In this document: positions 1 through 37,512 of the stretch, piece after piece | Numbering within the stretch: position 1 is the stretch's first letter | How the letters are laid out: every line of letters starts with the position of its first letter | Made by a program: the position numbers and the translations under genes | Notes under the pieces: model-generated | What the model saw: only the letters and a program-made list of their open reading frames with translations | What the model was told of the DNA's origin: nothing | Database searches by the model: none | Source: Octopus sinensis | Taxonomy: Eukaryota | Reading direction: 5' to 3' | Assembly: GCF_006345805.1 (NCBI RefSeq) | Contig: NW_021836874.1 | Span: forward strand, 1 to 37,512 | Length of the DNA: 37,512 bases

Positions 1-425
1 AAGCTCAGAAAATATAAAGCCCTACTCATTGAAATTGAGAAAATGTGGCATCTCAAGGCGGTTACAATACCAGTGATCGTAGGAGCACTAGGAATGATCA
101 AGAAGGGAACCGAAAATTATATGAAATGATCCCTGGCTTACCACCCCTGCAAAAAGTGCAAAGATTGTCTTAAACTGGTACATCACACGTATTGAGAAGA
201 GCATTGTCGATGTGAAACTGTTGCTGCTCATGCATTTTAATTTAACTGAAAAAAAAAAAAAAAAAATGAACGAACTACTGAGTTGGTTTAATGGCCTACC
301 AATATACACTGAGTTTCTTTGCCCTAGGAGTCGGGAAACACTCGGCAAGAAATGGAAGAAAATTTGAAAGAAGAAAAAAAAAGTAATAATAATAATAATA
401 ATAATAAAAATAATAATAATAATAA

Positions 426-428
<3 letters not shown>
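1..428 (+). mobile_element. 3' end of an R4/Dong-type (RLE) non-LTR retrotransposon with 3' UTR and (TAA)n tail
   Basis: Frame 1 reads KLRKYKALLIEIEKMWHLKAVTIPVIVGALGMIKKG. After a frameshift it reads LQKVQKIVLTGTSHVLRRALSM*, the typical RLE C-terminus. A 3' UTR and (TAA)n at ~384-428 follow. Confidence 0.9.
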
Positions 429-470
<42 letters not shown>

Positions 471-845
471 GAAGGAGTAGAAGAAGTAGAAGAAGTAGAA
501 AAAGAAGAAAGAGGAGGAAAAGAAGAAGAAGTCGAAGAAGAGAAAGGAGAAAAAGAAGAATAAAAAGAAGAAGAAGAATACGATGAAGTAGAGGAGAAGA
601 AGGGGAAGAAGGACTAGGAGAATAAGAAAACGAAGAAGTAGAGAAGAAGAAGAGGGATAAGCAGAAGCAGAAGAAGAAGTAGAGAAAGAAGAAGAAGAAG
701 AAGAAGAAGAAGAAGAAGAAGAAGAAGAAGAAAAAAAAGAAGAAGAAGAAGAAGAAGAAGAAGAAGAAAAAGTAGTGGAAGTAGAGGAGAAGAAGTGGAA
801 GAGGTAGGAGAAATAGGAGGAGAAGAGGAAATGAGGAAGAAAAAC
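429..845. repeat. (GAA)n / degenerate purine-rich microsatellite
   Basis: Direct reading; explains the poly-Leu ORF 614..892. Confidence 0.95.
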
Positions 846-1298
846 AACAATAACAGGAACGACATTATATTATATTTCCAATGGGTAAACAAAAATTGAA
901 CTGATCTAGCAGCTATAGTTTTTGTTACAGGACATTCTCAGTCATATGTGAAAAAATTATATACATACTTGCGTGTGTGCGCGCGGCTGCGTGTATATAT
1001 TTAAATCTATATTACATTTACATTCACCCCACACATATACATATATGTATACAAATATTTATACACATACATGAAGCACACTGATACGCACATACACGTA
1101 TACAAACACACACACGCACAAAGACACATATCTATACGAATCTATCTATCTCTCTATCTATACATACATATACATGCATATATATGTAGCTATATATATA
1201 TTCATATAAATATGTGTGTATGTGTGTGTATACATGTCTGTATCTATTATGTGCATATACATATCTATGTATATGTACATATACATATATATATATAT

Positions 1299-1472
1299 GT
1301 AAAGTTAATCCAAACAAGAAAGCACAAAAAAACACAACAACGCGAGGACGTGGAACAAATATAGTATTCCTGGACGCTCAGGAAAGAAGGAAAGAAGGGG
1401 CTTTAACGTTTCGAGCGGAGCTCTTCGTCGGAAACATAGGAGAAGGAAAGATCCAGAGAAGGGAAGACAGAG
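1299..1472 (-). mobile_element. Short non-coding cassette carrying a hammerhead motif, inserted in (TA)n; probable Penelope-like pLTR fragment
   Basis: About 175 bp of complex sequence with (TA)n on both sides, containing the motif at 1402-1434. Confidence 0.6.
1402..1434 (-). ncRNA. Minimal type I hammerhead ribozyme motif (U4C variant)
   Basis: Minus strand reads TTT-CCGACGA-A-GAGC(TCC)GCTC-GAAA-CG-TT-AAA: 4-bp stem II, palindromic AACGTT in place of stem III, weak stem I. Confidence 0.6.
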
Positions 1473-1473
1473 G

Positions 1474-1534
<61 letters not shown>

Positions 1535-2108
1535 GTTTCTCTGTGTGTGTACATATATATTTATTTTATTTATATAGGCATACGTACATACATACATGTA
1601 TATATGTATATATGTATGTATGTATATATATATGTGTGTGTGTGTGTGTGGACGCAGTGTATATGTATATATATATGTAAGTATATATATATATAATATA
1701 TATATATATGTATATATATATAGTGGTGGTATTGGTAAACCAGTCTCCCTACTGTATATACACGGAATGAAGAGGAAGTTCACAATAAATGTTTAGTGAA
1801 GCGTGAGTCTAAGCTGTGTATACGTTTCTTTAAAGAATCTATATACATATTTGTCTAAACGGCAAAGAAGCATTTATGTGTGTGTGTGTGTGTCTGGATG
1901 GATATATGTATATACATAAAGTCGGCTCTACGTATGTTTTACATTGTTTATTTTCATTTTTCTTTTATGAAATTACAGTCGTGTACATATCGTTTTTCCT
2001 CATATTAATTTGTCGGTTTCTGTCGAAATAACGTTGTGAACAAAAAAAATAATAAATAAATAAAACCCGTAAGCCGTATATTCAAGGACGTAGATACATA
2101 CACACACA

Positions 2109-2170
<62 letters not shown>

Positions 2171-2217
2171 CCCACACACAAGCAGGCAAACATAATTATA
2201 TCTTTCTAAATTATCGC

Positions 2218-2248
<31 letters not shown>

Positions 2249-3279
2249 AATGAATATATCCACACATTATAATATATATGTATGTACACATGCATGCATG
2301 TATGTATATAGTCTTACACAAACGCATACACATACCTATCGAATATATTTTAAAATTATGTACGCATAAATGCATATTTTTATGTACGCATATATTTATA
2401 CAGAAACATACTCATAACCATACACGATTTTGAGAGTGAGCATGTGCATGGTTTTTGAATGTGACTATATATATAGTGTATATATATATACACTTATTTA
2501 AGAATAACTGAGTATGCGTCTCCTTCTGTTTATACACGACGTCTATGCTGTGTCAGCGCAGCGGCGATAAGCGTAAGCATATATGTGTACATGTATGTTG
2601 AAATCACTTTATATCCTTGTATAATGTCAGTTTTATTCTTATCGACGAATATTTTTAGCTTACTGACAACATTAAAAGGGAAAAGAAATCTACTGTTAAA
2701 TATATATATATATATATATATATAAGTATGTATATGTAAGTATGTTTGTGTGTGTCTATTTAGGAGTGTATGCCCACGTGTGCATTTATATTATTGTGTT
2801 TAACCAATTGTATCTTCTGAGCGAATCGTCGTGTGTGCGTGGCAATGTATATATATGTTTGTACATATTTATTTGTATCTGTGTATGTGATTTCAGCTCT
2901 AGAAAATTCTCCTCTAAATCTATTGCCAAAAAAATGAAAAAAAGAAAAAAATGAAAAAAACCCCCCAAAAAAACACCAGAAAAAAAAAAAACAGCAGAAA
3001 AAAAAAATGCGCAGGTGTTTGTGATGTCACCTGAAAGACCATTCAGAGGACATTCCGAAATCCTACTGAATTTAATTACATAGTAAACTCTTTTTTATTT
3101 TTATTTTATACTTTTACTTTTTTTTCTATATTTTTTATTACACCTAACAGCAGGTTTGAAGGGACGTGCGGCGACAACGAAAGACTAGGTGGATTATATT
3201 TTTCTTCTTGTTATCGTTGTTGATGCTGATCATCAAAGAAGGATATGATCTGAAAAAGAAGAGAACAAATGGAAAGATA

Positions 3280-3345
3280 TATAAGTACTGATATATATTA
3301 TATATTATATTATATATATATATATATATATATACATACATACTT

Positions 3346-3380
<35 letters not shown>

Positions 3381-3385
3381 CTTAC

Positions 3386-3430
<45 letters not shown>

Positions 3431-3629
3431 TTATGTATATATGTATATATATGCAATTAAATGTAGGAATGAATGAATGAAAAAATAGAAAGGAAAAAGT
3501 AAGGTACGTTACGAATGCGAATTATTCAAAGTAGTTGAGAGGAACGAGAAAACTTTCTTTTAACAGTGAAAAGAAGCCCGAGTAAGTGTTGTAGTGGGGC
3601 TTTATACATACACAGACACATACGCAGAT

Positions 3630-3679
<50 letters not shown>

Positions 3680-3898
3680 ATATATATATATATGTGTGTG
3701 TGTGTTCGAATATATGAATGTATATGTTACCATATATAAATATGTTTACATACAGGTGTATATATGTATATATATATATATATATATATACATATATATA
3801 TGCACACACACAAACATACATAGATACATATATATATATATACACACATACATATATATATATATATAATATACACATATATGAATATATATATATAC

Positions 3899-3949
<51 letters not shown>

Positions 3950-4070
3950 TAATATATATATATATAATAACATATATACATAATATATATATATATATTA
4001 TATATTTATATATATGTATATATATATGTATGGATATATCTACAATATATGTGTATATTTATGTACATAT

Positions 4071-4107
<37 letters not shown>

Positions 4108-4210
4108 TATATATATATTTATATATATATGTATATATATATGTATGGATATATCTATAATATATGTGTATATTTATGTACATATTATGTGTATAATATA
4201 TGTATTATTA

Positions 4211-4246
<36 letters not shown>

Positions 4247-4253
4247 TGTGTAC

Positions 4254-4302
<49 letters not shown>

Positions 4303-4320
4303 CAATATTATAAGCATACA
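3280..4320. repeat. Compound (TA)n/(CA)n microsatellite field with an internal ~115 bp duplication
   Basis: The block tatgtatggatatatcta.aatatatgtgtatatttatgtacatattatgtgtata occurs near 4025 and again near 4140. Confidence 0.9.
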
Positions 4321-5020
4321 TTTACATTTTTGTTACGCATTTAACGAAATAACAAAATATCCTGCGAATAATAAGCCTACAAAATAGAAAGCAAAACAGT
4401 TTTCTGCCAATGTGAATTAAACAAGATCTTCTAATTCAATCCCCATCAAGCGATACACACCAGTAGCTCCTAGGTTTCTAGTGGAAAATCCTTTTTTTTT
4501 ATATATATATTCAGAAAATGCTACATAAAAAACTCAACCAAAAAGATACATAAAATGAAAGCAAAAATAAAATGGATGCTTTCGTTTTCTTTTCGTTTTC
4601 CAACTTTCAAGGATGTTTAATACTATCATTGTTTGCTAAGTACATTGAAATATGAAATTAGCAACCAACTTTTCTATACACATTATATATTAGCACACGC
4701 CGCCTAGTCATTCTTTTTTACAATACTCACAGTTAATAATGTATGTGTGTGTGTGTAATATATATAATATGAGAGAGAGATATACGTACGCACGTACGTA
4801 TTCATATAACGGTATTTAGGTAAATATTCGCTTGCACAACGAAGTAATAGGCAGGATTTATTTACATTGAGTTGTACATAGATACAGTATACAATATTTT
4901 GTATAGAAAGCCCCTTTTTTCCCAATGTTCACTCGTTTCAATGCGACTATATTTACTTTGAGATTATGTGTGTATAAATGTATTGGATCTATCGATGTAT
5001 TTAAACGAACATTCGAGTAC

Positions 5021-5065
<45 letters not shown>

Positions 5066-5337
5066 ACATATATGTGTATGTGTGTGTGTGTACATATATG
5101 TACATATGTACATATATATATATACGTACATATATGTACATATAAATATACATATATATATACATTCATACATACAAACATATAGATGTATATATATTTG
5201 AAGCCTTCACGAAAACTACGTAAGTGTGAACAAATTTGGATACACCTGTGTATATTCTATGAATCGTTAGGTATTCAGTAAAAGACGGAACATTATTGCT
5301 GTTGTTGTTGTTATTATTGCTGTTATTATTATTAGGA

Positions 5338-5798
5338 AGTTAAGACTAGCCATCTGGAGTGATGGTGGGAAAGATATACCGTGTCATTCATCTGGGAGAT
5401 CTTGGAAGGACTCGTACCAGATTACGGCATTGAACGTCACTCAAACAGCAGAAAGAGGCGCCACTGCATAGTGCAAGATATCATCCCAACAGTGTCATCA
5501 AATTGCAGGACTTGATACTGGAAACAGCTTGGATTTCAAGGATTCACAGCGCTTCAGTTATCTCTCAAAACGCATGACAGATCTTCATAGTGTGGATGTA
5601 GGTATCTTCACGATATAACTGGATCTCCTCCTGTCAGTAGTTCCGGAAAAAACTTGCTTCGATGTATGAAATGGAAATGAGTGCAGCAACATCAAATTCC
5701 CTCAATCGTCAAATACCACATATCAGAGGAGGTTTCAATTAAAGTGTAGCACATCTAACGGCGGTGCCCCAGCATGGCCATAACACTCGAGCTGAAAG
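5338..5798 (+). mobile_element. Decayed 3' end of a CR1-like LINE with its 3' tail
   Basis: Translates ERYTVSFIWEILEGLVPDYGIERHSNSRKRRHCIV and later NSLD/GFK-like and LDLLLSVVP segments, matching the CR1-type C-terminus. Ends in ggcggtgccccagcatggcc...gctgaaa. Confidence 0.75.
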
Positions 5799-6122
5799 TA
5801 GAGCATAGCAGACCGGTCCTAGCAGTGGTGGACAAGATGCATTACGTATGCTATATAGTTGATGTTGCATGTCACTTTGACCCTCAAATAATCAAGAAGT
5901 TAGGCGAAAAGATAGATAAATACAACCCTCACAAGAACGAAATAACCCGGCTATGGAAAATGAAAAAAGTAAAGATAATACCAAATATTGTTGGGTCCTT
6001 GGGAACAGTATCAGAAGGCATCAAGGAGAATATAAAAGAAATTGAAATAGAGTGCCCAGTAGAGCTGTTACAAAAGGTTTGCCTCCTTGTCACGACCAGA
6101 ATAATCAGGAAAGTATCAAATT
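5799..6122 (+). mobile_element. R4/Dong RLE-domain fragment; inverted duplicate of 6770-7069
   Basis: HSRPVLAVVDK..CYIVDVAC.FD..EKIDKY..RLWKMKKVKIIPNIVGSLG..LLQKVCLL; near-identical to the reverse complement of 6770-7069. Confidence 0.9.
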
Positions 6123-6126
6123 GTAG

Positions 6127-6560
6127 TGACACTGGGGTACAATATACGAAACCTAGTATACCCATCATGATTACAGGTCTGATAAAGGTACACCAGGGAC
6201 CTGCATCACAACCAAATGTGCGCGACATGGTGATCACATATCAAGACAAACAGCACATGACCTTGCAAGTCGGGCCAAGTTAGAATTTTCTCCAGGTCTA
6301 GCAGCCCGTCCCGCTCAAATGTTCCTTGAATAACGGTTGGTTAAGGATGTTGAACAAAACACTCATGTTTCCAGAGGTGAATTATGCAAACTCCAAAAAG
6401 TTCCTCTCAACACATGGCTATGATCCTCCCCCACTACTTCTGCTCGTGATCAGAGATGCACATATCGTCAGCCATTGAGGGACATACTCAAATGGTTAAG
6501 GTCAAACAACTGACAAGTAAATCTGTACTATTGAGCAGAATATTTGTTATAGCCCATCTT
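6127..6560 (-). mobile_element. Non-coding TAA-associated interspersed repeat, copy 1 (truncated)
   Basis: Shares long blocks such as ccactacttctgctcgtgatcagagatgcacatatcgtcag with 33989-34543 and with the reverse complement of 10812-11305. Confidence 0.85.
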
Positions 6561-6576
6561 GCGTTGTTGCTGCTGC

Positions 6577-6607
<31 letters not shown>

Positions 6608-6608
6608 A

Positions 6609-6684
<76 letters not shown>

Positions 6685-6689
6685 TATTA

Positions 6690-8185
6690 TTTCTCTTTAT
6701 CACAAGTTTTGTTGGAACTCCTGGGCTTGCTACCTGCAGCCAACGGCACCATGCTATTCGTTCTGTTCAGCTATCTAATACTTTCCTGATTACTCTGGCT
6801 GAGTTCTACTGGGCACTCTATTTCTATTTCCTTTATATTCTCCTGGATGCCTTCTGATACTGTTCTCAAGGACCCAACAATATTTGGTAATATTTTTACT
6901 TTTTTCATTTTCCATAACCAGGCTATTTCCGACTTGAGAGGGTTGTATTTATCTATCTTTTCGCCTAACTTCTTGATTATTTGAGGGTCAAAGTGGCATG
7001 CAACATCAACTATATAGCATACACAATGCATCTTGTCCACCACTGCTAGGACCGGTCTGCTATGCTCTAGCGCCTGCTTGATTTGGATTGGGATATCTCA
7101 GAAGGTTTACCTAGTCACAGACACCACCATTCTCTTCGGCCTGTGCTTATACCTCTCTCCAGCCTCCACTTTCCGCAGTTTCTGATGTAGTACTTTCACT
7201 ACCTGATCGTGTCGCCACAAATTGTATTGGTTTTGGGTAAGTCTAAGTTTCATTAACACTATTGCAGATGCGGTGCAGCGGAGACATTTGCTCATTCCTC
7301 AGGTTGATCACTCTCAGTTCGTAGCAAAAGCTTGGTCTTGCACTGCCATTATAGTGCTCTCGGTCACTTTTTTTAGTCTTCCTTTCATCTGCCAATCCCA
7401 CCCAACTATTTCAGAAACTTCTGCAGTGGCTACATAGAATTGATTGTGTAGTTCCTTGTTGCGAAATTCTTCTTCCTGTCCTCATGGTATTTTGTTTTCC
7501 TATTTCCTCAGGTCTCAATACTCCTTCGTTCTTAACTGTCACTAGCAAGGTTTCCCTACTTTGGGCTAGGTATCTCATTAAACTCTCGAGTTCGATACGC
7601 ACACAGTCTTTCAAACGTATCAACCCTCTTCCATTTGTCTCTTCATGTATAGGCGATCAGTGTCTTGCAGTGGATGATGGGCTCCACGCATCGTTAGAAA
7701 CTTTCTTGACTTCCTGTCCATCTCATTTAGCGCCTCTTCTATCCACTTCAAAATTCCAGCACCATACCAAACTACAGCGATTGCGCGCGAGTTTATAGCC
7801 GAAATTTCGTTTTTGGCATTCAGTTTTGAAGCCAATACTTTACTCAATCTCTGCAGGTATACTATTTTTTTTCTTTTCTTTCATGTTAGATTTGATTCCA
7901 TCTGCCTCAAGTATTCCCTAATATTTATAGTTGAATTCACTTCATCATTGCACCACTTGTCAAACTTATGCCGTCTGTCTTGACAAGCTTTCCTTGTCTC
8001 TTCACCATCGTGATACATTTTGAGAGTCCAAGCTCCATCTTAATATCACTGGAGAAAATCTGCACTGACTGGAATAGGTTGTCCAGTTCTGCTTCAGTTT
8101 TTGTGAATAGCTTCAGGTCGTCCATGAATAGAAAGTGGTTCAGTTTTCCTTTACACCTTCCCAGATCATACCCCAACTTTATTTT
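6690..8185 (-). mobile_element. 5'-truncated, frameshifted R4/Dong LINE (RT C-terminus, RHD region, RLE, 3' UTR)
   Basis: NHFLFMDDLKLF, SAINSRAIAVVWYGAG, DRLYMKRQ, RHDQVVKVLH and RLE motifs in several frames; (TAA)n on both sides. Confidence 0.92.
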
Positions 8186-8215
8186 CTGTTATTATTATTA
8201 TTATTATTATTATTA

Positions 8216-8271
<56 letters not shown>

Positions 8272-8273
<2 letters not shown>

Positions 8274-8485
8274 TAGTTTTTATTTTTATAGTGTGCTTTC
8301 ACTTCACTACCGAGCGCAGCTCTGTGTGCCTTGGGTATGTGCTGTGATTTGTTGTGATGCTCTGATGGTTATTGTATGGAAAGTGTTCTGCGTAGGATGT
8401 GTGCAGTGCCTAGTAGTGCAATTTTCTGTATGTTATATGTGTTTGTAAGTCCTGGTGTTTTCTTATGTATTTGTCTGAATATTTT
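8272..8485 (-). mobile_element. Short 3' end of another R4/Dong family
   Basis: Minus strand reads KYSDKYIRKTPGLTNTYNIQKIALLGTAHILRRTLSIQ*, then a 3' UTR and (TAA)n. Confidence 0.88.
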
Positions 8486-8496
8486 TATTATTATTA

Positions 8497-8542
<46 letters not shown>

Positions 8543-8544
<2 letters not shown>

Positions 8545-9460
8545 GACGTCGCACAGTATACAATATCGTGAAGTTGTTGATTGAAGATACTGCGTCTCCT
8601 GTGAGTTTGTACCGTCTGTCGAGTGACAGCAATGACCTCAGACAGGCAGTACTTTACACAATATGCGTGCAGTTCCAAGTGATGCTAACTTATACAATAC
8701 ACATAGACTGTTAATTTCCCAGTACCGCCACGTCAATTATTAGGCACTCTCGTTTGTTCCTCCTAAAGGTTACTGTATCCGGCTTCGGTGCTCTAATACC
8801 TTGTTTATCTGGAAGTCAAAGTCCCAGAGGATGTTTGCCTTCCCCTTTTCATCCTTGGCCTTTTCCAGTGTATGTTGGTACCGAGCTCCCATAACCTCAT
8901 ACCCATGCTTACGACATAGTAGCCAGTGAATGTTTTGGGCAACCTTGTCGTGTCTACGCTTGAACTCTTTCTGCACAAGACTTTCACAAGCACTAACAAT
9001 GTGAATCATGCTTTCGACCCTCTTCTCGCATATTCTACAGAAGTCCGTCGCACTTGTGTAGTGTATATTCTTGTGTTGGTATTTAATGCCTGGTCCTGGG
9101 CAGCGACGATCAGGCTTTCAGTATTCTTTTTTACGTCAACATGTTAAGCCACCTCCATGATGCTCCATTGTCTTTTAATTTGTTGATCTCACGGAGAACT
9201 GACCATGTAATTCCATGTTGAGTAGGGTTCCTTCTCTCTCGTTGGCTGATCTTGATTGGAATTCATGAACACTCATGTTCAGTTTTGATAAATCCTTCTG
9301 CATTAGCAGTATACTGTAGGATATCTTTGCTGTTTACCAAATATTTTGCCATGATTCTTCTTTCACTGTTGATGCACTCCCGTACGCTAATTAGTCCACG
9401 TCCACCTTTACCCCTCTTCATATAGAGCCTATGTACATCCACTCGGTCATTGTCTTTGGG
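8543..9460 (-). mobile_element. 5'-truncated R4/Dong LINE with an internal deletion in the RLE region
   Basis: RLYMKRGKGGRGL, ESLIVAAQDQAL, HIVSAC..RRHDKVAQNIHW and KPD..CLIIDVAV, then a jump to LASLGTARILCKVLPV*, a 3' UTR and (TAA)n. Confidence 0.9.
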
Positions 9461-9461
9461 G

Positions 9462-9503
<42 letters not shown>

Positions 9504-9506
9504 TAA

Positions 9507-9618
9507 TAGACCCCGAAAGAATGAAAGGCAAAGTCGACCTCGGCGGAATTTGAACTTAGAACGAAATATCACAAAGTATTCCGGCCGGCGTGCTAACGCT
9601 TCTGCCAGCTCGCCACCT
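9507..9618 (-). mobile_element. tRNA-derived SINE family B, partial
   Basis: Contains gaccccgaaa.atgaaaggcaaagtcgacctcggcggaatttgaact (B-box on the minus strand), shared with 22646-23422. Confidence 0.8.
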
Positions 9619-9900
9619 CAAAATTGCAATGTTAATAGGCTACGAAACACATCAAGGATCTGTCGTAGCTAAAACAGTGATACAAAATATGTTTACCCAA
9701 ATGGGCGGGCGTTGTTCTATGAGAGTAAGTTTGCTTCCCAGCCACATGGCTCCGGCTTCGGTCTCACTGCGTGGCATGTTGGCCAAGTAGCTTCTACTAC
9801 AACCTCAGACGAACCAAAACCTATATACTGGGGGATCTCTTCCAGTTCGAACTGGGAAAGCCACTGTCTTCTCACGATAAAATTATTTTGGTTTAGAAGT

Positions 9901-9964
9901 CTTTGCTCCGTGGTAGGGAGCATGTCCAGATTTTGCTCCGTGGTAGGAAACATGTTCAGATTTT
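9901..9964. repeat. 30-bp tandem duplication
   Basis: tttgctccgtggtagggagcatgtccagat followed by tttgctccgtggtaggaaacatgttcagat. Confidence 0.9.
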
Positions 9965-10204
9965 ATGTATTCTTTTCCGGTATCCATTTTTGGTGTATAT
10001 AAATTTGTATACATACATACATTGATGCATACAGACAGACAGGCATACATACAACATACAGACAGACAGACATACACACATACATACATACATATATACA
10101 TGCATACATACATACATACATACATACGTACATATATATCTACACACACACACACATATATATGCACATGTATATATATACATACACACATCTGTGTGTA
10201 TGCG

Positions 10205-10425
10205 TGTGTGCTTTTGTGTCTGAGAGTCTGATAACCGGCGTTGGTGTGTTAACGTCCTCGTAACTTAGCAGCTCAACAAAAACGACTGTTAGAAAAAGTA
10301 CCAGGATTAAAAAAATAAATACAGGGATCAATAGGTTAGGCGAAAATACTTCAAGGCGGTGCCCCAGAGTGGCCGCATTCTAATGACTGGAACAAGTAGA
10401 AGGTAAGAGATGAAACATAAAAGAT
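10205..10425 (+). mobile_element. SINE family A, decayed 3' half
   Basis: ttggtgtgttaacgtcctcgtaacttagc...ggcggtgccccagagtggccgcattctaatgactggaacaagta matches 15230-15424. Confidence 0.75.
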
Positions 10426-10551
10426 AAATGATTAATAAATGTAAAACAATGGTCTCTGAAACTGTCGAATAATTCTTCACAATTTTAGTTAAATTACATT
10501 ACTTAGCAATGTAAAAACTTCTACTACAATATCTTGTGAGATAAAAAGCAA

Positions 10552-10625
<74 letters not shown>

Positions 10626-10731
10626 GATGAAAATAATATAATAATAATAATATTATAATATATAATAATAATAATAATAATAATATAATAATAATAAAAT
10701 AATGATAATATGAGATAATAATAATAATATG

Positions 10732-10765
<34 letters not shown>

Positions 10766-10773
10766 TAATAATA

Positions 10774-10810
<37 letters not shown>

Positions 10811-10811
10811 T

Positions 10812-11305
10812 GCTCTCATTGCTTCTCATCTTAACTGATTGGGAAGTGTTATCACGTACATTGTTTTGTCTTGGTATAAAAGATGGGCTACAGCAAATAT
10901 TCTGCTCAATACCACAGATTTGCTTGTCAGTTCTTTAACCTTAACCAGTTGACCATGTCCCTTAGTGTCTGACGATATGTGCATCTCTGATCACGAGCAG
11001 AAGTAGTGGGGAGCATCATAGTCAAGTGTTGAAAGGAATTCTTAGAGGTTTGGATAATTCCTCTTTGCAAGCACGGGTGGTTCGTTCAACATCCTTAAAC
11101 AATATTTATTCAGGGACCTTTTGAGCGGGATAGGCTACTCGACCAGAAGAAAATTCTAGAAGGTCATGTGCTGTTTATCTTCATATGAGATCACCATGTC
11201 GCGCACATATGGTTGTGATGCATGTGCCTGGTGTACCCTTATCAGACGGGTAGTCGTATATTTTACCCTAGTGTCATTTTGATAGCATGCACTGCTCTCA
11301 TTCAA
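10812..11305 (+). mobile_element. Non-coding TAA-associated interspersed repeat, copy 2
   Basis: (TAA)n on both sides (10550-10810 and 11305-11385); homologous to copies 1 and 3. Confidence 0.85.
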
Positions 11306-11310
11306 TAATG

Positions 11311-11364
<54 letters not shown>

Positions 11365-12009
11365 TAATAATAATAATAATAATAACATTTCTAGATGCAT
11401 AGAAATACTTTTATAAACCAAGACATAAGATTGCTTTATCTAAGATGGAATATATTTTGATCATAAATCACCACAAACAACATACTGCCTGAGGTTCTGT
11501 TAACGAATTGAAATAGTTTTCACAGCCACAATTTTATCTCCGGCTTTAATACAACGATATCATCGTGACTACTTCTGTTCCAACAGCAGCGAAAATCCGC
11601 TGCTCTTAGTCAACCTCTTCCAGCCGCCAGCCCATCTTTTTCTCTTGCTGCTTGTTCTCGCCAAGACTTAATAACTTATTCTCTTGATCTCTTATATCTT
11701 TTTGCAGAGATACAGTACCAGTTATTCATTTACGCATCGGTTTTATCGGAATACATATATAATTTGAGATTATACTGCTGGGAGGTGTTTAACCGGCTTG
11801 CGAAGAAAAGGCAAAAATGAATGCTGCTTGCAGGATTCCAGGACACTTGGCTGTTTGCCAAGTTCTTGGTCACGATTTTTAGAAATAAATTACCTCATCT
11901 CTGTCAACATGATACTAATATCAACTGGTTAAGTATTTATAAGGTTAAAAGATCAAACTTCGGTAATTTTAATGCAATTTAGCGATTTCATAAAATACTC
12001 AAATACAGT

Positions 12010-12061
12010 AAATATTATATATAATATGTATGTAATATGTATGTAATATTACATATGTATA

Positions 12062-12107
<46 letters not shown>

Positions 12108-12757
12108 ATATATATGATGTATGTGTGTGTGTATGTGTTGTTGTGTGAGTGTTTTATATATATATATATATAGAGAGAGAGAGATACATACATATATATA
12201 TGTCTATACATACATATATACATTTACATATATGTATATGTATGTATATGTATATATGTATGTATATATGTATGTATATATATATGTATGTATATATGTA
12301 TATATATACATATATATATATGTTTGTGAGTGTGTGTATGTGTTGTGTGTGTGAGTGTGTTTTTATATATATAGAGAGGCAGAAAGAGAGAGGGAGGAAG
12401 AGGAAGAGATAGTTAGATACATACATATATTTATGTCTATGCATACATATATACATTTACATATGCAATGTGTATATGTATTTATATATGCATGTATGTA
12501 TATATGTATGTAGCATGGATTGATAGAGATGTATGCACGTATGTGTGTATGTATGTATGTACGTGTGTATGTATGCATGTATGCATGTATGAGGTAAAAT
12601 ACAGTCAAAACAAGTCGCTACGTTAGGTATTTTTTCCAGCATTCATTCAGCCGGCAAAATATGTCCTTCCCTTCTGAATGTATTTTATTTCATAAATAGA
12701 CTTTATTTCCGATATGGCATTTGCTACCATCGAAGTGTGATGTGCGAGCGCGCATGT

Positions 12758-12798
<41 letters not shown>

Positions 12799-12851
12799 GT
12801 GTGCTTGTGAGGATATATGCTTGTGATCATCTCTATTTGTACAGGAATGTG

Positions 12852-12917
<66 letters not shown>

Positions 12918-12940
12918 AAATATACATACATATTTATATT
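12010..12940. repeat. Compound (TA)/(TG)/(TATG) microsatellite field with an internal duplication
   Basis: The block agatacatacatatat.tatgtctat.catacatatatacatttacatatg occurs near 12182 and again near 12415. Confidence 0.85.
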
Positions 12941-13311
12941 CTGAGCTAACTACTAATATCCTTTTCTGCAAAACTCACAAGAACATACATTTCGATAGAA
13001 TGGTTTAACAGGGCCAGTTCTAGGTCTGGCGGCTCTCTGAGTAAGGTGAATTTCGGTTCCTTTGCATATATCAATTTTAAAAAAAAAATCATAACTAAGA
13101 AAACTAAACATGTAATAATGATGTATCTAGTACAATAGTCAAGATATGTTTGTCCATCGTAGGACCAAAATAGGTGTTGCAATTATGACTGAAACTGATG
13201 GAAGACAGTCCTACTTTTTCTGCTGAGACCTTCATGTTTGACTAGCGTCTAACTCTAAAGTTTAGAGTCTAAACAATGATGTATAAAACATGTACGCATC
13301 GCAGGATCGCA

Positions 13312-13847
13312 GGATTGGCTGTCTGTGGTAAGCAGCTTGCTTACCAACCACATGGTTCCGGATTCAATCGCACTGTGTGGCACCTTGGGTATGTGTCTTC
13401 TGCTATCGCCTTGGGCCGATCAATGCCTTGTGAATGGATTTGGTAGGCGGAAGCTGAAAGAAGCCTGACGTGTACTATATATATATATATAATATATTAT
13501 ATATATATATATATATATATAATACAAAGGGTTTAATTAATTAATTAGAAGTAATCAATAATTTCACTAAGTAGAATTCGGCATGAAAAAGGGCCATTTC
13601 ACGGTAAACTTAAGTAATACTTTATAATTAGGGTTCAGCAAATATTTGCTGAACCCTATTATAAATATATATATATATATATTATATAGATACGTACATA
13701 TATATATAATATATATATTGTGTGGGTGTGTGTGGGTGTGTGAGTGAGTGTGTGTGGTGTGTGTGTGTGTGTGTGTGTGTGTGGTGTTGTGTGCGTGTGT
13801 GTTGTGGTTTGTGTTTGTTTGTCCCCTTAACACCGCTTGACAACCGA
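13312..13847 (+). mobile_element. SINE family A, interrupted by insertions
   Basis: Head (tggctgtctgtggtaag...ggattcaatc...caccttgggtatgtgtcttc) at 13312-13470. The body resumes at ~13805 and stops at 13847. Confidence 0.8.
13621..13665. repeat. 45-bp near-perfect palindrome with a 30-bp perfect core
   Basis: tagggttcagcaaatatttgctgaacccta (13629-13658) is its own reverse complement. It extends to tttataa/ttataaa with one bulged base. Confidence 0.95.
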
Positions 13848-13848
13848 T

Positions 13849-14087
13849 TTGGTTGATGGAAAGTGAAAGAACGCTACATTGACAAAGGGCAAATACCCTG
13901 AAACACGTCTGTAGCTGTCCTGACTAGCAGTGTGAACGGCTGACCTCCCTTGTTCGAAGGTTATAATGGACACAGTTTGTGTGTCAGATAGCTATCTTAA
14001 GGCGATGGCCTCATGGAGCTAATCAGCGACAGCTTTTAGTCTTATATCTATAAGACTGCCATATTAATATGGCGATAACAATTAATT
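13849..14087 (+). mobile_element. Hammerhead-bearing cassette ending in (TA)n; probable Penelope-like pLTR
   Basis: Non-SINE sequence that cuts off a SINE body, contains the motif at 13873-13915 and runs into (TA)n. Confidence 0.65.
13873..13915 (+). ncRNA. Minimal type I hammerhead ribozyme with a U3:A8 core
   Basis: GCTACA-TTGACAA-AGGG(CAAATA)CCCT-GAAA-CACG-TC-TGTAGC: perfect 6-bp stem I, 4-bp stem II and a GUC cleavage triplet. Confidence 0.8.
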
Positions 14088-14089
14088 AT

Positions 14090-14125
<36 letters not shown>

Positions 14126-14154
14126 ACTATATACATATAAATACATATATATGT

Positions 14155-14368
14155 GTGTGTGTTTGTCGTCTGCCATCGCTTGACAACCGATACTAGTGTG
14201 TTTACGTCCTCGTAACTTAGCGGTTCGGTAAAAGAGACCCAATAGAATAAGTACTAGACTTACAAAGTATAAGTCCTGGGGCTCGATTTGCTCGAGTAAA
14301 TTTTGTGCTCTATCATGGCCGCAGTCAAATGACTTAAAAAGGCCAAGAATAAAAGAATAAAGGAATAA
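14155..14368 (+). mobile_element. SINE family A, 3' half
   Basis: gcttgacaaccgat...cgtaacttagcggttcg...catggccgcagtcaaatgact followed by an aagaataa tail. Confidence 0.85.
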
Positions 14369-14524
14369 CATACAGAGTGTGTTCTATCGAGCGAATTTTT
14401 ATACAACATATATCGTACGTGCCTGACATTTCTACTGTTTCACGAATACTCTGTAATGGTGAAAGAAGGTAAAGATTTTTTGCATTGGCGTCCAGTCACA
14501 CATTTGCACAGGAGACTGGACAAA

Positions 14525-14825
14525 CAGGAGCGTGGCTTAGTGGTTACGGTTTTCGGTTCGCGATCGTAAGGTCGTGGGTTTAATTCTCGGTGGTGCGTTG
14601 AGTCCTTGAACAAGACGTTTTATTTAATGTTGCTCCAGTGCACTCAGATGGGGGAAATGAGCTGTACATGTATTTGCAAGGGCCAGCCTTGTCACATTCT
14701 GTGTCACGCTGAATCTCCCTGAGAACTACGTTAAGTGTAGTTGTGTGTCTGTGGAGTGCTCAGTCACTTGCACACTTATTTCATGATCAACTGGAACCCT
14801 CGTCGTCGCAATCGATGGAGTGCCA
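14525..14825 (+). mobile_element. tRNA-derived SINE family C (CORE-like central segment)
   Basis: A-box tggcttagtgg, degenerate B-box ggtttaattc and a tccttgaacaagac core; homologous to 20682-20955 and 27483-27803. Confidence 0.8.
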
Positions 14826-15011
14826 ATTGTACAAACGGCAAAAAAAAAAAAAATCTGCCTATTTTGAAGTTGATACAGCCACTGTGAGAGGACTGTCAGT
14901 AAATGGTTTGTAAGGCTGGAAAAGTTTTAGTTTTTATTTGGAAGATCTAAAACCTTCCAGTAGCCGTTGACGATGACCTAATTGAAACGGTAATTAAAAA
15001 TAATCCCGATC

Positions 15012-15424
15012 ATGGAGTGGCTGTGTGGTAAGTAACTTGCTAACCAACCACATGGTTCCGGGTTCAGTCCCACTGCGTGGCATCTTGGGTAAGTGTCTTC
15101 TGCTATAGCTCCGGGCCGACCAATGCCTTGTGAGTGGATTTGGTAGACGGAAACTGAAAGAAGGCTGTCGTATATATGTATATATATATATATATGTGTG
15201 TGTGTGTTTGTGTGTCTGTGTTTGTCCCCCTAGCATTGCTTGACAACCGATGCTGGTGTGTTTACGTTCCCGTCACTTAGCGGTTCGGCAAAAAGAGACC
15301 GATAGAATAAGTACTGGGGCTTACAAAGAATAAGTCCCGGGGTCGATTTGCTCGACTAAAGGCGGTGCTCCAGCATGGCCGCAGTCAAATGACTGAAACA
15401 AGTAAAAGAGTAAAGAGTAAAGAG
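15012..15424 (+). mobile_element. Full-length tRNA-derived SINE family A with internal microsatellite
   Basis: A-box tggctgtgtgg, B-box ggttcagtcc, internal (TA)/(TG), tail ggcggtgctccagcatggccgcagtcaaatgactgaaac and (AAGAGTA)n. Confidence 0.92.
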
Positions 15425-15429
15425 TATAT

Positions 15430-15875
15430 GTTACAAGATACCGCATGACACTCCACGAATCATATACGAGCGTTTTAAAAACAGCTGGATTCAGAACTAC
15501 ATTGTTTGTATACCTCACGATTAAAGGAAAACACTTAATGGGCCGCATTTTGTGCCCAACTAACGACTCGAGTCAGAAACTGGTATGCATCCAGTTACAT
15601 TCATGTTTCGGAAACGCCAGCTCAGAATGTTGGGCCATGTGACTCTATTTTTCGAGTTAAACACGCCTTTCCGTGCTTTCTTCAGTGAGGATCACATTGG
15701 GTTGTCGGCTCGTGTTGGTCGACTACTTGCCAGATGGTTATGGCTGAGGAGATATCTCATGGAGATGGGGACTCTACTCTGAGGGTCGCTCGAGACAGGA
15801 GAATATACTAACAAAAAAGTGGTGAATGCAGTCATGCGTTGCAACGGGGGTATTTCTCTACATCTGATCTGACTG
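15430..15875 (+). mobile_element. Decayed 3' end of an RTE-like LINE
   Basis: RKRQLRMLGHV...ARVGRLLARWL resembles the RTE C-terminal RQLRxxGHV...RGRP..W motif; ends in ctgatctgac short repeats. Confidence 0.65.
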
Positions 15876-16339
15876 TATTTCCACACTCAGTTTTCTGCTC
15901 AGATGCAACAAAAATGATCCTTTTTTGAAAATAATGATCATAGGCGAAAGAAAAAAAGGAATGTTTAGAGAAGTATAGCGCAGAACATAACATCCTGACC
16001 GTAACCTTAACCCAGAACATAACAGCCTAAGAGGCATTTATTTCAAAATTCTTTGGTTTGACCATTCCGCAAGCTTTCCATAAATATTCAAAATAAACGA
16101 GGATAATTCATCAATCTACACAATGATTGCTCCGATGAGGTAAAAGGCTCAAACAACCGACCGTGGCGGGATTTGAACTCGGGAGGTAGATTGTCGCAAT
16201 GCATATATATCCCAGAATGCACTTCGTTAATTTACATCAAGTATCTTCTTCTTATTCGTCCCACGACACTGCCTTGGGGATTATAAATATTCATAGGGAC
16301 GCAAAATACAAGAATGGGCAGCAGTGATAATATACAAAC

Positions 16340-16731
16340 AATGATGTCAGTGATGGTTCTGATGATGATGTGGATGCTGATGATGTTGATGATGTCTTTA
16401 TCGGCCTTAAGAGCAATATAAGAACACATTATACAATTAAATGGGCGTTATATATTACAAGGCAAATAAAGAGGTAAACAGATAAAGAAGTGTCGGGGGT
16501 GGCGCTGTGGTGGGGTGGTATGTGGGGGAAATAAACAAACATACAAAATGCGAAATAAATACCTAAATAAATAAATAACAATAATAATGATAACGAATAC
16601 TAACAAACGGTAAGACAGTGATGACGATGATGATGATCTATGATCTTGATGGATTGTCGTCCTCATCATCATTATCATTATCCCCACCATTATCATTTTC
16701 CTCTTCATCATCATCATCATCGTCATCATCG

Positions 16732-16766
<35 letters not shown>

Positions 16767-18091
16767 TTTGTCATCATCGACGCTGTCGTCGTTGTCGTCG
16801 TTGTCGTCCTCATCGTCCTTCTCTTCCTCCGCCTCCTACACCTCCTTGTCGTCGTCGTCATCATCATCATCATCATCATCAGTATAATAATAATCATTGT
16901 CATTGTCATATGATTGCCGTTGTTATCAACCAAGAAGGAAAAAATATACATACATGAAATAGGAATGGATGAGGACGACGACGACAACGAAGAACAAGAA
17001 AGGCGAAGAAAGAGGAGGAGGCGAAGAAGAAGAAGAAGAAGAAAGGAGGAGAGGCATGAGAAGACAAAATGAGAAAGCAGGAAAAGAAGGAAAAGGGAAG
17101 GAGGTGGATGAGGAGGAGGAGGAGAGGATAAGAATAAAAAAGAAAGAGGAAGAAGAAGAGAAAAAGAGGAGGAGAAGGAGAAGAGGAATCGGAAGATGAA
17201 ATGATAAACAAGAAAAGAAAAGGAGGAGGAGGAAAGGATAAGAAAAAGAAAAAAAGGAGAAAGTGAAGAAGGACAACAACAACAACAAGATGATGATGAC
17301 GGTAATGATGATGATGATGATGATGATGTTGATAATGGAAAGAAAAAAGACAAAATGTTCTAGAAGAAAAACAACAACGATGCCGGCAATACCGAGAGCA
17401 GCAGCAACAGCAATTATAAACAAGAACAACAATACCCACCACCACTACCACCACCACGCCCACCACCACTACCACCACCACGACCACCACTACTACCACC
17501 ACCACCACAACAACAACAACATCAACGGCCCCAACAACAATAACAAAAACAGCACCAATCTTTACAACACCGAATAAAGATGGAGATTAGCAGCAAAGCG
17601 GTGCTGACACTGTTAAAAGTAATTGAATTATCCATCTTGACTCTGAAATATTGTGGAAATATTTTACCACTAAATGTTACCATTTAAATAGAATAAAGGT
17701 TGATAAGGGCTAAGAATTCAGTGGCCCTTTGTGAACGGCTAAACGTCATCAGACCCTTCCCACTTCTCCCTTCTCGTCTTAGCATCAACACTTACGCCCA
17801 CCTCCTCATCTCGTAAAACATTGCATCGTGCAAGGCCTTCTTTCCATAACCGCCATCTTTACCACCGTCACTGCCATTAACATCAACGGAAACTTCATCA
17901 CCAGAACCAGAACCAGCACCGTTGCCATCACCTTCAACAGCAACACCACTACCAACACCATCAATACCCCCTGAACCATGGCCACCACTACCACATCCAC
18001 CACCACCACCACCGTCACTGTGACTACCACTGTCACCACTACCACTACCATAATTAACATTACCACCATCGATACTAATATCACCACCACC

Positions 18092-18140
<49 letters not shown>

Positions 18141-18694
18141 GTAACAACAGCACTACCTTCATCATCGCGCTCCAGTCCATCTCCACATGCAACCCCATTG
18201 CCACCACCATCATCAACATCGTCATCAACAGCAGCAGTAGCACCACCATCACTACCACCATCACGACCATCTCCACTGCCACCACTAACGTCAACATCAC
18301 CTCTTACTACCCCCCATCCCAGCTACCATGACCGGCAGCTACAACAAATTTATTAACACCGCAACTACCGCACACTGTTTAACACAGTTTTCGCAGCAGT
18401 CATTTTTGAACCAGTCTACCTCCACCCCTACCACCACCATCACCACCACCACCACCACCACCACCGCCATCACCACCATTACTATCACATCAACAACAAG
18501 AACAACATCAACGTTACTTGTCCAGATTACGCATTTTCACGCAACCACCTCAATATCAACGTCGTTTTCTTTTATTTCTTTGCATCTTCGTTTATTCGGC
18601 CATTAATGGCCACCCCCGCTGATGTTTTTATGTACCCATTCTCACCATATTTCCCTTCGGCATCATCAATCCTCACCACCCACTATCATTCACT

Positions 18695-18728
<34 letters not shown>

Positions 18729-18983
18729 CTCCCTGTATCTCTCTCTTTCTCTCACTGTCTGAGATTCTCTCTTTCTCTCTCTTTTCTAATACAGTTGCTC
18801 CAGTTATATTTTATTTGTGTCTACATAAGAACTAATACTACTACTACTACTATACTACTACTACTAGTACTACTGCTGCTGCTGCTGCTGCTGTTGATGA
18901 TAATATTCATGATGATGATGGTGATGATGATAATGATGACAGGGTTGATGATGACGATGATGACGATTTTGATGGTGATGATG

Positions 18984-19023
<40 letters not shown>

Positions 19024-19180
19024 CAATAATGATAGTAATCATCATCATCATCATCATTATTATTATTATTATGATTATTATGATTATTATCATTATTATT
19101 ATTATAATTACCATTATTATCATTATCATTATTATCGCCAACACTATCATTATTGGTTTTCGTAGAAGTATTATTACTTC
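16340..19180. repeat. Large mosaic of trinucleotide repeats (CAT, CGT, GAA, GGA, GAT, CAC, CAA, CTA, CTG, TAA, TTA) plus (CT)n
   Basis: Direct reading; gives homopolymeric ORFs in several frames on both strands. Confidence 0.95.
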
Positions 19181-19892
19181 CGGAAGCACCCTTGGACAAT
19201 CTTATCTCCCATCCTTAACACAGCCAAACCAACACCCCGCTCTAATATATATCTCCCCACCATCAGCATAGATTGGACTTCAATTTTTGTCTCGATGTGT
19301 CTATATATATGTGTATATATATATTTGTATGTATTTATATATGTGTATATATATATGTGTGTGTGTATATATATGTATATATATATACCTTTACTTATTC
19401 CCTCTCTTCGACCAATAACAGTACATAATAATATGCTTCCCCACCAGATGGTGATACCCGAACACTCCCACGGGATTCAAGGATTGCTCTTAGCCGTAAA
19501 TTGACGCCTTAACTTCATTAATGGCGGTAAATTAAACGAAAACCTGTCTTCGTTAATCAGAAACCATCTGCCTTCGTAGAATGTCAATGTTATTTGTCAC
19601 CTAATTCAAAAGGCAAATAAACGCAAATAGACTCAAATTGTTCACGAGAACTATTCTGTCTCAATTAAGAAAAATTGTGCGCCATAATTCAATTTAATAT
19701 AAAAACACGGGCTAAGAAGCGAGGCTAAACGAGGAAAAGGGAAAGAGAGAGAGAGAGAGAAAGAGACAGATACAAACAATATATATATATACATGTGTGC
19801 GTGTGTGTATGTATGTATATATGTATACACACACACACACACATATATATATATTCATATATATATATGTATACGTATGCATATGTGCGTAG

Positions 19893-19932
<40 letters not shown>

Positions 19933-20248
19933 TTGTATACGGAAAGGGCGGTAAGGAGGCGGGAAATAATTTTGCCTATATTAAATGCATCGCTGTGTTT
20001 ATCGCTGAACAAAAACAGAACTTAAAACATCCTTAAATCGATATGAATGTTCATTATTATCATTTTTCCTTTTTTGTCTTTACTTTCATTTTCACTTTTT
20101 CTATTTTGTAGTTCTATTCCCACCGCACTCATCGCACGGCCGTGTTTTTCGCGCTAAATATGTATTCTCCTGACAAACAAACCATTTTGCGCACAATCAA
20201 CTGGACGCACAGGTACATACATACATACATACATACATACACACGCAT

Positions 20249-20280
<32 letters not shown>

Positions 20281-20681
20281 GTACATACAGACATACACCC
20301 ACTAACAGAGGGAATTAAACACACATATTCTCTCTCAGTCTCTCACACAGAGTCTGCTGCAAGCAGATACGTACGTCCGTACAGGCGCTACAAATGTACT
20401 TGTTAACCAAAAGCCGTTATCAAGAAATCTTGACATAATGGTAATGCTTAATATGCCTGTTTTCCACAGGCACAGGGTAAAAAGGTGTGGTGATTGATTA
20501 AACCAATCTCAGTATATGACTGGCATTGAATACCTTATACGCTTTATTTCTTTCATTCATTGGATTGCGGCCATGATGGGGCACGACTTTGAACAGTTTA
20601 GCCGAACAAGTCGATCCCTGGTACTTACTATTATAATTTTTCGTTTCCTTTTTTTTTTAGTTTGGTACTTATTTTACCGTG

Positions 20682-20955
20682 GTGAAGACACGTAGCTTAG
20701 TGGTTAGGGTATTCGCTGCGCGAATACTTTAACTCGTAGGGTCGCGAGTTCGATTCCCGGCGGCGCGTTGTGTTCTAGAGCATGACACTTTATATCACGT
20801 AACTGCAGTCCACTCAACCGGTAAAAAATGAGTAGTACTTGTATTTCAAGGGGTCAGCTTTGTGACACTGTGTCGCGCTGAATCTTCCTGAGACGTATGT
20901 GAAGGAGCACGCGTGTCTGTGGAGTGCTCAGCCACTTGCACGTTAATCTCACGAG
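20682..20955 (+). mobile_element. SINE family C copy
   Basis: tagcttagtggttagggtattcg...gagttcgattcccgg...gtgtctgtggagtgctcagccacttgcacgttaat. Confidence 0.8.
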
Positions 20956-21019
20956 CTTCTTCCGCAATGACTACATATGTCGATATATATCTATATCTAT
21001 CTATCTATCTATATATATT

Positions 21020-21200
21020 TCTGTGTGTGTCTGTGTTTGTGTATTTCTACCCCACACCACTTAAGGATCGGTGTCGGTGTACTTACGTCTTGGAGTTCAG
21101 CAAAAGACTCGATAGAATAAGAACTGTGCTTTAAAAGGAGGGGCGATACGTTATGCCCTAGCATGGCCTCAGTCTAATGACTGAAACAGGGAAGAGTGAA
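21020..21200 (+). mobile_element. SINE family A, decayed 3' half
   Basis: gatagaataag...cctagcatggcctcagtctaatgactgaaacag. Confidence 0.65.
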
Positions 21201-21220
21201 AATATATGTGTGCGTCTTTT

Positions 21221-21436
21221 GGGGACAGGGACTGAAAAGTTCCTGGGTTTGTGTAAAAGGAAATATAGGCGAATCAGTTAATTATTGATTTATACAACAT
21301 ATTCCCCGTTCCAATAAACACACTTACTGCAGCAGTCCTTCATGTTTTTTAAGACCTGTAAAAGAACTCGGAGGGTTGAGCCTTCAACCAGGCCTTTCGC
21401 AATAGCTTTAAAACTAGGACATTTCAGCACCTCTTC

Positions 21437-21440
<4 letters not shown>
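21221..21440. mobile_element. Mariner-like MITE with degenerate terminal inverted repeats
   Basis: Left end gggactgaaaagttcctgggttt and right end aaaactaggacatttcagcacctcttcgt are imperfect inverted repeats resembling mariner TIRs; no ORF. Confidence 0.7.
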
Positions 21441-21472
<32 letters not shown>

Positions 21473-21502
21473 GTGCGTGTGTGTGTGTGTGTGTGTGTGA
21501 GT

Positions 21503-21645
21503 GTGAACCTGGCAGAATCGTCAGCACGCCGGGCAAAATGCTTAGCGGTATTTCGTCCATCTTGACATACGTTTTGAGTTCAGATACCGCCGAGCTCGAC
21601 TTTGCCTTCCATTCTTTTGGGGTTGATAAAATAAGTACCAGTGGA
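21503..21645 (+). mobile_element. SINE family B copy
   Basis: ctggcagaatcgtcagcacgccgggcaaaatgcttagcggtatttcgtc...gagttcagat...tttgccttccattcttttggggttgataaaataagtaccag. Confidence 0.85.
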
Positions 21646-21819
21646 ACACCTCACCCAAGCTTCCTATGTGGCAAAAGTTTGAAGTAATTATTACTGCCGA
21701 TGGTAGTATCTCTAGAGTGTCTTTTGGGTTATCCTTTCAATTCAGTATTATTCATGGACGGTTCGAGAATTAATCGAATAACCGTTCCATTGAATTTTCA
21801 GGAATTTGCCTATGTTAGA

Positions 21820-22005
21820 GTTTTCTACTCTAGGAACAAGGCCCGAAATTTTGGAGGAGGAGCCAATCTATTAGATTGATCCCAGTGCATAACTGGTACT
21901 TAATTCGACCTCGGCGGAATTTGAACTCAGAAAATAAAGGCAGACGAAATACCTATTTCTTTACTACCCACAAGGGGCTAAACACAGAGAGGACAAACAA
22001 GGACA
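21820..22005 (-). mobile_element. SINE family B chimeric dimer fragment
   Basis: Has the same gaaatacc|tatttctttactacccacaagggg junction (21953/21954) as the tetramer. Confidence 0.8.
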
Positions 22006-22404
22006 ATCAGTGCATGAAAAAGGACAATACAAGGAGTACTCTACGAACTGCTGGAATACTCCAATATACTCAGAATATTTCACCCAGGGTATTTTGAAAT
22101 GCACGATTATATATTTATATATGTTTTGTAGCTTAAATTGAATGTGAAATGAAAAGTTTGTAGGTGAAGATGTTAATTAATTAATAAATTAATGTGTATC
22201 CATTTGATCTCTCCGTTTACAAACTTAATAATTCTATTTTATATTTCATGATATTTTACATTTTACATAATATATTCATTGACGAAATATCTCTTCTAAA
22301 ATATCCATTTAATAGATTTACATATCCACACACACACACATATATATATATATTATATATATATATATATACAGACACAAACACAGAAACACTTACATGT
22401 GTGT

Positions 22405-22606
22405 GTGTGACTTCATCTGTGTTTGTCTACCACCACTGTTTAACAACCGGTGTTGGTGTGTTTACGTCTCTGTAAGGTAGTGGTTCAGCAAACGAAGACC
22501 GATAAAAGAAGTACAAGGCGAAAATAAAATAGTTCTGGGGTTGATTCATTCGACTAAAAAATTTTCAAGGCAGTGCTCCAGCTTCGCCGCAGTTTAGTGA
22601 CTGAAG
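22405..22606 (+). mobile_element. SINE family A, 3' half
   Basis: caaccggtgttggtgtgtttacgtc...ggcagtgctccagcttcgccgcagtttagtgactgaa. Confidence 0.75.
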
Positions 22607-22645
22607 CTATTTTCTAGCTTTTAACGGCTTGACATTTTACTTCTC

Positions 22646-23422
22646 ATTTCTTTACTGCCCACAAGGGGCTACGCACAGAGGGAACAAACAAGGACAGACA
22701 AACGAATAAAGTCAATTATATCGACCCCAGTGCGTAACTGGTACTTATTTAATCGACCCCGAAAGGATGAAAGGCAAAGTCGACCTCGGCGGAATTCGAA
22801 TTCAGAACTTAACGGTAGAGAAAATACCTATTTCTTTACTACCCACAAGGGGCTAAACACAAAGAGGACAAACAAGGATAGACAAAGGAATTAGTCGATT
22901 ACATCGACCCTAGTGCGTAACTGGTACTTAATTTATCGACCCCGAAAGGATGAAAGGCAAAATCGACCTCGGCAGAATATGAACTCAGAGCGTATGGCAG
23001 ACGAAATACCTATTTTTTTACTACCCACAAGGAGCTAAACACAGAGGAGACAAAGACAGAGAAACGGATTAAGTCGATTATATCGACCCTAGTGCGTAAC
23101 TGGTACTTATTTAATCGACCCCGAAAGGATGAAAGGCAAAGTCGACCTCGGCGGAATTTGAACTCAGAACGTAGCGGCAGACGAAATACCTATTTCTTTA
23201 TTACCCACAAGGGGCTAAACATAAAGGGGACAAACAAGGGCAGACATAGGTATTAAGTCGATTACATCGACCCCGGTGCGTAACTGGTACTTAATTTATC
23301 GACCCCGAAAAGATGAAAGGCAAAGTCGACCTCGGCGGAATTTGAACTCACAACGTAGAGACAGACGAAATACCGATAAGCATTTCGCCCGGCGTGCTAA
23401 CGTTTCTGCTAGCTCACCACCT
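22646..23422 (-). mobile_element. Tetrameric SINE family B insertion (one complete unit plus three headless ~180-184 bp units) with a 17-bp target site duplication
   Basis: Plus-strand units start at ~22646, 22830, 23012 and 23192. Flanks are cttgacattttacttct (22628-22644) and cttgacgttttacttct (23421-23437). Confidence 0.92.
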
Positions 23423-24351
23423 TGACGTTTTACTTCTGAGACTACCACGCACACACACACTAATACATTTTTATTTCTTCTCCGTAATATTTAGTTAATG
23501 CTAAGATCAACATGAAGAGACGCAGCAGCGAAACAATGGACATGTCACATATGAAGCAGTACTGGAAGAATGTGGCAAGAAATAACTAAATTCATAAAAA
23601 TATGTATAACTGTATATCTGTTCGATTAACATTCGTATTTATTGTTAATACGTTCCGGCAGATTCGAATGTGGATGTCCTAATCGCTGGTGTTCTTTACT
23701 ACAGAACAAGAACTTCTTTATGACGGATCTGTGTTCATAACACACTCTATTCTATAGTACAAGGGATTCTGGGGCAACTGATGTTTAGACATTGTTGTGA
23801 CCCATTAGCCAGAAGCTCCACCGTATCAATGACTGTAGTATGTTTATTGGCAACAATTACTACATCCTGTTAGAAAATTATTAACAAGACTACATGTCTT
23901 ATTTATAGGTCAATCGCTACGATGGTGATGCAGATTTTATTATACAGTACACAATCCAATGTTAGAAGCAAGAGATAAATGTGTCTTCTGACATCCAAGC
24001 ATGTACCATGTATCTGGTTGGAATTCTATCACTTTAATATGTTTCTTTTATAGCTCTCGAACTGATTCATATAAAGTTTAATACTAATATCAAATAAAAA
24101 TCCCTTCGCAGGACATTTTAAATATCTTCTTTATAAGAGCGTCATTAGTTTCTTGCTTGACACAGAAAAAGCATAATTTTATTTTACTAGGAACAAATAA
24201 CGCAGAAACGTAGTATTCTAAACATCTTTCATTATATTGTTAGGAACAAGAAGGAATATAGAAAGAAACACGTGGCTTATCAGAGTTGTAACTCTGTCTT
24301 CCGTTACTCACCTGCACTTTGCGGAGGAAGAAGAAACTACACCGAGAATAA

Positions 24352-24812
24352 TGGTGCCAAATTTTTAGCACAAACGAGCAATTTTAGTGGAAAGTGGTTA
24401 ATCGATTTCTTTGAAACCAGTGTATAACTGGTACTTATATTAACGACCACGAAACAATAAAAAGCCACATTGAACTCGGCACCATTTGAACTCAGAATGT
24501 AAAGAGCTAAGACAAATGTTGTTATACATTTTGTTCGACGCGCTAACAATTCTACCAGCGCGTCGCCTTTAATGAACAAGAATAACAATTTCAAATTTTG
24601 GCACAAGGCCAGCAATTTCGCGGGAGGAGATAAGTCGAATACATCGACCTTAGTGCTAAAATGATACTCTTTTTATCGATCCTGATAGGATGAAAGGCAA
24701 AGTCGACTTCAGCGGAATTGAACTCAGAGCGTAAAGGTGGATGAAATGCCGCAAAGCAATTTGTCCGACGCACTAGCAATTCTACCAGTTCGTCACCTTT
24801 AATGAACAAAAT
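24352..24812 (-). mobile_element. Two decayed tandem copies of SINE family B (~232 bp period)
   Basis: Both contain tgaactcaga..gtaaag and caattctaccag..cgtc.cctttaatgaacaa. Confidence 0.75.
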
Positions 24813-24871
24813 AATGCCTGACGTTTAAGTCGACGAGCTGCCTACATCGTTAGCATGCCGGACAAAATGCT

Positions 24872-25084
24872 TACTCTCTTTTACTCTCTTTTACTTGTTT
24901 CCGTTATTTGACTGTGACCAGGCTGGAGCACCGCCTTTAGTCGAGAGCAAATCGACCCCAGGACTTATTCTTTGCAAGCCTAGTACTTATTCTATCGGTC
25001 ACTTTTGCCGAACCGCTAAGTTACGGGGACGTAAATACACCAGAATCGGTTGTCAAGCGATGTTGGGGGGAAAACACAGACACA

Positions 25085-25135
<51 letters not shown>

Positions 25136-25322
25136 GTGTGTGTGTGTGTGTTTGTGTGTATGTATATATATACATATATATACGACGGGATTTTTTCAGT
25201 TTCCGTCTCCCAAATCCGCTCACAAGGCTTTGGTCGGCCCTAGGCTATAGTAGAAGACATTTGCATAAGGTGTCATGCAGTGGGACTGAACCCAGAACCA
25301 TGTGTTTGGTAAGCAAGCTACT
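24872..25322 (-). mobile_element. Full-length SINE family A
   Basis: Reverse complement of 15012-15424 along its whole length, including the (TTACTCT) tail. Confidence 0.92.
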
Positions 25323-26530
25323 TACCATACAGCCACTCATATGCTTAGCAGCATTTCTTTTAATTTTACATGTGTTCAATTTCCACTGAGGTCGACCTTT
25401 GTCTTTTGTTCTGGTTCCATAAAATAAATTCAAGTTGAACACTAGATGGATGTTATCAATTTATCCATTCAACCGAGATTGCTGTCCTTGTAGCAACATT
25501 TATATAGGTTCAGATGTGTATTGAACCCTCATCGATATTTCCTTCTACTTTTAACTTACCTCTTGTTCTGCTGCACACACATCCATGTTAATTTTCTCTC
25601 TTTCCATCTTCTTTAACTTTTGTTCGTTTTCTTCGTCGTTGTTTCTCTGTTCTCTTTACATCTTTACCGTTTTATTTCCTCTATTTCTTTGTCTCTCTGT
25701 ATCCCGCTCTGCTTCTCTCTATCTCTTTTTCTCCCCCCCCACCACTATTGCGAATATATTGTTTTTTTTTCTTCTTTCTCTCTCTCTCCTTAAATATGTA
25801 TGTTTTAATATCGAAGTTATTTTCACTCCATTAAATCATAAAGAAAATACTAATAATTATACCAAATAATAAATGTAATAAATACATTTATAATTCAATG
25901 TGAGAATAGGATTTATAGGAAATAATTGAGTTAGTTTGCTGTAATAGAAATTTCATCATCTGATAAATCAAATTGAAATGCTTGAATAGGTTATGTAACC
26001 AGGAGGGTAGAAAATTTTTGCAAATTAATGGAGGTAATAGTATGCTATTGTAAGACGAGAGAAACAGAGAGAACGATAACGCGAGAAAGAAGCGAGAGAC
26101 AGAGCAATAGTGAAAAGGAAGACAGAAAGAAGAGTGAAAGATAAAAGTAGACTACAAATTTTTTCCGTAAATGAACGGCCAATAGGAACGGATTTAGATA
26201 TAGAGAGGTTAAATTTGAAGAAAAGAAAGCTTTTTGTAAGTTAATGGAAGAGAAATGGGGTTGATAGAATCATAATATAGCAGGAGAGAAAATGAGTGAG
26301 TGACAAATAAAATTGATAAACTTGATGAGATAATGGTAAAAATCAAGAATATATGTTAAAAATATTGAAATAGAATTCATGAAGTAGGAATTATTATTTC
26401 CTCTTATAAGTAATGCCAATCTATCTTGGAATATAGAAAGAAAAAATCCAAACAAAGTAATCATCTATTAGAAATTTAGTTCTCTGCACCAAATATAACG
26501 TTATTGTTTTGGTCGAATTACAGAGGATCG

Positions 26531-26994
26531 GTTGAAATGCTTGACATATCGCCCTTAGAGTATTCCATTTTGGCTTGTCGATATACTTAGAGCGGTGAAG
26601 AAAATTCCACGGTGGTTTGTTCTGCCAGTTTGAGATCTGATTTCAAACCCCATTGAAGTCTTGATAATATAAAACTTCAAGCCAAAAACTGGGACGGTTA
26701 GTTCGAATTAACCCTTGTTGTAAACGGCTGGCCTTGTACCCAAGAAAATAATATTTAGAAGTTGAACTGCTTGACATATCGCTCTCAGAGTATTACATTT
26801 TGGATTGTCGATACACTTAGAGCGGTGACCAAAATGCCACGGTGGTTTGTTCTGCAAGTTTATGATTTGATTTCAAACCCCATTGAAGTCTTGATAAAAT
26901 AAAAGTTCAAGCCAAAATCTGGGACGTTTAGATCGAATTAATCTTTGTTGTAAAAGTCTGGCCTTGTACCTAAGAAATTAATATTTAGAGGTTG
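26531..26994. repeat. 230-bp tandem duplication
   Basis: gttgaaatgcttgacatatcgc at 26531 and gttgaactgcttgacatatcgc at 26761; collinear to aatatttaga. Confidence 0.95.
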
Positions 26995-27011
26995 GGGCTG
27001 GGGTGGATAAG

Positions 27012-27295
27012 GGTGGTGAACTGGCAGGACCATTAGCTTAATGACTTTTCATCTGTCTTTATGTTCTGAGTTCAAATTTTGCCGAGGTCGGCTTTGACTT
27101 TTATCCTTTTGGGTAATAAAATAAGTACCAGGCAAGTACTGGAGTCGATGTAAACGACTAACACCACCTGCACAAAAACTGCTGGCCACGTGTCAAAATT
27201 TTGAAGCCGTTATTTCGGAGGGTGGATTAGCAAAATCGTTTAAGCATCAGATAAACTGCCTTGCGGTATTTAGTTATAGTTCTGAGTTCAAGTCA
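27012..27295 (+). mobile_element. SINE family B copy followed by a second partial head
   Basis: ggtggtgaactggcagga...ttctgagttcaaattttgccgaggtcggctttg...aagtaccagg; second head at ~27222-27292. Confidence 0.75.
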
Positions 27296-27482
27296 GAACT
27301 AAAACTAAATACTACAAGATAACATAAAATAAAACATTCTAAATAATGTAGAACGTTCTAAAAATACAAGTGAAAATCAGACTATTTGCTACAAAATGGA
27401 ATCTACGCTAAAACGAGAAATCTAACCACCGATTCTCGAACACCTATACCTAGAATTTAAAACTGATATACGCAGAGAATAA

Positions 27483-27803
27483 CTGGTATTCCGTCGGTTA
27501 TGATGACGCATGTTCTAGTTGATCCGATCAAGGGAGAAGCTTGATAGTAAAATTAACGCGCAAGTGGTTGAGTACTCCACAAACACGCATACCCTTAACG
27601 TTGTTCTAAGAAAGACAGCTTGACAAAGAATGTTACAAAGCTGCCTCCTTCAACTATAGGTACTACTCATATTTGTCAGGTGAGTGGACAGGAACAATGT
27701 GAAATAAAGTGTCTTGCTTAAGGATACAAGGCACCACTGGTTATTGAACTCACGGTCGTACGCTCGTGAGCCGAATATCTTTAACACTAAGATACGCGCC
27801 TTC
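27483..27803 (-). mobile_element. SINE family C copy
   Basis: Reverse complement of the head (gaaggcgcgtatcttagtgttaaag...gagttcaat) and of the body (gtggagtactcaaccacttgc). Confidence 0.75.
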
Positions 27804-28083
27804 ATATATACGTCCGTTGGTTTCCTAGTGTACAGCTAATGGTTGTTAGCTCTTTATAAAAATATTATAACACATTTATTTATAACTAGATTGTGATGCC
27901 TTATAAGCTCAAATGAGCAGCCTATTTCTGCTTCCACAATGGTCGCTGAGCCACTGTTAGCATACATATTGTCTCAGACATCTACGTCGAATTCTACAAT
28001 ATATATATATATATATATCCTTGTAAAAAATGAAGTTCGAAAATGCTGCTGTATTATACAATTTTTAATTTTTATATATACAT

Positions 28084-28125
28084 TATAACATGTTTCAGTT
28101 CCTGAAATGAACCTTATCAAAAAAA
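28084..28125 (-). ncRNA. Minimal hammerhead motif with a U3:A8 core and decayed stem I
   Basis: Minus strand reads TTTT-TTGATAA-GGTTC(ATTTCAG)GAACT-GAAA-CATG-TT-ATAA; AACATGTT is palindromic. Confidence 0.55.
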
Positions 28126-28439
28126 GTTATATATAAAAAAAGACAGCTCATGCCGTCAAACACAAGAAATTCATTTATAATACACAACGGAGTCAGACAT
28201 CTTAGAGTTCATGTATAGTTGATATATAGTTCATGTATAGTTGATATATAGTTTGAAGTATATGTTCAAAGTGTTCGATGCAGTGGCCCACGGTGGCGAT
28301 ACGTATTCAATACAAAAAACAGATCAAAGTGGTGGAAAGCGGTCAATACAGAAGATTGATGTTTCCGAAAGAGCGAGGAATTCATTTTTACCTTAAGCAA
28401 TTGTGATGACCCATGGTGGAAGTTCGCTGGGTGGTATAT

Positions 28440-29585
28440 ATATATATACTCAGTATTGGGATACTTGGAACAAAACCTATATAAAAGTTGAAGAGAACTA
28501 CGGCATGGCATTTAAGAGACATATAGAGGACACTTGGAAAAGATACCTCAATGACTGTTTCCTAATCTGAACCAAATCCTTTTAAAATCTGGAAGAATTC
28601 GGTACCCTCCTCAAAAATCTATAACCTAGTCTCAAATTCACAAGATAAATGAGCAACACACAATTTCTTGACATAAGCATGATTAAAATCAACACCACAA
28701 TCACTACTGATATTTATTACAATAAGCACAGATACACACCAGTAACTAAATTTCAAATCATGCCACCCAACACGCACAAAATGCAATATCCCGTACTGTC
28801 TAGCCAGGATGATTTGTACTATAGTCGCCGATCCAAATACCAGAAATACACGACTTATAAAGCTCAAAGGATTTCTGCTCAAGCAAAATTATCCTTACCT
28901 ACTTATAGAAAATAGCATACAACGAGCAACTTAAGGCAACACAAAAAAGACGAACCCATCGAAGGAAGACAATACCATTTCTAGCAACACACTCCGCATC
29001 ACCAAAACATTTTTAACAGCATCAAAACAAATTTGCTAATCATAAAACAAATTGAAAAATTAAAAAAAAAACAACTTAATAGCTAATCAGACACTTATTT
29101 TAAGCAAAACGGCAACTACATAACCAAAAGAAAGTATTAACAAAGGGATAATTGTGCATTAAAAAACAGAGTAAAACTTTTACAGTACGCAAGTGTAATG
29201 ATAAAAGGAGAGGAACGTGTCAATACATGTATAATGGTAGATCTATTAGAACAAAAATTGGACAGATTTTCGCAAATGCAGATATGAACTGCAAAAGCAG
29301 AAATTTGATCTACTGCATTAAATGCCTGAATTGCACGGAACTATATATATAGGCGAGACAGGGAATGCATTATTAGAACGCTCACGAGTCCACACAGATA
29401 ACAAATGCGGAACACCAATGTTCCTCGAATTCCATTGAGGGAACATATACAGACAGGTGGTAAAAAAAATGCTTCTAATGTTTCCTTCCCACAAACTACA
29501 TGACACAAGTGAGATTGGAAGAGATATGAAAGAAAAACGGTTTATAAAATGTTCAAATCTAATCTGAACAGAAATACCAACAATA
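28440..29585 (+). mobile_element. Decayed Penelope-like element (Neptune-like): RT C-terminus, linker and GIY-YIG endonuclease
   Basis: WKRYLNDCFLI (a YLDD variant), FLDI..TTDIYY, LNFKSCHP..KCNIPYCLARMICTIV, KCNDKRRGTC and NCKSRNLIYCIKCLNCTELY[frameshift]IGETG..ERSRVH; many stops and frameshifts. Confidence 0.9.
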
Positions 29586-29729
29586 CTATAACAACCATTT
29601 AACGATGTGGATTAGAAAATATCTCTAGCATATGAATATAAACAAATTACAGATTATCGGAAGACCTGGCAAACCATGATGTTTAAACTGCATTCGGATT
29701 GGTGAAAACCGTATTTTAAACAGTCAGCC

Positions 29730-29777
29730 TCCAAAATATTTTCGTCGCTTTGAGGCCGCGACCTGTTCACTGACAAA
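29730..29777 (-). ncRNA. Minimal hammerhead-like motif with a G3:C8 core
   Basis: Minus strand reads TTTGTCA-GTGAACA-G-GTCGC(GGCCTCAAA)GCGAC-GAAA-ATAT-TT-TGG: 5-bp stem II, palindromic AAAATATTTT, only 2-3 bp of stem I. Confidence 0.55.
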
Positions 29778-30121
29778 GATTCGTACTGCACGAAGAGATG
29801 CAGCACGAAGCGCGCGCACATATATATTATTCAAAGCAATCCCAACTCAGTTTTTTATGTTTTATTTATATTCTTTATAATATTAATGTAGAATATAGAA
29901 TATATAGCATAAATAGTATATATAGTAAGATAAAATGAAGTATTGATTGTCTTTTTGAATAGATGATATGTTGAATATAAATTATTAAATATTAAGGGAC
30001 TAGTATACTTTCTTGTATTATAGCAGTCATCAAGGTCCCAGGTTGTGACCGGAGTGTTTCAACTGTGGTTGACTGCCTGTCTTTTCTCCTTTATATATGT
30101 TCCTGTGGGCAGTAGTAGTAG

Positions 30122-30164
<43 letters not shown>

Positions 30165-30166
<2 letters not shown>

Positions 30167-30430
30167 GGTCCCGGGTTGATCCGGGGTTAACCACAGTAAG
30201 TAAGGTACTCAATACATAGCAGAGTAAAATTAATTTATTATATAGAAGGAGCTTCTACAGGACTAGTACTGTTTCATTCAAGAGAAATCTTCAGGAAGCT
30301 ATTTAACATTTAGGCAGGTTTAAAGGAGTGGTGGTAGGGGACTTTTTTGGGGGTAGGCATAGCGCAAAATATCATACTTGGGGGAGTGGTCAAGGAGTCA
30401 GTGGTAAGTTAGATGAAAGAATAGATAAAT
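30165..30430 (-). mobile_element. Hammerhead-bearing pLTR-like cassette, long copy
   Basis: Contains the motif at 30250-30300. Its minus-strand 3' end runs into (TA)n, and 30233-30336 is inverted relative to 32869-32995. Confidence 0.75.
30250..30300 (-). ncRNA. Type I hammerhead ribozyme, identical to 32928-32978
   Basis: Exact reverse complement of AGCTTC-CTGAAGA-TTTC(TCTT)GAAT-GAAA-CAG(TACTAGTC)CTG-TA-GAAGCT. Confidence 0.85.
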
Positions 30431-30479
30431 AAAAAAATAAAAAATAAAAAATAAAAAATAGAAAAATAAAAAATAAAAT

Positions 30480-30565
30480 GTGTGCACATACATACATAAA
30501 CACATATACATACACACACACATACGTACACATGTGTGCCTATACATACCTACACATACACACAT

Positions 30566-30628
<63 letters not shown>

Positions 30629-30976
30629 ATATATATATATATATACACAATCCAATACAGGCCCATTCCCTAATTTTAATTTTATTATCTTCATTTATTA
30701 CTTTTGTTATCTTTGATCGCTAGAGCTAAGGATCCTGGCGATGGCAGCATGTCCAAATTGTCTGTCTACTAGAAGGCAAGTACTCGTTCCCGCACGCACA
30801 CTCATAGCACGTACATACACCCATTCGTACACTCATACACATACACGTACGCACGCGTTATATTCATACATACAAACATCTACATACGTTCACGTATATA
30901 CACATACGTACTCGTACCTACAGATTCATGTCTACACTTTAGGAGGCTAGTCTATATATACACCAATAAATATACA

Positions 30977-31008
<32 letters not shown>

Positions 31009-31134
31009 CACATATACACATACACACACACACACACATATATATACTCCTACATACAGATACATACCTATATATATATATATATATATACCCACACATA
31101 CATGTACATATATATATATATTATACATACATAC

Positions 31135-31169
<35 letters not shown>

Positions 31170-31397
31170 CATATACATACATACATACACACACACCCAT
31201 ATATATACACACACATACATACACATATATATACATACACAAACATATATACACACATATATATATATATACATATATACACACATACATACACACACCT
31301 ACATACATATACACACAAACACATACATACGTAAACATACATACATACCTCCATACATCCATACTTACATGCACTTATACGCATACCACACCCCCAT

Positions 31398-31460
<63 letters not shown>

Positions 31461-32001
31461 CACACTCACACATACATATACAAATATACGCCCACACATA
31501 CATACATACATACACGTATACGCATACACGCACATACACATATACATGCGTACCCATACACGTGCCCACACGCACATGCATCCATATGTATACACACACA
31601 CACATATATACACGTGTGCAAGCATACACACATACTCATACACGCACACATACTTACATATACATATATGCACACACTTACACACATATATACATACACA
31701 TATACATGCATACATACATATATGCATACATACACATACACGCACATACACATATACACATGCGTACCCATACACGTGCACGCACGCACGCGCATCTATA
31801 TATATACACACGCACACATATATATACACGTGTGCAAGCATACATACATACTCATACACGCGCACATACTTACATATACATATATGCACACACTTCCACA
31901 CATATATACATACACATATACATGCATACATACATATATGCATACATACACACACGCGCACTCATATATACATATACATATACACACACACATATATATA
32001 C

Positions 32002-32044
<43 letters not shown>

Positions 32045-32148
32045 TACACATATACACATACACACATATACATACATATACACATACATATATATACACA
32101 TATACACATACACATACATGCACACATACACACACATACACATACACC

Positions 32149-32188
<40 letters not shown>

Positions 32189-32280
32189 TACACACACATA
32201 CACATATACACATACATATATACACACATACATACATATACATACACACACACATACATATATACACGGATACACATACC

Positions 32281-32325
<45 letters not shown>

Positions 32326-32769
32326 TACACACACACACACATATACACATGCATATACTTATATCTCTACATACTCACATATAAACATATATATATATAC
32401 ACACACACATATATATACATGTACACACACATACACATATACATACATATATACACATACACACATACATATATATATATATATATACACATACATATAC
32501 ACATATATACATATATATATACATATATATATATATACATATACCCCCACATATATACATATATATATATATATACACACACACACACCCACACACACAC
32601 ATACATATACACATATACATGTATACATACGCAATAATGATACACATATATACACATACACACACACAGACAGATGCATATACATACATATATATATAAA
32701 AATTACATATCTATATAAATACATACATAATACACATATACACACACATATATACATACATATACATAC

Positions 32770-32804
<35 letters not shown>

Positions 32805-32822
32805 TATATATATTATATATAT

Positions 32823-32856
<34 letters not shown>

Positions 32857-32868
32857 ATATATATAATA
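30480..32868. repeat. Long (TA)/(CA)/(TACA) microsatellite field with a ~214 bp higher-order duplication
   Basis: catgcgtacccatacacgtgc occurs at ~31545 and ~31759, with collinear sequence downstream of each. Confidence 0.92.
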
Positions 32869-32927
32869 TACCACCACTCCTTTAAACCTGCCTAAATGTA
32901 TAAATGCTAATACAATTCTTGTTAAAT

Positions 32928-32978
32928 AGCTTCCTGAAGATTTCTCTTGAATGAAACAGTACTAGTCCTGTAGAAGCT
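32928..32978 (+). ncRNA. Type I hammerhead ribozyme
   Basis: 6-bp stem I AGCTTC/GAAGCT, canonical CUGAAGA and GAAA boxes, stem II TTC/GAA under a U-U pair, stem III CAG/CTG and a GUA site after 32972. Confidence 0.85.
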
Positions 32979-32989
32979 CCTTCTATATA

Positions 32990-33032
<43 letters not shown>

Positions 33033-33579
33033 TAGATAGATAGGTAGATAGATAGACAGAGTTATATACGCGTGTGTATGTAGACACGCACACACAAACT
33101 TACACATAAGCTTGGGAATATGCGTGTGTGTGTATCCATTGGGCGTTATGCCCACACTGCCAAAAGAATACTGAATATGGTAAATACAAGCCTGCACATG
33201 TCTTTTATGCATCAATATGTCTACGTTACTTTGGGTTATGCATATCCAGACTGCCAAGAAGATCAAAGGGAAGAATCCAAAGATTATAATCAAAGAAAAA
33301 TCAAAACCAATGAATTCTGATAGGAATTTTGATTGCTTTCGAACAAGACGTCATCCAGACGACCGTCGAGAATCTCTTGAGGCCGATGATCTAAAGAAAT
33401 GCGTAGTATTATGAGAGAACAATGGAACCGAAGATAAATATTATGTTAGATAATATTAAAAATAACAAATAGATTTAAAATCAATATACAAGTTCAAACT
33501 TTTATTCAAAATCGAAAACCATTCACTCAGTATGATATTTTCGATCCGATAACACATAACGTAAAGCAAATGATACATA

Positions 33580-33795
33580 TTGGTTGCAAATTTTTGACAC
33601 AATGCCTGCAGTTTCAAGGAAAGGGAAAAGCTGATTACATGATCCTCCAGTATCCAACTGGTCCCCATTGTGTTGACCCCCGAAATGCTGAAAGGAAATG
33701 TCGATCCCGGTAGAATTTTGAACTTACAACGTGAACACGGACGAAATGTAGCTAAGAATTTTGTGTACTTACGATTCTGCCAGTTCGCCGCCTTC
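33580..33795 (-). mobile_element. Decayed SINE family B copy
   Basis: gacccccgaaatgctgaaaggaaatgtcgat...ttgaactta...gattctgccagttcgccgcc. Confidence 0.7.
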
Positions 33796-33988
33796 ACAGA
33801 AAATTATAAATTATTAAAATATTGACTATTACATATAGCTCCAACTAAATCTCCGATAATGTTTTTTAGATTATGGTTTTAAAGAATGAACATAAATAAA
33901 TTTATTCAAGTACAAATCATTCTGTAAGAGAGACTAAAGTTTCCGACGCATGCAATATTATTGTTATTATTATTGTTATTATCATTAT

Positions 33989-34543
33989 TGAGTGAGAGAG
34001 CAGTGCATGCCATCGATGTGATACTGGGTAAAATATACGTAGCCCAGTATACCCATCATGACAACCAGTCTGATAAGGGTGCACAAGGCACATGCATCAC
34101 AAACATATGTGCGTGACTTGGTGATCCCATATCAAGATATACAGCACATGACCTTGCAGGTGGGGCCCAGTTAGACTATTCTTCTGGTCGAGTAACCCAT
34201 CCTGCTCAAAAGGGCCTTGAATAAGGGTTGTTTAAGTATGTTGAACGAAACACCCATATTTCCAAAGATTAATTATTCAAACCCCTAAGAATACTTCTCA
34301 ACACATGGCTATGATGCTCCCCACTACTTCTGCTCGTGATCAGAGATGCACATATCGTCAGACACAAATGGACATGCTCAACTGGTTAAGGTCAAACATC
34401 TGACAAGCAAATCTGTGGTATTGAGCAGAATATTTGCTGTAGCCCATCTTTTATACCAAGACAAAACAATGTACATGATAACACTTCCAATCAGCCAAGA
34501 TCAGAAGCCACGAGAGCCAGTGCCTGGTGCTGCATCAAGGCAT
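33989..34543 (-). mobile_element. Non-coding TAA-associated interspersed repeat, copy 3 (longest)
   Basis: (TTA)n on both sides; homologous to copies 1 and 2. Confidence 0.88.
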
Positions 34544-34564
34544 TTATTATTATTATTATTATCA

Positions 34565-34629
<65 letters not shown>

Positions 34630-34630
<1 letters not shown>

Positions 34631-36917
34631 GTTTGACTTTTGTTTATATTTGTACAAGTAGGCTCCAAGTCTCACCCAGAGACCTCAAGAGACAACAGGC
34701 TGGAAGTTCACGTTGTTGTTATGCCTAGTGTGCCATATATTTGGTTGTTTTTTCTGTTGTACTAGTGGATGTCTAAAAAAAAAATGTTTTTTTTAAACCT
34801 TGAGATTACATAGAAAGTATTTTGCGTAGGATATGAGCAGTTCCCATGAGCACTATCTTTTGAATTTCTGCCATTTTTGGGTTTCCTGGTATCTGAGTTA
34901 GGTAGCAATCAGCCTCTTTTGCTATTATTCCCAGGGCACCTATGACAACAGGTATTGTTTTAGTCTTCAGGTTGCATATTTTGCTGATTTCTATTTCAAG
35001 ATCTTTAATATTTGCTCAGTTTTTGGTAGGACTTGACAAATACGTTTATATCGATTGGGACAGTCATATCAATGAGGAGGCATGTTCTTTGTTTGAAGTC
35101 TTTCAATATGATGTTTGGCCTATTTGCATCTATCTTTCTGTCAGTTTGAATGGTGAAGTTCCAGAGGAGTGAGATGTGGTCATTTTCAAGCACTGGGGAT
35201 GGTTTATGTTCCCACCAGTTTTTTTCATGGGCAAATCCAGGTTTTTGCAGATTACCCAGTGAATATATTGTGCAGCTCTATCATGCCTGTTGAGATACTC
35301 TGTAGGCGCTAGAGGACTGCACTTGGAGACCACATGATCAATGGTTTCATTTTGTTGCTGACATACACGACATGTTGGGCTACAACCGATCTTTAATATG
35401 TTGGCCTGGTAGTTTCTTGTTGGTAGGCATTGATCTTGAGCTGCTATGATAACCCACTCTGTTTCAGATTTTAAGCCAGAGGCCATTAGCCATTGATGGG
35501 TCAGGGCTCTGTCAACATCTGCATTATTCGCTCTATTTGGGTATTTGCCATAGAGAGGTTTTTCTTGCCATTTATCATTCAGAATATCTAAGGCCGCAGA
35601 TTTAGCACGGGTTTTCATGCGCTTAGCTTTTTCTGTGCCTGTTTCTTATATGTCTATCTCTAATTCCGAAATCTGTTGTATTCGGAATTCACTTAGATAC
35701 TCCTTTGCCTGTTTTGTTACTGAGTATGATGCTTTCTTGTTTTCATGTTTTGAGACAAGTTTTAACATCCAGTCCTCAGAGTTTTTCAGGTAGGTGTCTA
35801 GGCCAATTGTAGCAATCTTCATTGTTATTTCCAGTTGTAAAAGTCCACGGCCTCCCTCTTTTCTTGGCAGATAAAGTCGTTCTGTATCTGCCTTAGGGTG
35901 GTGCATTCTATGCATTGTCAACAGTTTTCGTATTTTTCTGTCAAGATTACATATTTCAGTAATTGACCAGTTAACGATATTGAAACTGTAAGTCACGACT
36001 GGTATGGCTAATGCATTGATCGCTTCGATCCTGTTTCTCGCATCAGCTCTGTCTTGAGTATTGCTCTTACTCTGCGATAGCATTCTCTCCTGATCCTTTC
36101 CTTCATCTCTGAATACCTTATTCCGTCTCCTTCAATTACCCCTAGATACTTGTAGTTCTCCGCTGGGTCTAATTCTTTTATAACATTCTGCTGGTCAAGG
36201 TTAACGTTAGATGTGTCTGTCATTTTTCCTTTGATAAAGGTAGCTTTTGCACATTTATCGAGGCCAAATTGCATTCTGATGTCATCACTGAATTGTTTGA
36301 CAATCGCTAGTAAGCCATTGAGTTGTTGGTCATTTTTTGGAAAGAGCTTTAAATCATCCATGTAAATGAGATGATTTATATTTTTATCAAACATTTTATA
36401 TCCGTACTGTGCGTCATTGAGCAGTTTTGAGAGAAGTACTAAGGCTAAACAGAAGAGGAGTGGTGATAGTGAGTCACCCCGGAAAATGCCACATGAAATT
36501 TTTACATCACCAGCATTTAGAGATTCATTGTCACTGTTCAAAGTTAGTGTGGTTCTCCATGATCTCATACTTACAGACAAAAAGTTTCGCAGAGTAGGTG
36601 CTATTTTATACATTTCTAGGTATTTCTTAATCCAGCTATGTGGTAGGCTATCAAAAGCCTTTTTATAGTCTATCCAGGCTATTGGTAAGTTTTTGTGTCG
36701 TTTGTGACAATCTTCTAAGATCATCTTATTGATGAGTAGTTGATCTTTACAACCTTAGGATCCACGTTTACTTCCTTTCTGTTCATTAGGGAATATGCTG
36801 CTGTCCGTCAAAAAGCTATAGGTATATTCCGTCAGGACAGATGTTAGTGTTTTATACATAGTTGTTAAGCAGGTTATGGGTCTATAGTTTTTTGGTTCAT
36901 TTGTTTCTTCACTTTTT
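34630..36917 (-). mobile_element. 5'-truncated R4/Dong LINE: RT, CCHC/RHD, RLE and 3' UTR, with few disruptions
   Basis: NYRPITCL, WIDYKKAFDS, GIFRGDSLSPLLF, YMDDLKLF, CRVC..H...C..RHD, NRPNII..LLIDMTVP, QKIVLMGTAHILRKILSM*; (TAA)n tail. Confidence 0.96.
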
Positions 36918-37005
36918 TTCTTGCTCTGTCTATACTTGTTGCAAAGTGTCCAGTGGACAATCCTTGCTATTTTGTCATGACGTCTCTTATATTCTTTCTG
37001 GACTG
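36918..37005 (-). mobile_element. RHD-region fragment of a different R4/Dong copy, fused to the RT
   Basis: VQKEYKRRHDKIARIVHWTLCNKY lies upstream of the RT motif NYRPI, which is out of normal domain order. Confidence 0.85.
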
Positions 37006-37099
37006 AATAGCACACACATGCATTTAGAAAAACAATATTTGACGATCAATTAATAATAATAAATAATATGTGTGCATATATGGCTGCAGGACATCACCA

Positions 37100-37480
37100 A
37101 ATTAAGTACCAGTTGCGTGCTGGGGTCGATCTAATTGACTTGCAACCTCCCAAGAAATTTCAGGCCATGCGTCTATAACAGAAAGGATTATTAAGCGCAA
37201 CGTTGTTGGATAAACGGCGCAACGATGAAATTAAGTGATTAAAGACAAAATATTTATAATTATTTCTAATATTTGCGCAATGCCAGCAATTTTAAGAGGA
37301 AAGTCATTAATTGATTGCATCGACTCCAGTTCTGAAATGGTACCCGTTTCTATGGATCGCGAAAGATAAATGCAAAGTCGGTCTCGGTTGCATTTGAACT
37401 CAGAACGTGAAAGAATCTGAGGAAAATACTGCTAAGCATGTTATTCGGTGCAGCAAGGATTTTGCCTGTTCCCAACCTTT
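37100..37480. mobile_element. Two decayed SINE family B fragments in opposite orientation
   Basis: aattaagtaccagttgcgtgctggggtcgat (+, ~37100-37190) and gcaaagtcggtctcggttgcatttgaactcagaacg (-, ~37265-37480). Confidence 0.7.
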
Positions 37481-37512
37481 CTTGAAATGCTAGAAATTAT
37501 GAGAAACATTCG

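Follow-up and report, generated by a model that had tools for sequence, protein, structure and literature searches.

A family-wide SINE multimer in the octopus genome and the probable microhomology at its joins

How does a short interspersed element come to stand four times in a row, complete once and headless three times, with every join at the same position? The question is raised by an array in a 37,512-nucleotide stretch of the Octopus sinensis genome (contig NW_021836874.1, positions 1 to 37,512; hereafter the window). A first-pass annotation had proposed that the SINE RNA is cut in a hairpin loop and then ligated or circularised before reverse transcription. The analysis described here points to a real, family-wide multimeric SINE that is less exotic than this proposal and whose units likely meet at a microhomology.

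Anatomy of the array and its family

The array lies on the minus strand, where positions 23420-22645 hold one 46-nt tRNA-like head (23375-23420) and four bodies of 180-184 nt each. TRF reports a period of 184 with 4.0 copies, which together with the unit coordinates bears out the annotated tetramer of one complete and three headless units. Unit 1 (23420-23191) combines the head with a 184-nt type A body and its tail, called tail X (23191-23374). It is followed by the headless units 2 (23011-23190, 180 nt, type B), 3 (22829-23010, 182 nt, type A) and 4 (22645-22828, 184 nt, type B). The joins lie at 23191/0, 23011/0 and 22829/8, confirming the annotated positions 23190/1, 23010/1 and 22828/9. 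A single 17-bp target-site duplication (TSD) encloses the whole, as annotated; its 5' copy (23421-23437) directly adjoins the intact head, its 3' copy (22628-22644) abuts unit 4, and the two are identical at 16 of 17 positions. The pairing of 23437-23421 with 22644-22628 is unique, with 2 of 74,990 window positions matching within one mismatch. The array looks like one retrotransposed block. Assembly artefact was considered and rejected, as the units differ from one another by 9-16% and the join recurs in the read sets X12, X8 and X20. Translation across two of the joins revealed no protein.

The strongest local structure of unit 1 sits at the position where the later units begin. A 13-bp hairpin (23362-23391), predicted at -15.3 kcal/mol with a TATC loop, is the most stable 30-nt window of the unit, so the annotated hairpin is real. 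Its 3' arm starts at nt 47 (23374), and the headless units begin at the first base of this arm. An A-box-like motif starts at nt 10 (23411) and a B-box-like motif spans nt 74-84 (23337-23347), both by comparison with the consensus; a stretch homologous to the latter is present in all headless units. The annotation had placed the join where an anticodon arm would lie, a placement that does not hold on the tRNA numbering we assume. If the T at nt 10 is taken as tRNA position 8 and the numbering is gapless, nt 34-40, within the hairpin's 5' arm, would correspond to the anticodon loop, and the join presumably lies near position 45, where the variable region starts. Tail X also holds a weak A-box-like string (23205-23217, minus strand, and its equivalents), which lies some 54 nt before the B-box-like motif of the following unit; it lacks the conserved A of the consensus but is a candidate internal promoter.

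At least nine other diverged copies or fragments of the 230-nt unit are found at E<1e-5 within 37.5 kb. Copies in the window with the same head and body carry other tails, older and younger, both of which we call Y. A 4-bp stem with a CTTGT-like loop lies near the end of all X and Y tails; in the array it occupies 23203-23215, with the loop CTTGT, and repeats at 23023-23035, 22841-22853 and 22657-22669. Across 12 aligned tails, 91.7% of 48 stem cells pair and 16 cells are changed on both sides, a level of pairing reached by none of 500 shuffles, with lower values in slid controls. The stem is therefore supported but unproven, since the aligned tails share ancestry and were themselves the source of the structure tested. 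By analogy with LINE-type 3' ends, the stem-loop is likely a recognition signal for a LINE reverse transcriptase, in which case every unit of the array would carry a complete 3' end.

Neither tail X nor tail Y matches the LINE fragments in the window. These broken non-LTR retrotransposon fragments lie at 35000-37045 (minus strand) and 5759-8276, near (TTA)n tracts; they match RVT_1 at E 4e-19 and zf-RVT below its cut-off, and we take them to resemble Dong/R4 elements.

The element is short and interspersed and exceeds the 100 copies in the SINEBase definition, with 81,591 matching contigs in run X12 and 192,713 in run X8; the 16 of 17 identical TSD positions add a further SINE hallmark. For tRNA-derived SINEs, the SINEBase definition also lists at least 60% identity to a tRNA over 60 nt, A and B boxes, a 3' end in common with a partner LINE, and transcription by RNA polymerase III (PMC3531059). 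ARAGORN found no tRNA genes in the window, and Rfam gave no tRNA match. Of 12 candidate proteins, 4 match an antisense frame of unit 1; three of the four are Octopus bimaculoides proteins, matched at 75-91% identity, which indicates an octopus SINE family. The predicted O. bimaculoides proteins P0121-P0123, among them an aminopeptidase-like and a kelch-like protein, contain antisense SINE translation, either by exonisation or by annotation error. A motif of 24 nt within the body is also present in a SINE-like element with a tRNA head, otherwise unrelated, on metagenome contig L007 (1400-1170, minus strand), which may point to a widely conserved SINE domain. The MetaSINE, CORE, V and Ceph superfamilies are marked by a conserved domain in the centre of the element. 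DNA pattern scans for further loci returned six short chance matches and then none among viral contigs, one match to an unrelated SINE-like element among metagenome contigs, and none, twice, among genome contigs.

Two other duplications lie in the window. At 24341-24815 (minus strand), two old full-length monomers stand in tandem, split by a repeat of about 19 nt of their upstream flank, an arrangement that corresponds to the other known type of multimer, TSD-(SINE-TSD)n. At 26531-26994, a 230-bp direct duplication comprises two copies with an 89% match.

Probable microhomology at the join and its recurrence

Behind its stem-loop, tail X runs for 12 nt and is followed by GGTATT. The same hexamer forms nt 47-52 (23369-23374), its sole copy in unit 1, and is found at each join, at 23185-23190 between units 1 and 2 and again at 23005-23010 and 22823-22828. 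In the Y tails of the seven monomers in the window, aligned behind the stem-loop, the columns of GGTATT hold TATT in four of seven and TAT in two of seven, and one tail stops early; the background of TATT is 0.012 per position. In two of four monomers with TATT (after 24631 and 24398), TTATT also occurs in the upstream flank, so the TATT there may be target rather than tail. Two terminal X copies continue past the nominal join: record 10 of X20 matches to 23186, 5 nt beyond it, before unrelated sequence begins, and record 11 of X8 (866 nt) matches to 23185, 6 nt beyond it, followed by about 700 nt of unrelated sequence. The overrun in these two copies could also reflect priming inside a multimeric RNA.

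Tail X thus likely ends in GGTATT, and the join is likely an overlap of two identical words, probably a microhomology rather than a blunt ligation. Cleavage and ligation are then not needed, and the absence of added bases is explained. The annotated fixed-base join stands insofar as its position recurs, but it can probably be placed only to within about 6 nt, GGTATT being likely common to the tail and the unit start. Loop cleavage followed by ligation or circularisation finds no support: a homology of 4-6 nt shared by the tail end and nt 47-52 explains the join, and neither an Rfam ribozyme nor extra fold stability was found in the units.

The join is also a 6-bp inverted repeat, a configuration seen in 55 of 20,000 random ends, with the tail end complementary to the unit start. 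As a mechanism this repeat was rejected, as predicted pairing is 0.11-0.33 in three of four junction windows and 0.73-0.77, in a shifted register, in one.

The same join occurs in a second copy in the window (21820-22005, minus strand). There, the last 52 nt of a tail X (22005-21954) meet a headless body at 21954/3, at a base identical to the array joins, and the body ends in a tail Y (21866-21820), making the copy an X|Y chimera. No head upstream of 22005-21820 and no TSD of this copy was found. Its body lacks about 30 nt (at 21905-21902, minus strand); the gap is flanked by two GGTCGA repeats, which build a hairpin where the body is intact, and this deletion may be another microhomology slip at a hairpin.

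The read sets show that the join is a property of the family. The interval 23141-23440 was compared with four of 24 listed runs (X12, X8, X20 and X22); the small-share rows X17-X19 are not among the four. X12 and X8 carry the quantitative evidence; X20 is an RNA library in which only 2 of 782,807 contigs match the SINE, and X22 was set aside because only 13 of its 12.9 million reads matched. Depth does not drop across the join, with the last tail bin at 0.89 (X12) and 0.95 (X8) of the third-last. At the start of the head, where copies enter unique flank, it drops to 0.20 (X12) and 0.19 (X8) of the plateau. In simulations, the last-bin ratio without run-through is 0.38 for a blunt end and 0.55-0.57 for tails that end at GGTATT, rising to 0.84-0.86 at 70% run-through and 0.89-0.91 at 85%. 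On this rough, simulation-based estimate, some 70% or more of X tails would run through the join. The simulated taper of the head is 0.35-0.39, softer than the observed 0.2. For chains of the form head-(unit)n at 70-85% run-through, the simulated tail-to-head depth is 3.6-7.3 against an observed 1.14-1.74, so many heads would have to belong to Y monomers or to head-body-X|body-Y dimers.

The join is also precise. Among the differences counted, no indel reaches 5%, and the largest alternative tail join among those listed, to nt 14, has a depth of 281 against 5.4-8.4 million at the main join; these figures come from part of the differences, joints and loose ends, a further 451 joints and 806 loose ends lying beyond those listed. 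A rare second join, 23407 to 23191/23193, links the tail end with the head near its nt 14; it occurs in 8+4 contigs of X12 and 6+5 of X8.

Alternating alleles and the origin of the chain

The units carry a second regularity. The annotation had reported two diagnostic sites that alternate A-B-A-B along the array; both are confirmed, and columns 23249 and 23224 show the same pattern. Six columns divide the units two against two: five separate units 1 and 3 from units 2 and 4, one (23274) separates 1 and 4 from 2 and 3, and none separates 1 and 2 from 3 and 4. The binomial p for the alternation, a post hoc test, is 0.018, or 0.045 when two neighbouring columns are counted as one change, and column 23274, by placing units 2 and 3 together, runs against it.

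Pairwise divergence between units is 9-16%, and each unit carries 7-13 private changes, with unit 4 the richest (13 versus 7-8). Units 1 and 3 differ by 9.3% and units 2 and 4 by 11.1%, compared with 9.6% for units 2 and 3 and 11.1% for units 1 and 2. Pairs of the same type are thus no closer than other pairs, which excludes a late local duplication. At four of the five alternating columns the B alleles make up 11-17% of family depth (X12 and X8); at 23224, the allele common to units 1 and 3 is carried by 2-3% of depth. B alleles occur across the family, which means that both types existed as family variants before this array formed; a single monomer as template therefore cannot have made it. 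Record 9 of X20 is of type A at the first site and of type B at the remaining two, which shows that the A and B haplotypes are not strictly linked. Independent draws of alleles yield ABAB or BABA in 2-4% of cases. The simplest reading of the alternation is that an A-B pair was duplicated in the source copy or right after insertion, and a multimeric master is the simpler reading, in line with the annotation, whose simpler alternative was a dimeric master copy plus unequal crossover.

An account to which we give an even chance combines these observations: the join would stem from a single or rare homology-guided switch of reverse transcriptase, and chains would now be retroposed from multimeric sources through read-through Pol III RNA. 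In the founding event, a LINE reverse transcriptase copying 3' to 5' would copy the head hairpin to the end of its 3' arm, whereupon the opposite RNA arm would re-pair with it and release the cDNA end. This end could then anneal to GGUAUU at a tail and be extended, so that the enzyme would in effect leave the internal GGTATT (nt 47-52) and resume at the identical word of a tail end, giving an exact join with no added bases. The resulting chain would keep one A box and become a source. The majority sequence of the four bodies contains eight TTT runs and no TTTT terminator (109 of 3000 dinucleotide shuffles also lack TTTT), and Pol III read-through and retroposition of the whole chain are therefore expected. 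Priming might take place behind any tail of the chain. The four-body copy was likely inserted in one step from the linear RNA of a multimeric source copy, and its ABAB order would stem from the duplicated A-B pair, in the source or just after insertion. The template jumping in the annotation is retained in this account as a homology-guided switch and dropped as an end-to-end jump onto cleaved RNA. For the R2 element, an invariant chimeric join has been taken as the mark of a single jump (Eickbush and Eickbush, PMC3414825). The end of unit 4, which stops short of GGTATT, counts against the switch, as does the fact that neither a multimeric RNA nor a source locus was seen in the data covered, and the inverted repeat at the join is a feature that a switch does not need.

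The same hairpin-assisted switch at GGTATT could instead have occurred anew in many insertions, each array being assembled from monomer RNAs where it inserts and the tetramer being produced by three switches between two RNAs. This is doubtful. It accounts for the single 5' head, the exact join, the single TSD and the location of the join at the strongest local hairpin, and the deletion of about 30 nt at 21905-21902 falls between GGTCGA repeats of another hairpin. The chimera at 21954 unites two subfamilies at an identical base and is equally compatible with rare switching and with repeated switching from one RNA to a different one. However, if no multimer served as a source, each pass would require switching at a rate of about 70% or more, and ABAB with a shared rare allele would demand a strict alternation between two RNAs, an outcome that random draws give in the 2-4% of cases noted above.

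An origin in DNA is improbable. Here slippage or unequal exchange at GGTATT would have given rise to the first tandem, using the same microhomology, and units would later have multiplied in place as in reptile SINE satellites. Alternating monomers and dimer-wise elongation are described for those satellites in the relevant part of the source (PMC10702118), and the section on clam arrays proposes unequal recombination (PMC11481361). Against it, the join is not specific to the locus, units 1 and 3 or 2 and 4 are no closer than 2 and 3 or 1 and 2, and at four of the five alternating positions the alleles are polymorphisms common in the family.

RNA circles are unlikely, and the full scheme behind them strains belief: the hairpin loop would be cut, the tail ligated to nt 47 by an RtcB-like activity, and monomer or dimer circles rolled by reverse transcriptase, as in non-LTR retrozymes. 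Units do begin at the first base of the 3' arm, and the 6-bp complementarity between tail end and unit start could hold the ends together. Ligation by RtcB before retrotransposition has precedent (PMC6789731). Record 9 of X20, a 211-nt contig from the RNA library with the same 30 positions at both ends and a period of 181, forms a closed loop without a head and carries two rare alleles. Closed de Bruijn loops also result from homogeneous tandems, and a short branch leading to a head can be trimmed during assembly; the record thus fits a circle and a homogeneous tandem equally, and it comes from a library in which two contigs matched the SINE. The expected signatures of circles were not found in the units: Rfam returned no ribozyme at E<=10 beyond two unrelated chance matches, neither strand holds an exact hammerhead core, and closing the units into circles gives them no more fold stability than shuffled sequences have (z -0.15 to +1.41 for all four units, 100 shuffles each). 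A further switch would be required for the head at the TSD, and a monomer circle is incompatible with ABAB.

Nested targeting, in which new copies insert into old ones at GGTATT, with the microhomology serving to prime them, and their 5' ends are resolved by pairing with the resident head, so that no second head or inner TSD is left, is scarcely credible: TTATT overlaps tail end and target in two monomers and unit 4 has the most private changes, but the copy at 21954 has no head upstream, three independent insertions are unlikely to give ABAB, and the outer TSD lacks TATT.

Comparison with known multimers and significance

The closest known case is in the blood clam Scapharca broughtonii, whose TSD-(SINE)n-TSD multimers hold 4-15 units according to the section that describes them (Martelossi et al. 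2024, PMC11481361). Those multimers likewise have a complete first tRNA head, later units cut at one head position and a single TSD. In the clam, first and inner units lack part of the tail, whereas every octopus unit has a full tail with the 3' stem-loop; clam tandems make up about 3% of copies, whereas most octopus X tails appear to run on. That section gives neither the sequence of the join nor a reverse-transcription mechanism.

Squamate SINE-derived satellites (sSat) are attributed to DNA recombination and reach up to 1000 units in subtelomeric regions, as the relevant part of the source states (Vassetzky et al. 2023, PMC10702118). They resemble the octopus array in their tandem partial SINE units, longer terminal unit and alternating monomers, one variant of which can dominate. 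The octopus units are likewise shorter than the SINE, with one extended terminal unit. In contrast to sSat, the octopus array is short, bounded by a TSD and apparently retroposed as a block; where an sSat calls for at least four middle monomers homogenised in place, the array has two middle units at 9-16% divergence. Nowhere in its main text does the sSat paper use the terms TSD, microhomology or reverse transcription (PMC10702118).

Dimeric and complex SINEs, as the corresponding part of SINEBase describes them (PMC3531059), are similar in that joined units are amplified from one promoter, but the octopus chains have a variable unit number, downstream units without an A box and two tail types after the join. 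Metazoan non-LTR retrozymes share tandem units of 150-300 nt; as far as the part of the source on their structure goes (PMC7761336), they need a hammerhead and a stable circle fold. The octopus units contain neither a self-cleaving hammerhead nor a stable self-paired circle and have a tRNA-like head instead.

Among octopus elements, the tRNA-derived SINEs OK, OR1 and OR2 were reportedly described by Ohshima and Okada in 1994. The literature covered, which leaves aside that paper, the SINEBase supplements, Repbase and Dfam, holds no account of this octopus multimer, and a prior description is possible. Similar SINE chains are known from clam and reptiles; what is new here is the recognition of the join as a probable microhomology.

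A bolder reading, offered tentatively, is that of one of the commonest octopus SINEs with a built-in slip site, formed by a strong hairpin whose 3' arm opens with the word found at the tail end. There the LINE enzyme would, time after time and always at the exact position, change from one SINE RNA to another and so assemble mixed chains during insertion; headless circles might be a side product. If this is true, each array would be a record of the RNAs that shared one retrotransposition complex.

SINEs are estimated at 11.6% of the Octopus vulgaris assembly, and most of those among recent insertions are unclassified (PMC13282606). If most X-tail copies are chains with one exact join, then consensus libraries, copy counts and age estimates based on monomers would be off. 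The family would also supply very many natural replicates for asking whether SINE multimers and satellites form during reverse transcription or later in DNA, and the combination of microhomology and hairpin makes the origin of its chains testable in an assembly and in vitro.

Follow-up and report, generated by a model that had tools for sequence, protein, structure and literature searches.

A stretch of Octopus sinensis DNA (contig NW_021836874.1, 37,512 nucleotides, hereafter the window) carries two hammerhead ribozyme motifs in inverted arms on either side of a long microsatellite, and we wondered whether the two arms and the sequence between them arrived together. The original prediction was of a young, non-autonomous insertion of Penelope-like element (PLE) type with inverted pseudo-LTRs (pLTRs). 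In the reading that we put forward, with about half of our confidence behind it, the arms are pieces of the hammerhead end of a protein-free, abundant repeat family, likely a PLE pLTR, and were likely laid down by one insertion from one source RNA. That both arms go back to a common source, in whatever form, we hold with good confidence. As the layout is known PLE biology, the locus alone is a modest finding.

Unequal arms and their hammerhead motifs

Arm-to-arm comparison bore out the predicted inverted repeats, exact apart from a 23-nt indel: once the 23 nt at 32898-32920 are taken out of 32869-32995 (127 nt), what remains is the exact reverse complement of 30233-30336 (104 nt). The gap between the arms can be placed in four equal alignments, that is, within a 3-nt TGT microhomology. 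No substitution separates the arms over 104 nt (95% upper bound 2.8%), from which we infer an age that would be under ~4 million years if the rate given in PMC13282606 applies. The arms are unequal in extent. The left copy reaches 30164 on its outer side and ~30478 on its inner side, with family sequence in both extensions (Table 1); the outer extension, the tail, closes in the centroid fold with a GC hairpin of 5 bp whose loop is AC-rich (an unremarkable z of -1.5). The description of the arms as inverted pLTRs thus holds for their pLTR-like, inverted character but not for their status, as they are pieces of a ~300-bp unit and not dedicated terminal repeats. A MITE/TIR element was rejected, as equal terminal inverted repeats defining the element ends are absent and the left copy carries family sequence beyond the shared part on both sides. 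No target-site duplication (TSD) is readable because both flanks are TA; the longest word common to them has 9 nt and is mostly TA. The window contains no N.

Table 1. Features of the inverted pair and its surroundings (positions in the window)
Feature	Position	Strand	Remarks
Decayed Neptune/Nematis-type PLE ORF, separate from the pair	28400..29570	+	RT C-terminal half, CX2-5CxxC linker remnant, GIY-YIG
Third, decayed type I hammerhead	29996..30039	-	Relaxed descriptor; extra core base, palindromic 6-nt stem III
(TA)20 tract, left outer junction	30123..30163	.	Likely insertion target; an AGT repeat precedes it, ending at 30122
69-nt extension (tail), left copy only	30164..30232	-	Covered by family contigs in 4 of 4 runs
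Left arm (pLTR piece)	30233..30336	-	23-nt family segment missing (gap between 30305 and 30309); base at 30336 near-private
Type I hammerhead motif, left	30250..30300	-	Predicted cut after 30256 (GUA)
Upstream part of family unit	30337..30478	-	T-rich tract at its end (A-rich on +, 30427-30478)
Interior: old compound (CA/TA) microsatellite	30479..32868	.	Strand-uniform, 413 CA vs 38 TG
Short non-repetitive block	30650..30790	.	No second copy within the window
Right arm: 5'-truncated, tail-less pLTR piece	32869..32995	+	Has the 23-nt segment (32898-32920); stops at a recurrent family end
Type I hammerhead motif, right	32928..32978	+	Predicted cut after A32972 (GUA)
(TA)n tract, right outer junction	32996..33030	.	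Followed by (GATA)n

Both ribozyme motifs face outward to (TA)n, as the letters confirm. Each is built of a 6-bp stem I, CUGAAGA, a 3-bp stem II closed by U-U, GAAA and a 4-bp stem III with an 8-nt near-palindromic loop, which agrees with the near-palindromic stem III noted at the outset. Both arms have the hammerhead core (CUGANGA and GAAA, an NUH cut site, stems I and III). A type I descriptor (stem I of at least 6 bp, CUGANGA, GAAA, stem III of at least 3 bp, UH) matched the window exactly twice, once on each strand, and 100 block shuffles gave a mean of 0.02 matches, with none of them reaching two. No hammerhead was found in Rfam searches, either among the 3 matches of the right arm up to E 10 or among the best 150 of 209 matches of the whole window. 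In the standard position numbering, the G10.1-C11.1 closing pair of stem II is absent and U-U stands there in both arms; these places show no family-wide difference of 5% or more in the four sequencing runs described below. The G10.1-C11.1 pair is reported as conserved in hammerheads in PMC4209133.

The repeat family and its probable PLE relatives

To see the arms beside other copies, we turned to sequencing runs. A run search listed 24 runs, 20 of them with part of 29300-30425, under three organism labels and from 8 studies. Four of the 24 (X1, X5, X7 and X15) were compared by their assembled contigs over 30160-30430; X1 and X7 are DNA by guess, X5 is unstated and X15 is RNA by guess, no matching run being recorded as RNA. 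Aligned to these 271 bases were 1900 (X1), 1178 (X5), 1661 (X7) and 92 (X15) contigs, whose summed depth is not a copy number, and family depth was present in 28 of 28 bins in each run. The arms are therefore pieces of a ~300-bp unit that is abundant under three organism labels. Exact-pattern scans gave no match in metagenome, viral-contig and prokaryote-genome collections, and an autonomous partner sharing this pLTR did not turn up.

Of the loose ends of these contigs, 24 of 117 were listed. Among these, 12 contigs of X1, 14 of X5 and 12 of X7 had (TA)n immediately ahead of 30233, the exact counterpart of the right arm's end. The family thus has two outer ends 69 nt apart, the inner one repeatedly joined to (TA)n and the extension to 30164 covered by contigs. 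Also among the listed ends, all four runs show the 23-nt segment at 30306/30308; it is thus family sequence that the left arm has lost. An A-rich tract followed 30429 in listed ends of X5, X7 and X15, and then TA in X5 and X7. Separately, listed ends at 30228 in X1 (7 contigs) and X5 (2) belong to a sister subfamily that shares the tail and apparently has a different stem I 3' strand, which suggests several hammerhead variants on one tail.

Single letters tie the arms to each other. At 30267 and its counterpart 32961, both carry a letter that 86.5-91.6% of family depth lacks, a minority allele of 8-14%; in X15, one 59-nt contig matches with this allele and without other differing letters. At 30336, 99.6-100% of family depth has G, which makes this the left arm's sole near-private substitution. 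It coincides with the right arm's first base (32869) and creates a TA dinucleotide. As for divergence across the family, 646 of 1900, 442 of 1178 and 470 of 1661 contigs of X1, X5 and X7 (28-38%) were at least 99% alike. Independent insertions of an abundant, homogeneous family had been named at the outset as what would count against the prediction; half of this holds, as the family is abundant, but it is not homogeneous (X1 being the example with 646 of 1900), and because the arms in addition share a minority allele, a common source is still favoured.

The remains of a coding PLE lie close by. The decayed ORF 0.6 kb from the pair has many stops and frameshifts, and phmmer on its frames found 302 relatives, with E down to 6e-22. 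Among five relatives scanned with Pfam, GIY-YIG was present in 5 and RVT_1 in 4; the decayed frames themselves gave 0 Pfam families and no match in a word-based protein search. By tblastn, one of these relatives aligned in four pieces (E 2e-45), among which are the GIY-YIG motif and what is left of a CX4CxxC linker; according to PMC8557442, a CX2-5CxxC linker marks Neptune and Nematis. No RT and GIY-YIG ORF was found between or beside the pLTRs by tblastn with 150 PLE-like proteins, this separate neighbour being the sole ORF remnant, and the structure is for that reason at best non-autonomous. The third hammerhead is antisense to the old ORF, lies in its 3' flank and has the same direction as the young left copy; it is probably a separate, older pLTR fragment. 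Homology of the young tail to the lead-in of this third hammerhead was rejected, as 274 of 1000 shuffles scored as well.

The layout is a known one. In the accounts of inverted-pLTR EN+ PLEs (Arkhipova et al. 2013, PMC3846280; Craig et al. 2021, PMC8557442), an inverted 5'-truncated copy with a tail on one end only is the typical layout; the outward pLTRs, the one-sided tail and the microhomology deletions recur here, as probably do the truncation of one pLTR and the microsatellite targets that hide TSDs. As in these elements, the octopus terminal repeat holds a hammerhead with a palindromic stem III, and its two fixed ends correspond to the optional 3' tail, although 69 nt exceeds the published 30-40. 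The locus differs from them in having no ORF and in the 2.4 kb of microsatellite that separates its arms. In rotifers, pLTRs are described that enclose captured non-coding host DNA (PMC3846280), and the CX2-5CxxC linker is hypothesised to drive the microsatellite bias of Neptune (PMC8557442).

The metazoan PLE type I hammerheads covered by Cervera and de la Pena 2014 (PMC4209133) share the core, the palindromic stem III and the mostly solo, genome-wide copies; compared with them, the octopus motif has a short, U-U-closed stem II (3 bp) and a longer stem III (4 bp and the 8-nt loop), and its copies are spaced by 2.6 kb, as against the opposite-strand pairs 100-700 bp apart reported there for Schistosoma. 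Animal non-LTR retrozymes, as bioRxiv 10.64898/2026.07.22.740005 describes them, are likewise non-coding, with a type I hammerhead and a proposed PLE-pLTR origin, but are head-to-tail tandem units, whereas the octopus copies are solo and inverted. A non-LTR retrozyme was rejected on this ground: the locus has no tandem array with the motif, that is, not the at least two head-to-tail hammerhead units. Poseidon from Anolis (PAc; Frangieh et al. 2024, PMC11167929) has the same AC-rich stem-loop downstream of the hammerhead and AT-rich targets; its tail is the distance between two RT start sites in that stem-loop. PAc, an autonomous element, has an ORF that begins within the hammerhead, whereas the ATG inside the octopus motif meets a stop after four codons. 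Overall, the architecture is that of known PLEs and the family is apparently undescribed: a literature search, with supplements and repeat libraries outside its range, found no octopus hammerhead family.

One insertion or separate events

How old is the interior? It spans ~2.4 kb and is closed by a TA-rich run (32772-32868), and tblastn with 150 PLE-like proteins gave no match in 30000-33500, in keeping with the expectation of no recognisable protein. A 'unique block' had been seen at ~30650-30950; its part from ~30650 to 30790 is indeed unique in the window, but 30790-30940 is decayed microsatellite matching the interior (E 7e-11). Inside the interior lies a 216-bp tandem duplication (31497-31972) with 13 mismatches in 212 aligned bases (~6%). 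As the arms show 0 in 104, the interior is older than the arms. It follows that the microsatellite was not seeded by the arm insertion, and this part of the original prediction is not supported; that an insertion mobilised the microsatellite is plausible.

A single event could account for these features as follows. A PLE RT/GIY-YIG protein acting in trans, probably of Neptune type, would nick the two strands of a (TA)n tract, and from each 3' end cDNA would be primed inward; the PAc protein is reported to cut and extend both strands in AT-rich DNA (PMC11167929). The left strand would begin at the outer start site, so that the tail is kept, copy the unit, with the 23 nt skipped or later lost at the TGT microhomology, and continue on a read-through transcript into the old microsatellite, ~2.4 kb long, that lay upstream of its source. 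The right strand would begin at the inner site, without the tail, halt after 127 nt and join by TA microhomology. The geometry fits an inverted 5'-truncated copy at the 5' side; the single event is what we infer.

On the letters, a single event is favoured by the minority allele shared by both arms at 8-14% of family depth, and would also explain 104 nt free of substitutions and the 30336/32869 coincidence; by analogy, outward arms with a one-sided tail match the published PLE layout. Against it, inverted copies are usually adjacent in the published cases, with the shorter tails given above, and an abundant family in a region with this much TA offers a large target for separate insertions: pure TA runs in the 2.9-kb region of the pair hold 488 of the window's 1362 such bases (36%), in 19 of 50 runs. 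The T at 32869 may, moreover, come from the TA tract itself, and the allele frequencies may differ in the window's own animal, the best run having only 0.43 of the query words. Two independent insertions of one young subfamily, into different TA runs of a long, native microsatellite and inverted by chance, are an alternative that we consider unlikely. In its favour, each arm is separately bordered by TA-rich sequence, family copies in X5 and X7 have TA after their A-rich tract, and the minority allele marks a real subfamily, as the 59-nt X15 contig indicates. PLEs, moreover, favour insertion in or beside earlier PLE copies (PMC6765202), and an old Neptune-type neighbour is present. Separate insertions would nonetheless require an outward orientation (1 in 4), the shared allele, the coincidence at 30336 and full identity over 104 nt in a family of which only 28-38% of contigs are at least 99% alike.

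Somewhat less probable still is a common source with a native interior, in which a single protein-RNA complex began synthesis at two TA runs separated by 2.7 kb, or a transcript or repair template from the left locus gave rise locally to the right arm before the left one lost its 23 nt. The shared alleles would be explained equally well, the interior is old, and microsatellite-like sequence continues past the right arm. The PLE literature that we examined offered no precedent, however, and the present left arm cannot have templated the right one, as it lacks the 23 nt; the reverse is excluded, since the right arm is shorter at both ends. An assembly or polishing artefact in this repeat-dense region would be in line with arms embedded in microsatellite at a locus known from the assembly alone, but we regard it as very improbable: the arms differ by a clean 23-nt segment and by their ends, the right arm's end and the segment match features of real family copies, polishing pushes to the majority and not to a minority allele, and the window is free of N. 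We thus keep one insertion from one source RNA as the preferred reading. Of the originally proposed young, non-autonomous PLE-type insertion, the PLE-type, protein-free and recent character and the inverted pLTR-like arms stand; the arms are not dedicated repeats, and the single event is favoured with independent insertions as a possible alternative.

If a non-autonomous PLE unit does carry kilobases of microsatellite, it would offer a concrete route for microsatellite spread in octopus. Penelope elements with SSRs have been reported in shrimp (PMC7878876).

Ribozyme folding and candidate editing

Can the ribozyme act at this locus? The folding z-score of the hammerhead is -0.5, unremarkable, and the monomer's minimum-free-energy fold mispairs the core (-8.5 against -7.3 kcal/mol for the ribozyme fold). 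A dimer through stem III is predicted at -27.0 kcal/mol, against -14.6 for two monomers (2 x -7.3), so the palindrome is predicted to suit dimers, and a cis dimer is regarded as necessary for metazoan PLE hammerheads in PMC4209133 and PMC6765202. Such a cis dimer cannot form here because each strand has only one sense copy. It had been suggested that a transcript spanning both arms could fold back on itself. Its geometry is right for that, but the predicted arm-arm duplex (-177.6 kcal/mol, ~100 bp) would tie up the ribozyme (-7.3) and keep it from cutting. In such a transcript the antisense arm would be made first, and on these modelled energies the duplex would outcompete the ribozyme fold, burying the ribozyme and inviting editing by ADAR. 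In the reading that carries about half of our confidence, the ribozyme is a passenger at this locus; PAc is reported to insert in vitro without any need for hammerhead cleavage (PMC11167929).

Differences confined to X15 raise the matter of editing in the family. At 30253, 30256 and 30264 this run has T>C in 6.9, 6.1 and 12.4% of depth (10, 9 and 11 contigs), whereas the same changes reach at most 0.06% in X1, X5 and X7. These are three of the five substitution rows across the four runs, all specific to X15 and all A>G on the ribozyme strand; their right-arm equivalents are 32975, 32972 and 32964. Cleavage is predicted at nucleotide 30256; 30264 belongs to the loop of stem III, which is paired only in the dimer or in a longer duplex. 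We think it probable that these changes are A-to-I editing of the hammerhead family. Octopus hyper-editing is described as exceptionally high and mostly in inverted repeats (PMC5625713; PMC9068888), and an engineered hammerhead with inosine as the second H of the triplet is reported to be ~30-fold slower (PMC3923133). All three sites are in UAG/AAG context (P ~0.002), which carries little weight, as octopus has a reduced preference for a downstream G (PMC5625713). Against editing, the signal comes from a single run that is RNA by guess and from a sample other than the DNA samples, and the changes could instead stem from one divergent expressed copy, in line with the similar depths at the sites (117-122). 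The X15 RNAs come mostly from other family copies: at 30267, 87.8% have the majority letter.

Editing at the cut site, if true, would link the in-vivo role of PLE hammerheads with the targets of cephalopod repeat editing. More broadly, and in our judgement improbably, octopus ADAR might edit the cleavage nucleotide and so switch the ribozyme down, while inverted pairs would supply the dsRNA and bring old microsatellite, kilobases at a time, to new (TA)n sites, and so help to spread the microsatellites with which octopus genomes are filled. Our literature search found nothing that joins Penelope, hammerhead and A-to-I editing.

Other repeats lie elsewhere in the window. On the minus strand, 35130-37045 holds a fragmented non-LTR retrotransposon RT; its LINE RT at 36008-36751 shares 86% identity, across 64% of its length, with a protein of Octopus vulgaris, the highest value among the best 120 of 1427 matches. 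Two LINE-like pairs are also inverted: 5799-6066 with 6802-7069 (94% over 268 bp, 735 bp apart) and 10812-11299 with 33996-34517 (83% over ~500 bp). At 26531-26994 a 230-bp unit occurs twice in tandem (89% identity) and matches nothing else in the window. A 184-bp unit that may resemble an octopus SINE is repeated four times in tandem at 22646-23374, and diverged copies of it are dispersed across the window.
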